In this document: piece after piece, positions 1-64,000 of the stretch
Layout of the letters: each line of letters opens with the position of its first letter
Position numbering within the stretch: position 1 is the stretch's first letter
From: Candidatus Woesebacteria bacterium
GTDB taxonomy: Bacteria; Patescibacteriota; Saccharimonadia; Saccharimonadales; EFPC-124
Length of the DNA stretch: 64,000 nt
Direction: 5' to 3'
Assembly: GCA_050115675.1 (NCBI GenBank)
Contig: JASFQB010000002.1
Span: 132,376 to 196,375, forward strand
Position numbers and translations under genes: made by a program
The notes under the pieces: generated by a model
Database searches by the model: none
Told to the model about the DNA's origin: nothing
What the model saw: only the letters and a program-made list of their open reading frames with translations

Positions 1-865
1 CGAATCCGCCAGGGTAATCGTTGCCTGTTCGTATATTCTCTGCCTGATAAAAACGCCCTTGCATTGTACTTGCGGATATGTTTTTTATGATGCCTGGGCG
101 GTTTTCCCAGGTTTTCATGACTTGTGGATTAAAAGCTACCTCAATGTTTTTTGTGGCATCTGGCTCTAAATTGTTGAATTCCCAAACCAGCTTACCGTCT
201 TGTGCTGTAAAAAAGTCGTTAACGTTTGCAAACGGAGCAGTACTGCTAACCTGCCATGGGAAGTTAAAAGTAACTTTGCCATGCTCTATGTTGCCAGCCC
301 AATGCGAGCCAGTTTCCATCATGTATTCAAATACCAAATCTGACGATTTTGCGTAATTTACAACCCTAATGTCGTAATTAACCGTAATTGTTGTGTCTGA
401 ATTGGGAGTAAAACTTGCGTTAAAAACTGCTGCTGCAACGCTGGTTTGGTCGTTGGTGAATATGCTATCTACGTAGGTTAAATCGACAGGCTGATCGTTT
501 ATTGTGACGTTAGCATTGTTTGCTTGTTGCATGTCGCCATAGGGACTATATGTATAAAACGGAAAGAAAAGCTTTTGATCTTGTTGTTGATCTGTTAAAT
601 TGTTCATGGTGAAAGTAGCGGTAACATGAGCATAATACTCTGGAACAACAAAACCGAATGCTGTGTTGTCGTCATTTTTTTTAACGTCAAAATATACATC
701 TTCCGACTTCATTGCAATGCTGTCGGTCTTATCTCCTGGGGTGATTGTGCCTCCAGGACTAGGGAACTCTCCTACGTCCGCCTTAACTTTATCTATTCTT
801 AGGCAAAATGTTAAAAATAAACATGCAAATACAAATAACCCTGCTAATTTAATTGACTTAACCAT
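1..865 (-). CDS. Secreted or anchored hypothetical protein, C-terminus cut by the window edge (absent from the supplied ORF track)
   Basis: Manual reverse translation from ATG 865-863 gives MVKSIKLAGLFVFACLFLTFCLRIDKVKADVGEFPSPGG (hydrophobic signal/anchor). The frame stays open for 288 codons to nt 1 (...RTGNDYPGGF). The + ORFs 78..356 and 663..872 are antisense shadows. ETGSHWAGNIEHGKVTF is reminiscent of DUF4424-type proteins (unverified). Confidence 0.6.
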   Translation of the reverse strand, partial: MVKSIKLAGLFVFACLFLTFCLRIDKVKADVGEFPSPGGTITPGDKTDSIAMKSEDVYFDVKKNDDNTAFGFVVPEYYAHVTATFTMNNLTDQQQDQKLFFPFYTYSPYGDMQQANNANVTINDQPVDLTYVDSIFTNDQTSVAAAVFNASFTPNSDTTITVNYDIRVVNYAKSSDLVFEYMMETGSHWAGNIEHGKVTFNFPWQVSSTAPFANVNDFFTAQDGKLVWEFNNLEPDATKNIEVAFNPQVMKTWENRPGIIKNISASTMQGRFYQAENIRTGNDYPGGF

Positions 866-1117
866 GCTTTAATAGTACCTTATAATGCTTTTGGCAAACA
901 GTATTTACGTTGACGCTGTTTTATGGTAACATTCACTGGCATGTTAATTTTGTATTTTAGAAGCAATACGGACAGCTTGTTCGCTCCGGCAACTCGGAGC
1001 TTTTAGAGCTGGCCAAAAATATATGAAATTAACCTAAAAACAGTCAAAATAGTTTGATTTTTCTTACTATCCAGCGCGGCCAGCTTGTAAAGCTGGTTTT
1101 TTGTATGGAGAAATCAA

Positions 1118-1579
1118 ATGAAACGCAAACATAAGCGCTGCATATATAAAACACAAAAACGCGAGCAAAGTAGGGGATTTAAATGCTGTAATTGCAAAAT
1201 GCAGATTGCGATACATCAGTTTATGGGTACGGCTAACCGCAACCATTGCAATGTTTGTTTATGGTCGCGTCATGTAGATATAAACAAAGGAGATCGAAAA
1301 GCCGATTGCAAATCTGGCATGAAGCCAATAGCCCTAACTTTTAAAAACGAAGGCATAAAGCAAGGCGAAATAATGCTAGTGCATAAATGTACAGGCTGCT
1401 CAAAAATATCTATAAATAGAATAGCCGCTGACGATATTGAGGCTGTAGTGCTTGATGTATATAATAAGTCATTAAAAATTGAGCCCGATATGCGCGGTCA
1501 ATTGTTGACCCAAAAAATAAAAATCGCACAAAAATCTGACGAAAAAGAGGTGAAAGGACAGCTATATGGTTACATTTGA
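1118..1579 (+). CDS. RNHCP-domain zinc-ribbon protein
   Basis: Cys pairs CCNC, NRNHCNVC, C-x-CTGC. The ANRNHCNVC string matches the name-giving RNHCP motif. GGAG lies 7 nt upstream of the ATG. Confidence 0.6.
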   Translation: MKRKHKRCIYKTQKREQSRGFKCCNCKMQIAIHQFMGTANRNHCNVCLWSRHVDINKGDRKADCKSGMKPIALTFKNEGIKQGEIMLVHKCTGCSKISINRIAADDIEAVVLDVYNKSLKIEPDMRGQLLTQKIKIAQKSDEKEVKGQLYGYI

Positions 1580-1647
1580 CAAAAACCATGCCATTGTTTA
1601 CTATTCGGTAGACTATATTCCTTTGACGCTGTACGAATTGAGGCGCT

Positions 1648-3624
1648 ATGTCGGATGCAGGCGATTTGACTGATCATGCAGTAGAGGCGCACTGTGCTAG
1701 CGGTGGCTTTGATTGGCTTGAAGATGACTTTCTGCGTACAGAAATGTGGTTGCGCGATCAGAGTGCAAGGCTTAGAGGGTTTGTTGGTCGATTGGGTGAT
1801 GGCGAAGGGTCCTTTAAAAGAGAGTTGTGTAACACGCCGTATCCGTACTACAGCTCGCCTGCTGCCGTAAGGGCGGGAGCTGCCTATCTGTTTTCGCGTT
1901 ACTGTCTCTATAAGTGTGAGCCTGATGGTGAGATAGAGATGGTTTTGGACATGCACGATATTGCTGTTTCTGCTGGTGGCGATCAAGCAATGGCGGCAGG
2001 TTGTAGTGTTTCATCAGATGGAAATTTTGTAGCTATCTTGGTATCTGTCTCAGGGCGAGAAGAGCAGGCTATTTTGGTTTATGACCTTAATAATAATCGC
2101 ATTGCAAACGATGGTATGTCGGGATTAAGTTTGCGTATACCAAATGTTGAATGGTGCGACGAGGACGGGTTCTTTTACTCGTGGGCTGATTCCAGTAGCG
2201 CGTCCATGGATGTCCTTAGAGTATATTGGCATCAATTGGGTACGCATTTTAGCGAAGACGAGCCAGTGTCAAATCTGCCATATCTATGTGGTGAGATCGA
2301 TAGGCGTTTATTCGGCGAATGGATGATCGTAAGAGACATATCTTTAGCGGTTAATTTGCATTATGTCGCAGCATACAACATCAAGACTAGTGAGCTGCGT
2401 ATTTTGGCTAATCAGCTAAAGCAGCAGTCTGAAGGGTGGATTGTTGATGACGTTGTCTACCTCTTGGCTAACGATGAGTCTGGTAGGCGCTGTTTGATGG
2501 CGACGCCGTTTTGCGCAAAAATGCCACCATTGAGCCAGTGGCAAAAGGTTATTTTTGAGGAGAGCTCAACTTTAAAGAGGGTCTACTTTGTTGCTGGCGG
2601 TATGGTTGCTCATTACCAAAAAGAGTTTGAAGATGTCTTAGTTCTTTGCGATCGTGATGGTGCTTATTTGAGCCGCATTGAAATTCCAGATGCCTGTCGA
2701 GTGGATGTTGTTGAGGGCGATCTTGACGCAGGTGACTTTTGGTTTTTTGTTAGAGGGTTCTACGAAACCCTTCGACTTTATCGGTATGAAATTGCAAACC
2801 GTAATCTTAAACTGGTTGATACTTGCGAAGGCGAGCTAGACCATAAAGAGTATTTTGTGACACGGCATCTTATCACTAGTCCAGTGGACGGCGTAACTGT
2901 GCCTCTGGCTGTGGTCCATCATTGTGGTGTTGTGCTAGACGAAAACAACCCTGTTGTGCTAAGTGGCTATGGGGGGGTTGGCGGAACAGTTAAGCTCTCT
3001 GCGATTCGGCACTATAAGTCACTTTTGGATCGCGGAGTTGTAATAGCTCGCGTCTGTCTCCGTGGTGATGGTGGCAAGGGAAGTCAGTGGGCTGATGCAG
3101 GCACTGGCGCTGATAAAAAATGCAACACGATTAGTGATTTTTTGGCTGCGGCAGAATTTATGCGCACTCATTACACTCGAGATCGGTTGGCAGTGGTCGG
3201 AATGTCAAATGGTGGGCTAACTGTCGCTGCTTCAGTGGTGATGAGGCCGAAACTATTTAAGTGCGCTGTATTTGGGCATACCGTATTGGATATGCGGCGC
3301 CTTTTGGTTATTACTGCGATGTTTGGTGGCTACAAAGCTCATTATGGTGATCCTTCAGACCCTGCGCAATGGAACTCTATGAAGACTTGGTGCCCATATG
3401 GCAATTTGCGAGCAGATGTTAGGTATCCTCCCATGCTTGTTTTTCAGTCGTCAGGCGACCAAATTGTTGGTCCAGCGCACGGTTGGAAGTTTGTTACAAG
3501 GCTGCAAGCGCTAAAAAACGATTGCCTGCTTTCAGCGCCATCTAAAGCAGGGCACGCCCAGACTTTTGATGATGTGGCTCTAGAAATGCTGTTCATTGCT
3601 CATCATTTGGGAGTGGATGTATAG
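1648..3624 (+). CDS. Prolyl oligopeptidase family (S9) serine peptidase
   Basis: The C-terminal alpha/beta-hydrolase part has the GMSNGG nucleophile elbow, later SSGDQIVGP (Asp) and KAGHAQ (His). The N-terminal ~400 aa fit a beta-propeller. GC-richer than flanks (antisense shadow ORFs 1570..1986, 1814..2014). Start uncertain. Confidence 0.75.
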   Translation: MSDAGDLTDHAVEAHCASGGFDWLEDDFLRTEMWLRDQSARLRGFVGRLGDGEGSFKRELCNTPYPYYSSPAAVRAGAAYLFSRYCLYKCEPDGEIEMVLDMHDIAVSAGGDQAMAAGCSVSSDGNFVAILVSVSGREEQAILVYDLNNNRIANDGMSGLSLRIPNVEWCDEDGFFYSWADSSSASMDVLRVYWHQLGTHFSEDEPVSNLPYLCGEIDRRLFGEWMIVRDISLAVNLHYVAAYNIKTSELRILANQLKQQSEGWIVDDVVYLLANDESGRRCLMATPFCAKMPPLSQWQKVIFEESSTLKRVYFVAGGMVAHYQKEFEDVLVLCDRDGAYLSRIEIPDACRVDVVEGDLDAGDFWFFVRGFYETLRLYRYEIANRNLKLVDTCEGELDHKEYFVTRHLITSPVDGVTVPLAVVHHCGVVLDENNPVVLSGYGGVGGTVKLSAIRHYKSLLDRGVVIARVCLRGDGGKGSQWADAGTGADKKCNTISDFLAAAEFMRTHYTRDRLAVVGMSNGGLTVAASVVMRPKLFKCAVFGHTVLDMRRLLVITAMFGGYKAHYGDPSDPAQWNSMKTWCPYGNLRADVRYPPMLVFQSSGDQIVGPAHGWKFVTRLQALKNDCLLSAPSKAGHAQTFDDVALEMLFIAHHLGVDV

Positions 3625-3631
3625 GACGCAC

Positions 3632-3657
3632 AGGGCGTTGCTTTTTAGCAACGCCCT
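3632..3657. terminator. Perfect 10-bp hairpin terminator after the peptidase gene
   Basis: agggcgttgc-ttttta-gcaacgccct, 8 nt after the TAG stop, followed by a T-rich tail. Confidence 0.6.
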
Positions 3658-3760
3658 ATTTAATTTGGTGCAGTATTGCGCTTGTACTGCTTAAAATTAA
3701 GCTTGATGACTTGGAAAAAAAAGTAGAATGCAGTATAATTTAAACGGATTAGCGCAATAT

Positions 3761-3835
3761 TGGGGAGTGGCCAAGTGGTAAGGCACCAGGTTTTGGTCCT
3801 GGCATTCGGGGGTTCGAGTCCCTCCTCCCCAGCCA
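3761..3835 (+). tRNA. tRNA-Gln (anticodon UUG), CCA encoded
   Basis: 75-nt cloverleaf folded by hand. Acceptor TGGGGAG/CTCCCCA, anticodon stem CCAGG/CCTGG with loop TTTTGGT, T-arm GGGGG-TTCGAGT-CCCTC, discriminator G plus CCA. Collinear with E. coli tRNA-Gln. Confidence 0.9.
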
Positions 3836-3837
3836 TG

Positions 3838-3868
3838 AAAAAAGATTGACAAATTGTCAATCTTTTTT
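3838..3868 (+). terminator. Rho-independent terminator of tRNA-Gln (first copy of the repeated junction)
   Basis: aaaaaagattgac-aaat-tgtcaatctttttt; A-run, 9-bp stem, T-run. Confidence 0.7.
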
Positions 3869-3919
3869 CATGATCTACTTATTTTATAACTTTAGAACAG
3901 GTGAGAGTCGGGAATGCTG

Positions 3920-3948
3920 TTGACATAGAAGTTACATAGGAGTATACT
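3920..3948 (+). promoter_or_regulatory. Near-consensus sigma70-type promoter with overlapping ACATAG(G/A)A repeats
   Basis: TTGACA 3920-3925, 17-bp spacer, TATACT 3943-3948. ACATAGAA/ACATAGGA/ACATAGGA start at 3923, 3934 and 3954 (spacing 11 and 20 bp), just upstream of the wHTH-ATPase gene. Confidence 0.5.
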
Positions 3949-3969
3949 TGTTTACATAGGAATGTATGT

Positions 3970-5025
3970 ATGCAAACAAAAGATTTAATTATATCAGCGA
4001 TCAAGAAAGTTTCCGTAAAACACTCTCGTTTTCAATTGAGTGACGTTTTGAAGCTACTTCAAAAAGATAGGGTTAGTAGACAATACGCATCTAGAATTCT
4101 TGCTGAGGAGGTTGCGGCTAAACGACTTGTTTCCTCTGGCACCAGGCGTTATACATTCTATGCCTTGCCTGAAAATGTCGATTCACTTAGAGAGAAGCAC
4201 AGCTGGGGGTTTAAAAATAATGATTTACGCGAATATGAATTGTATCAAAATACTATAGTTGCAACTACGCCCTTCCTTCAGTCTTTACCCGACAATGCAG
4301 AGAGCATACTTGGCTACGCTTTCTCTGAGATGTTTAATAATGCTATTGACCATTCCCATTCAGAGAAAATCAGCACAACTTTTTATCACGAAGATGGCAG
4401 TGTAGTTTTTATTGTACGCGATTTTGGAGTTGGAGTTTTTGAAAGTATTAGAGAAAAATACAGGCTTAGTAATTCACTGGAGGCTATTCAGGAATTACTC
4501 AAGGGCAAGACTACAACAGCCCCTAAGATGCACTCGGGTGAAGGTATTTTCTTTACCTCTAAGGTTGCCGACAAGTTCATACTAGATAGTCGCGATATAC
4601 GTTTGATTATCGATAATACTATTGATGATATTTTTGTGGAAGCACGGCCCCATACTTTACAGGGAACCAAAGTGACCTTTTCTGTTAAAGAGCGTACTAG
4701 AAAACATTTAAGCGATATCTTCAAAGAGTATCAATCTGACGAAGAAGCAATGGCATTTGATAAAACTTTAGTACACGTTAGGCTTTATACGCTAGGTACT
4801 GTTTATGTGTCGCGCTCACAGGCAAGGCGTATTCTGTCTGGGTTAGCGGCCAAGTTTAAGCTAGTCGTTTTAGACTTCGATAAAGTGCCAACGATTGGTC
4901 AAGCCTTTGCTGATGAAGTATTTAGGGTTTTTGTAAATTCACATCCTGATGTAAAAATTGAAGCAGTAAATGCCAATCAGGCCGTAGAATTTATGATTAA
5001 TCGTGCGTTAAATACAAAGCGTTGA
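3970..5025 (+). CDS. wHTH - GHKL (HATPase_c) ATPase - STAS-like DUF4325 protein
   Basis: N-box-like EMFNNAIDHS, G1-like RDFGVGV, G2-like GEGIFFTS. The C-terminal FKLVVLDFDKVPTIGQAFADEVFRVF...MINRA matches the DUF4325/STAS-like pattern. The N-terminal ~60 aa fit a helix-turn-helix. Confidence 0.7.
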   Translation: MQTKDLIISAIKKVSVKHSRFQLSDVLKLLQKDRVSRQYASRILAEEVAAKRLVSSGTRRYTFYALPENVDSLREKHSWGFKNNDLREYELYQNTIVATTPFLQSLPDNAESILGYAFSEMFNNAIDHSHSEKISTTFYHEDGSVVFIVRDFGVGVFESIREKYRLSNSLEAIQELLKGKTTTAPKMHSGEGIFFTSKVADKFILDSRDIRLIIDNTIDDIFVEARPHTLQGTKVTFSVKERTRKHLSDIFKEYQSDEEAMAFDKTLVHVRLYTLGTVYVSRSQARRILSGLAAKFKLVVLDFDKVPTIGQAFADEVFRVFVNSHPDVKIEAVNANQAVEFMINRALNTKR

Positions 5026-5439
5026 GTTTACGTATGTATTCAAATTTGGAATAAAGGTCAAATTTAAAGACTGACCTTACGATATATCGTGACAAAATAT
5101 CAATCGACAACCTTGGTCTTGGTGAACGCGTTTTTATAAAGACTAAGTTTTCGCCTAATAGCAGGAGGTCAAAACGCGATCTAGACGTTGTTCTCATTGA
5201 CAGCGTTCCTGTAAAGCTAATACAATTGCATCGCAATAATTACCCCGCGTAGATGGCCAAAATAGTAAGTACCAGGTGGTGAGGTGTCTGACGATTGATT
5301 GCTTCGTCGACCCCTTGATCTAATCACTGCATAATGCCATATTGTATCCAACTGTGGTTATAATACAATCCAAAATGCGCTATTAGCTAAGTTGATGTTA
5401 TAATAGTATTATGCAGAATAATAATCTAGCGGAGGGCTC

Positions 5440-6831
5440 ATGCAGAGTGTTGATGAGCAGTTTGTAGCGCTGACAAAAAAGGGCGTTCAATGTTATGGGT
5501 ATGAGTATGATTTTACGACAACTATTAGTGAGTTTGTAGAAAGCCAGGGAAACAAAGTAGCCGGACGTGTTCTTGAGATTGATGGCGAAGCGCTGAAGGC
5601 CACAGTTGGCGATGCGACTGCAACTATCAAGGTATCGTTTGAGCATAATGATCACAATACTGCTCTACTGTCATTGTTTAGACCTGGTGACATCGTGGGG
5701 TGCGAAGGTGAATGGAAAAACGACTCACGACGTTTCATCTGTAGACAAGTAACTCTTTTAACAAAAACGCGCGTTGAATACGGCCTGCCCGACAGTCGTG
5801 ACAACCAGCTTAAACTTAAGCATCTTCTGTATATTAATGACAATAATAGCGCCAAGACGATTTTTAAACGAAGCGAAACAATACGTTTAATAAGGGATTA
5901 TTTATACACAAAGGGATTTAACGAAATCGATACGCCGCTACTTCATCCTTTTCAGGGCGATTCTACATCTAAGCCATTGTTTGTTAGTCCTAGTGCATAT
6001 GACGATTTACAGTTCACTCTTGCATCGTCGCCAGAGCTTTACTTAAAAAAGATGCTTGTGAGCGGTTTTAATAAAATATTTACAATCAATAAAGTATTCC
6101 GTGATGAGCAAATAGACAACGCTCATTTAATGGAATTCACGTCGATTGAGTATTATATGGCATACGTTGATTATCGCTACATGATGAACTTTACCGAAAA
6201 ACTATTAAAAAACCTTGCCTCTAAAGTCGTTGGCAAAAAACAGCTACCGTTTAACGGTAATATTATTGATTTTAATAAGCCGTGGGCGCGCATGTCCATT
6301 CATAAAACACTCAAAAAGCATTTTGGTAAGGACATTTTTAAGCTGTCTTACAAAGAATTGCTCGAGTTGGCAAAAACAGTCGATATAACATACGAAAACC
6401 CCACATCATCAGGTAATATTATTATTGATATATTCGAAAGCCTATACCTACATACGCTTATACAGCCAACGTTTATTTATGATTTTCCAAAAGATGCGAG
6501 CGTAATGTGTTATGACATCACGATGGCGAAGGATAGCCGAGAGAATAACCTGCTGCTTGAAAGGTTTGAGCTGTATATTGGTGGTATGGAGCTGGCAAAT
6601 TGCTATTCTGAGCTTAATGATCCAGAAGTGCAAAAAAAGGCGTTTGACAACTTTTTAAAACAGCGCAACAAAGAGCTTAATATGGACGCAACGTTTTATC
6701 ACGCATTGCGCGTTGGCATGCCGCCAGCAAGTGGTGTTGGTTTTGGTATAGATCGTTTACTGATGATTTTGACAGATAATGCAATAATTACAGAAGTGGC
6801 GCCGTTTTCTACATACCATGAAAGCCTTTAA
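5440..6831 (+). CDS. lysS: Class II lysyl-tRNA synthetase, divergent (463 aa)
   Basis: SPELYLKKMLVSGF, motif 2 FRDEQIDNAHLMEFTSIEYYMAY (canonical FRNEG...HNPEFT), ERFELYIGGMELANCYSELND, motif 3 GVGFGIDRLLMILT. N-terminal OB-fold region. GGAGGG RBS 4 nt before the ATG. Confidence 0.75.
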   Translation: MQSVDEQFVALTKKGVQCYGYEYDFTTTISEFVESQGNKVAGRVLEIDGEALKATVGDATATIKVSFEHNDHNTALLSLFRPGDIVGCEGEWKNDSRRFICRQVTLLTKTRVEYGLPDSRDNQLKLKHLLYINDNNSAKTIFKRSETIRLIRDYLYTKGFNEIDTPLLHPFQGDSTSKPLFVSPSAYDDLQFTLASSPELYLKKMLVSGFNKIFTINKVFRDEQIDNAHLMEFTSIEYYMAYVDYRYMMNFTEKLLKNLASKVVGKKQLPFNGNIIDFNKPWARMSIHKTLKKHFGKDIFKLSYKELLELAKTVDITYENPTSSGNIIIDIFESLYLHTLIQPTFIYDFPKDASVMCYDITMAKDSRENNLLLERFELYIGGMELANCYSELNDPEVQKKAFDNFLKQRNKELNMDATFYHALRVGMPPASGVGFGIDRLLMILTDNAIITEVAPFSTYHESL

Positions 6832-7321
6832 CGAAACACAACTTTTTGAACGCGTACGCGATATTCCATACTATACGAGCGATGCCAGCGCGCAATCCTG
6901 CTTTGATAAATGCATTGCATTAAAGCATAGGCTTGATGCTCATGGTCACATCTGCAACTTAATGATTGGCGATTTTTATTGGTCAGACTTAAAATTACCT
7001 AAAGAAATCATGAGACTTTGTAATAAGGATAAGGAGGGTCATGTATTCTTGCGAGTAAAAGCGCCTACAGGCGGTGGCTGGATGAATCTTGATCCAACTA
7101 TAGACATAGCTCTTGGTGAATATTTTACTGTCGAGCAATGGGATGGCAGATCGAGCACTGGTATTATGATGCCGCTCACAAATATTCGTGTCTATCGACC
7201 GTTTTCGTTTTTGGAACGGACTAAATCGAAGGCCCGACGACTGCTTCACCGAACAGAACCAAACAAAGTTTTTTACAGAGCTTTTGATTCTTGGCTCGAT
7301 GATATGCGACTAGGTAATTAG
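6818..7321 (+). CDS. Transglutaminase-like (Cys-His-Asp) superfamily protein
   Basis: Pattern RDIPYYT...QSCFDKCIALKHRL...GHVFLRV...WMNLDPT fits the transglutaminase-core Cys/His/Asp order. Overlaps the lysS 3' end by 14 nt. Confidence 0.55.
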   Translation: MKAFNETQLFERVRDIPYYTSDASAQSCFDKCIALKHRLDAHGHICNLMIGDFYWSDLKLPKEIMRLCNKDKEGHVFLRVKAPTGGGWMNLDPTIDIALGEYFTVEQWDGRSSTGIMMPLTNIRVYRPFSFLERTKSKARRLLHRTEPNKVFYRAFDSWLDDMRLGN

Positions 7322-7560
7322 TTACAGGTAAGAGATTACTGCGTTTCGATATAATTGCTTCTACGCAATTTACGCTGTACTCTCTTCGTTGCAGCGCAGC
7401 GTTGAGGTTTAAAGAGGGCGAGCATCTCGATCAGTCTCCTCGAACATAATTTCTGCAATTCGTGCCTCGACATCACAATGATAACACTCTAGCTTCTTCA
7501 ATTTCTCCGCTATAAGAAGCAATCTAGGATAAATCTGGTGCCACCTGATGGATACTACGT

Positions 7561-7599
7561 CAGCCATAAAAAAAGATTGACTAATTGTCAATCTTTTTT
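7561..7599 (+). repeat. Second copy of the tRNA-Gln 3' end plus terminator junction
   Basis: cagccataaaaaaagattgactaattgtcaatctttttt vs 3830-3868. Upstream, actacgtc (7554-7561) matches 9888-9895. Confidence 0.7.
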
Positions 7600-7709
7600 C
7601 TTTATATAAAGTTAACAATACTGCGCTCTGAAAATGCACATATTACTTGCATAGTTTCTACAACCCTGCTAAGCTAAAAATACACTAAAATATTTCATAA
7701 GGAGCTGCC

Positions 7710-8105
7710 GTGATGGCATTCGAACGTTTCAGTAACTTCAACTCTAGAAGCGGCAAATCATACGCTAACATAACTCGCAACTACGCAATCAACTTTTCTT
7801 CTGGTTTCGGTGAAGAAAATGGTATTGCCAAATTCAAGTACGCAGTTTTATACTTCGATAAAAAGGATTGTGCTATTGGTGTAAAATTTACAAATAATGC
7901 AACTGAAGAAGCAAAATTTGTTGCTGGCAAAAAGCAAGCAAGCTCGGGCGTTACGGTAATAGCGCGTTCCTTTTTTAAAAAGTATGATATTGATTTGGAA
8001 AAATATGACAAAATCCGCTATGCACCGTACAAAACAAAATTGCGTGATATCGGCATCGACGAGCCGGGTATAATGTACGTCATAAAACTTGAGGAAAGGG
8101 GCTAG
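7710..8105 (+). CDS. Hypothetical protein (131 aa)
   Basis: ORF with AGGAG 5 nt upstream of the start. No motif recognised. Its stop lies 6 nt before the NYN gene start. Confidence 0.5.
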   Translation: MMAFERFSNFNSRSGKSYANITRNYAINFSSGFGEENGIAKFKYAVLYFDKKDCAIGVKFTNNATEEAKFVAGKKQASSGVTVIARSFFKKYDIDLEKYDKIRYAPYKTKLRDIGIDEPGIMYVIKLEERG

Positions 8106-8111
8106 CGAACC

Positions 8112-8711
8112 ATGGGCAAAACTGTCTACGCTTTTATCGATAGCCAAAACCTTAACCTGGGCGTTCGCTCTTTGGGTTGGCGCATTGACTACAAGAAATT
8201 TCGGCTCTATTTAAAAAACAAATATAACGTTGAACGCGCATTTATGTTTATTGGGCTTGTTGGCAATAATCAAAAGCTTTACACGGAATTGTAGGCGGCT
8301 GGTTTTATTTTGATTTTTAAGCCAACTGTTCAGTATTTTGAGAATGGTAAAAAGACGGTAAAAGGTAATGTGGATGCTGAGCTTGTTCTGCATGCCGCTG
8401 CAATTGAATTCGCAAATTACGATAAAGCGATTATTGTTAGTGGTGATGGAGATTTTGCCTGTTTATTGGAGTTTCTTCTAGACAATAAAAAACTCAAAAA
8501 TATCTTGACTCCAAACCATAAATACTCAAAGTTGCTCAAGCCGTTTTCTTCACATATTATTCACATCAGCCAGCTAAAAAATCTATTGAATACAAAAAGA
8601 CCGGCATCGGCGGTCGAAACCTTAGGCCTATCCGGTCATGGTGATATTGTTAGTATAACAGGCGCTCTAATGATTTGTCAAATATTAATAATCATTTCTT
8701 GGCAGGTAAAA
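8112..8711 (+). pseudogene. NYN/LabA-like (PF01936-type) nuclease gene interrupted by in-frame TAG
   Basis: YAFIDSQNLNLG...MFIGLVG...LYTEL*AAGFILIFKP...GNVDAELVLHAA...AIIVSGDGDFACLLEFL is collinear with NYN domains. TAG at 8292-8294 is in frame. No stop separates this gene from the next. Confidence 0.7.
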
Positions 8712-9719
8712 ATGTCAAATCCGATTCATGTAAAATCAATTGCCTACGGCGTATCCGAGTGCGACCCAATTGAGCTAGCACGCTCCGTAGACGACACTAG
8801 GCGGCTCGTTTTTCTGCCTATCATCCATAATAACAAGGAGAAAAATGGCGCCGTTACCGGTACTTTTGTATATCAGCGCAAATTAAAAACCGATAAGTGG
8901 GACAAGGTGCCGTCGGGGGACGAACAGCTTAGTAGGCTTAAAGCTGGCGAAGGATATCGATTGGAGCTAAGCACCGATGCGGTTACTAAATTAGTCTCCA
9001 GTCTTATGGAAATCGAAAGCATTGCTGAACAGGTTCGTAGTGGATCAACTAACACTACATTTGTGCCTACGGCAAATGATCTGGCTCCATTACTTACATA
9101 GTTACTAGAGAGTCTTGGCGATAAAGAGGCTTTGGCAGAAATATCTAGGTTAGGCAAAGAAAACGCTCTTCGCCTAAACGACCTAATCCTGAACGCGCGA
9201 ATCCGCTCTGCCCTTAAATATTGGCAAGAGCACAAGGATGACGCAGACGAAGAAGCTTGGCAACGATTTTTTAGTAATCGGCCCTGGATACTGTCTCTGA
9301 TATCGCCAGAACCTATCGTAATTCTCAAGGATAAAATGTACGTTGGCGGAACAAATGCGTCCGCGAAGGGCGGCAAAACGGTAGATTATGGCTTAATTAA
9401 TAAGCAGACAAATAATACGGCACTCTTAGAAATCAAGACGCCAAAAACGCAGCTTTTAGGAAGCGAATACAGGGGTGTCTTTCCGCTCTCTAATGCCTTG
9501 TCAGGATCAATCCTTCAAGTCTAGACTTACAAATATAATCTAATCAAGAACCTTCCTACGCTCAAAGAAGATTTCGGATTTTTCGAAGCAGCAAATGTTG
9601 CTACTTATGTCCTAGCTGGCAATACAACACAGTTAACGGATGAGACTCAAAAACGCTGCTTTGAACTGGGACGCAAGCCTAGAATTCGTCAAGCGTATCT
9701 TCCTCTTCGTCGTCATTAA
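8712..9719 (+). pseudogene. Shedu-like DUF4263 (SduA-type) nuclease gene, two in-frame TAGs and truncated C-terminus
   Basis: EEAWQRFFSNRPWIL...GKTVDYGLI...ALLEIKTPKTQLL...SGSILQV*TYKYNL...TYVLAGN matches the DUF4263 D...E-x-K...Q core. TAGs at 9099-9101 and 9522-9524. The usual C-terminal TYDeL segment is missing. Confidence 0.65.
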
Positions 9720-9855
9720 GCTGCAAAAGTAGCGTAAAGAAATCTACGAGTCCATCCCCAATTTCTTTGACTTCTTCAAGCGCATAGCTTCGCCCATCCT
9801 GCTTTTCTAAAATCAAACGTAGCTCCTCGTACTTTTCATCGCTAATTTCGGCCAT
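9679..9855 (-). CDS. Small very acidic protein (58 aa), below the ORF-track cutoff
   Basis: MAEISDEKYEELRLILEKQDGRSYALEEVKEIGDGLVDFFTLLLQLNDDEEEDTLDEF. Its 5' end and upstream region are duplicated at 18602-18633, where the copy is truncated (MSEISDKKC*). Confidence 0.4.
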   Translation of the reverse strand: MAEISDEKYEELRLILEKQDGRSYALEEVKEIGDGLVDFFTLLLQLNDDEEEDTLDEF

Positions 9856-9950
9856 AGCAAACCCTGCCGATCATGACATAAAAGGTTTGGACTACGTCCT
9901 TCCTCGCCAGCCATGGAAAATGACACATGCACAAGTATGTGTCATTTTTT
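9836..9950 (+). repeat. Third junction copy: ~80-bp direct repeat containing a degenerate tRNA-Gln 3' end plus hairpin terminator
   Basis: gtccttcctcgccagccatg matches tRNA gtccctcctccccagccatg at 18/20. It is followed by aaaatgacacat-gcacaagt-atgtgtcatttttt. 9836-9918 aligns with 18602-18686 at about 75%. Confidence 0.65.
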
Positions 9951-10018
9951 ATGACAGATCATAATAGCTGAGTTGAAGCTATTCTTATACTCCTGTTTCT
10001 AAGATATACTATCAACAT

Positions 10019-10852
10019 ATGAATAGCCCAAGGCTTATCTCTACTTATCTGCTTGATGGGTCAATTGAAGGTGTGCGGATTATTGAACTGTCTGAAAGCT
10101 CAATTAAGGCTTTTGTTATCCCGCGTATCAAGCTCAACGACGTTAAAACGCGCGATGAAATAAATTGGCCAGCACTGTATCTGCTCATAAATTCCGGCGA
10201 CAACCAGCTTTACATTGGTGAAAGCGAAAAATTTTATGACCGCGTTAAAAATCACGATCAGTCCAAAGACTTTTGGGACGTAGTAGTTGCTATCGTGTCT
10301 AGTAATAATTCACTAGAGAAAAGTGATGTAAAATACCTTGAAAGCCTCGCGGTTAAAAAAGCCAAAACAACCGCGGCTATGGAAGTGCTAAATAAAACCG
10401 TACCTGTGCGCAATAACATACATGAGTTTAAGATTCACTCGTTGGAAAAAACTTTGGAAGATGTCGCGCTAATTGCCGAGAGTTTAGGTTATAGTATATT
10501 TAGGTCTGAAAATATAACCGCCGCCAGCACTTGGTATGTTAAAGCCAAAAAAACCGACGCCAAGGCCGAGTTTCGTGGTGATAAATTTGTAATTATAGCC
10601 GGCTCTAAAATAGACAAGAGCGTAGCCCTAAGCTTCAAAAAAGGTTGGCCAAAACGCTATCTAGAAAGAGAAGAAATACTTACAAAGGCCAAAGATCACG
10701 GCGACCACGTAGTGCTTTTAGAGAATATACCGTTTAAAAGTCCTAATTTGGCATCAGATTTTGCAACTGGCAGATCTACGAATACCTGGATTACCTGGAA
10801 GAACAAAGACGGAAAGACTATGGATGAAGTTATACGAAAAGGAGAATCATGA
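10019..10852 (+). CDS. GIY-YIG nuclease domain / DUF4357 protein
   Basis: [28 protein letters not shown] (GIY-YIG-like core). The C-terminal [18 protein letters not shown] is typical of DUF4357. ATGA overlap with hsdM. Confidence 0.65.
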
Positions 10853-12411
10853 GCAGTAGCCATAACAATCAGCGGTCAGAATTACATCGCGCCATTTGGC
10901 AGATCGCCAATGACGTGCGTGGCGCAGTTGACGGCTGGGATTTTAAGCAATACGTGCTTGGTGCGCTTTTTTACCGCTTCATTAGCGAAAACTTTGCTGC
11001 TTATATTGAGGCCGACGATGCAAGCATTAATTACGCCAGTATGCCCGACGACGTTATCGCCCCTGAAATCAAAGACGACGCCATCAAGACGAAAGGCTAC
11101 TTCATCTACCCCAGCCAACTGTTTGTTAATGTGGCGAAGAATGCCCACGACAACGAAAGCCTCAATACGGATCTAGCTAAGATATTTTCTAGCATAGAAT
11201 CATCGGCCAACGGCTATCCGTCGGAGCAGGACATTAAGGGCCTGTTCGCAGACTTTGATACTACCAGCAACCGGCTTGGCAATACTGTTGCAGCCAAGAA
11301 CGCTCGGCTAGAGCGAGTGCTTAAGGGTGTAGCGGGTCTTAAGTTTGGCGATTTTCACGGCAGTGAGATTGATCTTTTTGGTGACGCATACGAGTTCTTG
11401 ATCTCAAACTACGCTGCCAATGCGGGTAAGTCCGGAGGCGAGTACTTCACGCCGCAAAACGTGTCCAAGCTTATCGCCCAACTAGCCCTTCATAAACAAG
11501 AGAATGTCAACAAGATTTACGACCCTGCTTGCGGTTCTGGCTCCCTTCTTTTGCAAGCCAAGAAGCAGTTTGACGCCCACATCGTCGAAGAAGGTTTCTT
11601 TGGCCAAGAGCTTAATCACACCACTTACAACCTAGCACGCATGAACATGTTTCTGCACAACATAAACTACGACAAGTTTAATATCCAGCTGGGCGACACA
11701 CTTATTGACCCACACTTTGGTAGCGACAAGCCATTCGACGCCATCGTGTCCAATCCGCCATACTCCGTACATTGGAAAGGCTCCGATAATCCAACACTTA
11801 TCAATGACGATCGCTTTGCGCCTGCTGGTGTTTTAGCACCCAAGTCAAAGGCAGACTTTGCTTTTGTGCTGCACGCTTTAAGCTACCTTTCTGGCAAAGG
11901 TCGCGCGGCGATTGTGTGTTTCCCAGGCATATTCTACCGCGGTGGTGCCGAACAGAAAATTCGGCAATATTTGGTAGACAATAACTATGTTGAGGCGGTC
12001 ATATCGCTGGCGCCTAACCTGTTTTTTGGAACAACCATTGCAGTAAACATCCTGGTACTTGCCAAGAACAAGCTCAATACTAGTACGCTGTTCATTGATG
12101 CTAGCGGCGAAGAGTTTTTCAAAAAAGCTACCAACAACAATGTTATGTTGGATGAACATATCGCCAAGATCGTGGGGATGTTTGATAGTAAAGAAGATGT
12201 TGAATATATAGCAAGGTCCGTAACGTATGAAGATATCGTCCAAAACGATTACAACTTGTCCGTTAGCTCCTATGTCGAAGCCAGAGATAATCGCGAAGTT
12301 GTTAACATTGCCGAGCTGAATGAAGAAATAAAAACCACTGTTGGCAAGATAGACCAGCTCAGGAGCGATATAGATAAAATTGTGGCGGAGATCGAGGGCG
12401 GTAAACAATGA
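10849..12411 (+). CDS. hsdM: Type I restriction-modification system, DNA methyltransferase subunit
   Basis: N-terminal HsdM_N pattern ([10 protein letters not shown]...[13 protein letters not shown]), AdoMet motif [10 protein letters not shown], catalytic VSNPPYS. Confidence 0.9.
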
Positions 12412-13244
12412 AAAGCAAAATCCAACTATTCCAAGACCAGCAAGTACGAACCGCATGGAACGTAGACAAAGAAGAATGGCTTTTGTCTGTAGTTGATGTT
12501 ATAAGAATACTAACCGACCAGCCAGACCACCAATCCGCACGAAACTATTGGAAGGTGCTAAAAAATAGAATACAAAAAGAAAGTGGCCAACCGGTTACAA
12601 AACGTAACCAGTTGAAAATGCGAGCCGAAGATGGCAAAATGCGCCTAACCGATGTGGCGAATCAACAAGAGTTATTGCGCATCATTCAATCAGTACCAAG
12701 TAAAAAAGCAGAGCCGTTCAAGCAATGGCTAGCGCAGGTCGGTGCAGATAGATTGGATGAAATTCAAAATCCAGAACTGGCCATAGATCGCGCCATGATA
12801 TACTATCGCAACTTAGGCTACGACGAGGGCTGGATAAATGCTTGCTTGCAGTCCATACAATTCCGCAAAGAACTTACCGACGAATGGAAACGCACTGGCG
12901 TCAAAGAAGGCCAAGAGTACGCAATGCTTACTAATATTATGGTACAGGGTTGGTCCGGTAAAACAATCAAAGATTATAAGCAGTTCAAGGGGCTCAAAAA
13001 AGAAAACTTACGCGACAATATGACGAGCCTTGAGCTTGCGCTCAATATCTTGGCAGAAACTACGGCAACAGAGCTATCAAAAACTAGTGATCCGCAGGGC
13101 GTCGCTGCCCAAAAAGACATATCTCAACGCAGCGGGAAAATAGCTGGTGATGCGCGTAAGAATATCGAAAGCCAAACTGGACAGAGTGTCATAAGCCCAC
13201 AAAATGCCAAAGATTTACGATTAGGCGAAGGCAATAGAAAATGA
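12408..13244 (+). CDS. Bro-N domain protein (phage antirepressor-like) inserted in the R-M operon
   Basis: [29 protein letters not shown] fits Bro-N. ATGA overlaps at both ends. Flanked by a duplicated hsdM 3' end. Confidence 0.6.
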
Positions 13245-13298
13245 GCAAGATAAACAGTCCAAGGAGCGATATAGACAAAATTGTGGCGGAGATCGAGG
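13245..13298 (+). repeat. Duplicated copy of the hsdM 3' terminus (insertion scar)
   Basis: 13262-13298 aggagcgatatagacaaaattgtggcggagatcgagg vs 12361-12397 (36/37). Looser similarity extends back to 12344/13245. Confidence 0.8.
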
Positions 13299-13299
13299 C

Positions 13300-14307
13300 A
13301 TGAGCCAAGAAATCCAATTCCTGATATACAGCACGCCACAAGAAGACATTAAAGTTGATGTGGTAATGCGCGATGAAACCATCTGGCTTACGCAAAAAGC
13401 CATGGCGGCATTGTTTGATGTGCAAGTTCCCGCCATTGCCAAGCATCTAAAAAGTATCTTTGAAGACGGAGAGTTGCAGACAGAATCAACTATTTCCAAA
13501 ATGGAAATAGTTCAAAACGAAGGCCAACGTGAGGTCAAAAGATTTATAGAATTTTACAACCTCGATGCCATAATATCCGTTGGCTATCGGGTGAACTCGG
13601 CCAAAGCGACTCAGTTTAGAATTTGGGCAACCAAAACGCTTAAAGAATTTATCCAAAAAGGTTTTGTGCTGGATGACGAACGCTTAAAACAAGGCGAGCA
13701 AGTATTTGGCAAAGATTACTTCCGTGAACTGTTAGACCGCGTTCGCTCCATCCGTGCCAGCGAACGACGCATTTGGCAACAAATTACCGACATCTTTGCC
13801 GAATGCAGTATCAACTACAATCGCAATTCGCCCGTTACAAAAGAGTTTTATGCGATGGTGCAAAACAAGTTTCATTTTGCCATTGCGAGTCAAACAGCTG
13901 CCGAGATCGTTTATGCCAAATCAGATCGGCACAAAGACCATATGGGGCTTGCGACGTGGAAAAACGCACCAGATGGGCGGGTGTTAAAATCTGACGTGAC
14001 AATTGCCAAAAACTATTTGCCCGAAAAAGAGATTAAACGACTCGAACGTGCCGTAACAGGATATTTTGATTACATCGAAGATTTGATCGAACGCGAAAAT
14101 ACATTCACCATGGAACAGTTCGCGCAGAGCGTAAATGAATTCCTGGCTTTTAGAAAATATCAGATTCTAGATGGCAAAGGTACGATTTCTAAGCAACGAG
14201 CTAGCAAAAAAGCCGAGGCCGAATACGACGCATTTAACAAAACCCAAAAAATCATTTCTGACTTTGATAAAACCGTTAAGGCACTTGAGAAAGAAGGTGG
14301 CGTATGA
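13300..14307 (+). CDS. RhuM family protein
   Basis: IVQNEGQREVKRFIEFYNLDAIISVGYRVNSAKATQFRIWATKTLKEFIQKGFVLDDERLK is the characteristic RhuM core. Confidence 0.8.
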   Translation: MSQEIQFLIYSTPQEDIKVDVVMRDETIWLTQKAMAALFDVQVPAIAKHLKSIFEDGELQTESTISKMEIVQNEGQREVKRFIEFYNLDAIISVGYRVNSAKATQFRIWATKTLKEFIQKGFVLDDERLKQGEQVFGKDYFRELLDRVRSIRASERRIWQQITDIFAECSINYNRNSPVTKEFYAMVQNKFHFAIASQTAAEIVYAKSDRHKDHMGLATWKNAPDGRVLKSDVTIAKNYLPEKEIKRLERAVTGYFDYIEDLIERENTFTMEQFAQSVNEFLAFRKYQILDGKGTISKQRASKKAEAEYDAFNKTQKIISDFDKTVKALEKEGGV

Positions 14308-15479
14308 GCCAGCCTGGCTTTTTAGAAAAGTTGCTTGATGATGCCGACGTAGAGCGGCTACCTTTAGGTGATGTAGTCAAACTTCAGAGAGGCAAAAGGC
14401 TTGTGCGAAGTCAACTGGATGAAGTCGGTAAATATGCTGTATACCAAAATAGCATGAAGCCGCTGGGTTATTATCACGAAAGTAATGTTGAGGCCGATAC
14501 AACATTTATTATATGCGCTGGCGCAGCAGGTGAGATTGGCTATAGTGATGTCAATTTTTGGGCAGCGGATGATGTTTACATCTGCTTAACGCCAAATAAT
14601 CTATTGAGTAGGTATTTATACCATTTTTTGTTGGACCAAAAGAGTACTATTCTATCTCAGGTTCGCAAGGCAAGTATTCCGCGTCTATCCAAAACAGCGA
14701 TTGAAAAGCTGCAAATCCCAATCCCATGCCCAGATGATCCGGAAAAATCGTTGGCTATTCAAGCAGAGATTGTACGTGTGCTAGACTTGTTTACAGAGCT
14801 AGAAGCAGAGCTAGAAGCAGAGCTAGAAGCAGAGCTAGAAGCACGTAAAAAGCAATACAACCACTACCGCGATCAACTTCTCACTTTTGGGCCAAGTGTT
14901 GAACGGATCAGCCTAGCTGATGTTGGCAAAATATCTATGTGCAGACGTATATTTAAAAACGAAACTTCACCCGATGATGGGATTCCTTTTTTCACAATTG
15001 GCACATTCGGGAAAAAGGCAGCTTTCTACATATCCAGAGAACGATTTGGGACCTACAAGAGTAAGTACTCATATCCTAAAGTTGGAGATATTCTTTTGTC
15101 TGCTTCAGGAACGATAGGAAGGCGAGTCATATTTGATGGCTCAGATTCATACTTTCAAGATTCAAATATTATCTGGATTGATAATGATGAAAGTAAAGTT
15201 CTAAATAAATTCCTCTTCTACCTTTACGAAATTATCACATGGGAGACTGAGGGCGGAACAATTAAACGGCTTTACAACCGCAATATTAAAAAAATTGAAA
15301 TACCAGTTCCGCACCTCAAAGAACAGGCGCGAATCGTAGGCATTCTTGATAAGTTCGACACACTGGCCAATTCAATTAGTGCGGGTCTACCGAGAGAAAT
15401 TGAACTGCGCCAAAAACAATATCGATATTACCGAGATTTATTATTTAGTTTTTTAACAAAAAAGGAACAAAATGACTGA
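14304..15479 (+). CDS. hsdS: Type I restriction-modification system, specificity subunit
   Basis: Two variable target-recognition regions are separated by the central conserved helix ([13 protein letters not shown]...[15 protein letters not shown]). Distal conserved region [15 protein letters not shown]...[16 protein letters not shown]. Confidence 0.85.
14796..14843 (+). repeat. Perfect 12-bp x4 tandem repeat (gagctagaagca = ELEA) in the hsdS central helix
   Basis: Read directly: four identical in-frame units at 14796-14843. Confidence 0.95.
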
Positions 15480-18400
15480 AGAAACAAACCCCATTGCTGA
15501 ATCTAAACGGTTCGTCATATTAGACAAGTACGTCAAACAATGGGTGCCGGTCGAGAGCTATCAAAGCGAGGCGGATCTAGAGCGCGAGCTCGTTAAGGAC
15601 TTAATGAGCCAAGGCTATGATTTGGCTGCTGAAATAACCTCTCCTGAGGTGATGCTTGGCAATGTGCGTTTGCAGTTGCAGTCGCTGAACGATGTGCAGT
15701 TTACGGATGCGGAGTGGGCTCGCTTTGTAGAAACGTATCTGGATAAGCCAAGCGACACTATTACCGATAAAACCAGAAAGATTCACGACGATCACATTTA
15801 TGATTTTGTGTTTGACGACGGCCGCATACAAAACATACAACTCCTGGACAAGGCAAATATATCACGCAATAAAGTGCAAGTTATAAAGCAGTTTGAGCAA
15901 ACAGGATCACATGCTAATCGCTACGACGTGACCATTCTCGTTAATGGGCTGCCATTGGTGCAGATCGAGCTAAAAAAGCGTGGCGTTGCTATACGCGAGG
16001 CCTTCAACCAGGTACACCGCTACAGCAAGGAAAGCTTCAACAGCGACCAGTCGTTGTACAAATACTTGCAGCTATTCGTCATCTCCAATGGAACTGACAC
16101 TCGCTACTTTGCCAACACTACCAGGCGCGACAAGAACAGTTTTGATTTTACTATGAACTGGGCAACTGTCGACAACAGCCCTATTAAAGATCTCAAAGAT
16201 TTTACCGCCACGTTCTTTCAGCCGCGCACACTCCTAAAAGTATTGCTGCATTACTCGGTATTTGATGCGAGAGACACCCTGCTTATAATGCGCCCTTATC
16301 AGATTGCCGCAACCGAGCGTATCATCTGGAAGGTCAATAGTTCGCATCAGGCAAAAACCTGGAGCAAGCCAGAGAGCGGCGGTTTTGTCTGGCACACAAC
16401 TGGATCTGGCAAAACATTGACCAGCTTTAAGGCGGCACGCATGGCAACCGAACTTGATTGTATAGACAAGGTGTTTTTTGTGGTTGACAGAAAAGATTTG
16501 GACTACCAAACCATGAAAGAATACCAGCGTTTCTCGCCCGACAGTGTGAACGGATCTGACAGTACTGCAGGACTTAAACGTAATCTAGACAAAGACGACA
16601 ACAAGATCATCGTTACCACCATCCAAAAGCTCAATAATCTGATGAAGGGCGAGGCTGACTTGCCCGTATATGACCAACAAGTAGTGTTCATTTTTGATGA
16701 ATGTCACCGTAGCCAGTTTGGTGAGGCGCAGAAGAATCTACGAAAGAAATTTAGGTCATACTACCAGTTTGGTTTTACTGGCACGCCAATAATGCCAGAA
16801 AACGCTTTGGGCGCGGAGACGACTGCTAGTGTGTTTGGTCGAGAGCTACACTCTTATGTGATAACCGATGCAATCCGTGACGAGAAGGTGCTGAAGTTTA
16901 AAGTTGACTACAACGACGTACGCCCTAAATTTAAGAGTGTGGAGTCCGAGCAAGACTTGAAGAAACTCACTGCTGCCGAGAACAAGAAAGCACTCTTACA
17001 CCCTGAAAGGATCCAGGAGATATCGCAGTATATTCTAAGTAATTTCCGCCAAAAAACCCACCGAACATATGGGGCAAACAAGGGGCTCAACGCAATGTTT
17101 GCAGTGAGCAGTGTAGAGGCCGCCAAGCTGTATTATGAGATGCTAAACAAGTTGCAAGCCAACAGCGATAGGACTCTCAAGATCGCCACAATATTCTCAT
17201 TTGCGGCCAATGAAGAGCAGGACGCCATTGGCGACATCCAAGATGAAAGCTTCGACGTGTCTGCGATGAACAGCAGTGCCAAAGAGTTTTTGAACTCCGC
17301 AATCAATGACTACAACGCATACTTCAAGACCAACTTCAGTGTGGATAGCAAAGGATTCCAGAACTATTACCGTGACCTTGCTAAGCGCGTTCAATCTCGG
17401 GATATTGATCTGTTGATTGTAGTGGGCATGTTCCTTACGGGTTTTGATGCACCAACGTTAAACACGCTTTTTGTGGACAAAAATCTGCGGTATCACGGTC
17501 TGATGCAAGCGTTCTCGCGCACCAACCGGATTTATGACGCAACGAAAACATTCGGCAATATTGTCACCTTCAGAGATCTCGAAAAGGCCACGATCGATGC
17601 GATCACTCTGTTCGGCGATAAAAATACCAAGAATGTGGTGCTGGAAAAAAGCTACAAAGAGTACATGGACGGTTACAATGACGTTGTAACTGGTGAAGCG
17701 CGTCGTGGTTTTATTGATGTAGTGGCTGAACTTGAAGACCGGTTCCCCGACCCAGCCAATATTGTGTTGGAGGCCGACAAGAAGGCTTTTGCTAAATTGT
17801 TTGGCGAATACCTGCGCGCAGAGAATATCCTCCAGAACTACGACGAATTTGCCAGCTTAAAAGAGTTACAAGACACGGACATAACCAACGATTTGGCACT
17901 AGAGACCTTCAAAGAAAAACACCACTTGACTGATGAAGATCTTGAGATTATGCAAAAAGTGCACATGCCTTCTGAGCGCAAAGTGCAGGACTATCGGTCA
18001 ACGTACAATGATATCCGCGATTGGTTGCGCGAAAAGAAGAATTCTAATGATCAGAGCGAGTCCGCGATTGATTGGGATGATGTAGAGTTTGAGGTTGACC
18101 TCCTGAAATCACAGGAAATCAATCTGGACTACATACTTGAGCAGGTATTTGAAAAGAACAAGAAGATCAAGGACAAGTCAGCTCTTGTTGATGATGTACG
18201 CCGAATAATCAGGTCTAGCATTGGCAACCGGGCAAAAGAAGGCCTGATAGTTGACTTTATAAATCAGACGGATCTTGACCAAATACCAGATAAGGTTGGT
18301 ATTATTGAATCTTTCTTCAAATACGCACAAGTAGAGCAACAACGGGAGGCTGAAGAGCTGATCGCTGCCGAAAACCTAAACGACGAAGCCGCCAGGCGGT

Positions 18401-18573
18401 ATATAAACACCTCGATTAAGCGCGAGTATGCAAGCGATAACGGCACCGAGCTAAACACCCTTCTGCCCAAGATGAGCCCCCTCAATCCAGAATACCTAAC
18501 GAAAAAACAAAGTGTTTTTCAAAAAATAGCGGCATTTGTCGAGAAGTTTAAGGGGATTGGCGGGAGACTTTAA
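15472..18573 (+). CDS. hsdR: Type I restriction enzyme, R (helicase-endonuclease) subunit
   Basis: N-terminal nuclease region ([20 protein letters not shown] = D...E-x-K), Walker [15 protein letters not shown]-type [15 protein letters not shown], later helicase motifs ([19 protein letters not shown]). Confidence 0.9.
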
Positions 18574-18601
18574 GAACACAGTAACCGGTCAAAGGCTCAA
18601 C

Positions 18602-18686
18602 ACTTTTTGTCGCTAATTTCGGACATAACAAACCCCGTAAAACGTGGCATAAAAAGTTTTGACACTGCCCTTCCTCTTTAGTCATG
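18602..18686 (+). repeat. Fourth junction copy (distal direct repeat of the R-M island)
   Basis: gtcgctaatttcggacataacaaacccc...ataaaaagttttgacactgcccttcctctttagtcatgag aligns with 9836-9918. Confidence 0.6.
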
Positions 18687-18772
18687 AGATTATTGCAAAA
18701 GTAACTCCTTCAAAGGGGCTGTTTTTGTCTAGCGTAAAGAAAATCCAGATTTATGTCTGCTATACTGGAAGC

Positions 18773-19222
18773 ATGAACATTGTAATATATAATATTTCTA
18801 TAATATCCATAGGGCTGTTCGCTGGTCTTATGATGACACTTGTTTTTTTATTGCAGCGTCAATGGATGAAGCAGCAAAAAGACGAGTATGCATTATATTT
18901 TAAACAATTTTTGCTCGTCGCTAAGGGCCATCCGCTTGTTGCGCTGTTAAGCTTTGTATCGTTTATCGGGCCTTTGTATTTGGCTGTGCAATTTCCTGAC
19001 ACGATTGCTCTATGGGCTGCTGGCTTAATATTTTTCCTGGGCTGCTTTGTTGTTACTGTTTTCTTGAACTTGCCTATTTATCGCCGCGTCATCGCTTGGA
19101 AAACTACTGACGATTATGCTAGCTGGCAAGAAGTGCGCGCACGTTTCTTTATGCTAAATATTGTACGTTTTGCTAGTGCTCTTACTTCACTAGTGTTATT
19201 ACTGGGCGCGAGCCCCAAGTAG
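18773..19222 (+). CDS. DUF1772 (anthrone-oxygenase-like) membrane protein
   Basis: Four hydrophobic helices; the pattern FLNLPIYRRVIAW...WQEVRARFFMLNIVR is typical of DUF1772. The ATG at 18773 is preferred over the track start 18659, which lies inside the repeat. Confidence 0.55.
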   Translation: MNIVIYNISIISIGLFAGLMMTLVFLLQRQWMKQQKDEYALYFKQFLLVAKGHPLVALLSFVSFIGPLYLAVQFPDTIALWAAGLIFFLGCFVVTVFLNLPIYRRVIAWKTTDDYASWQEVRARFFMLNIVRFASALTSLVLLLGASPK

Positions 19223-19761
19223 AGAATTGCGTTTTTCGTTTAACAGACTCGACGAGGTCGAGTTGACTATCTATGCTTTGGCTATCCTTAACTTTTTGGT
19301 TGAGAAGGTCGCTGATTTTATCGACATCGCAGTTAAGTGCCTAGCACTACAGGCAGTAGGCGGCTGCGGAATCCTTGATGTTAGTTACTGGGTTGGCGCG
19401 TAGGCCGCGACGTAGCGCAGCAGGAGCTGTACAGTGTCCTGTCCAGGCGCTTGAATCAACATGTGGCCGTCCGCGAGATGCACGATGCGTATATCAACTG
19501 CACCATCGCTTGTCATTGATATAATTCCTGCCCACTACGCACCATACGATATATTTAGCCCACACGCACGTAAGGCGATTGGCTTTCGTTGCTATCAGGT
19601 GTCTCGGTAAAACCGAGTGCCTCAACCGTGAGATGGTTGGGTTGTCGAGCGCTAACAATATCGAAGCCTACAACTTGATAATATCGTAAAAGGTATATTT
19701 GCAACACTCTACGCACACTGTAGATGCTGTACTATATCAAATAATATAACGAGAAGCTAGC

Positions 19762-20189
19762 CTATTGACCCTCATACAACTTCAGCGCCACGGTATTTAT
19801 GCAATACCTCTTGCCGCTTAGCGGTGGGCCGTCGTTGAACACGTGGCCTAGGTGGGCGCCGCATCTGGCGCATAGGACTTCTACGCGGTGTATTCCGTGG
19901 CTGTCGTCCTGGTGTAGCTTTACATTTAGGTCTGATACCGGCCGAAAAAAGCTGGGCCAACCGGTGTCAGACTCAAACTTCGACACAAATCCGTGTCACA
20001 GCAAACGCACTGATAAATTCCGTCTTTGCCGAGAGGTACGGTGCATGTTTTGGAAAAGGCCGCTTCTGTGCCTGCCCGCCGGGTAATGTCGAACTGTTCT
20101 GGTGTTAGCTGACTGCGCCATTGCTGGTCGGTTTTGGTTATTGGCTCGACTTGCTTGACCTGGTTGGTTTTGGCGTCATATATCTTCAT
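19762..20189 (-). pseudogene. msrB: Methionine-R-sulfoxide reductase MsrB, split by a frameshift
   Basis: The N-part (...[11 protein letters not shown]) is in ORF 19926..20267. The C-part ([13 protein letters not shown]...[16 protein letters not shown]...RYCIN) is in ORF 19762..19986. The frames switch within about 19970-19990. The start forms an ATGA overlap with the msrA stop. Confidence 0.75.
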
Positions 20190-20689
20190 AGCTCCCTCCC
20201 AGGTATGGGGCATGCGTAGTCGGTATGTTTTAGAAAGTATTTTTGATGATACTCCTCGGCTGGCCAAAATTTGGTTGCGGCGCTGACCTCGGTGGTGACT
20301 GGCGCATGGTATTTGCCAGAGCTATTCAGGTTTTCTATGTAGCGTTGGGCTGCGTGCTTTTGCTGGTCGTCTAGGTAAAAGATCGCCGAACGATAGTTGC
20401 TGCCCACGTCCGGTCCTTGGCGGTCGACCTGCGTTGGGTCGTGGATGTCGAAAAGGACGTCTAGTAGCTGCTGGTATGTGACTTTGGCGGGGTTGTATGT
20501 GACCTGTACTGTCTCGGCATGACCTGTTGTTTGACTGCAAACTTGTTCGTACGTTGGGTTTTGCGTGTGACCACCAGTATAACCTACCTCTGTCTCGACC
20601 ACGCCAGGTGTTTTGTAAAAGGCTTGCTCGACACCCCAAAAACATCCGGCCGCAAATAGCGCCTTGTCGGTATGGAGATTGCTAGGCAT
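20186..20689 (-). CDS. msrA: Peptide methionine-S-sulfoxide reductase MsrA
   Basis: [13 protein letters not shown] catalytic motif, GYTGG, DPTQ.DRQG.D.G..YRS pattern. Confidence 0.9.
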
Positions 20690-20991
20690 GGGTTGCGCTC
20701 GCAGCTACTTTGTTGCCTAGCCGTAATAATCGAAACGATAATCGAGAATGTCTTACTAGTTTAGTGATGTATTTATGCATAGAATATTCCCTTAGCTATT
20801 TAATCAAATATACAAGATGTATGGTAGCGGCGGTTTTTACAAGTGCAAGCTTGCTGAGGGTAGGCGCGACAGTTGTGTGGCTTTAGGTCGCGCAATGCGG
20901 ACATCGCTTTGACTGGCGGTGTACTTGATGTTTGGTATGTATTTTTGATGCGATAAAATGTACATTAGGCATTAAATTTATTATTAAGCTA

Positions 20992-22003
20992 ATGGTTAAC
21001 ATAATAAAAGGCTTAGGGCTAAGTCGTTTATTGCCATCAAAGACGATGTGGCAAAGGATTGCTTTAATTGCGGCGTTGTTTTTGACGGTATTTGTTTTAG
21101 TATGGGTTGTTCTTGCGGTGCCGTTTTTGTCTAGGTGCCATCCAGAGCTTAGCGCAACTTTGGATACTTCTGAAAGTTTTTACAATTCCGAGACGGGCGC
21201 TGTGGGCCAAGTTGTAAATAACCTAACGCTTTTAAACTATGACGTTACTAGCACGGGCGATGCGTACGGTGTAAGTGCTAAGTTTGTTGTGCTTGATTCT
21301 GAGGGGCGGAGCTGTGGAAGTCTGTTCATGACTATAGTATTGATGCGCGAACTAAAGAGGTCCAGGGCGCGGGCGGATATCTATCTAGCCCGCCCATGAC
21401 TGACGGTGTTTCAGATTATAATTTTTGGGATCCAAAGTATGGCACAGAGCTGCATATGAAGTTTATATCTTCAGAGACACTCCAGGGGCTTGAGGTTGAT
21501 CGCTGGCAGACTATGATCAAAACGTTACCCAGCAATTTAAAGACTCTCAGGGCTACTCAGGAGATCATGACATTGTCTCAAAAGGCACCGTCACCGCCTG
21601 GGTGGAGCCCGTAACGGGCAACTTGATTGATCTTAATAGAACAGAGAATTTATATTATTATGACCAGCAAACTTTTGAGGATGTTTCTTTATGGAAAAAG
21701 GTTGTAAGTAAGTTTAGCTATTCTTCTGTTGTTGATTTGGCGGCGCAAACGCGATCACAAATATCGTTTGTGAATATTGTTAGCGCCTGGGTGGTAGTAA
21801 TCGTTATGTTAACTTTGGCAATAATTATTGCCTACATCGTTGGCTCGTATTTTGATAGCCATAAAAAAATGGTGTTGATGGTATTTCGGCAGGGATGTAT
21901 TCGACAGTACTTACCCTTAGTCTTTTTATGCTTATTGGCAGTGTGGCAATTGATCCTAATGGCATCGCAAAGATTAGTGGGCTTTTTGAGATTCATCCTA
22001 TAA
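20992..22003 (+). pseudogene. DUF3068 (PorA-family) membrane protein gene broken by two frameshifts
   Basis: Three consecutive ORFs in three frames (20932.., 21396.., 21602..). The pieces are collinear with DUF3068: N-terminal TM, YNFWDPKYG, then KGTVTAWVEPVTGNLIDL readable across 21577-21630, and a C-terminal TM. Confidence 0.6.
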
Positions 22004-24612
22004 GTGCAGACGTTTTGCTTGTCTTGGCGATAATTGCAATAATAGCGTCCTTTGCTGGCAAAATAAGCAAAATTATAAAGGCGGCAATGCTATTAGCGTT
22101 ATTGGCGCTGATTGTGCTGGGTGTCTATCGTTTATTCTTTGACGGCACAGTTGAGATTACGCAGCTTGGCATATCTTGTTTAATGCTTATTAGCCTTGCG
22201 CTTTGTCTTGCGATTATAGATTCTGCAAATAAGATCTTAATATTTGTGTTTAAGGCGTCTCTTATGATTGTCGGGGCGTTGATGTTTTTATCTGCAATAC
22301 TTTCGCCGTTTAAGCTAGAACTAGAGAATTATATATTTTGGTTGGTGGACGTGCCGCTGTCTAGCGCGGCGTTGATATTGGTTTTGGCTGTGGCGGTATT
22401 TAGGTCTAGCTACAAAAAAGCACATAGCTCGAAAAATATATTTACGGGTGCTGCAAGGGCGGCGTTAGTAGTAGGCTGTGTCTCTGTTTTGCTTACGGGA
22501 TATATTTGGCGTTCGCTTGAGGATACCGCCGCTGTTAATGTCCAGCAGGGATTTGAAGAAGAAACTAACGACATAGTTGAGCTTGTCGATGATGGTCTAA
22601 GCTCTCAAGCACTTGCTCTTGAGGCTGGGGCTGGGTTGTTTATGGCGTCGCCTAATGTTAGTCGCGCAGAGTGGAATAACTTTTTCAGTAGCCTAAGACC
22701 TTTAGAGAATTTTCCTGGCGCGGTTGGTATTGGTTTTGCTCGATTAATTGATACTCCGGAAAAGAAAAAACAATTTGAGCAAGTTTTGCAAAATTCAGGT
22801 TTTGGGCATACCGAGATTTACCCTCAGGAGCCAGCTCGAGATTATTATGTTGTTGTAGACTACGTTGCTCCTCATGAGGAGAACGCCAGCGCAATTGGCT
22901 ATGACATGTATTCTAGCACCGTACGCAAAAAGGCTTTAGATACCGCGCGTGATAGCGGCGAAGTAACGATGAGTGATAGCACGGTTCTGATTGTTGATGA
23001 AAGCGATAATCCGCAGTACAGCTTCCAGATATATGCCCCAGTCTACAGGGCGGGTACGGAGTTTGACACGCTTGCGCATCGTCGAGAAGGCCTGATTGGC
23101 TTTACGCTTAGCCCAATTCGTGTAACCGAATTTATGCAAATTGTTGTTGGCGATCGCTATGATGATATTGGAATCAATATTTATGACACTTCGAGTGCTG
23201 ATGATGCTAGCGAAGAAAATCTGGTTTATAGCTCGGCAAAAGGCGCAGATCTTGCTGCTTCTAAATATTCACGCACAGTAGTTTATGCCTTTGCTAACCA
23301 TAATTTGGTAATTGAGTTTGGCTCTTTGCCGGGCTATGCTTCGACCGGCACTGCCGCAAGCTATTCGGTTTATGTTTTAATCAGCGGAATTATGCTAAGC
23401 CTGTTTTTGGGAACAGCTACTTATGGACTTTATCGTTCGCGACGTCGTGTATCGGACTTGGCCAAAAATATTACAGAAGATTTGCGATTGGAACGCAACC
23501 AGGCTGTAAGAATTAAGAAGGAAGACGAAGCTATCTTGTCTAGTATGGGGCAAGGCATGATGTTTTTTGACAGAAAGGCTATCATTCGCCATTCAAATGT
23601 TATGCTCTCGCAGATTACGGGTTATCCGCAGTCTGAGTATCTAGACCATAAGCTATCTAGTATTTTTAAGATGGTTGGTAGCTCAGGAAAGATCATCGCT
23701 GCGGATGACGAGATAGTTTACGCAATGATGAAAAACTCTCAAATGCATTCTGAATTTGAGCGTCTGGTTTTGCGCAAGGATGGCAGTACTGTTCCTGTAA
23801 AGGTTAATCTCTCTTTGGTTTTGATTGGCTCGGAGCCTATTGGTGTTGTTGCGATCATAACTGACATGACGAAGCAGCATCAACTGGACCAAGCTAAAGA
23901 TATGTTCTTAATGCTGGCGACTCATCAAATCAAAACTCCTGCCACAGCTATTAAATGGTACGCAGAAATGTTGCTTGGGCGTGACGGCAGCTGGCGTAGC
24001 TTGCCTGCAGACAAAAGAAAAGTTGCTTTGCTTATAGACAATAGCGTAAAACATATGCTTTATGTTATGAATAATCTCTTGGACGTTTCGCGACTTGAAA
24101 CTGGACGCCTTAGGCTAGACCTTAAACGTACCAGTCTGGATAAAATCGTTAGGCAGGTTGTTGGCGATTTCAAGTTTCAAACAAAAGCCAAAGGGCAACG
24201 CATAAAGTACACTTGTTCTGATGGTTTGGCACTGGTTGCTACAGACAAACAGCTTATGACGCAGGTATTCGCAAATCTAATAAGCAATGCCGTAAAATAT
24301 TCACCTAATGGCGGAGCTATCGAGGTGTGCATTGAGCAGGATTCAAAAAACGTATCTATCTCAATAAGCGACAGTGGCATGGGAATTCCAAAAGATCAGC
24401 ACGCCGAAGTTTTTAAAAAGTTCTTCCGTGCGCAGAATGCAGTCAAAGAAGAATCAAGCGGTAACGGCTTGGGCTTGTATTTGGCTAAGGCGGTCGTTGA
24501 AGCTAGTGGCGGAAAAATCACCTTTAAGAGCACTAAAGGCAAGGGGTCGACATTTACCGTAACTCTGCCTCGTCATACAGAAGAAAAAGAGATTAGAGTA
24601 AAACTTAATTAG
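21895..24612 (+). CDS. Membrane sensor histidine kinase with CHASE and PAS domains
   Basis: About 8 N-terminal TM helices. CHASE-like segment (AVGIGFARLI...YYVVVDYVAPHEENASAIGYDMYS...FQIYAPVY). PAS region. H-box LATHQIKTPATAI, N-box NLISNAVKYSP, G1 DSGMGIP, G2 GNGLGLYLAK. The start is uncertain because the ORF overlaps the DUF3068 3' end. Confidence 0.8.
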   Translation: MYSTVLTLSLFMLIGSVAIDPNGIAKISGLFEIHPISADVLLVLAIIAIIASFAGKISKIIKAAMLLALLALIVLGVYRLFFDGTVEITQLGISCLMLISLALCLAIIDSANKILIFVFKASLMIVGALMFLSAILSPFKLELENYIFWLVDVPLSSAALILVLAVAVFRSSYKKAHSSKNIFTGAARAALVVGCVSVLLTGYIWRSLEDTAAVNVQQGFEEETNDIVELVDDGLSSQALALEAGAGLFMASPNVSRAEWNNFFSSLRPLENFPGAVGIGFARLIDTPEKKKQFEQVLQNSGFGHTEIYPQEPARDYYVVVDYVAPHEENASAIGYDMYSSTVRKKALDTARDSGEVTMSDSTVLIVDESDNPQYSFQIYAPVYRAGTEFDTLAHRREGLIGFTLSPIRVTEFMQIVVGDRYDDIGINIYDTSSADDASEENLVYSSAKGADLAASKYSRTVVYAFANHNLVIEFGSLPGYASTGTAASYSVYVLISGIMLSLFLGTATYGLYRSRRRVSDLAKNITEDLRLERNQAVRIKKEDEAILSSMGQGMMFFDRKAIIRHSNVMLSQITGYPQSEYLDHKLSSIFKMVGSSGKIIAADDEIVYAMMKNSQMHSEFERLVLRKDGSTVPVKVNLSLVLIGSEPIGVVAIITDMTKQHQLDQAKDMFLMLATHQIKTPATAIKWYAEMLLGRDGSWRSLPADKRKVALLIDNSVKHMLYVMNNLLDVSRLETGRLRLDLKRTSLDKIVRQVVGDFKFQTKAKGQRIKYTCSDGLALVATDKQLMTQVFANLISNAVKYSPNGGAIEVCIEQDSKNVSISISDSGMGIPKDQHAEVFKKFFRAQNAVKEESSGNGLGLYLAKAVVEASGGKITFKSTKGKGSTFTVTLPRHTEEKEIRVKLN

Positions 24613-24669
24613 TTATTTACGAGGTCTATAAATCTTAAGCTATATTTTTTATCTGATATAATAAGCTTT

Positions 24670-25482
24670 GTGATTAATTTAAAACAAAAAATATATACTA
24701 CACCGACGGCAGTAATTCGTTTTTGGACAAACGACTTAGGTAAAAAGCCAACTGTATTTTTTATGCATGGGGCGGCGATGGATCACCGTATGTTCGATGA
24801 TCAAATTAACGCAATGGCCGGCGATTACAATATTATTACTTGGGATGCGCGAGGCCATGGCGAATCGCGGCCCGTTAACGGCGCTTTTACCATTAACGAT
24901 TTAGCCAAGGACGCCTGCGGAATACTTAATAGCCTTGCAATCCCCTCTGCAATATTTGTTGGCCAGTCAGAAGGCGGCATGATTGCGCAGGAAGTGTATA
25001 AAATCGATCCGGCAAAGGTGCTGGCGATTGCGACAATTGGCGCCTCGCCTATTATGTTACCGTATAGCAAAATGGATATAAGGTTGCTGCGGCTTTCGAC
25101 GACTATGATTAAAGTGTGTCCGTACCACAGTTTTATGAAAGCTCTTGCCAAGAAGACGGCTATTAAGGCGCCAACGCAAACGTATGCGCTGGAGACTGTT
25201 CAAAAAATTTCAAAGAGGGATTTTCTTAGTATCTGGAGCGGTGTTACTGGTTCGATATCTGTAAATGGTATCAAGGATATGCATATCAAGGTGCCGCTTT
25301 TAATAACATACGGCCAGTATGATATGACTGGGACGGTCAAAAAGAATAACGTCCGTTGGAAGACATACGAACCTTTGGCAACGCTGGTAGAAATACCAGA
25401 TGCAGGTCATAACGCCAACCAGGATAATCCAACATATCTCAACAAATTGCTACTTGAGTTTTTGCAAACTGTCACCAAATAG
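24670..25482 (+). CDS. Alpha/beta-fold hydrolase
   Basis: FFMHGAAMD (oxyanion HG), GQSEGG nucleophile elbow, C-terminal DAGHNAN histidine. GTG start. Confidence 0.7.
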   Translation: MINLKQKIYTTPTAVIRFWTNDLGKKPTVFFMHGAAMDHRMFDDQINAMAGDYNIITWDARGHGESRPVNGAFTINDLAKDACGILNSLAIPSAIFVGQSEGGMIAQEVYKIDPAKVLAIATIGASPIMLPYSKMDIRLLRLSTTMIKVCPYHSFMKALAKKTAIKAPTQTYALETVQKISKRDFLSIWSGVTGSISVNGIKDMHIKVPLLITYGQYDMTGTVKKNNVRWKTYEPLATLVEIPDAGHNANQDNPTYLNKLLLEFLQTVTK

Positions 25483-25732
25483 TCGCAGATCGACTGCCAG
25501 CAACGACCTTGCGGGCTTATATATAAATTGATGTTTGTTTATAATATTCAATTGGGTCTACTAAGTAACTACATGCCCCTGCTGTGGCAAAAGCTAGCGC
25601 TCGCTGGTAATAGGTGGTGATTAGCAAGACTAAAAAAATGGCACTGTGTCGATTGCAATGTTTTGCGATTTTGATTCCTTTAAACAGTCGCCTCAGTGCA
25701 GTGCCAGCTGATATGCTCTCCGGTCGCGAGTT

Positions 25733-26344
25733 TTATTCGTTAATATGAAAAAACTCAGGATGTGAATCGAGTAGGTCGCGCACCTCATTATAATATTTGC
25801 CAACTTCTGTATGACTCTGAGCTTTTTGGCGATGCGCTTCGAGGCTTTTATCGTATTGAGAGATAGATACTTTGCGGTCTCGAAACATTTTGCCTTCGTC
25901 GATATAATCGTATGTTACGGCAATGTATTTATCGAGCGCGTACACAAACTTTGCTTCGTTGCTGTCTTTATGCTCGTATTCTTCGATCGTGCGAATAATC
26001 CACGGAAAATGCGCAAACTCTTTGGTGATTTGTTTTAGCGCTAACTCTTCGCGCGCAGCCTTAGAAGCAAGATCCTCGGCGCTGGCAAAAACTGAGGTGT
26101 CGTTTGCATACACCTCAACAAGATCATGCGCGGTCGCGTATTGAGCGATTTTTCCGACATCTAGCTTTGGGTCGATTTGTGGGGCGAGCGCACACGCTAA
26201 AAAAGCGACCGACCAAGAGTGTTCGGCGTCGTTTTCTGGACGTCGTTCTCCAATTGGCAGTGGTCTGTCGCGTTTTACGTGATAAAACGGTAAAATTATT
26301 TTTCGTATTAAGCGTTCAATATCTGCGTGAGTTGGTTTGTTCAT
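25733..26344 (-). CDS. HD-domain phosphohydrolase (YfbR-like 5'-nucleotidase type)
   Basis: RPENDAEHSWSVAFLA and TAHDLVEVYANDT give the H...HD...D metal-binding pattern. Confidence 0.65.
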   Translation of the reverse strand: MNKPTHADIERLIRKIILPFYHVKRDRPLPIGERRPENDAEHSWSVAFLACALAPQIDPKLDVGKIAQYATAHDLVEVYANDTSVFASAEDLASKAAREELALKQITKEFAHFPWIIRTIEEYEHKDSNEAKFVYALDKYIAVTYDYIDEGKMFRDRKVSISQYDKSLEAHRQKAQSHTEVGKYYNEVRDLLDSHPEFFHINE

Positions 26345-26491
26345 GAATAGTATTATATACTCTTCGTTGTTTTTGACTTAGCGTTGATGAATTATGTCGG
26401 CCACAATAACGCAAACTGGATGCACATTATTGCCCAAAAAGTCTAGTACTATATGCATGGCTTCAATAAGAAGTTGATTGTTTGTGGCCTG

Positions 26492-27079
26492 CTACCAAAT
26501 AAACAAAAGCTGCAAAAGAGCAAATGTTAATAATGCAATCCCTGTTAAAGAGCCTGTTAAAAACGAGGCTGAGAGTTTTGTCTTTTTATAAAAGAATACA
26601 GAAAAGCCGGCTATTGTCATGACCATAGCGCCAAGTACGCTTAAGTAAATATCAAAAAATATCCAGCTAAGTGGAATAAAATGCAGCCCAACGACAAAGG
26701 CTATCCAGCTGGCGATAAATTGCTTAAAACGCTTTGCAAGCACAAAAGCGCCAATTCCGCCAAGCGCGAGTTCTGCCGCCACAACAACTCCTAGCTGAAT
26801 GTACGCATCTCGCGAACTTAGCGCGGTTGCGTCGTGCCAGTGAGTTGCTGCTAAATATATGCCAATAAATGCAGTTAAAAAAGATAACACCGATCCTGCA
26901 ATAAGCCAGCCGCGCATTTTTTTGGGCGGGTTTTCTTGCGCCCAGCCAAACCAAACGGTGGCAAATGTGCCAAAAATGGCGACGTACATTATGTGGTCGC
27001 GAATAAAATCTATGTTCATATCAATAAATATATATTGAGGTGGGTAAAAGTGTAAAGATTTGACTCTATATATAAACAT
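26492..27079 (-). CDS. Integral membrane protein, unknown function
   Basis: Five to six hydrophobic helices. Start uncertain (internal ATG at 27019). Divergent from gadB. Confidence 0.5.
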   Translation of the reverse strand: MFIYRVKSLHFYPPQYIFIDMNIDFIRDHIMYVAIFGTFATVWFGWAQENPPKKMRGWLIAGSVLSFLTAFIGIYLAATHWHDATALSSRDAYIQLGVVVAAELALGGIGAFVLAKRFKQFIASWIAFVVGLHFIPLSWIFFDIYLSVLGAMVMTIAGFSVFFYKKTKLSASFLTGSLTGIALLTFALLQLLFIW

Positions 27080-27118
27080 AAGTAGTATAAGACTTAAGTA
27101 CTAAACAGGCTTTATTTA

Positions 27119-28504
27119 ATGACACCATTGCATGCACACCCAAAAGAAGATGAATCAATAATTCCTCCGTATGCTACTAATGCGGGTCACGTTGTAATAC
27201 CCAGAAACAACATCCCAGACACTGGCCTGGAACCCGAGACCGCTTACCGCGTCTTAAAGGACGAGCTCGCTCTGGATGGCAATGCCCACATGAACCTGGC
27301 CACGTTTGTCACCACCTGGATGGAACCCGAAGCCACCAAGCTGATGGCCGAAACGTTCGACAAAAACATGATCGACAAAGACGAATATCCGCAAACCGCG
27401 GCCATTGAGCAGCGTTGCATTAATATTTTGGCCGATCTGTGGAACATTCCAAAAGAAAATAACGTTATGGGCACCTCCACAATTGGTTCGTCCGAAGCTT
27501 GCATGCTGGCCGGCATGGCGCTTAAGTGGCGTTGGCGCCAAAAACGCGGTATTAAACCAGACCAAGCCCAAAGGCCAAACCTGGTCATGGGGATTAATAC
27601 GCAGATTTGCTGGGATAAGTTCTGTCGATACTGGGATATAGAAGCTCGGCAAGTTCCCATGGAACCGGGCAGCTATCACTTGCAGCCCGACAAAGCCATC
27701 GAGCTATGCGACGAAAACACCATTGGCGTAGTGGCAATTATGGGCAGCACCTTTGACGGCAGTTACGAGCCGGTCAAAAAGATCTCCGAAGCTCTAGATA
27801 AATTGCAACAAGAAAAAGGCTGGGATGTTTCCATTCACGTTGATGCCGCCAGCGGCGGTTTTGTGGCGCCGTTTATTCAGCCGGATCTGGAATGGGATTT
27901 CCGCGTGCCGCGCGTGGCGTCAATTAACACATCGGGCCACAAATATGGCTTGGTCTACCCAGGTTTGGGCTGGGTGGTTTGGCGCGAGTTTAACGATCTG
28001 CCCAAAGACCTGATTTTTTACGTTAACTATCTTGGTAGCCAAATGCCAACCTTTGCCATTAACTTTTCGAGGCCGGGCAACACCATTCTGGCGCAGTATT
28101 ACAACTTTTTGCGATACGGCCGCGAGGGCTACCGCGAAATCCAGCAGCAATGTCAAGACAACGCCGTTTACTTGTCGGGCGAGCTAGAAAAAACCGGTAA
28201 GTTTGATTTGCTATCTAAGGGCGACGAGCTGCCCGTATTTGCCTTTAAGCTCAAAGATAACATCACTAAATACTCCGTGTTTGATTTGTCCGAAAAGCTA
28301 CGCACCCGTGGCTGGCAAGTGCCCGCCTATACTTTGCCCGCCAATCTGGAGAAAACAGCAGTTTTGCGTGTTGTGGTCAAGCAAAACTTTAGCCGCGATA
28401 TGACCAACTTGCTGTTGGCCGACATTAAAAAGTTTGTCGAAGAACTAGAAAACACAAGTAGTAAACCTAAGCCGCCAGAGCAAATGTTTAATCATGCTCG
28501 GTAA
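27119..28504 (+). CDS. gadB: Glutamate decarboxylase (PLP-dependent)
   Basis: NLATFVTTWMEPEA, DKDEYPQTAAIEQRC, and INTSGHKYGLVYPGLGWVVWR (PLP lysine) are collinear with bacterial GadA/B. Confidence 0.9.
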   Translation: MTPLHAHPKEDESIIPPYATNAGHVVIPRNNIPDTGLEPETAYRVLKDELALDGNAHMNLATFVTTWMEPEATKLMAETFDKNMIDKDEYPQTAAIEQRCINILADLWNIPKENNVMGTSTIGSSEACMLAGMALKWRWRQKRGIKPDQAQRPNLVMGINTQICWDKFCRYWDIEARQVPMEPGSYHLQPDKAIELCDENTIGVVAIMGSTFDGSYEPVKKISEALDKLQQEKGWDVSIHVDAASGGFVAPFIQPDLEWDFRVPRVASINTSGHKYGLVYPGLGWVVWREFNDLPKDLIFYVNYLGSQMPTFAINFSRPGNTILAQYYNFLRYGREGYREIQQQCQDNAVYLSGELEKTGKFDLLSKGDELPVFAFKLKDNITKYSVFDLSEKLRTRGWQVPAYTLPANLEKTAVLRVVVKQNFSRDMTNLLLADIKKFVEELENTSSKPKPPEQMFNHAR

Positions 28505-28513
28505 ATAAACGTT

Positions 28514-29884
28514 ATGAACAAGAGTATAAAAAAGATTTCTACCCTAACCTTAATGCTGCTTACCATTGCGGCCATTGCTAACTTGCGTGGCCTGCCAAGC
28601 AATGCCGAACAAGGTATGCAGCTGATTTTTTACCTCGGCCTGGCAGCGGTATTGTTTTTAATCCCAACTGCGCTGGTGTCGGCCGAACTGGCCACCGGCT
28701 GGAAAGGCGGTATTTTTGATTGGGTCAAGCAAGCGTACGGCGATCGTTGGGGTTTTGTGGCTATTTGGTTGCAGTGGATTCAGAATGTGGTGTGGTATCC
28801 AACTGTTTTGGCGTTTTTGTCTGGCGCTTTAGCCTACTTTATCAACCCTAACCTCAGCTCAAACGGCCCGTTTATTGCCATTGTAATTTTGGTGGTTTAT
28901 TGGGGTTCAACCATTATTTCTCTTCGCGGTATTAAATTTGCCGCAATATTTAGTAATACTGGCGTGCTGCTTGGCACCTTGATTCCTGGTGCAATTATTA
29001 TTAGTTTGGGAATCCTATACTTTTTGCAAGGAAGGCCGCCGGCTATAGATATTAACGCCGCAGATATTATTCCAAAAGATATTTCGCTGCCTGTTATGGT
29101 GTTTTTGGTCGGTATGCTGCTTAACTATGCCGGCATTGAAATGAACGCCGTGCACGCTCGCGACATGAAAGATCCCAAAAAGAGCTTTCCGCTCGCAGTA
29201 TTTTTGGCAGCCTTCATTATTGTGTCGTTGTTCATTTTAGCTAGTCTGGCAATTGCGCTGGTTATTCCGGCCGACAAGCTCAGCTTAACCGCCGGCGTGA
29301 TTGACGCTTACAAAATATTCTTTGATGTTTACAATATTGGCTGGGCGGTTTACCCAATGGCAGTGCTGTTGGTGTTTGGTGTAATTGCCGCTGTTATTAC
29401 CTGGATTTCTGGTCCTAGCCGCGGTTTGCTACGAGTGAGCGAAGAAGGCTATTTGCCACGTGTGCTGCAAAAAGTTAATCGTCACGGTGTGCAAAATCGC
29501 ATTTTATTTGTTCAGGGTGTGATCGTGTCGCTACTAGCTCTGCTTTTTGCCTTCCTGCCAAATGTTTCCGGGAGCTATTGGCTGCTAACTGCTATGTCTG
29601 TTCAGTTGTACCTTTTAATGTATATTCTGATGTTCTTGACAGTATTTAAGCTACGAAAAACCCAACCTAACGTCAAAAGAGCTTACAAAGTTCCGGTACT
29701 AATTGCCATTGGTGGCATAGGCCTGTTTACGTCTATTGGCGGTTTTTTACTGGGCTTTGTGCCGCCAGACCTATGGACCGGCTCGACTATAGAATACATT
29801 GCAATCTTAATAGCCGGCATTGTTGCCTTGGGAGTTGGTCCATTCATCTTTTACGCTCTGCGTCGTCCTAGTTGGAAACGTTAG
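28514..29884 (+). CDS. gadC: Glutamate:GABA antiporter (APC superfamily)
   Basis: A 12-TM amino-acid permease starting 10 nt after gadB. The N-terminal pattern LLTIAAIANLRGLP...ALVSAELATGW is typical of GadC-type APC transporters. Confidence 0.75.
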   Translation: MNKSIKKISTLTLMLLTIAAIANLRGLPSNAEQGMQLIFYLGLAAVLFLIPTALVSAELATGWKGGIFDWVKQAYGDRWGFVAIWLQWIQNVVWYPTVLAFLSGALAYFINPNLSSNGPFIAIVILVVYWGSTIISLRGIKFAAIFSNTGVLLGTLIPGAIIISLGILYFLQGRPPAIDINAADIIPKDISLPVMVFLVGMLLNYAGIEMNAVHARDMKDPKKSFPLAVFLAAFIIVSLFILASLAIALVIPADKLSLTAGVIDAYKIFFDVYNIGWAVYPMAVLLVFGVIAAVITWISGPSRGLLRVSEEGYLPRVLQKVNRHGVQNRILFVQGVIVSLLALLFAFLPNVSGSYWLLTAMSVQLYLLMYILMFLTVFKLRKTQPNVKRAYKVPVLIAIGGIGLFTSIGGFLLGFVPPDLWTGSTIEYIAILIAGIVALGVGPFIFYALRRPSWKR

Positions 29885-30004
29885 ATTTCTTGTTTGCTGC
29901 TAGATTTAACGGGTAGTCTTTTTTGTGCTTGCTATACGACAAAGTGCTGAGCTATAATTTATTAAGTAATTCGCTACTTATCGAAAGTTGGTGTTTACTG
30001 TGTC

Positions 30005-30030
30005 TAAGCCTAAGCCTAAGCCTAAGCCTA
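30005..30030. repeat. Hexanucleotide microsatellite (TAAGCC)x4.3
   Basis: taagcctaagcctaagcctaagccta, read directly. Confidence 0.9.
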
Positions 30031-30267
30031 TCCGGAGGCATGGGGCGGGTTGTACTTGCAGTCATAGTGCAGCGCCTGGTCGGTCTAATCCATGGAACGG
30101 ATGCTTGCAGTGTGGTTGTAACTGCAAGGCGACATCTACGGGCAAGTGTCCTTGTTGTGGTGCGTAGACAGGCTCTATTGTTCATGGGAGACGGTTGGCA
30201 GGGTGCAAAGCCTGTGTTACGTCAATCGTCTCCACACCCTACTAGTGTTATCTGCGAGTATAGCGTT
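30031..30267 (+). ncRNA. Candidate structured RNA or structured 3' UTR (GC-rich, hairpin-dense, unassigned)
   Basis: GC-rich untranslated tract in AT-rich surroundings. Perfect 8-bp hairpin cttgcagt/actgcaag (30103-30128), with a second cttgcagt at 30053-30060 that could pair alternatively. 7-bp hairpin ggagacg/cgtctcc (30188-30233). Ends at a terminator. No RNase P, tmRNA or SRP signatures seen. Confidence 0.25.
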
Positions 30268-30302
30268 AAAAAATCCAAGATTCTTTGATCTTGGATTTTT
30301 TG
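30268..30302. terminator. Bidirectional rho-independent terminator
   Basis: aaaaaatccaaga-ttctttga-tcttggatttttt, with A-run and T-run on both sides. Confidence 0.75.
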
Positions 30303-30395
30303 TTAGATTTTTTGCGCTTTGCGCTTTGCAGCTTTTAGCTTCTTTTTGCGGGCGCGCTTAATGTCGGCACTGTGCCAATTGCGATGTTTTGCCAT
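30303..30395 (-). CDS. 30-aa highly basic protein (below the ORF-track cutoff)
   Basis: MAKHRNWHSADIKRARKKKLKAAKRKAQKI. AAAGGAAG lies 5 nt upstream of the ATG at 30395. The stop abuts the terminator. Confidence 0.45.
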   Translation of the reverse strand: MAKHRNWHSADIKRARKKKLKAAKRKAQKI

Positions 30396-30652
30396 ATTTA
30401 CTTCCTTTGTATTGCTACAATTATACCATATAGATGCCAATCGATTAAATAGCATTGTTGATGGGATAGGTGTTTGTGTGTACTAATGGGGCGCAAATAG
30501 TGTCTCATCCAATACTGTGTTCCTGATAAAGCGTTTTTTATTTGGCGTATTCGAAAGTAAATTTGTTTATTTCTTATAGGCATTGCAGATTACATGATGT
30601 ATATTAGTATTAAGTCTATTGTAGAGTTTGAATTGCAATTCAGGGAGGTAAT

Positions 30653-30922
30653 ATGAAGGTTCTAAAATTTGGTGCTGTGTGGTGTAATGGCTGTGTGGTT
30701 ATGAAGCCGCGTTGGGGTCAGCTAGAAAAAGAATTTCCATGGTTGCAAACCGAATTTTACGATTATGATCGCGATAAAGACATGGTTAGAAAATACAATG
30801 TCACTGACGAGCTGCCAATGGTAGTATTTTTAGATAAGCAAGGCAACGAGTTTTTGCGCATAAGCGGCGAAATTAGCAAAGAGAAGATCGTCGAAATTAT
30901 TTTGGCAAATAAGGATAAATAG
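30653..30922 (+). CDS. Thioredoxin-fold protein
   Basis: FGAVWCNGCVVMKP (WCxxC), 89 aa, GGGAGG RBS. Confidence 0.7.
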   Translation: MKVLKFGAVWCNGCVVMKPRWGQLEKEFPWLQTEFYDYDRDKDMVRKYNVTDELPMVVFLDKQGNEFLRISGEISKEKIVEIILANKDK

Positions 30923-30923
30923 A

Positions 30924-32165
30924 ATGCTTAAAATTAAAACTATTTTGGTTTCGTCTGTTGTAGCCTTGTTTGCATTTTTATTTTTGCTAGTGCCGCAAGG
31001 CGTAAACGCTGCAGAGGATACAACTAGCGGTGTAAATATCTATTTGTTTTGGGGTCAAGGTTGTCCGCACTGCGCTAAAGCCAAGCCATTTTTAGAGGAG
31101 TTAGATAAAAACTCGGACAAGATACATCTGTATACTTATGAGGTTTATTACAACTCGCAAAATCAAAAGTTATTTCAGGAAGTCGGGCGAATGTTTAATG
31201 CTTCTTCTGGTGTGCCGTTGATCGTTATTGGGGATAGGACTTTTGTCGGTTATTCTGAGTTGTCTGCGGATGACATAAAAGCGCGCGCAGAAGCTTGCGC
31301 AGAAAGTGTAACTTGTTCTGATAGTGTGGCAAGTGTTGTTGGCGCTCCTAGCGTTTCAAATTCTAACCCGTCGACTGTGGGTCAGGTTGATCAGCAGGAT
31401 TCGGTTGCCGATTATAGTAATAGCGTAAATTTGCCAATATTTGGCGAGATTAGCGTAAGTGACTTTTCTTTGCCTTTGCTTACTGTAGTAATTGCGGCGC
31501 TTGATGGCTTTAATCCGTGTGCGATGTGGGTTTTGCTATTTTTGATAAGCGTACTTTTGGGTATGAATAATCGCAAACGCATGTGGGCACTGGGCGGTTC
31601 GTTTATTGTTGCGTCTGCATTTGTTTACTTTATGTTTTTGACAGCATGGCTGAATATTTTCATGTTTATAGGGGTCGTGTCTTGGGTTAAGGTTTTAATT
31701 GGCATAGTTGCTGTGGCGGCTGGGGGTTATTATCTTTACGATTTTTGTTACAACAAAGCAGGAAGCTGTAAGGTTGCTGGGGGTGGTAGGCGCGAAAAAA
31801 TATTTGCTAAAATTCGTCACATTGCGCACGAAAAAAGTTTTTGGCTGGCAGCAGTCGGAATAGTCAGTTTGGCTTTTGCTGTAAATTTGATTGAGCTAGT
31901 GTGTAGCGCAGGGTTGCCCGCAGTTTATACAAGCATTTTAAGTGGCGCCAACTTGCCAACGTGGCAATACTACGGCTACATATTTTTGTATATGTTGATA
32001 TTTATGGCAGACGATTTGTTTGTGTTTTTTGTGGCAATGTTTACTCTGCAAGTAACTGGGGTTCAAACTAAATATGCCAGGTTCGCACATCTTATAGGTG
32101 GGATTTTAATGCTAATATTGGGAGTGTTATTAATATTCGCACCTCAGCTTTTAATGTTTGGTTAG
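30924..32165 (+). CDS. Exported thioredoxin/glutaredoxin-fold domain fused to a DsbD/CcdA-like membrane domain
   Basis: Signal anchor, FWGQGCPHCAKAKPFL (CxxC). The C-terminal 6-TM part has the ALDGFNPCAMWVLLFL motif, typical of thiol-disulfide electron-transfer membrane proteins. Confidence 0.6.
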   Translation: MLKIKTILVSSVVALFAFLFLLVPQGVNAAEDTTSGVNIYLFWGQGCPHCAKAKPFLEELDKNSDKIHLYTYEVYYNSQNQKLFQEVGRMFNASSGVPLIVIGDRTFVGYSELSADDIKARAEACAESVTCSDSVASVVGAPSVSNSNPSTVGQVDQQDSVADYSNSVNLPIFGEISVSDFSLPLLTVVIAALDGFNPCAMWVLLFLISVLLGMNNRKRMWALGGSFIVASAFVYFMFLTAWLNIFMFIGVVSWVKVLIGIVAVAAGGYYLYDFCYNKAGSCKVAGGGRREKIFAKIRHIAHEKSFWLAAVGIVSLAFAVNLIELVCSAGLPAVYTSILSGANLPTWQYYGYIFLYMLIFMADDLFVFFVAMFTLQVTGVQTKYARFAHLIGGILMLILGVLLIFAPQLLMFG

Positions 32166-32169
32166 TAGT

Positions 32170-32598
32170 ATGAATAAAAGATGTATAGTTGTAATTGCTT
32201 TTTTGGTCATTGGGGCTGTTGCAGTAGTCGCTATTATTGCAAATCAGTCTTCTTGTAATGCCCAGTCTTGCGATTGGCAAGCTGTCGCTGTGGCAGAGGG
32301 GACTGAGATAGAAGCTATCAACGATGACTTAGATTCTGGAGCCTTGCTAGTAGATGTGCGTGCGGCTGAAGAGTTCGCCAAATCTCATGCCTCGAGAGCG
32401 ATAAATCTGCCTTATGATCAGATTATATCTGGCAAGTATCCAACTCAAAATAAAACCACAAAAATTTATTTGTATTGTCACAGCGGGAAGCGTGCAGAAG
32501 CTGCTTTAAATGCGCTAAAACAAGCCGGCTACACGGATGCGAGTAGTCTAATTAGTCTTGACAATTGGCAAAAACTTGGTGGAGAAGTTGTCTGGTAG
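32170..32598 (+). CDS. Membrane-anchored rhodanese-domain sulfurtransferase
   Basis: N-terminal TM. The active-site loop YCHSGKRA (CxxGxR) sits in a rhodanese-like context (LVDVRAAEEF...INLP). Confidence 0.7.
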   Translation: MNKRCIVVIAFLVIGAVAVVAIIANQSSCNAQSCDWQAVAVAEGTEIEAINDDLDSGALLVDVRAAEEFAKSHASRAINLPYDQIISGKYPTQNKTTKIYLYCHSGKRAEAALNALKQAGYTDASSLISLDNWQKLGGEVVW

Positions 32599-32643
32599 TT
32601 GCTTAATATAGATACATTCTATTGCATCTGGCGACTGCAGTAA

Positions 32644-33282
32644 TTAGCTATCCATGAGAGCCAGTTCTGTAACTGTCTCTCCGCCAAAGATGCGTAGTCG
32701 TAAAAAGAATAGCCGCGCAAAGACAACGTGTATATGCAGAGTAATATATAGCATGACGCTTGCTATTGCGCTAATAGAAAAGCCAAACATTCCGCCAACA
32801 CTTTCTACGCCAATACGCCACAGCAACAGACAAAAAGGTGCTGCAATGTAGATATTAAATAGGAGGTATATGGTCCAGGTGGTTAATATTGCTATGCGGA
32901 CAAAAAAACGCTGTAGCCTTGCTTGACGCATGTATGTGGTATCTGATCGAGCGGTCCATAATGTTGTAAAAAACTGCCTTAGAATGTGCGTTGTAAGGTA
33001 GGCAATCGTGCTGATCGTTAGCGCAAACGCAAGTACGATTGTGCCATAAAAAAATGGATTAGCGGATATGGAGTCTTCTAGATCTTGTAGGCTGCTAGAC
33101 GATCTCTCCAGTACTGTAACTATACCGAGCTTACCGTAAAAAAAGTCAAATAGTTCTGGCATGGCTGCAAAATAGGGCCAGTCTATAGCAATAATAGTAA
33201 TGAGTGTGACAAGCGCTGTAAAAGAAAAACTGAACCACGAGGGTTGTAGTACAATTAGCGCTATCTTTATTTCTCTCTTCAT
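32644..33282 (-). CDS. Integral membrane protein, unknown function
   Basis: Five predicted TM helices. No motif recognised. Confidence 0.45.
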   Translation of the reverse strand: MKREIKIALIVLQPSWFSFSFTALVTLITIIAIDWPYFAAMPELFDFFYGKLGIVTVLERSSSSLQDLEDSISANPFFYGTIVLAFALTISTIAYLTTHILRQFFTTLWTARSDTTYMRQARLQRFFVRIAILTTWTIYLLFNIYIAAPFCLLLWRIGVESVGGMFGFSISAIASVMLYITLHIHVVFARLFFLRLRIFGGETVTELALMDS

Positions 33283-33397
33283 TACTCTAATTTAAGCAAG
33301 AAGTTAATTTAAGCACAAGCACTATTGACTTGGAACTTACTGATAAATAGAATAGTAAGCAGTAGTGGTAAGAAAATAATAAGAAAAGAAGGGCGAA

Positions 33398-34984
33398 ATG
33401 CTATATAAAAAAAGACGTGCAAGTTTCTCGTTAAGCGCGGTAGTAATGTCGAGTGTTTTGTTGGCAATAGCATTGCCAATGCACTCTGCGGGGGCGGCAC
33501 GTTTGGCTAGCTGTGCCGTTCCTTCTATTAATTATGGCACTGCTACTATGCAGCTTAATGTTAGCGAAGCTGGCGATTACAAGATCTGGACTCATATGTA
33601 TGCGCCAGACTCAACTAACGATTCATTTATGCTTGAGCTGGATGGAAACAGTTGTTTTGTGGTTGGTAATGGCGGCGTACAGAATGGTGCCTGGGCTTGG
33701 GTTGGGCACAAGGACGGCAACACTACAAATTATGTCACTGCCACCCTCTCTAGTGGTAACCATACGATAAAACTTATTGGCAGTGAGCCTGGAGTCAAAA
33801 TTGACCGCGTTTTGGCATCTGCCGACCAGAGCTGCGTGCCTACTGGTACGGGCGATAACTGCATGACTGTCTCTGACACTACAAAGCCAGTGGTTAATAT
33901 AACCTCGCCCGAGGATGCCGCTGCCGTTAAGGGCGTTGTGACTATAAAGGCCGATGCTACAGACGATACAGGTATCGCCAAGGTGGAGTTTTACGTACAG
34001 GGCAATTTAGTGAGTACGGTCACTTCTAGTCCATACGAATATAGCTGGGATACTTCTGAACTGGTAAACCAGATATATACTGTAACTACCAAGGCCTACG
34101 ATGCTGAGGGCAATGTCAGCAGTGACTCAATAACTCTTGCCCTAGAAAATGAAACCGCACAAACCGTTAGTGCGGCATCGAACCTGACATCAGTAGCGAC
34201 GTCTACTAACAGTGTTGAGCTAAAATGGGATGGAAGCGCAGAAGCAGTCTCTTACCGAGTAGCTCGCAACGGCGTTGTTATCGTAACGACAAATCAGACT
34301 ACATACACTGACAACACCGCAGTATCCGGCGAAACCTATGAATATACTGTTGTTGCTGTAGGGATTAATGGTGAGGTGTCTGATTCTTCGAGTGTCTCTC
34401 AGGTTACAATGCCAACCCCGCCGGCCGGTGACACTGTAGTGCCAACTACGCCAGCCGATCTGACGGTAGCCGCTCAGGGTACCAATCAGATAAATCTAAG
34501 CTGGACGGCCAGCACCGATGATGTGGGCATTAGCGGCTACGATATCTACCGGAACTCGGACGAGGACAAAACCTTCAGAAAGGTTGCTACAACTACAGAA
34601 ACAAGCTATGGCGACAGCGATGTTTATGACAATACGACATTCACCTATTACATCATTGCCAATGATGCGGCTGGTAATGCTAGCGAACCATCGGCTCAGT
34701 CTGCGGCAACTACCCCGTCGATTCGTAGTAGAAATGTAAGTTCCGTGAGGGGCACAATACACGATTCACATGGTAAGCCTATTGCTGGAGCTAGAGTTGC
34801 GGTATGGGTTGGGTCGCGACGCTACCATGCAACCACCAACTGGCGCGGGCGCTATGTAATCACGAATGTACCTTCTGGTAAGTATGAGGTTTCCTTTGGT
34901 AAGGGCGGTTACGAGCGGACATCGAGCTATGTAAGCTTGAGATCGCATCTAACTCGTTGGCTAGACGCCAAACTAAGGTATTAA
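33398..34984 (+). CDS. Secreted multidomain surface protein (CBM-like, Ig-like, 2x FN3, CarboxypepD_reg-like)
   Basis: Signal peptide. CBM-like GDYKIWTHMYAPDSTNDSFMLELDG. Ig-like TKPVVNITSP...VKGVVTIKADATDDTGIAKVEFYV. Two FN3-like units (LTSVATSTNSVELKWDG; LTVAAQGTNQINLSWTAS). C-terminal GKPIAGARVAVW...TTNWRGRYVITNVPSGKYEV. Confidence 0.65.
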   Translation: MLYKKRRASFSLSAVVMSSVLLAIALPMHSAGAARLASCAVPSINYGTATMQLNVSEAGDYKIWTHMYAPDSTNDSFMLELDGNSCFVVGNGGVQNGAWAWVGHKDGNTTNYVTATLSSGNHTIKLIGSEPGVKIDRVLASADQSCVPTGTGDNCMTVSDTTKPVVNITSPEDAAAVKGVVTIKADATDDTGIAKVEFYVQGNLVSTVTSSPYEYSWDTSELVNQIYTVTTKAYDAEGNVSSDSITLALENETAQTVSAASNLTSVATSTNSVELKWDGSAEAVSYRVARNGVVIVTTNQTTYTDNTAVSGETYEYTVVAVGINGEVSDSSSVSQVTMPTPPAGDTVVPTTPADLTVAAQGTNQINLSWTASTDDVGISGYDIYRNSDEDKTFRKVATTTETSYGDSDVYDNTTFTYYIIANDAAGNASEPSAQSAATTPSIRSRNVSSVRGTIHDSHGKPIAGARVAVWVGSRRYHATTNWRGRYVITNVPSGKYEVSFGKGGYERTSSYVSLRSHLTRWLDAKLRY

Positions 34985-34997
34985 AAAGGCAAGGGAT

Positions 34998-35456
34998 ATG
35001 GAAGACAAAACTATGCAATCACCTCAAATGTCAATGCAAGAGCAGTCTAAGGCCCCAGGTAAAAACCCGTTGCGCGTGGCGCTACTTATCGCGGTTATAA
35101 TAGTCGCGATAGCCAGTATTATTGCACTGGCGTATGTAATAGTGAATTTTAATGGCGTTGAGACAGTGACTGACGAAACCTTTGGCACGGTTACCATAAC
35201 AGACGATGGCACCACCCCTTCTGCTATAACTATAAAGAGCGGTGAAAGTGTGACTTGGATCAATGATAGTTCTAGTTCTCATTCTTTAGAGATAACATCA
35301 CCAAATATTCCTAGGGAGCTTGAAGGGTTTGGTAGTGACGAACCCATTTTGCAGGAAGAGTCCTATAGTTTTATTTTCGAAGCTGCAGGTACTTTTACTT
35401 ATGATGATCCAAGTAACCCTAGCCTTATTCAGGGAACTATAGTTGTTGAAGAGTAA
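34998..35456 (+). CDS. Membrane-anchored cupredoxin-like small protein
   Basis: TM anchor, then ITIKSGESVTWINDSSSSHSLE...GTFTYDDPSNPSLIQGTIVV (cupredoxin-like beta-sandwich pattern). Confidence 0.45.
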   Translation: MEDKTMQSPQMSMQEQSKAPGKNPLRVALLIAVIIVAIASIIALAYVIVNFNGVETVTDETFGTVTITDDGTTPSAITIKSGESVTWINDSSSSHSLEITSPNIPRELEGFGSDEPILQEESYSFIFEAAGTFTYDDPSNPSLIQGTIVVEE

Positions 35457-35727
35457 AAAAATAAAGGAAAGGCTAGGATAGTATCTTGAATATCATAAAA
35501 AGGTTCCTTACCTATATCAGGCACAACCCATTAGAATCAGCTGCAGCTTTGAGTGTATTTGTGGCTCTTGTTTTGGGAGGTATTGTATTTGTTGCTAGTC
35601 GAGCGGCTTCGTTTTATGCCTATGCGGATGCTTCGCAGGCTAGCGTGGCAGATGGTGCAGAAATTGTCTCGGACTCTTCTGCTATTGGCGGCAAAGCAAT
35701 TCAGTTTGCTAGTGCCTCTACTCAGCC
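35445..35727 (+). repeat. 283-bp direct repeat, copy 1 (RBS, TTG start and first 78 codons of the GH46 gene)
   Basis: No mismatch found on reading against 36550-36832 (offset 1105). The copy starts in the last 12 nt of the cupredoxin-like gene (gttgaagagtaa). Confidence 0.9.
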
Positions 35728-36466
35728 AAGTAATAATGATAATGATAATGATACGGTTGATTTGAGTGACCCGGTTAAAAAAGATATTGCAATGCAGTTG
35801 GTATCGAGTGCAGAAAATTCTTCGCTTGATTGGAAAGCACAATATTCATACATTGAAGACATTGGAGACGGACGTGGTTACACAGCAGGCATCGTTGGGT
35901 TCTGTACTGGATGTGGCGACCTGCTCAAGGTTGTAGAAGTATATGACGGTCTTTCTCCGAATAACGTTCTAAGTAAGTACATTCCTGCTCTTAGAAAAAT
36001 TGGTAGCTGGGACGATACGCATGATGGCCTTGATCCTAACTTTACTAAGGACTGGAAAACTGCTGCGAATGATGAGAAGTTTCGGCAAGCACAGGACATA
36101 GAACGCGATCGAGTATATTTTGATCCCGCTGTCGAGCAGGGTAAAGCTGATGGCTTACGCGCTTTAGGCCAGTTTATATATTATGACGCGCTTGTTATGC
36201 ATGGCCCAGGAGATGACTCGGTCAGCTTCGGCGGTATCCGTGCTACAGCCATGAAAAAAGCGAAAACACCAGCACAAGGTGGCGATGAAGCGACTTATCT
36301 TAATGCCTTTTTAGACGCTCGCGCTGCAGCTATGCGTACCGAGGAAGCCCATAGCGACACTACCCGTGTAGATACCGAACAACGTGTCTTTTTAGATGAC
36401 GGCAACTTCAACTTAGACACACCGCTTAGCTGGAAGGTATACGGTGACAGCTATTCTATTAAGTAA
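35486..36466 (+). CDS. GH46 chitosanase (Streptomyces CsnA-like)
   Basis: VSSAENSSLDWKAQYSYIEDIGDGRGYTAGIVGFC, ERDRVYFDPAV, LRALGQFIYYDALVMHGPG and AHSDTTRVDTEQRVFL are collinear with actinobacterial GH46. TTG start. Confidence 0.85.
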   Translation: MNIIKRFLTYIRHNPLESAAALSVFVALVLGGIVFVASRAASFYAYADASQASVADGAEIVSDSSAIGGKAIQFASASTQPSNNDNDNDTVDLSDPVKKDIAMQLVSSAENSSLDWKAQYSYIEDIGDGRGYTAGIVGFCTGCGDLLKVVEVYDGLSPNNVLSKYIPALRKIGSWDDTHDGLDPNFTKDWKTAANDEKFRQAQDIERDRVYFDPAVEQGKADGLRALGQFIYYDALVMHGPGDDSVSFGGIRATAMKKAKTPAQGGDEATYLNAFLDARAAAMRTEEAHSDTTRVDTEQRVFLDDGNFNLDTPLSWKVYGDSYSIK

Positions 36467-36549
36467 GGTACAAAACTAAAATTGACATATATTATTGAAA
36501 GCTGTAGTTTTTATTGGAGTAGGGCTTGCCTCTTTAGCGGTCGGATCGG

Positions 36550-36832
36550 GTTGAAGAGTAAAAAAATAAAGGAAAGGCTAGGATAGTATCTTGAATATCA
36601 TAAAAAGGTTCCTTACCTATATCAGGCACAACCCATTAGAATCAGCTGCAGCTTTGAGTGTATTTGTGGCTCTTGTTTTGGGAGGTATTGTATTTGTTGC
36701 TAGTCGAGCGGCTTCGTTTTATGCCTATGCGGATGCTTCGCAGGCTAGCGTGGCAGATGGTGCAGAAATTGTCTCGGACTCTTCTGCTATTGGCGGCAAA
36801 GCAATTCAGTTTGCTAGTGCCTCTATCCAGCC
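36550..36832 (+). repeat. 283-bp direct repeat, copy 2 (5' module of the GH18 gene)
   Basis: See copy 1. This copy retains the orphan gttgaagagtaa remnant of the cupredoxin gene end. Confidence 0.9.
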
Positions 36833-37778
36833 GGAAACAGGTGGTGGAACTACGGGCACTGCCTATCTTAATCCGTATAGCCTTGGTTTGGCGCCATATA
36901 ACTATATTCCATGGGAAGGCTCACTCACTGATTTTAAGAATGCTTCTGGAGTAAGTAACCAAGTGGCAGCGTTTATTATCAGCTCTGGCGGTTGTACGCC
37001 TGCCTGGGATGGTGATTCATCTTTGGGTCTGAGTAGTTCTAGGTCTAATACCATTGCAAGCGAGATATCTAATGTCAGAAACTCTGGTGGTGATGTTATG
37101 ATATCTTTGGGCGGTGCAAGCGGCAACGAGCTTGCCTACTCGTGCAGCAATGCTTCTCAGTTAAAACAAGCTTACATAAGTATTCTAGACAAATATGGCA
37201 TAGACAAGATCGACTTTGACATCGAGGGATCGAATGCTTCAAAAACTTCTGCAAACGCAACTCGTGCAGAGGTAGTTGCTGCTTTGCAACAAGAGCGAGA
37301 CCTAAAGGTTTGGGTGACATTGGCGGTTGAAACTGACGGCCTGACATCAGAAGGCCTTAGCGTAGTTAAACAAATGCGAGAAAAAGGTGTAGCCTTGTCT
37401 GGTATAAACATCATGGCGATGGACTATGGGACCAACACCAAGGATATGGGTGCTGCAGCGGTATCCGCGGCTAACAGTACATTTAGTCAGCTAAAATCAA
37501 TTTATCCAGAAAGTAGCGACTCAGACATCTGGAAAGCTATAGGCGTAACCGCGATGATAGGCATAAATGATACTGAGCCAGAAGCATTTACGCTTGCAAA
37601 TGCCAAGACACTCAAGGATTACGCGGTGCAAAAAGGCATAGGTATGCTTAGCTACTGGAACGTTGCTCGTGACGTGGCCTGTAGCGGCAATAAAGCAATT
37701 CTGAGCGACTCGTGCAGTGGTGTTACGCAAAGCAAATACGACTTTGCTAATGCACTAAACATCTCATCAATTAATTAG
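36591..37778 (+). CDS. GH18 chitinase-like glycoside hydrolase
   Basis: Catalytic DKIDFDIEG (DxxDxDxE). MISLGGASG, AMDYG and SYWNVARD fit the GH18 TIM-barrel strands. N-terminal 78 aa are identical to the GH46 protein. Confidence 0.8.
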   Translation: MNIIKRFLTYIRHNPLESAAALSVFVALVLGGIVFVASRAASFYAYADASQASVADGAEIVSDSSAIGGKAIQFASASIQPETGGGTTGTAYLNPYSLGLAPYNYIPWEGSLTDFKNASGVSNQVAAFIISSGGCTPAWDGDSSLGLSSSRSNTIASEISNVRNSGGDVMISLGGASGNELAYSCSNASQLKQAYISILDKYGIDKIDFDIEGSNASKTSANATRAEVVAALQQERDLKVWVTLAVETDGLTSEGLSVVKQMREKGVALSGINIMAMDYGTNTKDMGAAAVSAANSTFSQLKSIYPESSDSDIWKAIGVTAMIGINDTEPEAFTLANAKTLKDYAVQKGIGMLSYWNVARDVACSGNKAILSDSCSGVTQSKYDFANALNISSIN

Positions 37779-37803
37779 AATAAAATAGCTTTTTAGGTTT
37801 GAT

Positions 37804-39090
37804 ATGCAGGTTTTTAGAAGATTGGCTTTGTCAACGTTTTTAGCGATAGCTTTTGTGCTAATTAATCCTGGGCAAGTGCTAGCAACCAGCGGTGTAGCTT
37901 GGCCGGTTCAGGGCAATGTGTCGGCAATGTATGAAGAATCATGTAGCTCTTTATACACTCATGATAAAGGTGTAAAAATAGCTAGCAACTTAAAGGGTTT
38001 ACCCGTCTATGCTGCACAGGATGGACTTGTTACTGCTAGCGGGTATAGTTTGTTTTATGGCAGGTATATAATAATCAGCCATGCTAACGGCTGGTCTACA
38101 ATGTACGGAAACTTAGCTGATGTTTATCGTGGGTCTGGTGTAGTCACCCAGGCCGAATTAATCGCAACTACAGGTGTAAAACACCGAGGTAGTACCGAAG
38201 GTCTATTGTATTTTGAAGTCCGCAAAAACGGCATAGCGCAAAATTTTAATAAAGCTATGTCATGCGGGCAAACTATCTATGATCGCACGGCGATAAGATT
38301 TAATTTTGCTGATCTTTATGGTTTTCCTCCAGAATACGAAGAAGTCACAAACGGCGGCGGCACGCGCATAACCGGCAACAACGCATACCTTGACGTTTCG
38401 TCTACCGGCCAGGTTTACGCCTGGAACACTACCAACTTTGGCGGGTCGCCATATTCGTACAATGGCCGATTTGTGGATGCCAAAGTTACGCCAGGTGCTT
38501 TGGGCTACTGGTTGCTAACTTCTGCCGGCCAAGTCTTTACCTATGGTAACGCTCACCATTTTGGCGACGAGCCCCAGGGCTTTAGCGGCGAAATCGTCGC
38601 CATGGCAGCCCAACCAAACAGCCAGGGCTACGCCATGGTCAGCAGTCTTGGCCAAGTTTATACATATAATATGACCAATTACGGCGGATCGCCCACCACT
38701 AATATTGGCAAATTTGTAGACATCGAGCTAACGCCGGACGGCCAAGGTTACTGGCTACTAACTTCTGCGGGCGAAATATTCGCCTACGGCAACGCCCAAA
38801 ACTTTGGCGACCAGCCCAAATATTTCGTAAAAGCCATGGTGGCCATGTCGCTCACACCCAGCGGCAACGGCTATGTAATGGCTAGCAAAACCGGCGAGGT
38901 ATTTGCCTACGGCGACGCGCAAGTAGTGGGCACCCCGCCAACCGGCCACAGCGCCACATCAGAAATAACAGACATAAGCTACAGGCAAGACGGCTATCCA
39001 GGCTACCTAATGATAACCTCGGACGGTAAACATTACGGACATAACTATCCGTTTATCGATGACCCAACTGGGTTTAGTGGATTTTTTTAG
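37804..39090 (+). CDS. Secreted degenerate M23 (LytM-like) domain protein with six C-terminal ~40-aa propeller-like repeats
   Basis: M23 scaffold YTHDKGVKIA...PVYAAQDGLV...IIISHANGWSTMYGNL...GLLYFEVRKNG. The usual HxxxD Asp and the HxH histidines are substituted. Repeats follow GYWLLTSAG(Q/E)(V/I)F(T/A)YGNA..FGD. Confidence 0.65.
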   Translation: MQVFRRLALSTFLAIAFVLINPGQVLATSGVAWPVQGNVSAMYEESCSSLYTHDKGVKIASNLKGLPVYAAQDGLVTASGYSLFYGRYIIISHANGWSTMYGNLADVYRGSGVVTQAELIATTGVKHRGSTEGLLYFEVRKNGIAQNFNKAMSCGQTIYDRTAIRFNFADLYGFPPEYEEVTNGGGTRITGNNAYLDVSSTGQVYAWNTTNFGGSPYSYNGRFVDAKVTPGALGYWLLTSAGQVFTYGNAHHFGDEPQGFSGEIVAMAAQPNSQGYAMVSSLGQVYTYNMTNYGGSPTTNIGKFVDIELTPDGQGYWLLTSAGEIFAYGNAQNFGDQPKYFVKAMVAMSLTPSGNGYVMASKTGEVFAYGDAQVVGTPPTGHSATSEITDISYRQDGYPGYLMITSDGKHYGHNYPFIDDPTGFSGFF

Positions 39091-39160
39091 ACTACAAGTT
39101 AAATGCCGGTTCCGGAAGCTTTGTTGAAGTCCGAAACCGGCTGACTAACTCGAGCCTAGA

Positions 39161-39352
39161 TTATGCTTTTGCCGTGTTTTTTACGTTATCATGTCCGGCT
39201 GGGCATTTGCCCGTCCATCTGTACATGCCTATATTGGGCCCTGTACCTTCGATGCCAGCAAGACGCCACCTTCTTACAAATGCAGCGCATTGCGCGCATT
39301 TGGAGGCGCGCGGAGGGGTGGGTGGCTTATCGCCCATAGCTACTCCAAACAT
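39161..39352 (-). CDS. Possible small zinc-ribbon protein (63 aa)
   Basis: KCAQCAAF...GKCPAGH cysteine pairs. GC-rich patch with three mutually overlapping ORFs, so the strand choice is tentative. Confidence 0.3.
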   Translation of the reverse strand: MFGVAMGDKPPTPPRASKCAQCAAFVRRWRLAGIEGTGPNIGMYRWTGKCPAGHDNVKNTAKA

Positions 39353-39449
39353 CTAGACAACCATTATGCTACTTAATTTTAGCATTAATTTACGTTTTCG
39401 AGTATCAGTGAGGTATATTATGATCTATGCCTATGCTGCGTGTTGCAAA

Positions 39450-40049
39450 TTAGGCTCGTCGCCACCATCTTCTTTTTGTCTTTTTGCGTTTTAGGCTGCT
39501 CTGAAGGCTGCCTAGTACTGCTAACTTAGAATTTTGATCTTCTCCAAGCGGGTACGTCTTGCCGTTTACTGACATACTTATTATTGTATGCATTGAGCCA
39601 ATCCCCGCGGGGGTTGGCTGATACTCCTCTTGTGCTGTTATAGCTGCGGTTGCGAACTGTTCGTATGCTACGCAAATGCCAGGAGCGCATCTTAACCCCT
39701 TGGTTGTAAAAGCAATAGTGCCTACGTAAAAGTTGCGTGCAAGCGGCAGCCATGGGTTATCGTTGTAAAGACCTAAAATTCTCTCTCCTGGATCGAGCCT
39801 GTATACTGATCTTATTCGAGCTCGAGCTTTTTGAGGGATCATGCTTGGGTTTGGATAAAACTTACCTTCTTCTGAGTGTATTATCTCAAGACCCTTGCTT
39901 ACCAAACTTCCCATAAATGGCATAGCGAAATTACCCACGATCGCTACTGCTCTAAGCAGTGCGATGTCAAATGGATTACGAGTGGGGCGAATGTAGTAGC
40001 TGCGCAATATTTGTAGTACAATCTGTTCTACGTCAGCCTGCTTTGCCAT
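39450..40049 (-). CDS. Hypothetical protein (199 aa) with basic C-terminal tail
   Basis: ORF with GGAG-containing upstream region. No motif recognised. Ends KRKKTKRRWWRRA. Confidence 0.45.
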   Translation of the reverse strand: MAKQADVEQIVLQILRSYYIRPTRNPFDIALLRAVAIVGNFAMPFMGSLVSKGLEIIHSEEGKFYPNPSMIPQKARARIRSVYRLDPGERILGLYNDNPWLPLARNFYVGTIAFTTKGLRCAPGICVAYEQFATAAITAQEEYQPTPAGIGSMHTIISMSVNGKTYPLGEDQNSKLAVLGSLQSSLKRKKTKRRWWRRA

Positions 40050-40142
40050 GCGTCATACTCCATCCTAGGTGACTTGCAAACGTTTTGGCTATACAATAAG
40101 GTTAACTTTTTTGTGGGTTGCACGCAAGTTGTTTATTGGCTG

Positions 40143-41955
40143 CTAGGTAGTTAGATCGATTGCATGCTCCGTAGAGTCTTTGCCAAGGTTGCCTAAATCC
40201 TCGACATGCCTTAGTTGTTTACTCCATAATTTTGCATAAGTGCCATTTTTTGCTAGCAGTTCGTTGTGTGTGCCATCTTCTACGCACTTGCCTTTTTCTA
40301 TTACTATAATTCTGTCCATTTCTGACAGGGTGCTTAGGCGATGAGCGATTACGATTGCGGTTTTGCCTTTTAATATTCTAGAAAATGAGTCTTTAATAAT
40401 CTGCTCACTTTCGCTGTCTAGCGCGCTAGTAGCCTCGTCTAAAACTATAATTGGCGAGCGTTGCAAAACAGTTCTGGCTATTGCGATACGCTGCTTTTGG
40501 CCACCGCTAAGTTTAACGCCTCGTTCGCCAACAATGCTGTCCAATCCATTAGACAGTTGCAGGGTAAATTTTAGCGCGTGGGCGGCATTTAGCGCATCGC
40601 GCACTTCGTCATCTGTGGCGTCGGGGTTAGATAAAGTGACGTTGTCGCGAACGCTAGCATGAAACAGTAAGGGCTCCTGTGGAACGTAGCCTATTTGCTT
40701 GCGTAAATTAGCTTGTTTAAGGTCTTTAATATTAATTCCATCCAGTAAAATCTTGCCGCTGTCTACGTCGTTAAAGCGCAGCAGTAGTTTAGCTAAGGTG
40801 CTTTTGCCAGCGCCGCTTAAGCCCACGATGCTCACTTTTTGTTCTGCTGGTATATCTAAAGAAAAGTCTGTAAAAACTGGCTTTATATCTCTGTCTTTGT
40901 CGTAGGTGAACGTAATTTTGTCAAAGGTAATATTGCCGTGCGTATTTTTTAGAGTTTTTGGTTCGGCGGGGTCAGTGATGATGTTTTTTCTGTCTAAAAT
41001 TTCGAATGCTGGAATGATTTTATCGATTAGATCGTCGTGTTGGTCTAGGTCATCCGATAATGTATAGATACCCGCAAGAATTGTTGAAGTATATGTTACT
41101 ACCAGAACTGCGGCTGTAATGTCTATAAAGCCACCACTCATGCGACAAACGGTTAGCCACAGTAGTACCAAAAAGAATATTACAGTTATGACTTCGCGCA
41201 AAGCGATAAACTTAGCTTGCATGGTATAGCGTACAGCAAATGCATTTCCTTCTTGCTTTGAACCTTGCTTCACCTGTCTTGAGCACGTAGCTTCTTGAGC
41301 TGTAGCTTTTACCGCCAAAATATTAGATACAAAATCGGCCATGCGACCAGAATTGCGCTTGTAAATCTCACGGGATTTAGAGCGGTACGGTGTAATTGCG
41401 TGCGAGGCCCATATTAGATATATAGCTTGCGTTGTGCTAAGTACTAAGGCCACTAGCCCAAGCCATAAATCAAGATAAAATATTACGCACAGCGGAAAAA
41501 TAATGCTAAGAACTGTGTTTTAGGTAGCGATCGCGCAGAGTTCTCACGAATTGCACGCAGCTGTCTACGTATTGCCTAGTGGCGGTAGTTAAACAGCCAG
41601 ATAAATTCGAATGAAAGTAGTCTAAGTCGGCCGACATCAAATGCGAAAAGTAATTGCCAGTAATGTTGCGGTATGCTTTGTTTTCTCCAAGCATACCAAT
41701 ATACTTAATTAGAGGAGAGAGTGCGCCTAAGGTGAGTGAGAATCCAGCATAGATAAACACTGCTTTTTGGGCTTCGTCAAAATTGTTTTTAGAAAGACCG
41801 GTAATTATCAAGCTAATTGCAATTGGTAGGGCAATTAATTTGCACATACGGGCTGCGATTTGCATAGCAAAAGAAGCCTGCACCTGCCAGGATTGACCGT
41901 AGGTGTGCCACAAATGGCTATATACTAATTTGTATTTATCTGTACCTCGTAGCAC
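40143..41955 (-). pseudogene. ABC exporter (fused TMD-NBD, MsbA-like) with a frameshift at a homopolymer
   Basis: NBD motifs GLSGAGKST (Walker A), LSGGQKQR (signature), IIVLDEATS (Walker B). The TMD is split between ORFs 41506..41955 and 40143..41453. The frame continues (VLSIIFPLCVIFYLDLW) after a shift at the A4 run (T-run 41517-41520 on +). Confidence 0.75.
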
Positions 41956-42063
41956 TTAGTCTATTCTACCACTACGCATTTTGTTATCCTAATGTATTTA
42001 GCGTGCAGCTGGACACGCTTTACGCTAAAGGTTATCATTTAGTTATTAATAAGGAATATAAAC

Positions 42064-42708
42064 ATGGAACCACAAGAACCAATGACTCAACCTGTCATGC
42101 AACAACCGCAACCTAAGGGCAAAGGGGTTTGCGTACTGGTTTCTGCTATTATAGCCGTTTTGTTGGCTGGAGCCGCAGCTGGGGGTATGTATTATTACAT
42201 GGATCAACAGGCTAAGGACACCAAAGCTACTACAGATAGTCAGATCCAGGGCTTACAACAAGAGGTTGCAGACCTTAAAGAAGCTGCGAATTGGCAGACA
42301 TATACAAACTCTACTTATGGTTTTTCGTTTAAGTATCCAACTGGCTGGACTGTTGCCGAAAAAGCAGCCAGTTATGGCGATGCGCGTGAGTACGAAATAT
42401 CTTTTGATGATGAAGGTTATTACGTGACGGTGTTTGGCATGGGTGATCAAACTGCAGATGCGTTTGTTTCGAGTTATTATGGTGGCGTCGAGGCTGGGCC
42501 TTCGGATATCGAGGACGTTACCATTAACGACAACGCGGTTGTAAAATTCTTTATGCAACAGCCTAGTGTTAGTGATGAGACTGTAGGTGGTACAAATTAC
42601 TTCTTTAGTAAAAATGAGACTGGCGTAGATATCAGCAATAGCATGAAAGCCAAGGGTGCAGACGACGCAACTTTAACTGGCATTGTTGATAGTTTTACAT
42701 TTAACTAG
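42064..42708 (+). CDS. Membrane-anchored extracytoplasmic protein, unknown function
   Basis: Q/P-rich N-terminus, one TM (VCVLVSAIIAVLLAGAAAGG), then a ~140-aa globular domain. Confidence 0.5.
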   Translation: MEPQEPMTQPVMQQPQPKGKGVCVLVSAIIAVLLAGAAAGGMYYYMDQQAKDTKATTDSQIQGLQQEVADLKEAANWQTYTNSTYGFSFKYPTGWTVAEKAASYGDAREYEISFDDEGYYVTVFGMGDQTADAFVSSYYGGVEAGPSDIEDVTINDNAVVKFFMQQPSVSDETVGGTNYFFSKNETGVDISNSMKAKGADDATLTGIVDSFTFN

Positions 42709-42728
42709 CTGGTATTGGGTCAAAAATA

Positions 42729-42775
42729 ATAAGACGGCGTAGACACATGTACGCCGTCTTATGTTATTGTTTTAT
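42729..42775 (+). terminator. Rho-independent terminator
   Basis: ataagacggcgta-gacacatg-tacgccgtcttat (13-bp stem) followed by gttattgttttat. Confidence 0.75.
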
Positions 42776-42818
42776 CCGGTGTCATGTTGTTTTACTACGT
42801 ATTATGTAGTAATATCAT

Positions 42819-43193
42819 ATGGAAATGACACAAATTCGTAAACGTGATGAAATAAATGACTTTGCTAAGTTGATCACTGATTGGCGGTCAATGGCTATTG
42901 TTCATGCAGTATATGAGCATGACTCGCTGCGCTACGCAAGTCTCGATAGGTTATTAGGATTTAGTCCAACCGTGCTTAGCCAAAAACTTGCAAAACTAGC
43001 AGAATCTGGAATAATCGTCAGGCGCAAAATCGAAGGCGCAAAAGAGGTATTATATTTGCCAACAGACCTCGCAAAGGACGTTGTTTGCGCCTATCACATA
43101 CTAGAGGGCGTAAGTGTAAAGCTTGCCAATGCGCATGACGCTGCCGTTGACGTGTCTGTTTGTAGGATTGATGACGAAAGAGGAGTAAAGTAA
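42819..43193 (+). CDS. Winged-helix transcriptional regulator (HxlR/MarR-like)
   Basis: WRSMAIVHAVYEHDSLRYASLDRLLGFSPTVLSQKLAKLAESGIIVRR fits an HxlR-type wHTH. Its stop is immediately followed by the zupT start. Confidence 0.55.
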   Translation: MEMTQIRKRDEINDFAKLITDWRSMAIVHAVYEHDSLRYASLDRLLGFSPTVLSQKLAKLAESGIIVRRKIEGAKEVLYLPTDLAKDVVCAYHILEGVSVKLANAHDAAVDVSVCRIDDERGVK

Positions 43194-44002
43194 TGCTTTT
43201 AGCTTTTTTATTAACGCTGCTCGCGGGGCTATCTACCGTAATTGGCGGACTAATTGGTGTGCACAAAAGTTTACTTAAGTGTAAGTCTCTTGCTGTAGCG
43301 CTTGGTTTTTCGGCAGGGGCAATGATTTATGTTTCGTTTATGGATTTATTGCCAGAAGGGCAGTTGTCTTTAGAGTCAGCGTTTGGCGAATATACAATGT
43401 GGATTGTAGGAGTTGCTTTTATTTCAGGACTGTTGGCAATTAGTCTCTTGGACAAATTTATTCCACACGAGCCAAATATCTGCGAGGTTGAACAAGCTTT
43501 AGAGGGTAAGAATAAAGTAACCGCTTATAGATATAAAAAATTGCTTCGAAGTGGTATTGTTGTTGCCATTGCTTTGGCCTTGCATAACTTTCCAGAGGGC
43601 ATCGCAACATTTGCTGGCGCAATGCACGATGCATCCTTGGGTGTATCTATAGCTATTGCAATAGCACTGCATAATATACCAGAGGGCGTGGCTGTCGCCG
43701 CTCCAATTTATGCCGCAACAAAAAATAGAGCAAAGGCAGTTGGATACGCTGCACTTTCGGGATTGGCGGAGCCACTAGGGGCAGTGGCGGGCTATGCTCT
43801 TCTTTCTTGGTTGTTGCCAGATGGCGCAATTGGTTTAATATTTTGTTCTGTTGCAGGTATGATGGTGTATGTTAGTATTAACGAGCTTTTGCCCGCAGCA
43901 AAAGACTACGAAACTAGTCGTCATCAGTCTGCAGTTGGCTTTATAGCAGGGTGTTCCGTAATGCTAATAAGTCTTAATTTGCTAGCAGCAAGCAGTGCCT
44001 AG
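43193..44002 (+). CDS. zupT: ZIP-family zinc transporter ZupT
   Basis: ALHNFPEGIATF and ALHNIPEGVAVAAPIY signature pair, 8 TM, length typical of ZupT. Confidence 0.85.
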   Translation: MLLAFLLTLLAGLSTVIGGLIGVHKSLLKCKSLAVALGFSAGAMIYVSFMDLLPEGQLSLESAFGEYTMWIVGVAFISGLLAISLLDKFIPHEPNICEVEQALEGKNKVTAYRYKKLLRSGIVVAIALALHNFPEGIATFAGAMHDASLGVSIAIAIALHNIPEGVAVAAPIYAATKNRAKAVGYAALSGLAEPLGAVAGYALLSWLLPDGAIGLIFCSVAGMMVYVSINELLPAAKDYETSRHQSAVGFIAGCSVMLISLNLLAASSA

Positions 44003-44329
44003 TACGAGTCTTGAGTAAAATTTAATATCGATATTGCAACAAAATATAAAGTATGTTCGCGCTGGGCTCTAGGTAAGGTTTGTTGCCCTGATCTTTATCA
44101 ACCACAACGTGTCAAAGCCAGCAGCACTTCAGTGCAAATTGGATTCGCTCATGACTGGGGAATCCTGCGTCACTTGCGCGCTGTACGGCTCTGAAGCTCT
44201 CGGCGTAGTATCAAATTTTATTTGCCTTTAGCTTATTGAAGGTGTTTTTATCTCATCCATTATCTAGACGTGTATATCTATATATTGGGCGCTTATTATT
44301 GTGGCGTTGGGATGGTTATATAAGCTTAA

Positions 44330-44358
44330 AAACAAAACCCCGCGAATTGACGCGGGGT
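44330..44358 (-). terminator. Rho-independent terminator of the 44410..44715 gene
   Basis: Minus strand reads accccgcg-tcaatt-cgcggggt followed by tttgttttt. Confidence 0.65.
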
Positions 44359-44409
44359 CCTCTGACCTGAGTCAGGACGCTAGAATGGCTAGCGATTTTT
44401 TTTATTGTA

Positions 44410-44715
44410 TCATTGCTCGTTCGGGCTCATGCAGAAAGGTGTGAACATGATGAAGATCACGTATCCCGCACCAAGCCACCCCCACGGCCAGCACGCCACC
44501 TCGAGATTATAGTTGAGAATGGCGTTGAGGCCAAGGATGACTGCGGCCATCCAGGCCGTCACACTTGCGAAGTTGCGTGCGCGCGACAGTTGTTTTGAGC
44601 AGACGTGCGCGGCTGCAAACGCAAGTGCAAGACACACGATGGCAAGAAGCAGGTCGATGTACCAAGGTGTAGAAGGCAGCACTGAGACTCCTGTTGCATG
44701 GAATGTAAAGAACAA
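44410..44715 (-). CDS. Small membrane protein (101 aa, 3 TM), GC-richer than flanks
   Basis: Hydrophobic helices. Competing ORFs on both strands indicate local GC enrichment. This frame was chosen for TM periodicity and the terminator. Confidence 0.4.
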   Translation of the reverse strand: MFFTFHATGVSVLPSTPWYIDLLLAIVCLALAFAAAHVCSKQLSRARNFASVTAWMAAVILGLNAILNYNLEVACWPWGWLGAGYVIFIMFTPFCMSPNEQ

Positions 44716-44823
44716 TGTTTATTAAAGTATAACATATGCTAAGTAATTTGTCAACATCATTACAATTAAACATTGCCGTATTTTTTTGGTGCAAAGTAGT
44801 AGATATATGCTTACAATATAGTC

Positions 44824-45732
44824 ATGGACTATTTAGCGTTAGCTTTGGGCTTGGTTCTGCTGTCGGTTGGTGCCAACTACTTCGTTGATTACGCTGTAGG
44901 TCTGGCAAAATACTTGCGAATACAAACCGTTGTGTTTGGTGCAATAATTGTGGCTATCGGCACATCTTTGCCAGAGCTGATAATCACAATAGGGTCTGCG
45001 TTTAGTAATAATCCTGAGATTATCGTGGGTGATATCATGGGCTCAAATATTGCTAATGTTGGACTTGTGTTGGGCTTGGCATTGTTGTTGGGTAAAATTT
45101 CTCCAACTCATGACAAGCTAGATAGTAAAAATGTTCTACTTATAGTTGTGACATTAGTTTTTGTAGGGCTGCTTTTGCTTAGGCTCTTATTTTGGCCAAT
45201 TGGCGTGTTGCTTTTAGGTTTGTCGGGCTTTTTGATTTTGGGGCTGGCAAAAGAGCGCGATATGTCTATGCAAACTCCTGACATTAAGACAAAGAATGTA
45301 ATTATAAATTGGAGTGTGCTGATTTCTTGTCTGATAGGTGTAATTGTTGGATCTCAAATAACCATTGATTCTTCATTGGCAATTGCAAAAACGCTAGACA
45401 TATCAGTTGGGGTGGTTGCAGCTACGATAATTGCTATTGGCACATCACTGCCAGAGCTTGTAATAACTTTAATGGCCATAAGGCGCAAAGAACATGGCTT
45501 AGCGGTTGGTAATGTAATTGGAAGCAACCTATTTAACCTTGTATTGATTGGGGGTGTAGGGGCGACTATGTCTAATCTAAGTGTTGAGGTTTCTTTGCGG
45601 ATGGTGGTGTTTTTCTTGTCGTTTGCTTTAGTTCTTTATATGTTGGCAAGTGGGCGCTTAAAGCCTAATCGCTTCTATGGAATAGCGCTTTTGGTGTCAT
45701 ATATAATTTACGTTGTGCTAGAGTATGTATAA
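44824..45732 (+). CDS. Ca2+/Na+ antiporter family (CaCA, YrbG-like) transporter
   Basis: Two alpha-repeats, GTSLPELIITIGSA and GTSLPELVITLMA, each followed by G(S)N(I/L)(A/F)N. Confidence 0.8.
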   Translation: MDYLALALGLVLLSVGANYFVDYAVGLAKYLRIQTVVFGAIIVAIGTSLPELIITIGSAFSNNPEIIVGDIMGSNIANVGLVLGLALLLGKISPTHDKLDSKNVLLIVVTLVFVGLLLLRLLFWPIGVLLLGLSGFLILGLAKERDMSMQTPDIKTKNVIINWSVLISCLIGVIVGSQITIDSSLAIAKTLDISVGVVAATIIAIGTSLPELVITLMAIRRKEHGLAVGNVIGSNLFNLVLIGGVGATMSNLSVEVSLRMVVFFLSFALVLYMLASGRLKPNRFYGIALLVSYIIYVVLEYV

Positions 45733-45866
45733 TAAAAAGCGGAGTCAAGATTGACTTCGCAAAAAGCTATATTGTGCCCATAGAAAACGTCATTAAAATT
45801 GCAAAGAATACCAAAAAATACACTGGCGTTTCAATCGTTAGTGTGACCGATGGTCTCAATTATAAA

Positions 45867-45900
45867 CGAAAACCCCGGGCCTGTGTAGAGGCCCGGGGGT
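45867..45900 (-). terminator. Rho-independent terminator of the GC-rich gene
   Basis: Minus strand reads cccccgggcc-tctacaca-ggcccgggg followed by ttttcgttt. Confidence 0.7.
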
Positions 45901-45907
45901 AGTACAT

Positions 45908-46630
45908 TTACACGTGGATCTTGCGACTCAGGCGCACCTCGTCAAGGGGTGCACCGTAGCGGGTTGCGTCAAGCGCGACGTGTAGGCGCCGCCGTTTGGC
46001 GCGGTGATACTTGCCACGGCGAGACCTGCTAGGCTCGCAGCAGCTACAACCACGGTTGCCACCGTGGGCTCCGTCCGAGGCTTCCCAGACGCAACGTTTG
46101 CGATCGGGGGACATCCAGGGGTTCCCGGGAAGCTTGTGGTTGTACTTGGGGTTGGTCGAGTGGTAGTCGCAGGGCGCCTGAATACGCCTACGAGTTGTCA
46201 CATCGCGCTCGCCAATCACGCTGCTACGCGTAAACTCGTCGCCCGGATCGGGCAGAGTCTTGACGGCAAGGTAGTTGCTGATTCGCAGCTTAAGCGTGCG
46301 GAGTGCCCTTGCGAGTTCCGGAGAAGTCTCCAGAGTGTCGTTGTAGCGAGTGCGACGGAAACGTCCGAAGTATGCTGCGTAAACGAGCTCCTCGCTAGGA
46401 ATCACTTCGCCAAAAAGCTGCGAGTAGAATTCCCTGGCTTGCGGCGCGTATGGCCTGGTGTGGCATTCGCAGCAGCCGGCAAACTCATCGAGCAAATCGC
46501 CCCACGTGACGGGGCGTCGCTCGGTGTGAGTGACGTACACCCAGTGGTCGTGGCGCACCTTCCCGGCACGGCGACCCGTGGGGTCGCTGATCTGCAGGGA
46601 GTAGGGGCGGGTCTTGTCAGTGCGACTCAA
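45908..46630 (-). CDS. Cys/His/Arg-rich hypothetical protein in a strongly GC-rich foreign segment
   Basis: MSRTDKTRPYSLQ... with CCECH, CDYH and CSCCEP clusters. Spot count of 46021-46080 gives 40/60 G+C versus 12/60 for 46681-46740. A full-length antisense shadow ORF (46004..46645) is typical of high-GC DNA. The N-terminal TDKTRP motif recalls actinobacterial or actinophage proteins (from memory, unverified). Confidence 0.55.
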   Translation of the reverse strand: MSRTDKTRPYSLQISDPTGRRAGKVRHDHWVYVTHTERRPVTWGDLLDEFAGCCECHTRPYAPQAREFYSQLFGEVIPSEELVYAAYFGRFRRTRYNDTLETSPELARALRTLKLRISNYLAVKTLPDPGDEFTRSSVIGERDVTTRRRIQAPCDYHSTNPKYNHKLPGNPWMSPDRKRCVWEASDGAHGGNRGCSCCEPSRSRRGKYHRAKRRRLHVALDATRYGAPLDEVRLSRKIHV

Positions 46631-46781
46631 CGCTACCTCCGCTAAGAGTGCTATTAAAATTGTGATTTGCTGCCACGTGTAGTAGCTAATATACTATTAT
46701 AGATTAAATTTAAAAATTGTCAAGTATGCTTAGTGTAATATCGGGTCTGGTATACTTAGCATAGATAATTAGGGCAAAATT

Positions 46782-47444
46782 ATGTCTGATAAAAAACATA
46801 TTGATGTCTTAAGCAAGATCTACGCCCATCCTCTGGTGCATAACATTAAGTGGATAGATTTAGAGCCCGCCTTGCGAACGCTTGGAGTATTTCGCGCGGA
46901 TAAAAATGGCAGCCATCACTTTACACGGGGTGGTAGAACAGTAGTTTTTGAGTACGAAAATGGCGACACGTTAAGTGCTGACGATATTGTAAAGTTGCGG
47001 CATTTTATAAATATCAGCGCTGGTGATGATAACGAAGGTGATCTGCAAGATGATGCCGTGTTAGCAATAGACTACCAAAGAGCAATAATATTTTTTGCGC
47101 CTGACCTAGATGGGCAGAATCGTGAAGTCGTGAAGTCAAAATCTCCAAAAACAAGAATACTCCACGCTAAGCCAACAGCTCCTCCGTACAGTAATGCAGG
47201 ACCAGAAGTCGATCAAAAGTATTTTGACGATATTATCAAGGATATAGCCAAGGCAAAGCGTGTTGTTATTTTATGTCACGGTTCGAACACAAGTAATGCG
47301 GCCTTTAGGCTAATGCAGATAATTAGGCAAAAGCATTCAACATTGGCGCACAGGGTTGCTGCGATTAAGCGCTGTGACTTGGGTGCAATGAGCGAGCGCC
47401 AGATGTTGCAATCTGGTGTGGATCTTTTAAGAATGACTTTTTGA
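46782..47444 (+). CDS. Hypothetical two-domain protein (HicA/YcfA-like N-terminus)
   Basis: N-terminal IKWIDLEPALRTLGVFRADKNGSHHFTRGGRTVVFEY...IVKLRHFI resembles the HicA-type fold signature (GSH). The C-terminal ~130 aa are unassigned. Confidence 0.45.
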   Translation: MSDKKHIDVLSKIYAHPLVHNIKWIDLEPALRTLGVFRADKNGSHHFTRGGRTVVFEYENGDTLSADDIVKLRHFINISAGDDNEGDLQDDAVLAIDYQRAIIFFAPDLDGQNREVVKSKSPKTRILHAKPTAPPYSNAGPEVDQKYFDDIIKDIAKAKRVVILCHGSNTSNAAFRLMQIIRQKHSTLAHRVAAIKRCDLGAMSERQMLQSGVDLLRMTF

Positions 47445-47525
47445 TAATTGTTCTACTGGTTGACTGCTGTGGTAATTAATTCTAATCTGTAATAGCGGAC
47501 AGCCTACGATAGGGAGTGTATTGTC

Positions 47526-48197
47526 ATGGCATTTTTACCGTACATTAGCTTGAATGAGATTCCGCAAGCACTTTGGGTGGTGGCGAGCGGCGTCAGTAAA
47601 TTGGGTGTTGCTCCGTGTGACTCTGAACATCCTTTTGCCTATAATATTGGGTATCAAAATCCCTTGAATAATGCTCAAGCGCAGAGCCTTATGTACTATT
47701 TACTTAGCCTGCCGTGCGTAAGCGGGTTTAAGGAGTGTGATCCGTTTAACCCAGGCGATGCTATTCCTGGCTTGTTTGATGTTAGGGTTAGAATGGATAA
47801 TCCTGATTGTGCGCAACAGGTTTTTGAGGTAATTGTGACAGACCCTTCTCAAAACCGTTGGTCTATATCGGAGATTAAGAGAATTGTTCGTCCAGATTGC
47901 CTATATACTGCATTGGTTGTTCACAGCGCTCAAAAGCTAGCTGGAAACACAGGGCTTTTGTGGATTGTGGTGCGTGATATCTTGACCTCGGTTGAACGCG
48001 ATAGATTGCTAAGACAATTGCCAAAATTGCACGCTGTACATAGTGCAACGCTAAGAGGTGAGTCAATTTTTGAGTTGCGCGTGGACTATAGGGCTGTAAA
48101 AGATGTAAATCTGATGACTAGTCGTCTTGCGGTTTTGGGAATTTTCCCAGACTTTAGGGCCGAAATAGGTGGCACAGTGTATCAGTCTACTATGTGA
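47526..48197 (+). CDS. Hypothetical protein (223 aa)
   Basis: ORF with GGGAG 9 nt upstream of the ATG. No motif recognised. Confidence 0.45.
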   Translation: MAFLPYISLNEIPQALWVVASGVSKLGVAPCDSEHPFAYNIGYQNPLNNAQAQSLMYYLLSLPCVSGFKECDPFNPGDAIPGLFDVRVRMDNPDCAQQVFEVIVTDPSQNRWSISEIKRIVRPDCLYTALVVHSAQKLAGNTGLLWIVVRDILTSVERDRLLRQLPKLHAVHSATLRGESIFELRVDYRAVKDVNLMTSRLAVLGIFPDFRAEIGGTVYQSTM

Positions 48198-48323
48198 CTT
48201 TGCAGGCGGATGGGTTATGTTTTATGAGCTCATCCGCCTTTAAGATTGTTGATATTTTTTTACAACGTTTGTATTATTATAGTGTTAATGGTTAATTAAT
48301 CTAAAAAAATAAATAGGGGGCAA

Positions 48324-48884
48324 ATGGCAGCTAAGACGTCAAAGAAAACAGTAAAAGAAAGTACTAGCGTGGCGCGCACGGCGCTGGTTTTGCATGGTAT
48401 TGCGGCAATTATATTTGGTATTGCGGCAGTGTTTTGGCCAGGACTTACAACGGTTACGTTGGTGTATATATTGGCAGCATTTTTAATGATAGATGGTGTA
48501 ATTGCACTTGTTTGGGGGCTTGTACGATTAAACAATTTCTTGGTAGCTTTGCTTACGATATTGTTAGGCTTGGTAGAACTTGGCGCGGGTCTGTACTTGG
48601 TTCGCGAGCCTGCCCTAGCGCTTGCGACATTAATTATAATCTTGGGGTTGGTGCTTGTCGTACGGGGTGTTATAGCTTTTGTGCACATGTTTACCGAAAA
48701 AGACTTACCGTCTGTTAAGGCTATGCATGGAATCCAGGGATTTTTGGGTATAGTAGTAGGTATCTTTATTTTGGCACAACCTGTTGCAAGTGGATTGGCC
48801 TTTGTTTGGGTGCTTGGTTTTTACGCGCTTATTGCTGGCGCTGTGATGATTGCAATGTCTTCAGTTATTTACGACAAGAGATAG
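48324..48884 (+). CDS. hdeD: HdeD-family (DUF308) acid-resistance membrane protein
   Basis: Repeated DUF308 helices (HGIAAIIFGIAAVFWPG...AAFLMIDGVIALVWG...GIQGFLGIVVGIFIL). GGGGG RBS. Confidence 0.65.
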   Translation: MAAKTSKKTVKESTSVARTALVLHGIAAIIFGIAAVFWPGLTTVTLVYILAAFLMIDGVIALVWGLVRLNNFLVALLTILLGLVELGAGLYLVREPALALATLIIILGLVLVVRGVIAFVHMFTEKDLPSVKAMHGIQGFLGIVVGIFILAQPVASGLAFVWVLGFYALIAGAVMIAMSSVIYDKR

Positions 48885-48904
48885 GTTATTCTGGCAGTAA
48901 TAAT

Positions 48905-48930
48905 AAAAAGCGGACATATGCCCGCTTTTT
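48905..48930. terminator. Bidirectional terminator between convergent genes
   Basis: aaaaagcgg-acatatgc-ccgcttttt. Confidence 0.55.
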
Positions 48931-48931
48931 A

Positions 48932-49879
48932 TTATGAGCTTGTCGCATTGACTTTTGCGCTGCCAGAATCCTCTGTGGTACTATTGTTGGTCTGTATGTC
49001 AACGTTTGCTGATGACCCCGAGGTAGCTGCGTCAACGCTGTTGGTTTTGTTTGGATCAAAGATCCTCTTGGATTTGTCTACTATATATTTAAGAAAATTT
49101 GCAAAGCATATACCTGTTAAAAATGCTAACCCGGAGCAGCTGTATGGATTTGAGTCCTCGATATTAGCGCTTTCTAGTGTTGTTAAATTAAAAAGCGATA
49201 CAAATGTAAAGATAAAAAAGCCACCTATTGCACCAAGTAGTGGACGCGTCATCCAGTATGGGTATGATTCATCCGAAAAGCGTCTTTGTTCTTTGCGAAT
49301 TGAGCGCAAATATTCTTGCTGTTCTCTAGGATATATGTTGCATGCTTCTTTTCTGATTGCGCCTTTTTCTTTTTCGTCGCCTTGGTCATCCGCATAAGTA
49401 AATGAAGTGCCTGCAGGGTTGGTTATGTGGTTGTATATAGCGCAGACTCCGTAAGTTGCACCACCAATAAGGCCTGAAATAACGCAGTACGCAGGTATTT
49501 TAAAGGTGTCCATTCTATCTGGAGGTATTGTTAGTCCTATTATTTGCAGTAAATCGATAATAGCTCCGTTCCAGACTGCAACAAGGCAAAATATACCAAT
49601 TATCACCCACAAGACTTCCCAAGTTGTTAACAGCAGTGGTTTTAGGGGGCACCAAAATAAAAACCATCTTTTGTTGAAGCTGGAGCCTTTTTGCAGGGCA
49701 TGCTTTTGTATGCAGGTGTAGCACTCTTCTTCAAGTGCGTTGTTTGCCTTTGTGATTTTTATTTCATCTTCTTTGTATAGTTTTGCTTGTTCTTTGCAAG
49801 TCTCTGTAATTGCTTTTTCGTTGCACGCAGTGATTTGACTACCAGCTCGTGGTTTTTCTTGTCCGTTTGGTCTTGCCAT
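48932..49879 (-). CDS. Membrane protein with cytoplasmic Cys-containing N-terminus, unknown function
   Basis: 315-aa ORF, about 5 TM helices, S/T/N-rich C-terminal tail. No motif recognised. Confidence 0.45.
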   Translation of the reverse strand: MARPNGQEKPRAGSQITACNEKAITETCKEQAKLYKEDEIKITKANNALEEECYTCIQKHALQKGSSFNKRWFLFWCPLKPLLLTTWEVLWVIIGIFCLVAVWNGAIIDLLQIIGLTIPPDRMDTFKIPAYCVISGLIGGATYGVCAIYNHITNPAGTSFTYADDQGDEKEKGAIRKEACNIYPREQQEYLRSIRKEQRRFSDESYPYWMTRPLLGAIGGFFIFTFVSLFNLTTLESANIEDSNPYSCSGLAFLTGICFANFLKYIVDKSKRIFDPNKTNSVDAATSGSSANVDIQTNNSTTEDSGSAKVNATSS

Positions 49880-49946
49880 ATTATGCCCTCCAACAAATAA
49901 TATGAGTTCATTATACTAAATAAAATTAATCTATTAAATTTGTATT

Positions 49947-50237
49947 TTACTTGTGCTTTTTGCCTTTGGGTAATTTGTTTAGGGCGATTGCAAGCACGTA
50001 AACAATTACACAAAAAGGTATTGCTGCGATAATGTGTGAGATTCCGCTAAAATCACCACTAAAAATTTCTCCAAATCCAAAAAAAGCAAAAAATATTACT
50101 ATAGCAGTGCATAGTAAAGATGTAGCGCAGGCGATTAATTTAGCAATAAAATATTTATTTACTGTCTTTTTTATTTTAGTCTTAAAGACATAAAGCAAAA
50201 TTGCAACAATGCATGCGCCAATTAAAAATTCTATCAT
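49947..50237 (-). CDS. Small membrane protein (96 aa, 3 TM)
   Basis: Hydrophobic ORF with GAGGAG upstream of the ATG. Confidence 0.45.
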   Translation of the reverse strand: MIEFLIGACIVAILLYVFKTKIKKTVNKYFIAKLIACATSLLCTAIVIFFAFFGFGEIFSGDFSGISHIIAAIPFCVIVYVLAIALNKLPKGKKHK

Positions 50238-50322
50238 AATACACTCCTCGTATATTATTATAATAATATTTAATGCTTGATATTTAAAACCTTTTATATG
50301 CTAAAATCAGCTAAATTTGAAA

Positions 50323-50351
50323 CGCCCCTGCAAGACTGGCTTGCAGGGGCG
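50323..50351 (-). terminator. Rho-independent terminator of the PBP gene
   Basis: cgcccctgcaag-actggc-ttgcaggggcg (11-bp stem). The minus strand continues tttcaaattt. Confidence 0.7.
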
Positions 50352-50368
50352 GTGCAGTGTACTAAAAA

Positions 50369-52591
50369 CTATTCTGGAGTGCTTACTGAGGGCGAAGTAG
50401 CAGACCGGCTTGGCCTGGGGCTTGCCGTGTGACTGACTGTGGCGCTGGGCATTGAGCTTGGCAAAGTCGACTCCGGAGCGATAGGGCTTGAGCTAGAGCT
50501 CGGCATTGTCATTTTGCTTAGCCCAATGACCCTGCCTGAGTTAAGCTCAGCGTCACTAAAGCTTACATTGGGGTAGTTGCTCAGCGCTGTCGCAAAGAAA
50601 TTCTGACAAATTTTAGCAACATCCGAACCCCAGATGTCGCCATCGGTGTTGCGGTTGTCTTTGTAGCCTGCCCAGGCAGAGCAGACGTATGTCGGAACCT
50701 CACCAGAGGAATCCTTCGCATTAAACGCCAGCATCCAAGCGTCACTGTTGGTTGTTCCTGTTTTGCCGGCAAGTTGATGACCAGAGACTTGTGCGTTCTT
50801 GGCGGTGCCCTTGGTGAACACGCCGGTCATGACCTGGTTAATGGTGTTTGCCGTGCTTTCAGAAACAATTCGCTTTGACTTGGTGTTGTTCTCGTAGATT
50901 GTGCCACCCTCACTCGAGGTGATTTTCTCGATGATGTAGCGGGAAGTGTGAACTCCACCATTTGCGAGAGTCGAATAAGCAGAAGCCATCTTGAACGGTG
51001 TAGTAGTTAGCGTGTCGCCAATCGCCAGCCTGACTGCCTCTGCAATCTCGGTTTTGTTAGTTCTTCCGGGCACAAGGCTATCGTCTCCACCGAGTTCTCG
51101 GTAGAGCTCGGCAACTGTTGCAGGGCTAACTGGATAGTCATCGTCAATATCAACAAGCTGGCCAGTGTTGCAGTCTGCCATCTTGCCAGAGATCATCTCG
51201 ATGGCAATTGGGTTGTTAGAGTAGGCAATCGCATCAGCAAGAGTCAGCTTGCATCCATTTGCAGCCTTTTTGTCGTCATTCCAGATGGCAGGACCATCAA
51301 TGGCAATAGACGCAGGCGCAGCAAACTGCGACTGCACAGAGATTCCTTCATCAACAAGATCGGCCAAAACCAGAGGCTTCATGGTAGAGCCAGGCTGCCT
51401 GTTGGCGTAAAGTGCGTTGTTAAACCCGTCTGAGGAGTAGTCGGTGCCGCCATACATGGCGACAATACTGCCAGTCTCGGGGTTCATAATTATCACACCA
51501 GCAGAAAGGCCGGTCTTGGGTAGCTTGCTTTTGACCGCTTTACCAACGGCACTCTGAAGTTTGGGGTCAATTGAGGTAGTAATGGTTAGTCCGCCACGAG
51601 CCAGCATAGACTCTGCGGTGGCTTCACCTTGATTGCTAGCCTCATCGTCGCTAAGTCCGTAGGTGTCCTTGGCGATTTGCGTTTGCAATTCGGTCGTCCA
51701 TGACTTAATGTGATCAAGAAGGAATGGGTCTGTGTCACTAGAGCTACCAGAAGGCTTGCTGCTGGTAGATATTGCAAGTGGCAACATAGCCTTGGCTTGA
51801 TCAATGATGTCCTGTGGAACCAAGTCTGACTCGTCGATGCCCTTAATTTTGCGTAGGCCATCAAGGACATACTTTTGGCGATCGACAATCTCATCTTCGT
51901 GGACAAGTTTGCCGTTCTCGATGGTGGAGTAGTAGCTTGGGCTCTTGATTAGGGCCGCCAAAAACGCGGCTCGTGCCACGTCCTCTGCGTCGTTTTGTCC
52001 GTCAATTGTCAGAGTTTTAGCATCAACGCCAAACCACATCTGAGCAGCATCTGCAATTCCGTACGAACCCCTACCGTAGTAGTTGGAGTTCATATACTTG
52101 TCGAGAATCTCGTCTTTGCTAAACTTGCTCTCAACCTGGTAGGCGTACTGAGCCTCACGAATCTTTCGCTCGGCCGTCTGCTCCTGGCTGAGGTATGCAT
52201 TTTTTACGTACTGCTGCGTGATGGTTGATCCACCGGCAGAAATTGCACCGTTTTTAGCGTTGGTAATCATGGCTCGGGTCAAGCCCCAGGCCGAGATGGC
52301 ACCATGCTTATAGTAGCTTCTGTCTTCGGCGGACAAATGAGCCTGACGAAGCAATACGGGCATATCCGCATCGCTAATAGACTCACTGCCTGCGCCACTT
52401 GCGGCAATGTGACCTAATTCCTCGCCGTTGGAGGCAAGAATGACTGAAGATTCGCCAATTTTCAAGGGCGGTAGCGGTAGCTTTGCCGCCTGATTCTTGA
52501 AGTACTGAGTAACTCCGAAATACGACCCCACTGCAATCAGCAGCGCAATCACAATTCCAAAAGTTACTACCTTTCGGAACAGTTTTTTCAT
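50369..52591 (-). CDS. Class A penicillin-binding protein (GT51 transglycosylase + transpeptidase)
   Basis: GT51 motifs SAEDRSYYKHGAIS and GGSTITQQYVKN. Transpeptidase STMKP (SxxK), YSNN (SxN), KTGTT. S/P-rich C-terminal tail. The ATG at 52591 with GAGGAG RBS is preferred over 52630. Confidence 0.9.
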   Translation of the reverse strand: MKKLFRKVVTFGIVIALLIAVGSYFGVTQYFKNQAAKLPLPPLKIGESSVILASNGEELGHIAASGAGSESISDADMPVLLRQAHLSAEDRSYYKHGAISAWGLTRAMITNAKNGAISAGGSTITQQYVKNAYLSQEQTAERKIREAQYAYQVESKFSKDEILDKYMNSNYYGRGSYGIADAAQMWFGVDAKTLTIDGQNDAEDVARAAFLAALIKSPSYYSTIENGKLVHEDEIVDRQKYVLDGLRKIKGIDESDLVPQDIIDQAKAMLPLAISTSSKPSGSSSDTDPFLLDHIKSWTTELQTQIAKDTYGLSDDEASNQGEATAESMLARGGLTITTSIDPKLQSAVGKAVKSKLPKTGLSAGVIIMNPETGSIVAMYGGTDYSSDGFNNALYANRQPGSTMKPLVLADLVDEGISVQSQFAAPASIAIDGPAIWNDDKKAANGCKLTLADAIAYSNNPIAIEMISGKMADCNTGQLVDIDDDYPVSPATVAELYRELGGDDSLVPGRTNKTEIAEAVRLAIGDTLTTTPFKMASAYSTLANGGVHTSRYIIEKITSSEGGTIYENNTKSKRIVSESTANTINQVMTGVFTKGTAKNAQVSGHQLAGKTGTTNSDAWMLAFNAKDSSGEVPTYVCSAWAGYKDNRNTDGDIWGSDVAKICQNFFATALSNYPNVSFSDAELNSGRVIGLSKMTMPSSSSSPIAPESTLPSSMPSATVSHTASPRPSRSATSPSVSTPE

Positions 52592-52733
52592 GCTCCTCAA
52601 GTTCCCCTCAGTCGGGATTTGCATGACCATATTTAGTTTTTAAGGTAACACTGACGTGCGGTATGTACTATATCAGATAACTTTTGTAAGTACAAATTAA
52701 TAGCCCGCGCATTATGTGCACGGGCGCAGTTAG

Positions 52734-53144
52734 TTAACCAAAATCTGGTGTAGAAATTTGGTAAAGTTCGATTTCTTTAGGATGGCAACTAATGGAACTG
52801 CCAAGTTCTAGCATGTTGGTACGAGGATTGCATCTGGTGTCGTAGCAATTTAGTACAATGTAGTGCCTCCGCCACACCATGATCTGCATAATGGCTAGTA
52901 CATTATCAGGGCTAACATAGTAATGACCTTTAGTTCCTGCTTCGATGTGTCGTATGACGGTAATGTGGTCGCTAAAGCGCGTATCAAAAATCTCTACCCA
53001 CTGTCCGCCAAAACCACTGTAGTTAAAGGCACCCCAAAACACTACTTTTGTGTCGTTATTATCCACATTTCTTCTGCCGCACTCAGAGCAAAAAGCACCA
53101 GCTCCGTTATTGCGATGTTGGATAGGACAAGTTAGCTTACCCAT
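52734..53144 (-). CDS. Hypothetical protein with N-terminal zinc-ribbon (136 aa)
   Basis: MGKLTCPIQH...FCSECG. AAAGGAG RBS 6 nt upstream of the ATG at 53144. Confidence 0.5.
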   Translation of the reverse strand: MGKLTCPIQHRNNGAGAFCSECGRRNVDNNDTKVVFWGAFNYSGFGGQWVEIFDTRFSDHITVIRHIEAGTKGHYYVSPDNVLAIMQIMVWRRHYIVLNCYDTRCNPRTNMLELGSSISCHPKEIELYQISTPDFG

Positions 53145-53283
53145 GTTCGCTCCTTTAATCTGAGGGTGTGATGCTATAGTTGCACATTTTAAACTTTGCG
53201 TCAAAGCGGCTGTTATTTTTAAATCAATTATAGTAAATTAATAAGCATAAGCATAAGCATATCAAAAAAAATGGGGGCTAGCT

Positions 53284-53754
53284 ATGCAAAAAAATACTAA
53301 AATCAAAGGGGTAAAAACATCCCAAAAACAATTAAATTGGTTTATGCGCATGAAGGTTTGGCAGCGAGTGCTGCTGATACTGGCTGTTATTGCGGTTGCT
53401 GTGGTTGTAGTTGCTAACCTAGCAACAAGTCCATCTGCGAAAGTGAGCGACGACTTTTTGAATAGCGTTCAGGCTAAAGACTCTGATTCGGCATATGCAC
53501 TGCTGTCTTCTGGTGCAAAAGAAACGATAACTAGTGCCGACTTTAAGGACATTGTTGATCAGATTGGACCAATCTTAAATACTCAAGAAAAGACAATAAC
53601 AAAATCAGTTCAAGCACAAACAGGCAGCCAACCTACGGCACGTGTTGAGTACGAAATACTTGGAACAGACGGAGTTACGTATTCAATCGTAGTAAACCTA
53701 GTAGAAGAAAACGGAAAATGGAAAGTTCTAAACTTTGAAAGTACGCAAAAGTAG
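53284..53754 (+). CDS. Membrane-anchored small protein (DUF4878/NTF2-like pattern)
   Basis: TM anchor, then FLNSVQAKDSDSAYALLS...VVNLVEENGKWKVLNF, typical of small NTF2-like lipoprotein domains (tentative). Confidence 0.45.
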   Translation: MQKNTKIKGVKTSQKQLNWFMRMKVWQRVLLILAVIAVAVVVVANLATSPSAKVSDDFLNSVQAKDSDSAYALLSSGAKETITSADFKDIVDQIGPILNTQEKTITKSVQAQTGSQPTARVEYEILGTDGVTYSIVVNLVEENGKWKVLNFESTQK

Positions 53755-53983
53755 TTCTATGACCATTTGCGATTGAACATAATTAAATAATAAACAAAAT
53801 TTATAAAAAAGCCTTGTAGCCAATTATTATGCGTGTTACGGTAGAAGTATGTTAGATAATTTAGTATACCTATTAAGCGCGTTGTTTCATCATTTAGATT
53901 TATTGTGTAAGTTTTTGCTTACGCATTAAACGATTGGCCGCAGCTTGCCTAAAAGCTGGTTTTATATTAGAATTTGCTTGTAA

Positions 53984-54892
53984 TTGTCGCCTCTCTGTTT
54001 GGGGGAACCTGTGAAGGCTTGCTTTTTTGGTGTTAGACGGCTTAGTGTATTCATCTGCACTTTAGCGTTGCTGCCTTTGGCTGCTGTGGCTTGTGACTTC
54101 GAGCCAAATAGTGTCGTTGTGCCAGATGGTATGCTTGTTGGTGTGTCAGTTTACGATCGCGAAAAGTCAAAGTATTTGGCAGAGCAAGACAGCCATAGAC
54201 CATTCATGGCCGCCTCTCTAACTAAGCTTTTGCTTGCTATTGGATTTTATAAGAATAATCCATCTCCAACGCGGACTCAAAAAGATACGATTGATCGCAT
54301 GCTAAGCGCAAGTGACGACGATGTTGCCTCTGCCATGTATCGTAATGGCGGCAAAAAAGCTATGATTCAGTCTGTCGTGGCAGAGATTGGTCTTGACGAT
54401 ACAACACCCCCTCCTGCTGGACATAATGGCTGGGGTGCTACTATTACGACCGCAAACGACATAGTTAAAGTGTATCAATATATTCTAGATTCTGATGCCA
54501 GCGTTCGTGAACCGATAATGGCTGCGCTTAGTAGATTTATTGAGTGTTCGGCCGACGGGTTTAATCAAAAATATGGACTTTTTGCATTTGCTGAAGATGA
54601 TAGGTACTCTGTTGCGGTCGCTAAACAGGGGTGGTACGCGTTTGCTAATACGCCAGCATCTGGTTCTTGCGATGGAAGTGTGAGCGGTGAAGCTCATGCC
54701 AAATATTCTGGCAATGCAGCTACTGTGGGCGGGGTAGATTGGTCTCGTGAATTTTTGCACACAACTGGCATTGTCGGAGATAGCAACCGATATATTGTTG
54801 CCGTTTTAACTTCGTCTTCAGCAGGAACATCATTTGCAGATGCAAATAGCGATCTTGAAGAGGTGTTGAACAGCGCTCTTGGCGGAGTTTAG
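53984..54892 (+). CDS. Class A beta-lactamase-like / DD-peptidase-like serine hydrolase
   Basis: Signal sequence, SxxK motif in FMAASLTKLLLA, later SASDDD and VAKQGW (KTG-like). TTG start. Confidence 0.5.
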   Translation: MSPLCLGEPVKACFFGVRRLSVFICTLALLPLAAVACDFEPNSVVVPDGMLVGVSVYDREKSKYLAEQDSHRPFMAASLTKLLLAIGFYKNNPSPTRTQKDTIDRMLSASDDDVASAMYRNGGKKAMIQSVVAEIGLDDTTPPPAGHNGWGATITTANDIVKVYQYILDSDASVREPIMAALSRFIECSADGFNQKYGLFAFAEDDRYSVAVAKQGWYAFANTPASGSCDGSVSGEAHAKYSGNAATVGGVDWSREFLHTTGIVGDSNRYIVAVLTSSSAGTSFADANSDLEEVLNSALGGV

Positions 54893-55026
54893 AGAAACTT
54901 ATCCTCGCGCATTGACAGTAAATGTAATGCGCGAGGTTTTAATTTGCATGATGTATTGACGGAAGCTGGGAATGTGATAATAATATTATATTGCGAGTTG
55001 GTTAGGGCCTGCATATTGGAGGAATT

Positions 55027-56157
55027 ATGTACACCTACGTGCACGATGGCGTAAGCATTCAAAGAGGTATGCCTGTGTACGCTTCTGATTCATGCTCTGC
55101 GTTTGATGCTTTAGGAGAAGGTCTTCGTAGACGTGTTCAGTCAGAAGGTTGTATGATGCTGTATGCGGCTGATATTGATTGCGATAATGATTGTGTTGTC
55201 GAAGAGCGTCAAGGAGAAAAACCTGGTTATGAGGTTTTGGTAATGATTCACGGTGTAGAATTTAAGATGTTTCAAAATGGCTCTCAAATTCGGGTACCAA
55301 TTATCCGTCGTAAGCAATTTTCTATTATAGTGCTTGCACGGGGTCAAGAGATTCAGCTTAAAAATGGAATCAACATCGTTTACGACACAAAAAACTATGA
55401 GCCAAAATGCACAGCGTGGCAGCAAAACCTTGTTGAAAAAGCGGATTCGTCCAAGCTACGCGCAGGCGAGTACGTTGAGTGTCTGTACCTTAGTCAGGCC
55501 TATGACAGTCATGGAATACCGAGCGATCCAGGTCAGGAGGGGTTGACGCAGATTTTAGCGCCAGGCATTAGCGTTTGTGATGATACGATCTTGGGTAATG
55601 GTGTGCCAATTGGGTTGGCAGAGGCCGAAGATTGTATTCCTGTTTTTGGTGAACCTCAAGACGATAACTATCGTCTGTTTACTGCCAAAACTTGTCACTT
55701 GGGCAACAAACCAGGAGATGATAACGTAAGCTTGTTTGGTCTTCTTTCGTGTGCTTTGGACGTGCCTTCGCGAGCTTGGCTAATTCAAATTGATAGCCTT
55801 ATGTTTCGCAATCCAATTGTGCTTAGTGGTAATCCGCGCATTATCAGGGGTGAGGCGAAGGACGATCATCCTGATATTTGTGAAGGTTTGGCTGTGGTTA
55901 TGCATGATGGTGATGCGTTGGCTTATCATATCTCTGGCAGCAGACATGCGCCTGGTTACATTTCGTACGTGCTGCACGTTACAGGCTCAAGGCCTCAAGT
56001 TACGCGATATCTAAAGTGGCGTGCCGAAGATATGAGACTTAGGCCTGATTACTATAATGCTGCTGGGCGTCGAGGTATTTGGCACTGGCTGGGCCACCGA
56101 AGCCCGAAGCGCAACCGCGAAATTGCGCCTTTGTCTGCGTGTGATTTTAGGGGTTAG
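55027..56157 (+). CDS. Hypothetical cytoplasmic protein (376 aa)
   Basis: Long ORF with GGAGG RBS. No motif recognised. Confidence 0.45.
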   Translation: MYTYVHDGVSIQRGMPVYASDSCSAFDALGEGLRRRVQSEGCMMLYAADIDCDNDCVVEERQGEKPGYEVLVMIHGVEFKMFQNGSQIRVPIIRRKQFSIIVLARGQEIQLKNGINIVYDTKNYEPKCTAWQQNLVEKADSSKLRAGEYVECLYLSQAYDSHGIPSDPGQEGLTQILAPGISVCDDTILGNGVPIGLAEAEDCIPVFGEPQDDNYRLFTAKTCHLGNKPGDDNVSLFGLLSCALDVPSRAWLIQIDSLMFRNPIVLSGNPRIIRGEAKDDHPDICEGLAVVMHDGDALAYHISGSRHAPGYISYVLHVTGSRPQVTRYLKWRAEDMRLRPDYYNAAGRRGIWHWLGHRSPKRNREIAPLSACDFRG

Positions 56158-56229
56158 CCTCAAGAGTGCGTAAGTTTTGCCCGCATTGTCTGTCAAAATG
56201 GCAAACAATGCGGGTTTTAATATCTGCAA

Positions 56230-56766
56230 TTATAACTCAATGTTAAGTATTACTTGGTCGTCGTTTTCTGACAGGCCAGACGGATTATCTTTTTTAAGCA
56301 CTAGCGTGCCAGCACCAGATCCGCTAAATGGTAAGATTGTACTAAAAGGCACCAAATCTGTAGTCATCCAGTCTCCATCAATTTTTACAATTGATTCGCC
56401 AATGTTATTGCCATCACTGTCCTTAACTGATATCACAAAATCGCCCTCATCAGCCCAGTTGCCAGGAATTTGCCCAATGACAGTTACTGGGCTGTCGATA
56501 ATGTCATTATTTGATGGGTTATAAACAAGCACTTGCTCGCCTTTTTGCGACATATAGCTAATTTTTGGAAACTCACCTATCTGTTGTTCTAAATCGCTAA
56601 TTTTGGCGTTTTTTTCGTTGATAACGCTTTGTTGCCAAAAGTAGGCAACGGCTGTAGTTGCAATAAATGTAATTACTAAAATAATTAAAACAAACACCTG
56701 GGCATTTTGTTTTTGAGGCGCAGGCGACGTAACATTGTGTTGTGATGAATTAAAATTATCTTGCAT
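56230..56766 (-). CDS. Membrane-anchored Gmad2 immunoglobulin-like domain protein
   Basis: TM anchor. SPVTVIGQIPGNWADEGDFVISVKDSDGN...DWMTTDLVPFSTILPF...GTLVLKKDNPSG matches the Gmad2 pattern. Confidence 0.6.
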   Translation of the reverse strand: MQDNFNSSQHNVTSPAPQKQNAQVFVLIILVITFIATTAVAYFWQQSVINEKNAKISDLEQQIGEFPKISYMSQKGEQVLVYNPSNNDIIDSPVTVIGQIPGNWADEGDFVISVKDSDGNNIGESIVKIDGDWMTTDLVPFSTILPFSGSGAGTLVLKKDNPSGLSENDDQVILNIEL

Positions 56767-56818
56767 GGTGAGTTAATTATAGCACTTAAGTATTGACTAT
56801 GCCTGCAAAAATAATACC

Positions 56819-56895
56819 TGGTGGAGCTGAGGGGAGTCGAACTCCTGACCTCTGCAATGCGAATGCAGTGCTCTAGCCAACTGAGCCACAGTCCC
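56819..56895 (-). tRNA. tRNA-Ala (anticodon CGC), CCA encoded
   Basis: 77-nt cloverleaf folded by hand. GGGACTG acceptor with G3:U70, anticodon stem CTGCA/TGCAG, loop TTCGCAT, T-loop TTCGACT, discriminator A plus CCA. Two A-C mismatches (4:69, 52:62). Confidence 0.8.
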
Positions 56896-56938
56896 AATGC
56901 AAACATTGTGGCAGCTGACGCAGGGGAGGTCAATAAAT

Positions 56939-57232
56939 TTATTCTTTTGGGTTTAGATGTCCGTAATGTGGTGCTGTAGGTTCGCCATGGTGGGCGTTGA
57001 AGTCTGTTGCACCTGTAATGCCTTCGTCATAAATCTCTGCTGGTTGCATTTCGCCATCCGTTCTTGGGTCTTGTGGCGATAAGGTTTCTTTTATGTCGGT
57101 CGGTGGCGCAGCTGGGGATTCGTAATCTTGTGATAGTCTTGGCTCGTCGTGCAGAGGGTCAAAAATGTAATTTGCTGCTTTTGGTTTTTCTTCTGCTAAA
57201 AAGTCTAAATCGTCATTATTTTGACTGCTCAT
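56939..57232 (-). CDS. Acidic, Pro-rich, probably disordered protein (97 aa)
   Basis: ORF with AGGAGC upstream of the ATG. Composition-biased sequence, no motif. Confidence 0.4.
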   Translation of the reverse strand: MSSQNNDDLDFLAEEKPKAANYIFDPLHDEPRLSQDYESPAAPPTDIKETLSPQDPRTDGEMQPAEIYDEGITGATDFNAHHGEPTAPHYGHLNPKE

Positions 57233-57334
57233 TTTTTGCTCCTTAACTTATTTTTAAAGGCGGTAGGTGTTGTAGTTTATTAAAAAACAACTTTATTACC
57301 AAGCACGTTAACTTACTTATGTTACCATAAAAAT

Positions 57335-58096
57335 ATGAGACCTGTATGGAACGGATCAATAAGCTTTGGACTGGTATCTATTCCGGTCAGTGCTTTTGCT
57401 GCGGCTAATCCACGACAGGGCATTGATTTGACTATGTTGCATAAAGATGATGGAGGGTCTATACGCTATGCTCGAATCTGTCGAAAAGACGGGCAAGAGA
57501 TACCCTGGAACGATATAGCCAAAGGTTACGAATATCAAGAGGGCGATTACGTTGTCTTGACTCAAAAAGAATTAGACAGATTAGGCGTAAAGAAAAGTCA
57601 GACCATAGATATTATGCAATTTGTTGATGAGCCAGAGATTGATATACGCTATTTTGAAAAACCGTATTACCTAGAACCGCAAAAGGGAGGCGAAAAGGCA
57701 TATGCATTGTTGCGCGAGGCCATGCAAAAAACAGGTAAACTTGCGCTGGCGAGTTTTGTTATGCACGAGCATTCACGCTTGGCGGCAATAAAACCAGTGG
57801 GCAAAGTGCTTGTCTTAAACCAAATGCGCTATCCATCTGATTTAAGAAATCCTCGTGATTTGCAATTACCAAGCACGTCTGGCTTGGCGTCTGACGAAAT
57901 TGATATGGCGCTAAAATTAATAAAACAAAACATAAAACCTTTTATCCCAGAGGATTTAAAAGACAGCTACACTGACGAGCTCGAAGATTTAATAAATGCA
58001 AAGGTAAAAGGTCAAAAACCAAAGATGCAATCTAAGGAGCGACAGGCTACTACAAAAGATCTAATGTCTGCGCTTAAAGCAAGCTTAAAGGGTTGA
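57335..58096 (+). CDS. ku: Ku protein (bacterial NHEJ DNA-end binding)
   Basis: MRPVWNGSISFGLVSIPV, YEKPYYLEP and KLALASFVMHEHSRLAAI are diagnostic for bacterial Ku. Basic C-terminal tail. Confidence 0.9.
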   Translation: MRPVWNGSISFGLVSIPVSAFAAANPRQGIDLTMLHKDDGGSIRYARICRKDGQEIPWNDIAKGYEYQEGDYVVLTQKELDRLGVKKSQTIDIMQFVDEPEIDIRYFEKPYYLEPQKGGEKAYALLREAMQKTGKLALASFVMHEHSRLAAIKPVGKVLVLNQMRYPSDLRNPRDLQLPSTSGLASDEIDMALKLIKQNIKPFIPEDLKDSYTDELEDLINAKVKGQKPKMQSKERQATTKDLMSALKASLKG

Positions 58097-58100
58097 GTGA

Positions 58101-60479
58101 ATGAGTTTGAGCGACTATTCAAAAAAACGTAATTTTAGCAGCACTCCAGAACCAGCTGTTGGTGTTGCAAAAAAGCATACTAAACTGGCGTTTGTTGTGC
58201 AACAGCATCAAGCGTCGCATTTACATTATGATTTTAGACTAGAGATAGATGGTGTTTTAAAAAGCTGGGCTGTACCAAAGGGGCCAAGCATGAATCCGCA
58301 CGAACACCATCTGGCTGTTATGGTAGAGGACCATCCATATTCGTATAAAGATTTTGAAGGCGAAATTCCAAAAGGTAGCTACGGTGCGGGAACGGTAAAA
58401 ATCTGGGACAAGGGCTACTATGAGCCTCGTAAGAGCAATGCATCTGAAGATTTGATGACTCTAAAGCAAGGGCTAGAAAGCGGGCACATTACATTTGTTT
58501 TGCACGGAAAAAAATTAAAAGGCGAATTTGCTTTGGTTAGGTTGCATAACTCTAGCCAAGAAAAAGCTTGGCTTTTGATAAAAAAAGCTGATAAATATGC
58601 AAAAAAATCATTAGAAGAAAAGCCTAGTCTAAGTGACTACCCAAAAAAGCCTATGCCCAAAAATGTTAATCCTATGCTGTGTATACTAACAGACGAACCG
58701 TTTAGTAAAGAGGGTTGGAGGTTCGAAATAAAATGGGACGGATACAGGGCAATTGCAAGCAAGCGTAGGGGTGATGTTAGGTTGTATTCGCGAAACCACA
58801 ACGATTTTACAGACAAGTTCGAGCCAGTTATGCAAGCCCTGCACGATATAAAACATGACGTTGTTGTAGATGGCGAGATTGTGTCTGTAGATTCTGAAGG
58901 GGTTAGTCATTTTGAGTGGTTGCAAAATTGGCAGTCTAATCCACGAGGGGTGCTGCAATACCAAATCTTTGACATTTTATGGTGCGATGGTGTGGATGTG
59001 CAAAAAATGCCGCTAAACTTGCGCAAATTTCTTTTAAAATCTGTTTTGCCAAAAAGCAAAACACTACATCTTAGTGATGACGTCGAGATTAAGGGTGAAG
59101 ATTTGTTTAAGCAAGCTCAAGGACATGGTCTTGAGGGTGTTGTTGCAAAAAGAGATGGCAGTCAATATAAACAGGGTGAGCGTGGTAACGATTGGCTAAA
59201 AATTAAAACGCATATGCGCCAAGAGTTTGCCATTGGTGGCTACACCGAACCCAAAGGGTCTAGGAAATATCTTGGCTCGTTGTTGCTGGGTGTTTTTGAG
59301 GGTAAAAAACTTATTTACGCTGGGCGCTCTGGCGGTGGAATGTCAGAAGAATTGCGAAAAACTTTAAGCCAGCAACTTGCAAAAATACAAATATCAGCCT
59401 CGCCATTTAATACTATGACAAAACTAAATTCTGTTGTACACTGGGTTCGTCCGGAGTTGGTGTGTGAGGTAAGTTTTAGCGAATGGACACAAGAGGGACG
59501 TTTGCGCCAACCAAAATTTGAAGGTTTACGAAGTGATAAAAAACCCGCAGAAATAAAAGTAGAAAAGTCCACTCTACCTAAAGCAAACTCTATGATTTCA
59601 AAATTAAATTTGCCGTTTGAAGCTACAAATTTAGATAAAGTGTTTTTTCCAAAGCATGGATACACTAAAGATGATTTGTTCGAATATTATATTTCGGTTG
59701 CAAAATACATTTTGCCTTACATAAAGGGTCGAGCTCTGTCACTTAATAGAATGCCAGATGGCATAAGCGGGCAATCGTTTTTTCAAAAAAATAACCCGCA
59801 CTTACCTGAGTGGGCTTCGTATGCGGATATTTTTTCTGAAAGCAATAATACAAACTTACGCTGGCTGGTTGGCCGTGATGAGGCAACGCTTTTGTACGCT
59901 GTTCAGCTTGGTTCTGTAGAAATTAATCCTTGGAATTCCAAGGTTAGTCATCTAACTAGGCCAGATTGGGCTGTGATCGATCTCGATCCTCATGGTGTTG
60001 GCTTTGACAAAGTCATAGAAACTGCAAAAACCGTTCACGCAATATGCCAGGAATGGAAGATTCCTAATTATGTAAAAACATCTGGAATCGCAGGCTTGCA
60101 CATTTATATACCTTTGCATGCTAAATATACAAATGATCAAGCAAAAAATTTGGCGCACTTAATTGCATTAGAGACAAACAGTAGATTGCCTAAGACTACA
60201 AGCGTCTTAAGAAGTCCTGATAAGCGGCAGCGCAAAGTGTATATTGATTTTTTGCAAAATCGCGAAGGGCAAACTGTAGTTGCTCCATATTCTGTGCGTC
60301 CAACGGCTGACGCCAGCATATCAATGCCATTAGCGTGGAGTGAAGTTGATATGGGGCTTGATCCATCAATGTTTAATATAAAGAATGCGCTTAAGCGTAT
60401 AAAAAAAGTTGGAGATTTGTGGACTCCAGTATTAAAAGAAGCCGTGGATCTAAAGGCGGTTCTTGAAAAAATCGATTGA
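58101..60479 (+). CDS. ligD: Multidomain ATP-dependent DNA ligase LigD (phosphoesterase-ligase-polymerase order)
   Basis: PE domain FVVQQHQASHLHYDFRLE...WAVPKGPS. Ligase adenylation motif EIKWDGYR, then LEGVVAKR and WLKIK. C-terminal primase-polymerase (DLDP...SGIAGLHIYIPL...VAPYSVRP). Confidence 0.9.
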   Translation: MSLSDYSKKRNFSSTPEPAVGVAKKHTKLAFVVQQHQASHLHYDFRLEIDGVLKSWAVPKGPSMNPHEHHLAVMVEDHPYSYKDFEGEIPKGSYGAGTVKIWDKGYYEPRKSNASEDLMTLKQGLESGHITFVLHGKKLKGEFALVRLHNSSQEKAWLLIKKADKYAKKSLEEKPSLSDYPKKPMPKNVNPMLCILTDEPFSKEGWRFEIKWDGYRAIASKRRGDVRLYSRNHNDFTDKFEPVMQALHDIKHDVVVDGEIVSVDSEGVSHFEWLQNWQSNPRGVLQYQIFDILWCDGVDVQKMPLNLRKFLLKSVLPKSKTLHLSDDVEIKGEDLFKQAQGHGLEGVVAKRDGSQYKQGERGNDWLKIKTHMRQEFAIGGYTEPKGSRKYLGSLLLGVFEGKKLIYAGRSGGGMSEELRKTLSQQLAKIQISASPFNTMTKLNSVVHWVRPELVCEVSFSEWTQEGRLRQPKFEGLRSDKKPAEIKVEKSTLPKANSMISKLNLPFEATNLDKVFFPKHGYTKDDLFEYYISVAKYILPYIKGRALSLNRMPDGISGQSFFQKNNPHLPEWASYADIFSESNNTNLRWLVGRDEATLLYAVQLGSVEINPWNSKVSHLTRPDWAVIDLDPHGVGFDKVIETAKTVHAICQEWKIPNYVKTSGIAGLHIYIPLHAKYTNDQAKNLAHLIALETNSRLPKTTSVLRSPDKRQRKVYIDFLQNREGQTVVAPYSVRPTADASISMPLAWSEVDMGLDPSMFNIKNALKRIKKVGDLWTPVLKEAVDLKAVLEKID

Positions 60480-60549
60480 TCCTGGCTATGGCGGCGCAGG
60501 AGCTGATAATATGTTATCATTGTTATGTATCATGATGTGATCTTCAACA

Positions 60550-60957
60550 ATGGAGGCGGTCGTGTTGGACGGCGCAAGGATTTTGCCACAAGCCGATCAT
60601 AAAATGAGTGTAAACGAGTTTAGAGGGTTTGTTGGGAGATTTGCGGCAGCTCAGTCGTTTTTTACTGTGACTATGTTTAGGCACACTAATCAAGGGTATA
60701 ATGTTGTTTTTAAAGGACAGGGAGGTGTCCCAGTCGTTAGAGTAGCGATTGTGGGCATAGGCAGTCATAATATTGAATCAACATGGGTTGCAAGCGATGT
60801 CATTGCGGTTAAGCTGACAGAGCGCGGGCAGTATAGTAGTGATGTTGCAAGGGTCGTAGAGCAGGCTCTTGACAATACACTTGGCAGCGTATTGTTGTCT
60901 GTCAGGTGTGGGGTTGTATTTTGTGCAACATTTTTGCAGGGCAACATACTGCCCTAA
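60550..60957 (+). CDS. Hypothetical protein (135 aa)
   Basis: ORF only. No motif. Weak start context. Confidence 0.35.
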   Translation: MEAVVLDGARILPQADHKMSVNEFRGFVGRFAAAQSFFTVTMFRHTNQGYNVVFKGQGGVPVVRVAIVGIGSHNIESTWVASDVIAVKLTERGQYSSDVARVVEQALDNTLGSVLLSVRCGVVFCATFLQGNILP

Positions 60958-61091
60958 GGTCTGATGTGGGCAAAGAGCTTGCTAAAACAAGTTCTTTGCC
61001 TACTAAGAAAGATATTGATGCTTGAGGGTATTGTTAAAATGCCAATAAATGAGTAAGCTTAAGCTATAAGTAATTAGGGGGTTAGTTAAAG

Positions 61092-61577
61092 ATGGAAGCA
61101 TTAGTTAAGCCGATCGAAGCGCTGTTAATGCCATTGTTTAAGTCTTTGCCATCATTGCCTGATGATGTCAGAAAAACGTTAGTTAAAATATGGCCATGGG
61201 CGGCACTTGTTATAGGTGTCTTGCAGGTTTACTCTTTATTCAGTTTATGGCAGCTGACCACGATTACCTATGGCTTTGGTCTTGGTGCCCGTTACGGAAT
61301 GGGGTTTTTCTTCTACTTGGGTCTGCTGACGCTGGCTTTAAACGGGGTGCTGATGCTATGTGCATTCTCTCCACTTAGAAAGTACAAAAAAAGTGGTTGG
61401 GATCTTTTGTTACTTGGCGCAACTGTCTACCTTGTTTATGGAGTACTGATGATGCTTGAGCCGCACTATGGCAGTGCCTTTGGTAGCTTGTTGGGTGCGA
61501 TTATTTCAAGTGCAGTCGCATATTACTTTTTGTTTCAGGTACGAGACTACTACACTGGCGCAAAAAAGATGAAATAA
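61092..61577 (+). CDS. Membrane protein (4 TM), unknown function
   Basis: Hydrophobic ORF with GGGGG upstream. Followed by a terminator. Confidence 0.5.
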   Translation: MEALVKPIEALLMPLFKSLPSLPDDVRKTLVKIWPWAALVIGVLQVYSLFSLWQLTTITYGFGLGARYGMGFFFYLGLLTLALNGVLMLCAFSPLRKYKKSGWDLLLLGATVYLVYGVLMMLEPHYGSAFGSLLGAIISSAVAYYFLFQVRDYYTGAKKMK

Positions 61578-61591
61578 TTTTAAATTTTTGT

Positions 61592-61625
61592 AAAAAATAG
61601 GCCTCATATGAGGTCTATTTTTTAT
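61592..61625. terminator. Bidirectional terminator between convergent genes
   Basis: aaaaaataggcctca-t-atgaggtctatttttt. Confidence 0.7.
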
Positions 61626-62056
61626 ACATCTTCTGGAACAGAAAGCAGCTTTTCTAGCCTAGCTCGGTTGGCCCATTGGTCTGCAAGCTCGTTGCCGGGG
61701 TCGTTATTGTGTCCACGCACCCAGCTTAGTTCGGCATTTGACTTGCGGTAAAGTGAGCAAACTTCAATAACTATGTCTAGGTTTTTTATTTCGCCACCTT
61801 TCTTTTTCCAGCCGTTTTTTTCCCACGTTAAAGACCACTTTGTAATTACGTTTATCCAAAATTCGCTATCTGTATGTATTTTTGCGCTTTGACTGCCCGC
61901 GTCTTTTAGCGCGGCTATTAGTGCAAAGCCTTCCATTCTAATGTTTGTAGATTCAATTTCGTGGCCAAGCAGATGAGGTTTCATCTCTTTGATAACGGCA
62001 AAACCCCCAGCGCCTGGGTTTGGCTCGCAACTGCCGTCAGTGTGATAAATGATCAT
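61622..62056 (-). CDS. rnhA: Ribonuclease HI
   Basis: DEDD residues in YHTDGSC, TNIRMEGFA, IHTDSE, GNELADQWA. Length 144 aa. Confidence 0.85.
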   Translation of the reverse strand: MIIYHTDGSCEPNPGAGGFAVIKEMKPHLLGHEIESTNIRMEGFALIAALKDAGSQSAKIHTDSEFWINVITKWSLTWEKNGWKKKGGEIKNLDIVIEVCSLYRKSNAELSWVRGHNNDPGNELADQWANRARLEKLLSVPEDV

Positions 62057-62165
62057 TTTAACATTTTATGCTGCAAATGCATTTTAATCAATGTAAGGGG
62101 CATTTTAAGCTGCGCCAAATTGTCAAGAGTTTACTTTGCACTATTTATTAATGATAATAATTACC

Positions 62166-62552
62166 ATGAACTATACGGGCGAAGTAATTGAAGAAAGTTT
62201 GCAAAGTTTAGACTTACTTGGTCAGCTTGATATTAAATCATCGCGCACAGAAAAGGTCACAGATGCGCATAAAACTCCGTGGCTTGAAAAATGGACTTTG
62301 CACACGGTTGAAGTATCGGCAGAAGCGATAGAAGATCTGGCTCACAAATTGAGCCAGATTTTAAAACCAAAGCACTGGTATGCGGATTTTAAAAATGACG
62401 ATAAGCATGTTATCGTGTTTCCAGGTAAGGTTTTTAATGTTGATCGTAATAATCAAAAAAACTATAAAGATGCAATTGATCACGGAGAGGCCTTGTCTAT
62501 CCCGCGACATCATTTTTGCTTTTTGTTAGAATCAAAAGATTGGAAATTATGA
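62166..62552 (+). CDS. Hypothetical protein (~128 aa)
   Basis: ORF whose stop overlaps the flavodoxin start (ATGA). Start uncertain (track start 62136 is TTG). Confidence 0.45.
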   Translation: MNYTGEVIEESLQSLDLLGQLDIKSSRTEKVTDAHKTPWLEKWTLHTVEVSAEAIEDLAHKLSQILKPKHWYADFKNDDKHVIVFPGKVFNVDRNNQKNYKDAIDHGEALSIPRHHFCFLLESKDWKL

Positions 62553-63016
62553 AAAGTTTAGTAGTTTATTGCTCTGCATTTGGTAATACTAAAAAAGTTG
62601 CGCAAGCCATGGCCGAAGAAGTTGGCACAAAGGCTATTGAAGCGCAAGATTTTACAGAAGAGTCATTAAAAGGACTAGACCTGCTTTTTGTGGGTTCGCC
62701 AACTCAAGGTGGTCGGCCTTTACCTGTTTTGACAAACAAAATTAAGTCATTCTCGCAAGATTCTTTTGCAGGACTTGCGGTAGCAACCTATGACACACGC
62801 TTTGCGCAAGATGGTCATGGCTGGTTTTTAAAAATATTAACAAAAACCATTGGTTATGCGGCAGAAAAACTTGCAAATAGCTTAAAAGACAAAGACGCAA
62901 ACATTGTAGGCGAGCCTGCTGGTTTTATTGTTGACGATAAAGAAGGCCCACTTGCCAGGGGTGAGTTAGAGCGTGCAAAAAAATGGGCTAAACAAATCTG
63001 CAATTTAATAGCCTAA
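62549..63016 (+). CDS. Flavodoxin-domain protein
   Basis: MKSLVVYCSAFGNTKKVAQAMAEEV (FMN phosphate-binding loop) and LLFVGSPTQGG. Confidence 0.7.
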   Translation: MKSLVVYCSAFGNTKKVAQAMAEEVGTKAIEAQDFTEESLKGLDLLFVGSPTQGGRPLPVLTNKIKSFSQDSFAGLAVATYDTRFAQDGHGWFLKILTKTIGYAAEKLANSLKDKDANIVGEPAGFIVDDKEGPLARGELERAKKWAKQICNLIA

Positions 63017-63021
63017 ATTAA

Positions 63022-63987
63022 ATGAAGCTACTTAATCCGGAACAATATTACAACAGTCTATATAACGCTATTTGTAATGCAAAAAAACGCATCATTTTGG
63101 CAAGCATGGTCATGTATGCAGACGACACGACCATGTCAATTTTTGAACAAATCTTAAAAGCAGCTAAAAGCGGAGTAAAAGTAGACTTGTACGTTGACTC
63201 GGGTTTTAGACATTTGCTTATTGGCAGCTATCCGTATTCGCCACGCAAACACCGCGAACTACTAGGTAAAACTATAGACATGTTTGCCAGGCTTGCAGAT
63301 TTTGGAGTGGCGATACACGAGCTGCGACAAGTAGGGCTAAATCCTTTTAAAGGCAGGTGTCATATAAAAGCCTCCGTTGTAGATGATCAGGTTTTTAGCT
63401 TTGGCGGAATTAATTTTAGCGGGCTGTCGTTTAAAAGCACAGATTACATGCTGCATAAAACAGATCAGCAGCTAGCAGGCAAAATTGCAGACTATTTGCC
63501 AAAATTAAAAAACAAAACCATGTACGACCAAGTAATTAAAATCGATGATATCAACCATATTTTATTAGACGCAGGTCGGACGGGCTGTTCGGTTATTTAT
63601 GACAAAGCATGCTTGCTATCTAAAAAAGCTAAAAAAATCTACTACGTTTCGCAGATGGTCCCAAGCGGAAAGCTGGCTAAAAGTATAAGATCTTCTGACG
63701 CAGTTTGCTATTTTAATCGCGCCTCACAGGGAGCGGGTGCTATTGTGCTGTCGCTTGCATTGGATAAAGCACATGCTCGTATAAAAAACTCGTATAAACG
63801 CAGCGAGTATATTCATGCAAAATTCATACTATTTGAGCTAAACGATGGCAGCAAAGCTCTTATAAGCGGGTCACACAACTTTAGTTGGCGCGGCGTAGCC
63901 TATGGCACTCAAGAGATTGCGCTTTATTCTAAAGACGAAACGCTGTGGCAACAACTGTACGATTTTATGCAAAAAAATATTGTTTAA
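63022..63987 (+). CDS. Phospholipase D-family (two HKD motifs) protein
   Basis: HKD-like motifs CHIKASVVDDQVFSFGGINF and IHAKFILFE...ISGSHNFS. Confidence 0.65.
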   Translation: MKLLNPEQYYNSLYNAICNAKKRIILASMVMYADDTTMSIFEQILKAAKSGVKVDLYVDSGFRHLLIGSYPYSPRKHRELLGKTIDMFARLADFGVAIHELRQVGLNPFKGRCHIKASVVDDQVFSFGGINFSGLSFKSTDYMLHKTDQQLAGKIADYLPKLKNKTMYDQVIKIDDINHILLDAGRTGCSVIYDKACLLSKKAKKIYYVSQMVPSGKLAKSIRSSDAVCYFNRASQGAGAIVLSLALDKAHARIKNSYKRSEYIHAKFILFELNDGSKALISGSHNFSWRGVAYGTQEIALYSKDETLWQQLYDFMQKNIV

Positions 63988-64000
63988 ATAATCGCAATCT

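Follow-up and report, generated by a model that had tools for sequence, protein, structure and literature searches.

The window analyzed here, a stretch of DNA of 64 kb from a CPR (candidate phyla radiation) bacterium taken at its full length, contains a gene for a 351-residue protein in which a putative DNA-binding domain is fused to an ATPase module of the anti-sigma type and a STAS-like domain. We conclude that this gene probably encodes a stand-alone, single-chain transcription regulator of its own synthesis, with a predicted GHKL-STAS switch that would relieve repression in a manner resembling CapK/CapS. The protein belongs to an uncharacterized family that is found chiefly in Patescibacteria, with further relatives carried by prophages. 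Clustering at 50% identity divides the family into about 900 groups (E ≤ 1e-30), and at 90% identity there are at least 7,989 clusters. Its closest characterized analogue is the CapK/CapS pair, known here from the published description.

The first ATG of the open reading frame agrees with the N-termini of homologues. The encoded protein consists of a predicted N-terminal winged helix, a GHKL domain of the SpoIIAB/RsbW type, and a C-terminal STAS-like DUF4325 domain (Table 1), and the AF2 model of the full-length protein has a pLDDT of 82.9. This architecture had been proposed in an earlier reading based on the letters alone (hereafter the sequence-only reading), and Pfam, AF2, and motif conservation all bear it out. 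The same reading held that a phosphoacceptor domain is missing. Indeed, neither the window protein nor its homologues have a HisKA/DHp family match in Pfam, whereas in two-component histidine kinases the catalytic domain is preceded by a DHp/HisKA domain that bears the phospho-accepting histidine, and the matches to NCBIfam histidine-kinase models are confined to the N-box/G1 stretch (10–16 bits). Searches of PDB sequences with the protein, a whole-protein profile, and a profile of the C-terminal domain returned insignificant matches alone, namely designed 'Pizza' proteins, N-box/G1 stretches of histidine kinases, and the HhH proteins Hef and RecR (E 0.1–0.4). No PADLOC-DB 2.0 family was matched at E values up to 1, and a search with family HMMs found neither paralogues nor separate STAS or GHKL partners in the 64-kb window.

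Table 1. Positions of the gene, its domains and motifs, and the neighboring DNA elements within the window.
Feature	Position	Strand	Basis
tRNA-Gln (UUG), conserved upstream neighbor in the sub-clade of the window gene	3761..3835	+	ARAGORN, Rfam
Hairpin after the tRNA, AAAAGATTGACAA-A-TTGTCAATCTTTT	3840..3866	+	read from sequence
Sigma-70-type promoter: −35 TTGACA (3920-3925), 17-nt spacer, −10 TATACT (3943-3948)	3920..3948	+	promoter scan
Putative operator repeat O1, TGACATAGAA, overlapping the −35	3921..3930	+	sequence; equivalent in relatives
Putative operator repeat O2, TTACATAGGA, in the spacer, 11 bp past O1	3932..3941	+	sequence
Putative operator repeat O3, TTACATAGGA, 20 bp past O2	3952..3961	+	sequence
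CDS, 351 aa, wHTH-GHKL-STAS-like	3970..5025	+	ORF, homologue N-termini, Pfam
Predicted winged helix-turn-helix, aa 1-70	3970..4179	+	AF2 topology, weak Pfam matches in homologues, covariation with operator
SpoIIAB/RsbW-type GHKL (Bergerat) ATPase/kinase domain, aa 106-243	4285..4698	+	Pfam, Foldseek, motifs
GHKL N-box, E120..H128	4327-4353	+	motif conservation
GHKL G1, D151xGxG	4420-4434	+	motif conservation
GHKL lid/G2, K178..S197	4501-4560	+	motif conservation
STAS-like DUF4325 domain, aa 262-351	4753..5022	+	Pfam, AF2/Foldseek, conservation
Invariant S281-R-S-Q-A-R-R287	4810-4830	+	conservation
Invariant G310-Q-A-F-A-D-E316	4897-4917	+	conservation
Degenerate remnant TTTACGTAT of a second, downstream operator array	5027..5035	+	intact arrays in relatives

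The GHKL domain is recognized by Pfam as HATPase_c_2 (28.9 bits, cut-off 27.4, residues 106–207), and HATPase_c falls slightly under its own cut-off (25.2 versus 26.4 bits). Across 136 representatives, one per 50%-identity cluster, the residues E120, N123/N124, H128, D151xGxG155, K178-G-K-T-T-T, and H188-S-G-E-G192 are invariant. Since every ATP-binding motif is thus both present and invariant, the GHKL assignment, which the absence of these motifs would have undone, stands. The N-box (SEMxNNAIxHS) and the lid (TTxP...HSGEGIFF) we take to be comparable to the motifs of SpoIIAB itself. SpoIIAB is also the nearest structural relative: the best Foldseek matches of the full model are 1til, 1l0o, 1tid, and 1th8 (best E 5e-6, TM 0.72–0.74 normalized to SpoIIAB), followed by LvrC (ranks 6–7), UsfX, and RsbW. 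GyrB gives weak matches (E about 1e-2) limited to the GHKL part, and whereas a transducer with the ribosomal S5 fold follows the GHKL domain in ATPases of the MutL/GyrB/MORC type, it is directly followed by the STAS-like domain in the window protein. LvrC of Leptospira, composed of Rec and a Bergerat anti-sigma domain (PDB 9qih; PMC13269768), likewise has a regulatory domain fused to an RsbW-like Bergerat domain, but it takes its input through a receiver domain and contains neither a DNA-binding nor a STAS domain.

The C-terminal domain matches DUF4325 (PF14213) with 51.6 bits (gathering cut-off 23, 7.9e-14, residues 287–339), as do all 35 aligned homologues. The AF2 model of residues 252–351 alone has a pLDDT of 77, and essentially all of its top Foldseek matches are STAS domains, with probabilities of 0.94–1.0 and modest E values (5e-3 and above); they include RsbS (6jhk, TM 0.61/0.54), TM1442 (0.61/0.56), and the STAS domains of prestin/SulP. 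The resemblance to anti-sigma or partner-switching regulators that the sequence-only reading had noticed is therefore visible in both parts of the module, the full model leading to SpoIIAB, LvrC, UsfX, and RsbW, and the C-terminal domain to STAS alone. An HhH-like similarity of the segments VSRSQARR and VPxxGQAFADE was rejected as a guide to the fold, since the two AF2 models show the beta-alpha topology of STAS. In STAS anti-sigma antagonists, CapS, and VapS, a conserved Ser/Thr at the start of helix 2 is phosphorylated by the cognate GHKL kinase, and the phospho-serine of CapS/VapS is absolutely conserved (PMC13373217). The present family, by contrast, lacks a conserved counterpart. Helix 2 begins at the invariant G310-Q311, residue I309 is hydrophobic, and the equivalent position, mapped by motif and secondary structure to approximately T308, is threonine or serine in only 50 of the 136 representatives, which makes a classical kinase-substrate relation in cis doubtful.

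No significant Pfam match was obtained for the N-terminal domain in the window protein itself, and the assignment of this domain as a winged helix rests on the topology predicted by AF2 together with weak matches in homologues. The model (pLDDT about 90 in this region) has helices at residues 3–17, 23–29, and 37–49 and strands at 54–56 and 63–65, that is, a helix-helix-helix-strand-strand topology, with the predicted recognition helix around V35-S-R-Q-Y-A-S-R-I-L and the wing at G57-T-R-R-Y-T-F-Y-A-L. Among 35 homologues, AbiEi_4, Penicillinase_R, HTH_IclR, HTH_24, and MarR_2 are each weakly matched by two to eight members, AbiEi_4 by eight and Penicillinase_R by five (best 7e-6). Some homologues thus show weak profile similarity in this domain to autorepressors of the AbiEi and BlaI/MecI types, which repress their own promoters via repeated sites. 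Those proteins are dimers that act on inverted repeats and have no GHKL or STAS domain, whereas the sites in the present family are mostly direct repeats on a single helical face.

In front of the gene, the promoter scan gives 11 of 12 consensus matches for TTGACA-17-TATACT, the promoter named in the sequence-only reading, and the three repeats said to overlap it are also found as described, ACATAGAA at 3923 and ACATAGGA at 3934 and 3954, with spacings of 11 and 20 bp. O3 covers the AGGA ribosome-binding site (3958–3961) and, judging from where it lies with respect to the −10, the expected transcription start as well. On both strands of the 64 kb, ACATAGRA has six matches against 3.7 expected, three of which are the promoter repeats, lying within 39 bp. 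A second ACATAG pair does not occur elsewhere in the window, even at one mismatch per site, and no regulon target beyond the gene's own promoter was found there. An equivalent of O1 is present in a series of relatives (loci L002, L003, L004, L005, L205, L206, and L208). Five relatives show almost no variation between GTTGACATAG and the ATG, while the sequence upstream of this block is not alignable, and promoter and operator are the sole non-coding DNA conserved among close relatives. The hairpin that follows the tRNA gene probably serves as the terminator of the tRNA and not as an operator; L208 retains it, with a change that still permits a U.G pair. A metagenome scan for ACATAG-N5-ACATAG-N14/15-ACATAG returned at least 120 contigs with satellite-like tandem repeats, whose names suggest termite and coral metagenomes as their source, and none of those listed encodes a homologue.

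Equivalent arrays accompany homologues of 41–87% identity in unrelated contexts. In 81 homologue promoters, T[TG]ACA occurs on average 2.93 times per 130 nt upstream, compared to 0.32 times in 381 control upstream regions, a 9-fold enrichment over other promoters of the same genomes, part of which could reflect promoter strength because the repeat core TTGACA is the −35 consensus. Three or more copies are present in 53 of the 81 homologue promoters, as against 2 of the 381 controls. The gaps between adjacent sites (n=158) fall at 11–12 bp in 73 cases, at 20–22 bp in 64, and at 32–34 bp in eight, so that 145 of them correspond to one, two, or three helical turns. Across 1.14 Mb of loci, clusters of at least three sites occur 53 times at the gene's own promoter versus 11 times elsewhere, and at least two of these 11 belong to the gene as well, being the downstream array of L004 and the promoter array of L077 in reverse orientation. 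Furthermore, the flanks of the repeats covary with the winged-helix sequence: ACATAG goes with the wing S/T-R/K-R-Y-T, ACAAT mostly with GSTR, and ACAAC with GSTA, and an inverted repeat type, GTTGACAACTT, goes with the wing GKAN and the helix FSRAYINRF. The suggestion of an autoregulatory operator made in the sequence-only reading thus gains from comparison, since phased repeats precede nearly every homologue. That the repeats would form a family-wide operator through which the gene represses its own promoter is strongly supported by these comparisons, and we infer that the family protein binds them from co-occurrence and covariation among loci uncorrected for kinship.

These observations suggest a model in three steps. 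In the first, strongly supported by comparison, the winged helix would bind direct T[TG]ACAnnn repeats, which are placed one or two helical turns apart on the same face of the DNA and cover the −35, the spacer, and the transcription start/RBS. Because the repeats overlap these elements, their occupancy should block RNA polymerase, which would amount to negative autoregulation by several cooperating protomers. In the second step, suggested by fold and motif conservation, the Bergerat domain would be able to bind ATP, and the STAS-like module, of a kind that docks on Bergerat domains, is assumed to do so here. Together they may form a nucleotide- or ligand-dependent switch of oligomerization, and hence of DNA binding, that operates by ATP/ADP-dependent docking or by phosphorylation; if phosphorylation takes place, the more likely acceptors would be S281/S283, which are invariant and lie where STAS helix 1 begins, or else a separately encoded protein. 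In the third step, proposed by analogy with CapK/CapS, a signal at the GHKL-STAS interface would lift repression.

In the system that provides this analogy, CapK (an HTH-STAS-GHKL kinase) is activated by ssDNA held between its STAS and GHKL domains and phosphorylates the STAS-wHTH repressor CapS, whose dimer is thereby broken and transcription derepressed (PMC13373217). The capK gene is always followed by capS, encoding the separate STAS-wHTH repressor, and usually then by an immune operon (Chambers et al., EMBO J 2026, PMC13373217). The HTH, the SpoIIAB-like GHKL kinase domain, and the STAS domain are building blocks in common with CapK/CapS and VapKSC, and a wHTH repressor with multiple sites in its own promoter region is a further likeness to CapK/CapS. 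However, the domain order is wHTH-GHKL-STAS in a single chain instead of HTH-STAS-GHKL, and the window gene, unlike capK, is monocistronic and has neither a capS-like partner nor a conserved downstream gene or operon in 84 loci.

An extended form of the model, which we consider possible but doubtful, holds that the single-chain partner switch sets the cooperative occupancy of the arrays in response to ATP or a nucleic-acid signal, and that it loops or insulates its own gene as a transferable array-gene-array cassette, possibly to sense damage or infection in CPR bacteria and in the prophages of other phyla. Arrays do bracket the gene on both sides in the clade of the window gene: three T[TG]ACATAG-type repeats, spaced by 11 and 20/21 bp, start 0–2 nt past the stop codon in L002, L003, L004, L205, L206, and L208, and in the window the downstream array is degenerate.

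The same arrangement might be taken to mean that promoter, gene, and flanking arrays constitute a selfish or conflict cassette, a self-contained unit that moves horizontally, for example a single-gene phage defense or addiction system with a kinase-like effector, but we regard this as unlikely. The conserved unit is exactly array-gene-array, and its contexts are unrelated even at 85–87% protein identity, several of them being variable or rich in defense genes, such as the window and L002 (with PLD, WYL, AAA_15, and SocA/Panacea genes). Moreover, 47 relatives reside on predicted viral contigs, including a group of gut prophages with the gene between a RinA/sigma-r4-like regulator and terminase genes, and the phage family phrog_3364 matches the GHKL part. 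DUF4325 proteins belong to VapKSC toxin-antitoxin defense (PMC13373217; PMC5499597), and the DUF4325 family, which has been reported to be coupled with the VapC 'PIN.4' group (PMC5499597), presumably corresponds to VapS. Against such a cassette speak the lack of any detected recombinase or nuclease domain and of any PADLOC match, the housekeeping position beside jag-yidC-rnpA-dnaA in two lineages, and the tRNA-Gln linkage kept in the sub-clade of the window gene. In addition, the downstream array is limited to the ACATAG clade, and neither empty-site nor duplication evidence for movement was found.

It is quite improbable, too, that the protein acts primarily as an anti-sigma factor, with the GHKL domain sequestering a sigma factor, the fused STAS-like domain serving as a built-in antagonist, and the winged helix merely autoregulating or tethering. 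Such a function would fit the best structural matches, all of which are anti-sigma Bergerat domains, and the label 'anti-sigma regulatory factor (Ser/Thr protein kinase)' carried by family members in the JGI annotation, but taken alone it leaves the conservation of a DNA-binding domain and of multi-site arrays unexplained. The SpoIIAB-SpoIIAA and RsbW-RsbV pairs are separate small proteins encoded together with their sigma factor. In the window protein, on the other hand, the GHKL and STAS domains are fused, a putative DNA-binding domain is added, and the phospho-site is not conserved; neither a sigma factor nor a separate STAS gene is adjacent in the Pfam-annotated loci, and no sigma factor recurs in the clustering of the 84 loci.

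We attach very little probability to the idea that the repeats are stacked −35-like elements or sites of another regulator and not the operator of the family protein. The core T[TG]ACA indeed coincides with the −35 consensus, but the repeats share 9–10 nt, beyond the hexamer, and are also found past the −10 (O3) and past stop codons, which promoter strength cannot explain. The phasing at multiples of about 11 bp, the 9-fold enrichment, and the covariation with the wHTH likewise stand against it.

Finally, the sequence-only reading had regarded the gene as cargo of a tRNA-flanked insertion and its product, in view of the odd aaRS pair next to it, as a candidate sensor or switch of an uncharacterized module. 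In the window, tRNA-Gln and the gene are followed by a LysRS-like paralogue and then by Shedu-like and type I restriction-modification genes, the gene-aaRS order is repeated on two other contigs with an identical protein, and CapK/CapS-type regulators control adjacent immune operons (PMC13373217). A survey of 84 loci, however, revealed no conserved neighbor family. The commonest, Fic, occurs in seven loci at scattered positions, and it was rejected as a linked partner because the six members with the Fic motif differ in position and strand; among these, L036 alone has the same wHTH type and repeats. Relatives of 74–87% identity have entirely different neighbors on both sides. In the 85%-identical relative L002, DNA similarity is limited to 3919–5034, that is, promoter and gene, and ends 9 nt past the stop codon, and the other genes of that locus have no homologue in the window. 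The aaRS gene has its own promoter (5197–5226, 11/12), and no operator repeat precedes it or occurs elsewhere in the 64 kb. As for the tRNA, the 74%-identical homologue L206 has an intact tRNA-Gln 210 bp upstream of the gene, and L208 and L002 retain remnants of a tRNA 3' end in front of the gene, so the tRNA-gene pair is the stable part and variable DNA begins past the stop codon. An island boundary marked by an att-site repeat of the 3' end of tRNA-Gln was rejected because no downstream copy was found, the best being a 14-mer with two mismatches at 9900, within chance. The gene is therefore a resident next to tRNA-Gln, a link that recurs in relatives with different downstream DNA, and not island cargo. 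A role for the protein as sensor or switch of the aaRS pair or of the downstream defense island, for which PADLOC also offers no matching model, is thus largely refuted by the neighborhood survey and hardly credible.

To our knowledge, the small genomes of CPR/Patescibacteria have few recognizable regulators, and almost nothing is known of their transcription control. Because the DNA target of this family can be read from genomes, as phased T[TG]ACAnnn repeats with lineage-specific flanks that covary with the winged helix, the family would lend itself readily to tests of how DNA is recognized and how signals exert control in organisms that are not culturable alone. The CapK/CapS logic of GHKL kinase, STAS, and HTH would be extended to a fused form that works without a partner, which raises the question of whether an anti-sigma-type kinase module can exert control in cis over a DNA-binding domain. 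As regards annotation, labels such as 'anti-sigma regulatory factor' and 'DUF4325 protein' may conceal what is predicted here to be an autoregulated transcription factor.

The gene under study encodes a protein in which Pfam recognizes a HATPase_c_2 domain at residues 106–207, exceeding the gathering score, and a STAS-like DUF4325 domain at residues 287–339 (51.6 bits against a cut-off of 23), but no HisKA or DHp domain. NCBIfam matches all stay below threshold and involve SpoIIAB and the histidine-kinase N-box/G1 stretch, PADLOC gave no match for the protein, and PDB sequence searches were uninformative. An AlphaFold2 model built with 35 homologues as input (mean pLDDT 82.9, pTM 0.67) comprises three N-terminal helices and a β-hairpin, a predicted winged helix, followed by a Bergerat fold and a β-α C-terminal domain. 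Its top PDB matches in Foldseek are to the anti-sigma factor/Ser kinase SpoIIAB (1til, 1l0o, 1tid, and 1th8; E 5e-6 to 5e-5, TM 0.72–0.74 normalised to SpoIIAB), after which come LvrC, a Rec-anti-sigma protein (PMC13269768), DesK catalytic domains, UsfX, and RsbW. Residues 252–351 modelled alone (pLDDT 77) match almost exclusively STAS domains, namely those of RsbS, TM1442, prestin and SulP proteins, and the stressosome. Some homologues also show weak matches to the wHTH families AbiEi_4, Penicillinase_R, HTH_IclR, HTH_24, and MarR_2. Pfam, AlphaFold2, and Foldseek thus confirm the three-domain architecture (predicted wHTH, GHKL ATPase, STAS-like) proposed in the sequence-only reading; the lack of a phosphoacceptor domain and the resemblance to partner-switching regulators, the latter through the SpoIIAB-like GHKL and STAS matches, are likewise borne out.

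An identical protein is recorded from a metagenome-assembled genome labelled Candidatus Woesebacteria, which places the window in a CPR/Patescibacteria genome. The family is large: clustering at 90% identity gives at least 7,989 clusters and at 50% identity 897 (E ≤ 1e-30), and GTDB species representatives contribute at least 529 loci. About 59 of the best 80 of these loci bear CPR names, the remainder being labelled as Omnitrophota, Planctomycetota, Coriobacteriales, and others, or carrying no label. Members are uniformly ~340–355 residues long with identical architecture. Among 136 representatives, one per 50%-identity cluster, the GHKL motifs are present and invariant or nearly so (E120, N123, N124, H128, D151, G153, G155, K178, K180, T182, H188, G190, and G192), as are S281-R282-S283, R287, G310-Q311, D315, E316, and R319 of the C-terminal domain. 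The motifs SRSQARR and GQAFADE are both kept in a 91-residue stand-alone DUF4325 protein on a viral contig (locus L255, 5376–6255), directly 3' of a higB/higA-like toxin–antitoxin pair, so at least one other DUF4325 architecture shares them. The C-terminal part of a 915-residue ORF elsewhere in the window (21865–24609), probably an ordinary sensor histidine kinase, weakly matches the GHKL N-box/G1 of the family profile. Relatives 33–39% identical occur in predicted gut prophages from IMG/VR (loci L225, L228, L229, L233–L241, L244, L248, and L253), adjoining the genes for the terminase small and large subunits, and many of these loci have a small sigma-region-4/RinA-like regulator on the gene's other side. 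We found no literature on DUF4325 treating the wHTH-GHKL-STAS architecture; the family is uncharacterised so far.

Coordinates of the gene, its regulatory elements, and its flanking genes (L handles denote fetched genomic loci carrying homologues)
Feature	Locus	Coordinates	Strand	Remark
tRNA-Gln	window	3761–3835		5' of gene
Perfect hairpin	window	3840–3866		3' of tRNA-Gln
Sigma-70-type promoter TTGACA-17-TATACT	window	3920–3948		11/12 match
Operator repeat 1, TGACATAGAA	window	start 3921		overlaps -35 element
Operator repeat 2, TTACATAGGA	window	start 3932		fills spacer
Operator repeat 3, TTACATAGGA	window	start 3952		over expected transcription start and AGGA ribosome-binding site
wHTH-GHKL-STAS gene	window	3970–5025	+	ORF of 351 codons
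Downstream array	L002	9057–9100
Downstream array	L003	8100–8145
Downstream array	L004	9054–9095
Downstream array	L205	4105–4150
Downstream array	L206	2149–2195
Downstream array	L208	1864–1910
Flanking genes	window			upstream tRNA-Gln; downstream LysRS-like paralogue
Flanking genes	L208 (87% identity)			upstream remnant of tRNA 3' end; downstream peptidase S51
Flanking genes	L002 (85% identity)			upstream CHAP/PLD/HTH genes; downstream unknown genes
Flanking genes	L205 (77% identity)			upstream hydrolase; downstream HAD
Flanking genes	L206 (74% identity)			upstream rpsP-KH, then tRNA-Gln; downstream unknown genes
Flanking genes	L003/L004 (56–58% identity)			upstream glycosyltransferases; downstream jag-yidC-rnpA-dnaA

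The promoter and the three repeats overlapping it had been described correctly in every particular. ACATAGRA occurs six times on the two strands of the whole window, three of the six being the promoter repeats, and nowhere in the window except at the gene's own promoter are two such sites close together. Within the 110 nt 5' of the start codon, nearly every homologue has three to five direct repeats composed of a T[TG]ACA core and a tail that differs by lineage: the window's clade (L002–L005, L007, L205, L206, and L208) has ACATAG, most Parcubacteria-like and Peregrinibacteria loci have ACAAT(T/C/A), and others have ACAAC(T), ACAAG, ACATT, or AACATA. In the most distant members the -10 element is instead surrounded by GTTGACAACTT ... 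AAGTTGTCAAC, an inverted pair. On average, T[TG]ACA is found 2.93 times per 130 nt upstream of 81 homologues, compared with 0.32 times in 381 regions upstream of other genes at those loci, and three or more copies are present in 53/81 and 2/381, respectively. Clusters of at least three sites in the 1.14 Mb of loci number 53 at the gene's own promoter and 11 elsewhere, and at least two of the latter belong to the gene itself (a downstream array in L004 and a reverse-orientation promoter array in L077). The 158 gaps between adjacent sites fall mainly at 11–12 bp (73), 20–22 bp (64), and 32–34 bp (8), that is, at one, two, or three helical turns. Across loci that are not phylogenetically independent, the repeat tail varies in step with the wHTH wing and recognition helix, the pattern that a protein–site pair would be expected to show. 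Five close relatives share an almost unchanged stretch running from GTTGACATAG to the ATG, 5' of which their sequences cannot be aligned. The proposed autoregulatory operator is thus supported by repeats that are conserved, phased, and co-varying with the wHTH across a large family, and, judged from these sequences, the protein very probably binds the T[TG]ACA repeats and represses its own promoter.

Among the matches listed in a metagenome-wide scan for the triple repeat, only satellite-like, apparently eukaryotic DNA was found. The window itself holds a perfect 12-bp tandem repeat (CAGAGCTAGAAG x 4.2, 14794–14843) and local triple repeats of CGTAATT (352/373/383), AGATATT (29047/29062/29077), and CATTTTA (62054–62101). 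At L020 (6588–8939), an operator array (3 x TTTACAATT) is parted from a frameshifted copy of the gene by an opposite-strand hicA/hicB-like pair, which looks like an insertion that disrupted the cassette. At L036 (1143–2217, minus strand), a Fic-domain protein (HPFEDGNGR) bears at its C-terminus a winged helix of the gene's N-terminal type (VSRQQAHNLL...KKGSTKASYYYL) and three TTTACAA repeats just 5' of its start; the wHTH/operator module thus seems to have been joined to a different enzyme domain.

Six loci of the ACATAG clade (table) carry three further T[TG]ACATAG-type repeats right after the stop codon, a second array in the same orientation and with the same 11 and 20/21 bp spacing, whether or not the next gene is convergent. 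It is absent from the wider family, and all that is left of it in the window is one degenerate first copy, TTTACGTAT, at 5027–5035, the exact end of the similarity to L002. The array could serve in DNA looping with the promoter array, act as a roadblock or insulator, or mark an end of a movable cassette.

The gene had also been proposed as a candidate sensor or switch of an uncharacterised local module, next to an odd aminoacyl-tRNA synthetase pair. When ORFs were called in 84 loci and all 1,141 neighbour proteins clustered, the only family present in 84/84 was the gene itself. The next most frequent reaches 7/84, at positions -3 to +2 and on varying strands, six of its members carrying a Fic motif. 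Adjacent genes lie on either strand, with median gaps of ~90–130 bp, and the gene's context differs even among its closest relatives (table). Window and L002 DNA align only over 3919–5034 (75.5% identity), from one base 5' of the -35 element to nine bases past the stop, and no other L002 protein has a homologue within the 64-kb window. The LysRS-like gene has a strong promoter of its own (TTGACA-18-TACAAT, 5197–5226) and no operator repeats. Given the lack of a conserved neighbourhood, the local-module proposal is largely refuted; the gene product is very probably an autoregulated, partner-switch-like regulator and not a sensor of the adjoining aminoacyl-tRNA synthetase or defence genes. The LysRS-like class II paralogue (5440–7321, 463 residues) also resembles EpmA/LysX, and its best NCBIfam match, lysine-tRNA ligase, reaches 347 bits and so falls short of the cut-off of 468; a 167-residue ORF without family match (6818–7321) overlaps its end. 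Further 3', a defence-rich stretch comprises a Shedu-like gene in two ORFs, NYN + SduA_N (8310–9101) and SduA_C (9132–9524), either a frameshifted pseudogene or a two-part Shedu, followed by a GIY-YIG/DUF4357 protein, the type I restriction-modification methylase HsdM, and a Bro-N domain protein (10019–13244).

Nor is the gene the cargo of a tRNA-flanked insertion, as had been suggested, since tRNA-Gln or its remnants precede it in relatives: intact in L206, as the 3' end with the same hairpin in L208, and as 13 nt in L002. No downstream duplicate of the tRNA-Gln end was found. The conserved part is thus the tRNA–gene pair, with variable DNA starting after the stop codon. The hairpin includes TTGACAA/TTGTCAA, which is similar to the inverted operator found in distant members of the family; judging from a change in L208 that would still permit a U.G pair, it is probably just the tRNA terminator.

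An autonomous conflict cassette has some support, as 47 relatives lie on predicted viral contigs, the gene sits between a RinA/sigma-region-4-like regulator and terminase genes in one gut-prophage group, phrog_3364 matches the GHKL part, and several contexts are rich in defence genes. However, recombinase, nuclease, and known defence signatures are all absent from the protein, and in some lineages the gene occupies a housekeeping position. Anti-sigma function proper is possible given the SpoIIAB-like fold, but no sigma gene is linked. That the repeats are mere stacked -35 elements is contradicted by their length, phasing, and covariation with the protein, and by their occurrence both past the -10 element and beyond stop codons.

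For an autoregulated, partner-switch-like regulator, the closest characterised system is CapK/CapS. CapK, an anti-sigma-kinase-like protein of HTH-STAS-GHKL order, becomes active when ssDNA binds between its STAS and GHKL domains. It then phosphorylates the STAS-wHTH repressor CapS at Ser54 in helix 2, so that the CapS dimer falls apart and transcription is derepressed (PMC13373217). DUF4325 genes were earlier reported to be coupled to a VapC group (PMC5499597), which would fit VapS of the related VapKSC system (PMC13373217). The same three modules occur here, but in the order wHTH-GHKL-STAS, on a single chain, and without a partner gene. By analogy, the GHKL/STAS pair may act as a nucleotide- or ligand-dependent switch on oligomeric state, which would set cooperative wHTH binding to the phased repeats. 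The analogy has a limit: T308, equivalent to the CapS phospho-serine position, is T or S in only 50/136 representatives, making canonical cis phosphorylation unlikely. A candidate phospho-acceptor or phosphate-binding site is the invariant S281-R-S283, where STAS helix 1 begins. Among regulators built on the GHKL-kinase/STAS/HTH theme, this family is best regarded as a new, fused variant.

The main new result is that the phased repeat operator is a trait of the family. To our knowledge, almost no regulators are known from CPR/Patescibacteria; for this family the DNA target can be read off the sequence, and the system is open to direct testing.

Follow-up and report, generated by a model that had tools for sequence, protein, structure and literature searches.

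The stretch at positions 8112 to 9719 of the window (the whole 64-kb piece of DNA analysed) is very probably what remains of a cassette that no longer functions and that consisted of an NYN nuclease gene and, downstream of it, a single-gene Shedu system, with a type I restriction-modification (R-M) locus as its neighbour in a CPR host that uses the standard genetic code. What it records is ordinary pseudogenisation of already known defence genes, and the decay is probably recent. Comparison with relatives shows that the ancestor carried NYN and Shedu as two distinct genes whose frames differed, with TAG as the stop of each and an 86-nt spacer between them. C-to-T changes in the window lineage turned three glutamine codons into TAG, deletions of 1 and 4 nt shifted the end of NYN so that it runs through the old stop in the phase of Shedu, and a 76-nt deletion stripped the Shedu nuclease domain of its C-terminal strand and helix together with the stop. 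Neither the full-length NYN protein nor the full-length Shedu protein would then be made. The features of the locus and of its relatives are collected in Table 1.

Table 1. Features of the decayed locus in window coordinates, followed by related loci in the coordinates of their own contigs
Feature	Position	Strand	Remarks
131-aa ORF	7710..8105	+	upstream separate gene; ends in TAG at 8103; same frame by chance
NYN (LabA-like, PF01936) pseudogene	8112..8625	+	start ATG 8112; ancestral stop TAG 8623-8625 now out of frame
Amber codon 1	8292..8294	+	NYN codon 61, within the NYN domain; CAG in L001, CAA in L012, Gln in P0025
1-nt deletion site	8576..8582	+	A-run at the NYN 3' end; L001, L012 and L003 one base longer
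Candidate antisense small RNA gene	8588..8681	-	putative; overlaps the NYN 3' end
Parts of the candidate small RNA gene	-35 TTGACA 8681-8676; -10 TATACT 8657-8652; hairpin 8636-8599; U-run 8598-8594	-	
4-nt deletion site	8610..8616	+	one copy of a CGGT/GGTC repeat; block otherwise 100% conserved
NYN-Shedu spacer	8626..8711		86 nt; intergenic in L001 (1522-1607) and L012 (4915-5000)
Shedu (SduA_N + DUF4263/SduA_C) pseudogene	8712..9677	+	start ATG 8712; ends at the deletion junction
Amber codon 2	9099..9101	+	Shedu codon 130, linker between N-terminal and nuclease domains
Amber codon 3	9522..9524	+	Shedu codon 271, nuclease domain, 2 residues past invariant Gln269
76-nt deletion junction	between 9677 and 9678	+	L001 2574-2649 missing from the window; homology then resumes
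Former Shedu stop TAG	9680-9682	+	out of frame after the 76-nt deletion; frame continues to TAA 9717-9719
58-aa acidic ORF	9679..9855	-	convergent; abuts the deletion junction; neighbour, separate from the pseudogenes
L001 (contig encoding P0001)	NYN 1009-1521; spacer 1522-1607; Shedu 1608-2654		NYN 170 aa; spacer 86 nt; Shedu 348 aa
L012 (JGI contig)	NYN 4390-4914; spacer 4915-5000; Shedu downstream		NYN 174 aa; spacer intergenic
Other disrupted Shedu loci	L012, L016, L033; L014; L035		frameshifts in L012, L016 and L033; TAG at a Gln position in L014; TAA and a frameshift in L035

Translation of 8112-9719 gives 536 codons with exactly three internal stops, all of them TAG (8292-8294, 9099-9101 and 9522-9524), and neither TAA nor TGA occurs inside the frame before the closing TAA at 9717-9719. 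The preliminary description of this DNA had reported these three codons as the only interruptions and had noted that similarity runs across each; both statements hold, as the homologue alignments continue through all three. Its interpretation of the frame as one protein, with a complete NYN domain joined by a coding linker to Shedu, fails on comparison with the relatives. In the DNA alignments of the window with L001 and L012, made two-way and three-way at about 77% identity, NYN and Shedu are two genes that each end at a TAG of their own, and the supposed linker is the intergenic spacer. The layout of L012 is that of L001, but a 1-nt deletion interrupts its Shedu gene. From the start of NYN to the start of Shedu the distance is 599 nt in L001 and 611 nt in L012 (phase +2), so that the two genes occupy different frames, while in the window the distance is exactly 600 nt (phase 0). 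The single continuous frame thus exists because five bases (1 nt and 4 nt) have been lost, which brings NYN into line with the phase of Shedu and puts the old NYN stop out of frame.

The wider family contains no such fusion. The read-through translation was searched against 5.8 billion proteins, and in none of the 52 homologues returned do NYN and Shedu domains occur together in one protein. The Shedu homologues are stand-alone proteins of 342-351 aa, whereas the NYN homologues mostly have other N-terminal domains (NUDIX, RlaP, TIR-like) and stand alone in the window, L001 and L012. A fusion protein is rejected on this count and on that of the intact relatives, which keep two genes in different frames. 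Of the unusual pairing or fusion proposed earlier, only the gene pair survives. Its recurrence is confined to a single shallow clade made up of the window, L001/L002 and L012, in which the NYN gene immediately precedes Shedu; at five further CPR loci, whose Shedu is 62-66% identical, the neighbourhood lacks NYN. A literature search for a link between Shedu and NYN returned nothing relevant. The pairing is a neighbourhood of a shallow clade and no established system. It resembles KELShedu, a two-component Shedu variant with the KELA DNA-binding protein encoded upstream (PMC12577705), in that a partner gene sits directly upstream of the Shedu nuclease. Here the partner is an NYN nuclease, found so in three closely related loci only.

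The frame had also been said to be free of frameshifts, which is incorrect. The 1-nt and 4-nt deletions in the NYN 3' end are evident against L001, L012 and L003, the last being a more distant NYN locus that backs both of them, and the homologue tail SIEYKKTGIGGR matches the window in another frame (tblastn). In Shedu, the 76-nt deletion takes out the last 25 codons and with them the conserved strand and helix that close the nuclease domain. The lost tail, NSRDTxVLTYDEVFxRLQLL, is conserved from CPR proteins to Bacillus cereus SduA, as seen in its solved structures (PDB 8TI8/8TI9). The truncation of the Shedu C-terminus noticed earlier is therefore real and has its cause in the deletion at 9677/9678.

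Both genes are otherwise recognizable members of their families. In Shedu, SduA_N (PF21407) is matched in Pfam with an E value of 1.9e-14 and SduA_C (PF14082) with 1.4e-13, over profile positions 2-144 of 159. The D...ExK...Q core described before is present: D225, E240, K242 and Q269 are invariant in the alignment and are kept in the window copy, which is 84% identical in amino acids to P0001, its best homologue, and 89% identical to P0057, both of them intact. PADLOC SduA models match P0001, and the family profile aligns end to end, from residue 4, with B. cereus SduA (8TI8; E 1e-58). The window gene shares with that protein, a single-gene anti-phage nuclease (8TI8/8TI9; bioRxiv 10.1101/2023.08.10.552793), the SduA_N domain, the linker and the DUF4263 PD-(D/E)xK domain. 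It differs from it in having two amber codons and in being without the conserved last 25 codons. Instead of a single Shedu ORF of about 345 aa with its C-terminal strand and helix, there is a gene with TAG at codons 130 and 271 and 25 codons deleted. The NYN domain is matched by PF01936 over the first 143 residues of the frame (E 1e-15) and is 76-80% identical to the 170- and 174-aa proteins of L001 and L012. It is akin to the NYN/LabA-like PIN-type nucleases (PF01936; PADLOC PDLC01154) in its domain match and in the FIDxxN and GDGD motifs, which are kept; the alignment shows no variation at D88 and D112-G113-D114 and hardly any at N13. Unlike in most of the relatives retrieved, the domain is stand-alone, as in L001/L012, and it is interrupted by the amber at codon 61 and frameshifted by the 1-nt and 4-nt deletions at its 3' end.

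The residues found in relatives at the three TAG sites indicate how the stops arose. At 9099 the codon is CAG in L001 and CGG (Arg) in L012, with glutamine in P0001, P0057, P0058 and P0059; at 9522 it is CAG in both L001 and L012, and 13 of the 14 aligned homologues have glutamine, among them the same four proteins, which thus carry it at both Shedu amber sites. This codon stands for the nearly invariant Gln271 and not for the invariant motif residue Gln269. Since the closest relatives have CAG or CAA at these positions, with the arginine codon of L012 as the exception, the TAGs are C-to-T transitions. The preliminary description had listed recent nonsense decay through CAG-to-TAG changes as one explanation, and the comparison supports it (CAG at three of three sites in L001; CAA, CGG and CAG in L012). 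CAG-to-TAG is one of the two transition routes from a sense codon to TAG, TGG-to-TAG being the other. The window branch has an unremarkable substitution spectrum (C>T 31, G>A 20, T>C 23, A>G 26), and no hot-spot context of the methylation type was found for the three TAG sites, the enrichment of the CAG context being mild and non-significant (6/32 vs 48/501). A deaminase or methylation hot spot was rejected on these two grounds.

In these respects the locus follows the classical pattern of amber mutation and pseudogene decay, with C-to-T changes at glutamine codons and a few bases lost from an A-run and from a short tandem repeat. It departs from that pattern in that knockouts exceed the number predicted from the missense load, and in that the three sites have no methylation-type hot-spot context. 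Lineage-specific codon changes give a non-synonymous to synonymous count of 1/17 in NYN and 12/48 in Shedu (13/65 in total), similar to intact relatives, and unique amino-acid changes number 26 in the window, 39 in L001 and 24 in L012, without excess in the window lineage. Because the remaining sequence still looks shaped by purifying selection, the decay appears to be recent. No other broken or split genes were seen in the 64-kb window. In a mutation model built on the observed spectrum, with tests made post hoc, nonsense changes are 5.5% of non-synonymous mutations. Neutral drift would let a median of 46 missense changes accumulate before the third nonsense change, with P(<=12) = 0.046 and P(<=5) = 0.008, and the probability that all three stops are TAG is about 0.04, again post hoc. 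Six disabling lesions with little other damage are thus somewhat above simple neutral decay (p about 0.01-0.05, post hoc), which suggests that the decay is very recent and owes something to luck, or else that a costly nuclease pair was selected against.

There is a rather small chance that the second of these accounts is the fuller one, namely that the cassette was costly through nuclease autoimmunity and that each successive knockout was favoured; the locus would be dead at the end in this case too. An amber at a glutamine codon would be leaky, as a near-cognate tRNA-Gln restores the wild-type residue, so that additional damage to the two genes would go on lowering toxicity. The excess of disabling lesions over the expectation from missense changes fits such a course, as does the fact that both NYN and Shedu are affected, and independent disruptions in L012, of the same Shedu clade, and in more distant Shedu loci suggest that loss is frequent. 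The tests, however, were made post hoc and give modest values (p about 0.01-0.05), and hits that follow the 76-nt deletion or the first stop should be near neutral. The excess of lesions does not rescue recoding, because the deletions remain.

Recoding would have the three TAGs read as glutamine, either at a low constitutive level or through the suppressor tRNA of an infecting recoded phage, with the nucleases made only in that situation. This is very unlikely. All three TAGs stand at ancestral glutamine positions, in keeping with the TAG-to-Gln reassignment of recoded phages, and the rest of both ORFs shows counts of the kind left by purifying selection. Plain CAG-to-TAG mutation predicts the same positions, however, this being simply one of only two transition routes. 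TAG is in use as a terminator: it closes 19 of the 49 long non-overlapping ORFs of the window (43% G+C) and, by the L001/L012 alignment, was the ancestral stop of both NYN and Shedu, in agreement with the earlier statement that the host reads it as stop. Nor are the ORFs otherwise intact, as there are three deletions, two of them frame-shifting within coding sequence; the NYN 3' end is out of frame and 25 conserved C-terminal codons of Shedu are gone. ARAGORN found no suppressor tRNA-CUA within the 64-kb window, only tRNA-Gln(UUG) and tRNA-Ala(CGC), and the relatives do not have these TAGs. Low-level amber readthrough, as suggested in the preliminary description, gains no support from the three deletions and the tRNA complement of the window. 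TAG-to-Gln reassignment does occur in recoded phages, but predicted Saccharibacteria phages reportedly use code 11, as their hosts do (PMC10746230). The likeness to TAG-to-Gln recoded phage genes (genetic code 15; Lak and crAss-like phages) extends to in-frame TAG where homologues have glutamine; unlike those genes, the present ones have TAG as ancestral terminator, cellular relatives, frameshifts and a deletion, and no suppressor tRNA in the window. The literature yielded no precedent for suppressor-dependent defence genes. Slimmer still is the chance that the ambers are tolerated or even used, so that the cassette is translated only when a TAG-to-Gln suppressor tRNA arrives, for example from a recoded phage. 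If this were true, the nuclease pair would be a trap for code-rewriting phages, and the 5-nt loss would then yield an NYN-Shedu fusion.

Acquisition from a donor or phage for which TAG is a sense codon is scarcely credible. The occurrence of TAG solely at glutamine positions, in a frame without TAA or TGA, would agree with it; the closest relatives, however, lie on CPR contigs, carry CAG there and terminate both genes with TAG. No relative of the cassette was present in 2.9 million viral contigs, and the flanking genes are ordinary and have TAG stops. The search for a suppressor tRNA, proposed earlier as a check, came out negative in the 64-kb window. There is likewise next to no chance of a sequencing or assembly artefact. 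The source is a metagenome-assembled genome, which would fit such an artefact, but Logan contig L004 (SRR11713588) is 100% identical over window positions 7570-14823, and the JGI gene calls give the same fragments (60/263/130 aa) as the NCBI assembly (labelled Candidatus Woesebacteria, contig of 196,813 nt), where the annotation lists them as ordinary proteins of these three lengths. Because the Logan contig is identical and the JGI gene calls agree, the TAGs did not arise as assembler errors; the NCBI, JGI and Logan assemblies may share one sample. Six separate lesions of three kinds are, besides, an untypical error pattern. All JGI, NCBI and Logan copies are identical, and no second, differing allele of the broken locus was found among them.

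The remnant lies in a defence island. The PADLOC candidates PDC-S14 (GIY-YIG/DUF4357), PDC-S13 (Bro-N) and PDC-S05 (RhuM) are matched beside and within the type I R-M locus (hsdM, hsdS, hsdR). A type I R-M neighbourhood is a reported common association of Shedu, with 602 of 5,499 Shedu genes reported within R-M systems. The 58-aa ORF downstream is 60% identical over 45 aa to a 60-aa ORF of L001/L002, and the 131-aa ORF upstream is unrelated to the 197-aa gene at that side in L001/L012. The 131-aa and 58-aa ORFs and a further 167-aa ORF had no significant match in Pfam, PADLOC, PHROGs or NCBIfam.

A separate observation concerns the NYN 3' end. Save for the 4-nt deletion of the window, the block 8594-8646 shows 100% identity with L001, L012 and L003, in surroundings where flanking coding DNA is 72-77% identical. 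On the minus strand it forms part of a candidate antisense small RNA gene, in which a promoter-like sequence (match 11/12), with TTGACA, an 18-nt variable spacer and TG-n-TATACT, is followed by a hairpin and a U-run that together resemble a terminator. A like layout is found at the 3' ends of distant NYN genes, in L040 (RlaP-NYN), L041-L044 (NUDIX-NYN), L045 and L047; in L041/L042 the NUDIX-NYN gene sits between recA and recX. Each distant copy has a minus-strand promoter, an AUCAC-like 5' start, a hairpin and a U-run, and the outer stems vary yet stay complementary (GACCGG/CCGGUC, GCUACG/CGUAGC, GAGAGGC/GCCUCUC, GGGAG/CUCCC). In a six-sequence alignment 87% of cells pair as against 64% in shuffles, none of 500 shuffles reaching the observed value, and 8 of 12 pairs have changed on both sides. 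Rfam gave no match for the conserved block, whether at gathering or at relaxed thresholds, folding the plus strand of the spacer as RNA did no better than shuffles, and the block is absent from the viral contigs. What looks like a conserved peptide at the NYN C-terminus, ...GIGGRSKP, is probably no more than a translation of this element, and the NYN ORF of L041 stops before it. By analogy, the candidate antisense RNA may control the NYN mRNA. Type I toxin-antitoxin pairs exist in which the antisense RNA overlaps the toxin 3' end. A conserved small-RNA-like element at NYN 3' ends in CPR bacteria appears to be undescribed and could outweigh the main finding.

The main value of the decayed reading frame is as a correction: it is neither a new fused defence architecture nor a sign of a change in the genetic code, and the public annotation of its fragments as three ordinary proteins should be replaced by pseudogene flags. 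The over-representation of knockouts relative to missense change is a hint of selection for loss of the cassette, and like the small-RNA candidate it could outweigh the main finding. Disruption is common in this Shedu family, as about 6 of some 34 loci fetched are broken. The locus adds one data point to the fast turnover of defence genes, with roughly one in six of the sampled loci of this family disrupted.

A candidate small RNA gene lies convergent with NYN genes of CPR bacteria and overlaps their 3' end. Its promoter on the minus strand is conserved, and its layout runs from an AUCAC-like 5' start through a hairpin to a U-run. The outer stems of the hairpin covary and the CCUAAGGUUU core is conserved, and the candidate is without a match in Rfam. 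The copy in the window carries a 4-nt deletion inside the hairpin.

Coordinates of features in the window and in related contigs (L numbers)
Feature	Location	Strand	Remark
48-nt direct repeat, copy 1	window 3830-3877
48-nt direct repeat, copy 2	window 7561-7608
MGD8373613-15	window 8112-9524		NCBI names: hypothetical, NYN domain-containing, DUF4263 domain-containing
Candidate small RNA	window 8588-8681	minus
Candidate small RNA copy	L001 1477-1580
Candidate small RNA copy	L012 4870-4975
Candidate small RNA copy	L003 1826-1930
Candidate small RNA copy	L040 4288-4390
Candidate small RNA copy	L041 4066-4215
Candidate small RNA copy	L044 1300-1475
Candidate small RNA copy	L045 1690-1790
Candidate small RNA copy	L047 2968-3060
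NUDIX-NYN gene	L041/L042 3001-4071
Small acidic ORF, 58 aa	window 9679-9855	minus	convergent with Shedu
Homologue of acidic ORF	L001 2661-2843	minus
Type I R-M locus	window 10019-18573
hsdM	window 10849-12411
hsdS	window 14304-15479
hsdR	window 15472-18573
Disrupted Shedu homologue	L012 5001-6046		1-nt deletion in GGCAAAA
Shedu lesion	L014 ~1876		TAG at Gln position, context CCTAGG
Shedu lesions	L016, L033, L035		frameshifts or a TAA

Among the homologous proteins P0020-P0050, one NYN domain is found behind very different N-terminal domains. These partners are NUDIX, RlaP, TIR-like, epimerase/dehydratase-family and alpha/beta hydrolase domains, while in P0050 the order is reversed, with the NYN domain ahead of a DHBP synthase domain, and P0025 has only the C-terminal two-thirds of the NYN domain. 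The NUDIX-NYN gene of Saccharibacteria is flanked by recA and recX. The NYN domain looks like a mobile module.

At the other end of the pseudogenes, the stops of the small acidic ORF and of the former Shedu gene share a CTAG palindrome. The ORF matches no family and has a 60-aa homologue in the related contigs L001/L002 (60% identity over 45 aa), from which it differs at the C-terminus. In the type I R-M locus further to the right, Bro-N (PADLOC model PDC-S13) and RhuM (PDC-S05) genes are insertions between hsdM and hsdS, and the start of hsdM is overlapped by a GIY-YIG/DUF4357 gene (PDC-S14).

On the left flank, the copies of the 48-nt direct repeat are 90% identical and contain the last bases of tRNA-Gln(UUG) and a terminator-like hairpin, a perfect palindrome with 19-bp arms. 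The 3.7-kb segment between them carries a HATPase/DUF4325 gene and a paralogue of class II Lys/Asp/Asn-type aminoacyl-tRNA synthetases. The repeat pair may be an att-like duplication, but no integrase was seen. Window ~6884-7570 is also a break point in two other assemblies: just past the synthetase gene lie the ends of Logan contig L039 and of a 25-kb JGI contig, and Logan contig L004 begins at 7570. In a 142-kb JGI contig the island, from ~6962 rightwards, is preceded on the left by a quite different gene set (RNase III, S16, TrmD, Ni-SOD, CHAP). Either strains are rearranged relative to one another here, or the join in the window's contig is doubtful. The MAG carries the label Woesebacteria, but the closest homologues are found in MAGs of Saccharibacteria.

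In the NCBI record the pseudogene fragments stand as three ordinary proteins, not flagged as pseudogenes. Compared with L001 and L012, window 8112-9677 carries three nonsense and three deletion lesions. About 6 of 34 loci of Shedu homologues are broken; those of the other metagenome contigs L012, L014, L016, L033 and L035 were disrupted independently, and the TAG context in L014 resembles a CCWGG methylation hot spot. On the window branch, knockouts are more frequent than the amount of missense change would predict (p ~0.01-0.05, post hoc), and neither N/S nor the count of unique amino-acid changes there is above that of intact relatives. This excess of knockouts may reflect selection for the loss of a costly nuclease pair.

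Follow-up and report, generated by a model that had tools for sequence, protein, structure and literature searches.

How does a defence gene come to lie inside the operon of another defence system without wrecking it? New immune systems are now sought through the defence genes nested in restriction-modification (R-M), BREX, and similar operons, and no description of how they enter without such damage was found in the literature searched. A locus in the window, the whole 64,000-nucleotide stretch of DNA analyzed here, offers a base-level example. In it, a Bro-N family gene is located between hsdM and rhuM, and is followed by a second, partial copy of the hsdM 3' end. Sequence comparisons suggest as the best explanation as a whole, with a probability of roughly 0.8, that a Bro-N cassette was inserted by illegitimate recombination that duplicated the end of the recipient hsdM gene.

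The operon and its repeated hsdM end

The window contains an EcoR124-like type I R-M operon, predicted to have restriction and methylation activity, whose genes occur in the order GIY-YIG, hsdM, broN, a micro-ORF, rhuM, hsdS, and hsdR. By Pfam and NCBIfam matches, hsdM, hsdS, and hsdR co-occur on one strand (plus, as for all window features below), chained by overlaps from 10849 to 18573. A stop/start overlap is present at every adjacent gene pair: ATGA at 10849, 12408, 13241, 13300, and 14304, and 8 nt at 15472. The first gene (10019-10852) encodes a 277-aa GIY-YIG/DUF4357 protein (Pfam DUF4357, 1.2e-11; PADLOC PDC-S14, 1.2e-71) and shares an ATGA overlap with the hsdM start. The hsdM gene (10849-12411) encodes a 520-aa methyltransferase that matches Pfam N6_Mtase (2.9e-116) and HsdM_N, NCBIfam TIGR00497 hsdM (651 bits, against a cutoff of 243), and, over residues 6-517, the EcoR124II M protein (PDB 7BST; E = 2e-272). 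The putative cassette is the 278-aa Bro-N family gene (12408-13244), which matches Pfam Bro-N over residues 12-110 (6.2e-10) and PADLOC PDC-S13 over its full length (7.8e-120). The 335-aa rhuM product (13300-14307; Pfam Virulence_RhuM, 1.8e-104; PADLOC PDC-S05, 2.8e-156) is encoded by a gene whose 3' end is ATGA-coupled to hsdS (14304-15479; 391 aa), which matches Pfam Methylase_S in two stretches. The last gene, hsdR (15472-18573; 1033 aa), has matches to HSDR_N, SWI2_SNF2, T1R_D3-like, and EcoR124_C (1.8e-69). A 12-nt tandem repeat occurs in the central region of hsdS.

The broN and rhuM genes are therefore nested between hsdM and hsdS, that is, inside a multi-gene defence system. All three accessory proteins strongly match PADLOC candidate families (PDC-S13 for Bro-N, PDC-S05 for RhuM, and PDC-S14 for the GIY-YIG/DUF4357 protein), which mark them as candidates only for a role in defence. 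Between hsdM and hsdR, no plus-strand terminator was found beyond weak matches inside hsdM, and promoter-like sites are fewer than in shuffled sequences.

The initial annotation reported that the last ~54 nt of hsdM recur 3' of broN. The repeat is present at 12344-12397 and 13245-13298 (copies 1 and 2), with 47 of 54 positions identical, a distance of 901 nt, and the same hsdM reading frame. Its core (12361-12397 versus 13262-13298) is identical at 36 of 37 positions, and an exact 22-mer is shared (12376-12397 and 13277-13298). What recurs is a duplicate of the hsdM 3' end, but not quite of its last nucleotides: the final 14 nt of the gene (12398-12411, GCGGTAAACAATGA) accompany copy 1 only. 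The 64-kb window contains only two dispersed exact repeats of at least 20 nt, of which the other is an unrelated 276-nt repeat. The mismatches between the copies are clustered, and five of the seven lie in one 6-nt patch, with CAGCTC at 12355-12360 and AGTCCA at 13256-13261. Because the patch in copy 2 replaces the conserved QL of ..KI(D/N)QLR.. by SP, copy 2 does not constitute a functional end of hsdM. An HMM of the C-terminal 50 aa of HsdM, based on 118 homologues and searched against a six-frame translation of about 1.2 Mb, matched the 21-codon stop-to-stop fragment at 13238-13300 (E = 2.9e-6). Together with the repeat alignment, the reading frame, and blastn, this match points to copy 2 as a relic of the resident hsdM 3' end.

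The contig derives from a metagenome-assembled genome, and repeats of k-mer length can mislead assemblers, so the structure could in principle reflect an assembly chimera of two co-existing operon variants, or else a chance likeness. However, agreement at 36 of 37 positions in the same frame far exceeds what chance would produce, and the junction from broN to the relic is unique sequence that must occur in reads. Moreover, an independent Logan assembly of run SRR11713588 (L176, a 7.3-kb contig) is 100% identical to the window over 5.4 kb (9408-14823), including both copies, so the repeat structure is not an artefact of one assembler. The same signature also occurs in an isolate genome, that of Bergeyella zoohelcum ATCC 43767. 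Chance and chimera are thus exceedingly improbable, and are effectively already refuted.

A 20-codon micro-ORF (13241-13303), recognized by ORF translation, lies between broN and rhuM; the source pipelines call no gene there, and none is called between these genes in L176. As the initial annotation stated, it is ATGA-joined at both ends, to broN at 13241-13244 and to rhuM at 13300-13303, and the hsdM/broN overlap lies at 12408-12411. A recently copied stretch of coding sequence would in any case be expected to have an open frame of this length. Where the usual HsdM end has L before R, the relic has P. RNA folding of the relic region is no better than that of shuffles (z = -0.39; +0.85 for the copy-1 region) and indicates no attenuator or terminator in either region.

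Relatives of the backbone and of the Bro-N gene

In the closest relatives of the operon backbone (L001, L009, and P0002), hsdM ends in ..EIEA-TGA with an identical GAGGCATGAGCCA junction, and the next gene is hsdS. L001 and L009 are without Bro-N, and their hsdM genes end in ...IVAEIEA-TGA with a GAGGCATGAGC junction into hsdS. L001 resembles the window in GIY (80% aa; the gene is also found 5' of hsdM in L002), HsdM (91%), and HsdR (94%, by tblastn), but differs in the middle, which comprises hsdS and AAA_13. Among the 118 HsdM homologues, those 89-91% identical to the window protein have C-termini that end like the micro-ORF. Comparison of N-termini likewise assigns the window hsdS N-terminus to the backbone type.

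The uncultured Rickettsiales MAG L090, whose HsdM and RhuM are 82% and 85% identical in amino acids to those of the window, is also without Bro-N. Its hsdM ends in ...SKINQLRADIDAIVAEIEA-TGA, with GAGGCATGAGC overlapping the rhuM ATG. This is the hsdM-rhuM ATGA junction that the initial annotation predicted for relatives lacking the cassette, and it supports the claim that copy 2 retains the ancestral junction. In blastn alignments, both window copies match the one hsdM end that L090 has, and L090 3945-5066 is collinear with window 13244-14371, which comprises the relic, rhuM, and the hsdS start. The single hsdM 3' ends of L001 and L009 also each align to both copies, in agreement with the proposal that Bro-N was gained between hsdM and rhuM with duplication of the hsdM end. 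The kept ancestral junction (13289-13309, GAGATCGAGGCATGAGCCAAG), in which the hsdM stop lies on the ATG of the next gene with GGAG/GAGG 5' of it, matches L001 in the first 19 of 21 nt, with a difference at 13308, and is near-identical in L009 and L090.

Copy 1 appears to be original sequence of the resident hsdM. Over its 3' 300 nt up to 12397, the gene is 80% identical to L001, with no fall toward the 3' end, and 52% identical to the Bro-N-type operon L003; a donor origin of copy 1, as the hsdM 3' end located 5' of Bro-N, was rejected on these values. Where the copies differ at three isolated positions, it is copy 2 that agrees with L001 (AGC, AAC, and GAC). Either copy 1 changed later or two slightly different hsdM alleles supplied the copies. 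The AGTCCA patch, located in the junction zone, is accounted for by neither parent; L001 shares CAGCTC with copy 1. Positions 13245-13261 were considered as a donor hsdS start, and this was rejected: the relic is collinear with hsdM and has no indel, but a length change of 4 nt would be required for donor-type hsdS starts. The extent of the putative duplication is kept at 54 nt, with 13245-13261 included.

The affinities of the Bro-N gene lie elsewhere. Its closest homologues (90%, 82%, and 77% aa) are all part of operons of another type I family, with the gene order hsdM (526-534 aa), broN, hsdS, and hsdR (1038-1041 aa), and the HsdM proteins of these home operons are only about 55-58% identical in amino acids to that of the window. 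Among annotated plasmids, Bro-N relatives are only distant (<60% identity). In the donor-type operons, hsdM' ends in a tail that contains the bro ATG, ..IEGGKNG* in L172-L175 and ..IEGENEK* in L003, and the hsdS' start 3' of Bro-N is ATGAGTAAGAT (MSKI) or ATGAGTAAGATTGAT. Because the home-operon junctions show both elements, the cassette appears to have brought donor hsdM tail codons and, probably, a donor hsdS start. The window hsdM tail at 12398-12411 (..GGKQ*), which holds the Bro-N ATG and is absent from backbone relatives that end directly in ..EIEA*, may accordingly be inferred to have arrived with the cassette. Similarly, the micro-ORF start ATGAGCAAGAT resembles the donor-type hsdS start (MSKID) found 3' of Bro-N in L003 and L172-L175.

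Bro-N without any duplication, which the initial annotation held would speak against its reading, is literally found in L003-L008 and L172-L175, where Bro-N is a long-standing fourth gene. However, these operons have the different hsdM family (57-58% aa) and are donor-like, so they are not counter-examples. The closest Bro-N operon has 76% DNA identity to the window, so the insertion joints are placed only approximately. The GC content of the Bro-N segment (0.42-0.46) is like that of its neighbours, and no GC or skew anomaly helps to delimit the insert.

How the cassette may have entered

The ancestor would have had an hsdM/rhuM junction as in L090. A piece of ~0.85 kb would then have been cut from an hsdM'-broN-hsdS' operon and inserted, with its left end in the final codons of the donor hsdM' (..G-G-K plus ATG) and its right end in the first codons of the donor hsdS' (ATG-AGY-AAG-AT, or MSKI). 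The left joint would follow ..GAGATCGAGG (12397) in the recipient, and the right joint would lie ~54 nt 5' of that point, at ..AGCAAGATAAAC (SKIN codons). Because the joints are offset by ~54 nt, the ~54 nt that preceded the old stop in the recipient would be present twice. Both joints may have formed at chance short likenesses between donor and recipient, ATYGARGG on the left and AGYAAGAT on the right. Compared with relatives, not the true donor, the window has ATCGAGG(G) versus ATCGAGGG (L003) and ATTGAAGG (L172) at the left joint and, again compared with a relative, AGCAAGAT versus AGTAAGAT (L003) at the right. These joint microhomologies are thus inferred from donor-type relatives.

The most likely process would be microhomology-guided illegitimate recombination, perhaps as template switching at a replication fork or as the joining of incoming DNA with one or both ends attached illegitimately. 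The same product is predicted by template switching, by a staggered break with fill-in, and by single-crossover integration of a circle. A homology anchor is not apparent, in that hsdM does not switch to the Bro-N-type operon within its final 300 nt; at 80% identity to the nearest relative, however, the donor may have been of the same family. Because the resident hsdM appears native as far as the joint, both ends of the insert appear illegitimate. The insert of about 846 nt (12398-13244) contains the Bro-N ORF only and no transposase or other mobile machinery, no inverted repeats were found at its ends, and Pfam detects no recombinase domain in the six large operon ORFs. A transposon or insertion sequence with target-site duplication was rejected because there is no transposase, there are no terminal inverted repeats, and the length of the duplication varies (54 nt here and 27-167 nt elsewhere). 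An integrase-mediated island with att duplication was rejected because those six ORFs contain no recombinase.

After insertion, hsdM would still end functionally at copy 1, now extended by a GGKQ tail that overlaps the start of Bro-N, and copy 2 would be the relic. Both joints would be in frame by chance, so that the relic starts with the donor broN-stop/hsdS-start ATGA and ends with the recipient hsdM-stop/rhuM-start ATGA. The micro-ORF therefore probably combines, in one frame, a donor broN/hsdS ATGA junction with the ~15 terminal hsdM codons and the hsdM/rhuM ATGA junction of the recipient. Its ATGA overlaps are best read as inherited native junctions, the first probably from the donor and the second from the recipient, and need not have evolved after insertion. 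The cassette would have carried scraps of its former neighbours, with two inherited overlaps fused into a tiny ORF. The relic would also keep the GGAG/GAGG ribosome-binding context of rhuM. Because the overlap chain is unbroken, rhuM, hsdS, and hsdR are probably still translationally coupled, and coupling through the micro-ORF is plausible. Events that destroyed the junction would probably have been removed by selection.

The direction might instead be reversed, with a resident hsdM-broN-hsdS-hsdR operon into which rhuM came with a foreign hsdM 3'-end stub, so that copy 2 would be foreign. Elsewhere rhuM does travel with hsdM-end stubs (37 codons in L155/L156 and 57 codons in L165), L092 has a 230-aa ORF whose last 136 aa correspond to HsdM 382-517, and rhuM genes with 85% aa identity occur behind two different hsdM families (L090 and L177). 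Adjacency of hsdM and broN is also found in the window's own hsdM family (L065/L066). However, the copies agree at 36 of 37 core positions, whereas over the repeat stretch the best relatives differ by at least 15% from either copy (45-47/55 identical for L001 and 38-40/55 for L090), so a foreign stub would need a near-identical source operon. The window hsdM, hsdR, and hsdS N-terminus are moreover all of the L001 type, which is without Bro-N, and it is the Bro-N gene and GGK tail that belong to another operon family. Entry of rhuM is thus an unlikely account.

Recurrence of the scar and known systems

Insertion of a cassette with duplication of the upstream gene's end has apparent counterparts. 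In the Bergeyella zoohelcum locus (L120), rhuM is flanked by a 44-nt duplicate (40/44) of the hsdM 3' end, whose score was reached by none of 500 shuffles, and the second copy is contained in an ORF of 19 codons immediately 5' of the next gene, which encodes a Fic-family protein. In L156, repeats of 167 nt (97% identical), which contain an hsdM-end relic, lie on either side of a YhcG/DUF1016 nuclease gene; L155 has one copy only, and is 98.6% identical to L156 3' of the insert and about 92% identical 5' of it. In L180, rhuM follows an MmeI-like gene, and a 27-nt duplicate (24/27) of the end of that gene is present. At least three further loci bear this scar, and for one of them a near-identical empty site exists; the recurrence suggests that the signature could be searched for to date and trace cassette gain, and that only insertions keeping a coupling junction may survive. 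Because such duplicates were seen in only three to four of roughly twenty examined lineages of R-M-embedded Bro-N or rhuM genes, duplication of the hsdM end is one route in, not the sole route.

In a survey of two unbiased locus sets, direct repeats of 26-137 nt bracket 10 of 135 Bro-N/rhuM genes; among control ORFs of these loci the count is 4 of 333 (Fisher p = 0.001), and defence-type genes (YhcG, Abi-alpha/DUF2806, and Fic) make up three of those four. These counts would fit dedicated cassette mobility, in which a specific recombination system, or circles formed via the flanking repeats, moves the genes, and the repeats are att-like and permit precise excision. However, the repeats are local target sequence, range from 26 to 167 nt, and share no motif between loci, and there is no recombinase gene among the six large ORFs in or beside the window cassette. 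The survey set is also mixed: repeats in L087 and L092 represent conventional integrase att sites at the 3' ends of tRNA genes, with an integrase present in L092, those in L010 and L012 are palindromic intergenic repeats, and L021 is degenerate. As proof of one mechanism the survey is weakened by this mixture, and a dedicated mobility system seems quite improbable.

A broader proposal is that duplication of 3' ends is a general, integrase-free way for single-gene defence cassettes (Bro-N, RhuM, YhcG, Fic, and Abi-alpha) to enter R-M operons with coupling kept, where repeats of 30-170 nt would allow precise excision and re-insertion and the relic micro-ORF would act as a coupling relay. This proposal is doubtful; if it is true, R-M operons would act as integron-style cassette arrays without an integrase. 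More speculatively, the micro-ORF peptide could mimic the C-terminal helix of HsdM.

Among known systems, the window operon is most like those of the EcoR124I/II type, in its HsdM (the PDB 7BST match) and in the EcoR124_C domain of HsdR. EcoprrI, with its embedded prrC, is classified as Type IC (2025 review, PMC12707154) and similarly has an extra defence-type gene inside an hsd operon. In contrast, the window embeds Bro-N, RhuM, and GIY-YIG/DUF4357 proteins instead of PrrC, and its entry scar is visible; no description of an insertion scar for prrC was found in the literature searched. RhuM in R-M operons has already been noted (Biol Direct 2013, PMC3710099), and the "guilt by embedding" approach has catalogued genes embedded in defence systems, which are frequent in type I R-M (bioRxiv 10.1101/2024.01.29.577857). 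The text of that preprint makes no mention of a recombination or insertion route, and no description of hsdM-end duplications was found in the literature searched. To such catalogues, the present analysis adds junction anatomy and recurrence.

The scar resembles integron cassettes, and att duplications at gene 3' ends, in having a promoterless single-gene unit in an expressed array, direct repeats, and a target gene 3' end restored by a second copy. However, the window has no integrase, no attC-like element on the cassette, and no conserved core, and the repeat is local hsdM sequence. [quoted passage not shown] The window shares with these processes the lack of transposase and integrase, the apparent short likeness at the joints, and the recipient sequence duplicated at the insert. 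In the classic homology-facilitated form, long homology anchors one end and the other is illegitimate, whereas both ends appear illegitimate here. The Bro-N insertion scar exemplifies processes that are already known and does not represent a novel type of system.

The hsdM-end repeat within the operon

The locus is an overlapping plus-strand operon comprising genes for GIY-YIG/DUF4357 (10019-10852), hsdM (10849-12411), Bro-N (12408-13244), a micro-ORF of 20 codons (13241-13303), rhuM (13300-14307), hsdS (14304-15479) and hsdR (15472-18573). The HsdM protein is very close to the M subunit of EcoR124II (PDB 7BST; E = 2e-272), which makes the operon an EcoR124-like type I system. Matches to PADLOC candidate families were found for GIY-YIG/DUF4357 (PDC-S14), Bro-N (PDC-S13) and RhuM (PDC-S05). 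The database label of the source is Candidatus Woesebacteria MAG, but the closest relatives of every operon gene come from Rickettsiales, Holosporales, Methylococcaceae and other unrelated MAGs; the restriction-modification (R-M) operon is clearly mobile by horizontal transfer.

The central region of hsdS contains a 12-nt tandem repeat, CAGAGCTAGAAG, present in four copies (14794-14841) and encoding ELEA repeats. In EcoR124I and EcoR124II, a comparable 12-bp repeat determines, through its number of copies, how long the spacer of the recognition site is.

A direct repeat (12344-12397 and 13245-13298; 47/54 identical, spacing 901 nt) links the end of hsdM to the micro-ORF. Its core (12361-12397 and 13262-13298) is identical at 36 of 37 positions and includes an exact 22-mer; only one other dispersed exact repeat of at least 20 nt occurs in the whole window. 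The hsdM reading frame is kept in both copies, and a short open frame (13238-13300) is matched by an HMM of the 50 C-terminal HsdM residues (E = 2.9e-6). The hsdM-end duplication proposed in the initial annotation is thus borne out, although not as a copy of the gene's very end: the 54-nt repeat exists, but the final 14 nt of hsdM (12398-12411), with the tail GGKQ and the stop, lie outside it. ATGA stop/start overlaps occur at 12408, 13241 and 13300, the last two being those that had been assigned to the ends of the micro-ORF. No special RNA structure was found in the relic region.

Chance similarity is effectively excluded by the HMM match to the relic frame, as is an assembly artefact by L176, a contig from a separate Logan assembly of run SRR11713588, which is 100% identical to the window over 5,416 nt, both copies included.

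Relatives without the cassette and the home of Bro-N

The nearest HsdM proteins (89-91% amino acid identity, 517 aa) have a C-terminus that corresponds to the micro-ORF sequence, unlike the EIEGGKQ tail in the window. Their operons (L001/L002, L009 and the P0002 contig), which lack Bro-N, are arranged as (GIY-YIG)-hsdM-hsdS-AAA_13-hsdR, and hsdM shares an ATGA overlap with the next gene. Amino acid identity between L001 and the window is 80% for GIY-YIG, 91% for HsdM and 94% for HsdR, whereas the middle of the operon differs. The junction at the hsdM end reads GAGATCGAGGCATGAGCCAGG in L001 and GAGATCGAGGCATGAGCCAAG at 13289-13309.

In L090, a locus of an uncultured Rickettsiales MAG that also lacks Bro-N, hsdM directly adjoins rhuM (82% and 85% amino acid identity for HsdM and RhuM, respectively). 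Its hsdM ends in ..SKINQLRADIDAIVAEIEA-TGA, and GAGGCATGAGC overlaps the rhuM ATG, which is the junction that had been predicted for relatives without Bro-N. An ATGA junction is likewise present in L096 and L177, and a gap of 0-12 nt separates hsdM from rhuM in L093, L098, L123, L145, L147, L162 and L169. In blastn comparisons, L001, L009 and L090 each have one hsdM end, and it matches both window copies; the alignments stop at 12397 and restart at 13244, and that of L090 continues collinearly through rhuM. These three loci look as an empty site should, at 73-81% DNA identity.

An AAA_13 ATPase gene (~362-398 aa) is located between hsdS and hsdR in L001, L009 and L174. Of these, L174 is a Bro-N-type operon, and the other two are the closest backbone relatives. 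Genes have evidently been swapped in the stretch from hsdM to hsdR.

Among Bro-N proteins, those closest to that of the window show 90% (L003/L004), 82% (L005-L008) and 77% (L172-L175, many contigs) identity, and each is encoded between the hsdM and hsdS genes of a different type I family. In this family, HsdM (526-534 aa) is 55-58% identical to the window protein, HsdR has 1038-1041 aa, and Bro-N is a regular fourth gene without flanking duplication. The tails of its hsdM gene (hsdM') encode ..IEGGKNG (L172-L175) or ..IEGENEK (L003) before the stop, and the Bro-N ATG lies inside the tail; the window tail, ..IEGGKQ before the stop, shows the same arrangement. The Bro-N stop in this family overlaps or abuts the start of hsdS', ATGAGTAA(G/A)ATTGAT, encoding MSKID. 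In the window, the Bro-N stop is followed by ATGAGCAAGATAAAC, encoding MSKIN, and the real hsdS has an N-terminus of the backbone type. The last 300 nt of the window hsdM are 80% identical to L001 versus 52% to L003, with no fall towards the joint, so copy 1 is resident sequence.

A weak similarity to DinD of E. coli (NCBIfam NF008573) is seen in residues 134-256 of the Bro-N protein (12408-13244), past the Bro-N domain; with E = 7e-7 it scores 29 bits, far under the 242-bit cutoff. This similarity is a possible lead to the function of the protein.

A reconstruction of the insertion

The resident hsdM end thus occurs twice, with a Bro-N gene of foreign affinity in between, a donor-type tail at the left, a donor-type start context at the right, and the ancestral junction intact beyond copy 2. 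We prefer illegitimate recombination guided by microhomology, for instance through template switching or through end-joining of the incoming DNA. A single piece, extending from the last codons of donor hsdM' through the first codons of donor hsdS', would have been inserted; the donor may have carried ..GGCGGTAAACAATG upstream of Bro-N and ATGAGCAAGATAAACAGTC.. (hsdS start MSKINS..) downstream. The left end of the piece was probably joined after 12397 and the right end to the recipient ~54 nt further upstream, so that this recipient stretch would have been duplicated. Both joints appear to fall at short strings that are similar in the two operon types, ATYGARGG and AGYAAGAT. Transposition or integrase action is not supported: the insert encodes neither a transposase nor an integrase and lacks inverted repeats at its ends, and the repeat is long and built of local sequence.

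The micro-ORF would be a chimera, in which the donor broN/hsdS' ATGA junction is fused in frame to the last ~15 hsdM codons of the recipient and which closes with the recipient's own hsdM/rhuM ATGA junction. With both junctions inherited, it would be coupled at both ends without later adaptation. An open frame of 20 codons is in any case expected of freshly copied coding sequence. The relic keeps the GGAG/GAGG context before rhuM, and from the sequence it is reasonable to suppose that the micro-ORF preserves translational coupling.

Five of the seven repeat mismatches are grouped in a single 6-nt patch (CAGCTC vs AGTCCA; 13256-13261) that changes QL to SP and matches neither parent. The patch falls within the zone of the joint, and part of it would be explained if the donor hsdS began like that of L170 (GACAGTC), with a start of the MS.(I/L)DSL type. 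At three other positions where the copies differ, it is copy 2 that agrees with L001, and copy 1 is derived, which reflects either drift of copy 1 or two slightly different alleles.

Recurrences, other scars and known systems

Three more cases carry this signature. In L120 (Bergeyella zoohelcum ATCC 43767), a 44-nt duplicate of the hsdM 3' end (40/44 identical, 32 nt exact) flanks rhuM, and the second copy lies in a 19-codon ORF (MKTKLCNQIDEIIAQLETV, then a stop) directly before a Fic-family protein gene. In L156, a YhcG/DUF1016 PDDEXK nuclease gene lies between 167-nt repeats (97%), which include, upstream of rhuM, an orphan relic of the hsdM end. L155, which lacks YhcG and has only one copy of the repeat, is 98.6% identical to L156 downstream of the insert and about 92% upstream; an hsdM gene was not detected in the part of the locus that was analysed. 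In L180-L182, the gene before rhuM is MmeI-like, and a copy of its end (27 nt, 24/27 identical) is located just downstream of rhuM. In a crude survey, direct repeats of 26-137 nt bracket 10 of 135 Bro-N/rhuM genes versus 4 of 333 control ORFs (p = 0.001); of the four positives among the controls, three are defence-type genes. The set is mixed, including tRNA-end att sites and palindromic intergenic repeats, so the survey counts as a lead only.

Two loci have repeats at tRNA ends. In a Pseudobdellovibrionaceae MAG, the 3' end of a tRNA-Glu is the site of a small integrative island (L092, 2294-5878) that has perfect 44-nt repeats and carries a tyrosine integrase, an ORF with a TIR domain fused to the last 136 HsdM residues, and rhuM with the usual ATGA junction; here an hsdM stub is recruited into a new protein. 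In L087 (3559-4989), perfect 45-nt repeats, the first of which overlaps a tRNA-Arg 3' end, enclose a 1.3-kb segment with a Bro-N gene, and the segment looks like a minimal att-flanked island without integrase.

The insertion could also have run in the reverse direction, with rhuM and an hsdM stub entering a resident hsdM-broN operon. This deserves weight because hsdM stubs accompany rhuM elsewhere (L092, L155/L156, L165) and rhuM is mobile between hsdM families (L090 vs L177). However, it requires a donor hsdM end 36/37 identical to the resident one, whereas the best known relatives differ by at least 15% there, and it does not explain why Bro-N and the hsdM tail are of foreign affinity. Entry of Bro-N remains the preferred reading. 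The initial annotation, which saw an insertion scar left by Bro-N entering between hsdM and rhuM, was essentially right; the empty-site relatives, the cassette origin, the chimeric micro-ORF and the independent recurrences are added to it.

Both rhuM (13300-13308, ATGAGCCAA) and hsdS (14304-14312, ATGAGCCAG) begin with MSQ. The hsdS start is that of L001/L009, and other rhuM genes begin with MSK or MNK. The shared start may be the faint trace of an older event, the entry of rhuM at the hsdM/hsdS junction, or only a single-base change.

Further duplications occur in the window. An 85-nt direct repeat (9831-9915 and 18602-18686; 75% identical) brackets the entire R-M operon. Both copies are read on the minus strand: the upstream one covers the 5' region of an intact 58-aa gene together with its start (MAEISDEKYEEL..), and the downstream one, abutting the hsdR end, is reduced to a truncated relic (MSEISDKKC, then a stop). 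Judged from these repeats, the entire operon may have been inserted with target duplication, a scar of the same type at larger scale. A perfect 276-nt direct repeat (35445-35720 and 36550-36825) lies at two adjacent genes, GH46 chitosanase-like (35486-36466) and GH18 chitinase-like (36591-37778), whose upstream region and first ~78 codons, a signal or N-terminal region, are identical. This is another recent duplication of a gene 5' end beside a different gene body.

The gene content of the operon is not new, because R-M neighbourhoods with RhuM-like genes (PMC3710099), prrC within EcoprrI (PMC12707154) and the frequent presence of embedded genes in type I systems (bioRxiv 10.1101/2024.01.29.577857) have all been published. 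In the literature searched, including the last of these, no description was found of how embedded genes get into operons, which gives the locus moderate significance. It adds a well-resolved new example to two known phenomena: the embedding of defence-candidate genes in type I operons, and illegitimate recombination that duplicates the target.

Follow-up and report, generated by a model that had tools for sequence, protein, structure and literature searches.

A perfect tandem array of four 12-nt units at positions 14796-14843 of the window (the whole 64,000-nt stretch of DNA analysed here) is probably the segment that sets the length of the central helix in a type IC HsdS specificity subunit, and as such would fix the spacer of its recognition site (probability ∼0.78). 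The array lies within the central conserved region of an EcoR124-family protein, and the same unit is gained or lost between near-identical alleles in other genomes. By analogy with published relatives, the number of units would determine the length of the spacer.

On the plus strand, positions 14796-14843 read directly as gagctagaagca four times with no mismatch, followed by cgtaaaaagcaatac (cgtaaaaag). The unit, GAGCTAGAAGCA (12 nt), encodes ELEA, and its four identical copies are in frame with an ORF at 14304-15479 (+), so that (ELEA)4 makes up residues 165-180 of the product. Tandem Repeats Finder returned 14794-14843 (period 12, 4.2 copies, 100% matches, score 100) as the top-scoring tandem array in the 64-kb window. 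Direct reading and Tandem Repeats Finder thus agree with the perfect 12-bp repeat of four ELEA units announced in the preliminary description. The bases CA just 5′ of the array also match the unit, which brings the self-matching stretch to 50 nt. At lags of 4 to 30, the longest self-match run in the window was 38 nt (lag 12, position 14794); 30 shuffles of the window gave runs of 10 on average and of 14 at most. The perfection of the array is far above chance expectation. Synonymous sites are identical in 4/4 units, and stop codons are present in two of the five alternative reading frames across the array. When both strands were searched, the 12-nt unit was found nowhere else in the window. 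Three short perfect hexanucleotide tandem repeats also occur in the window: CTAAGC × 4.5 (30004-30030), ATAATG × 3.5 (35733-35753) and ATAAGC × 3.5 (53241-53261).

The ORF that carries the array encodes a 391-aa protein with two target-recognition domains (TRDs). Pfam Methylase_S matched the protein in two stretches (E = 2.3e-50; best stretch, residues 200-367), and its best solved relative in a phmmer search was EcoR124 HsdS (7bst; E = 1.9e-54, residues 1-384). The assignment of the ORF to hsdS in the preliminary description therefore holds. Over residues 1-384 both conserved regions are near-identical to those of EcoR124, and the recognition domains show low identity. TRD1 (residues ∼16-141; 14349..14726, +) is poorly conserved in this alignment, as expected because specificity differs; TRD2 covers residues ∼201-334 (14904..15305, +), as judged from model elements and the Pfam stretch 200-367. 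In an AlphaFold2 model of HsdS, built on 52 sequences (mean pLDDT 87.7), two globular domains were observed (pLDDT mostly >90 in the elements of TRD1), and residues 165-180 were located within a single uninterrupted helix at residues 146-193 (14739..14882, +; block pLDDT 81-90), in which the flanks of the repeat are nearly identical to those of EcoR124. The C-terminal conserved helix (residues 338-382; 15315..15449, +) was modelled as its partner. Helix 146-193 is predicted by the model to be one arm of an antiparallel coiled coil that spaces the two recognition domains, with the C-terminal helix as the other arm. The EcoR124 alignment and the modelled helix both place the repeat within the central conserved coiled coil between the two recognition domains, where it had been located at the outset.

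In the alignment the array stands opposite the TAEL repeat of EcoR124 (LDLFT-(ELEA)4-RKKQY vs. LDKFT-ALTAELTAELNM-RKKQY), with the 16 residues of (ELEA)4 facing the 12 residues of ALTAELTAELNM across a 4-residue gap. The flank 3′ of the repeat is RKKQYNYYRDQLLSF in EcoR124 HsdS, and that of the window is almost identical. The PDB chain of EcoR124 contains two TAEL units, although it was deposited under the EcoR124II name. By its length, the 16-residue (ELEA)4 linker corresponds to the three-TAEL (EcoR124II/EcoDXXI) state and does not exceed it. The C-terminal linker of the window protein has no repeat and is also 16 aa long, and thus equals the central linker in length. The length of the C-terminal linker was the same in 101/101 full-length HsdS relatives (51 + 50), the central linker of which measured 12 or 16 residues.

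The hsdS gene belongs to an operon-like row of plus-strand genes, most junctions of which overlap. The row comprises a GIY-YIG/DUF4357 gene (10019-10852), hsdM (N6-adenine methyltransferase subunit, 520 aa; 10849..12411), a Bro-N domain gene (12408-13244), a RhuM-family gene (13300-14307), hsdS (14304..15479) and hsdR (motor and nuclease subunit, 1033 aa; 15472..18573). The start of hsdR and the end of hsdS overlap by 8 nt. HsdM matched Pfam N6_Mtase (E = 2.9e-116) and HsdM_N; its similarity to the EcoR124 M protein (7bst_D; E = 2e-272, residues 6-517) was followed by that to another type I methyltransferase subunit (3lkd; E = 1e-95). HsdR contains HSDR_N, SWI2_SNF2, T1R_D3-like and EcoR124_C domains (E = 1.8e-69 for the last), and EcoR124I HsdR (2w00) matched it with 1748 bits over residues 1-1033. 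Because HsdR, HsdM and HsdS all match EcoR124, the operon is, by its sequence features, predicted to encode an intact type IC (EcoR124-family) restriction-modification system that closely resembles the archetype. Overlaps of the Bro-N gene with the end of hsdM, and of the RhuM-family gene with the start of hsdS, suggest co-transcription; both genes are outside the ruler mechanism. The last 4 nt of the GIY-YIG/DUF4357 gene overlap the start of hsdM, an arrangement that looks like co-translation with the restriction-modification operon. A tblastn search with HsdS revealed no second hsdS copy in the window, and no recombinase for hsdS inversion was found there. The presence of a single hsdS in the window excludes inversion-type switching.

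Upstream of the operon, two adjacent plus-strand ORFs (8310-9101 and 9132-9524) bear NYN/SduA_N and SduA_C marks; these Pfam marks were read from the counterparts of the two ORFs on a JGI contig whose HsdM and HsdR are identical to those of the window. The pair resembles a Shedu-like defence gene divided between two reading frames and, together with the restriction-modification operon, suggests a defence island. The window (G+C content 43%) also encodes LigD, glutamate decarboxylase and a CHASE histidine kinase. Its proteins are recorded under 'Candidatus Woesebacteria bacterium', a metagenome-assembled genome, and its HsdR is ∼79% identical to the plasmid-borne HsdR of several Proteobacteria. 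The combination of this proteobacterial-like HsdR, the EcoR124I-like HsdM and HsdR, and the Woesebacteria label points to either recent horizontal transfer or a contig that was mis-binned or mis-named.

The original work on the TAEL repeats of EcoR124I/II is reportedly that of Price et al. from 1987 and 1989. How far apart the recognition domains of a type IC enzyme stand is determined by its two connecting helices (PMC3874165). EcoR124I, with two TAEL units, reads GAAN6RTCG, and EcoR124II, with three, reads GAAN7RTCG (Loenen et al. 2014, PMC3874165); the statement in the preliminary description that the number of 4-aa repeats in this pair changes the spacer by 1 bp is accordingly correct (two vs. 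three TAEL, N6 vs. N7). The change between the two occurs via unequal crossing-over at the 12-bp repeat, hybrids behave as predicted, and three TAEL units are described in the review as the apparent optimum (PMC3874165). A similar relation holds for NgoAV, in which one LEAT unit gives GACN6TGC and two give GACN7TGC (PMC6789123). In a set of 3,761 gonococcal isolates, closely related members differ in their number of LEAT units, and the repeat has been termed a molecular ruler (bioRxiv 10.64898/2026.01.10.698759).

The window array shares with that of EcoR124I/II the protein family, the spot in the first connecting helix, the size of the unit (12 nt, 4 residues), near-identical flanks (RKKQYN-YRDQLL downstream) and a C-terminal linker of 16 aa. 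It differs in its unit, four perfect copies of ELEA (GAGCTAGAAGCA) vs. two or three of TAEL. Both recognition domains of the window protein are distinct from those of EcoR124. Gene order also differs, since hsdM is directly followed by hsdS in EcoR124 and two genes lie between them in the window; and the window locus is chromosomal, in an uncultured bacterium, whereas EcoR124 is on an IncFIV plasmid. With NgoAV (Neisseria gonorrhoeae type IC, 0-3 LEAT units), the array has in common a four-residue, Leu/Glu/Ala-rich repeat in the central helix. In NgoAV the unit number sets N6 vs. N7 and varies between close strains without a frameshift, but there a poly-G tract truncates HsdS to a dimerising half-protein. 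The window system resembles phase-variable type I systems in that variability is built into the specificity gene (Atack et al., PMC7383803, PMC7394358). Its unit, however, is a multiple of three, so that expression would not be switched on and off, and neither a second hsdS nor a recombinase for inversion is present in the window.

From these precedents, the following mechanism is proposed for the window enzyme. The central helix would pair antiparallel with the C-terminal helix, and its length would set the distance and twist between the recognition domains and, through them, the number of unspecified bp in the bipartite site. With four ELEA units, the 16-residue linker would yield a half-site-N(x)-half-site arrangement whose spacer is the longer of the two common ones, probably N7 if the enzyme behaves like its relatives. 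Units that are identical in DNA would permit unequal crossing-over or replication slippage to lengthen or shorten the array by 12 nt while the reading frame is kept. A protein with three or five units would then recognise a site with a spacer 1 bp shorter or longer, and the change would affect methyltransferase and endonuclease alike. Classical contingency loci have longer arrays than these four 12-nt units, and switching may accordingly be infrequent; the symmetric 16/16 linker state may also be favoured.

Variation of the linker in steps of four residues was observed in the relatives of the window protein. In the best 120 homologues, the linker between LDxFT and RKKQY was 8, 12 or 16 residues long, always a multiple of 4, and was built from units of the TAEL, TSEL, TVEL or LEAE type. 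Against a single 170-nt stretch of the query, E. coli type IC hsdS genes aligned with either 170 or 158 nt. When one genome per species was scanned for the exact 12-nt unit GAGCTAGAAGCA in at least two tandem copies, 90 loci were recovered. All but one or two of them lie in the central region of an hsdS gene, and the hsdS genes with this unit represent ∼88 species of many phyla. Saccharibacteria or other Patescibacteria account by name for 45 of the 80 listed loci; the remaining listed loci include Gammaproteobacteria, Campylobacterota, Actinomycetota, Bacteroidota and Bacillota. The arrays at the genome-scan loci contain two (36 loci), three (37), four (16) or five (1) perfect copies. If all ELEA-like units are counted and the window's own allele is left out, three units are present in 53 alleles, four in 30 and five in one. 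The central linker measures 12, 16 or 20 aa across 85 ELEA alleles. On a Pseudomonadales contig (L057), two ELEA arrays (4538-4585 and 4735-4758) lie 150 nt apart with a run of N between them, a configuration explained either by a gap in the assembly of hsdS or by fragments of hsdS in tandem.

The gain or loss of a unit can be followed in three Saccharibacteria genomes, two of which carry three units (L015 and L045) and one four (L018). Over the first 1058 aligned nt, the hsdS genes of L018 and L015 differ by one 12-nt unit and one substitution only. At the level of sequence, L015 and L018 represent a putative natural pair of the EcoR124I/II kind. The same 12-nt unit is thus gained or lost between near-identical alleles, in agreement with the potential switch, and no more than that, which had been claimed for the window array. 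As a separate observation, TRD2 of L015 is 75% identical to the GAA-reading TRD1 of EcoR124I, that is, to a domain at the opposite position in a different phylum.

Longer arrays were recovered from metagenomes. At a threshold of at least five perfect units, the scan yielded three hsdS alleles: L096 (minus strand), a full-length hsdS with six units; L095 (6532-6591), which encodes a half-size HsdS (212 aa) with six units and is reminiscent of the truncated, dimerising HsdS200 of NgoAV; and L093 (3897-4004), an hsdS with ten units, the C-terminus of which may be disturbed. Two further contigs (L094 and L097) have nine perfect units at their ends with no hsdS context and were excluded from the counts. 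Viral contigs gave two matches only, one an ordinary 4-unit hsdS and the other an unrelated ELEA-rich short ORF. The latter (L099, 5127-5150) is a 47-aa ORF that is nearly all ELEA-like and uses the same 12-nt unit but is not an hsdS.

For the lineage of the window itself, exact copies of HsdM and HsdR were found on the 142-kb JGI contig and on two Logan contigs of run SRR11713588. The hsdS product of the JGI contig is also 391 aa long, as in the window, and this contig probably represents the window's own assembly or a sister of it. The two Logan contigs end and begin inside the array (L001 end, 7227-7254; L002 start, 1-30). With k = 31 assumed for Logan assembly, L001 terminates at the last 31-mer that still holds a distinguishing flank base. 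Because a node at k = 31 becomes ambiguous at this break only with at least three units plus 5 nt, the SRR11713588 allele has at least four units; every 31-mer of a 3-unit variant is already found in a 4-unit allele, so these contigs can neither show nor exclude mixed copy number. No HsdS more than 69% identical to that of the window was present in a collection of 5.8 billion protein clusters, and the exact window HsdS is not on record, whereas ten other proteins of the window, HsdM and HsdR among them, are. A scan of metagenome contigs for the window-specific junction (GACTTGTTTACA followed by the first unit) gave 0 matches. A copy-number variant of the window allele was not found in a comparison of the window with the JGI contig, the two being possibly one assembly. 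Public short-read contigs also end inside this 12-nt array at other loci, including L004, L010, L019, L026, L046, L058 and L078. Since contigs often break there, hsdS genes with at least four units are likely to be under-represented or split in assemblies.

A copy number that merely reflects short-read assemblers collapsing or expanding a tandem repeat would account for the many contigs that end inside the array (L001, L002 and those named above among them). It is very improbable, however, because the array (48-50 nt) is below ordinary read length, the ORF is in frame and full length with a linker of 16 aa, a common natural state, and the Logan contigs independently need at least four units. 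A more serious objection to a variable ruler is that (ELEA)4 may merely build a 16-residue linker, its DNA identity being the product of one recent duplication and its rate of change not meaningful. The match between the central and C-terminal linkers (both 16 aa) is consistent with such a fixed element, as are the description of three TAEL units, which give the same linker length, as an apparent optimum (PMC3874165), the finding of four, or at least four, units only in the two samples that carry the locus, and the four units of 30/84 ELEA alleles of other species. The identity of all synonymous sites in the four units argues instead for recent or ongoing homogenisation. Moreover, the otherwise identical alleles L015 and L018 differ by one unit, metagenome arrays reach 6 to 10 units, and LEAT arrays of only two units already vary between close gonococci (bioRxiv 10.64898/2026.01.10.698759). 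On balance we consider a fixed linker doubtful.

The repeat and its flanks could also act chiefly as a homologous crossover site for the swapping of recognition domains, with length change as a by-product. Reassortment appears to have left traces at this place: 33 allele pairs of unequal linker length share at least one recognition domain at >85% identity, and in most of those pairs where it can be compared the other domain is unrelated. In the pairs L015/L082 and L022/L025, DNA identity on the side of the shared domain reaches the array and decays within ∼20-40 nt beyond it. The presence of the EcoR124I TRD1-like domain (75%) at the TRD2 position of a Saccharibacteria allele, and the combination of EcoR124-like flanks with ELEA units in the window HsdS, point in the same direction. 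Nevertheless, domain reassortment requires a conserved region only, not a tandem repeat; it leaves the four-residue steps in linker length unexplained, and L015 and L018 keep both domains and yet differ by one unit. That crossover is the chief function of the array is therefore rather improbable. The idea is compatible with a ruler, and a role in crossover complements the length-setting role of the array and does not replace it.

The ruler principle has been known since 1989 and was lately extended to Neisseria, and the window array adds breadth to it, with no new mechanism. A literature search found no paper joining 'ELEA' with hsdS; what is new in the window array is a different repeat peptide (ELEA) within a well-known ruler class. 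Across many phyla, type I specificity genes are marked by the identical 12-nt ELEA unit, with three or four units dominant and five to ten rare, and a clean natural 3/4-unit pair is present in oral Saccharibacteria. Repeats with a unit length divisible by three were explicitly set aside in a large survey of type I genes (Atack et al., PMC7383803), a gap that, as the present data suggest, seems easy to fill.

A bolder proposal is that the GAGCTAGAAGCA/ELEA cassette is a horizontally spread, hypervariable ruler module, common to the hsdS genes of many phyla in its nucleotide sequence and most frequent in Patescibacteria/CPR, that toggles between three and four units at appreciable rates and at times expands to 6-10. 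We regard it as speculative and, at present, unlikely. If it were true, episymbionts with small genomes, such as this putative Woesebacterium, would vary defence specificity and genome-wide methylation without a frameshift, and long arrays might give spacers or assemblies beyond the known N6-N8. If the length of the window array changes in this lineage, slippage by one 12-nt unit would be enough to give an otherwise conserved type I system a new target for methylation and restriction alike. Barriers to phages and plasmids in this uncultured bacterium would change with it, as might an epigenetic regulon.
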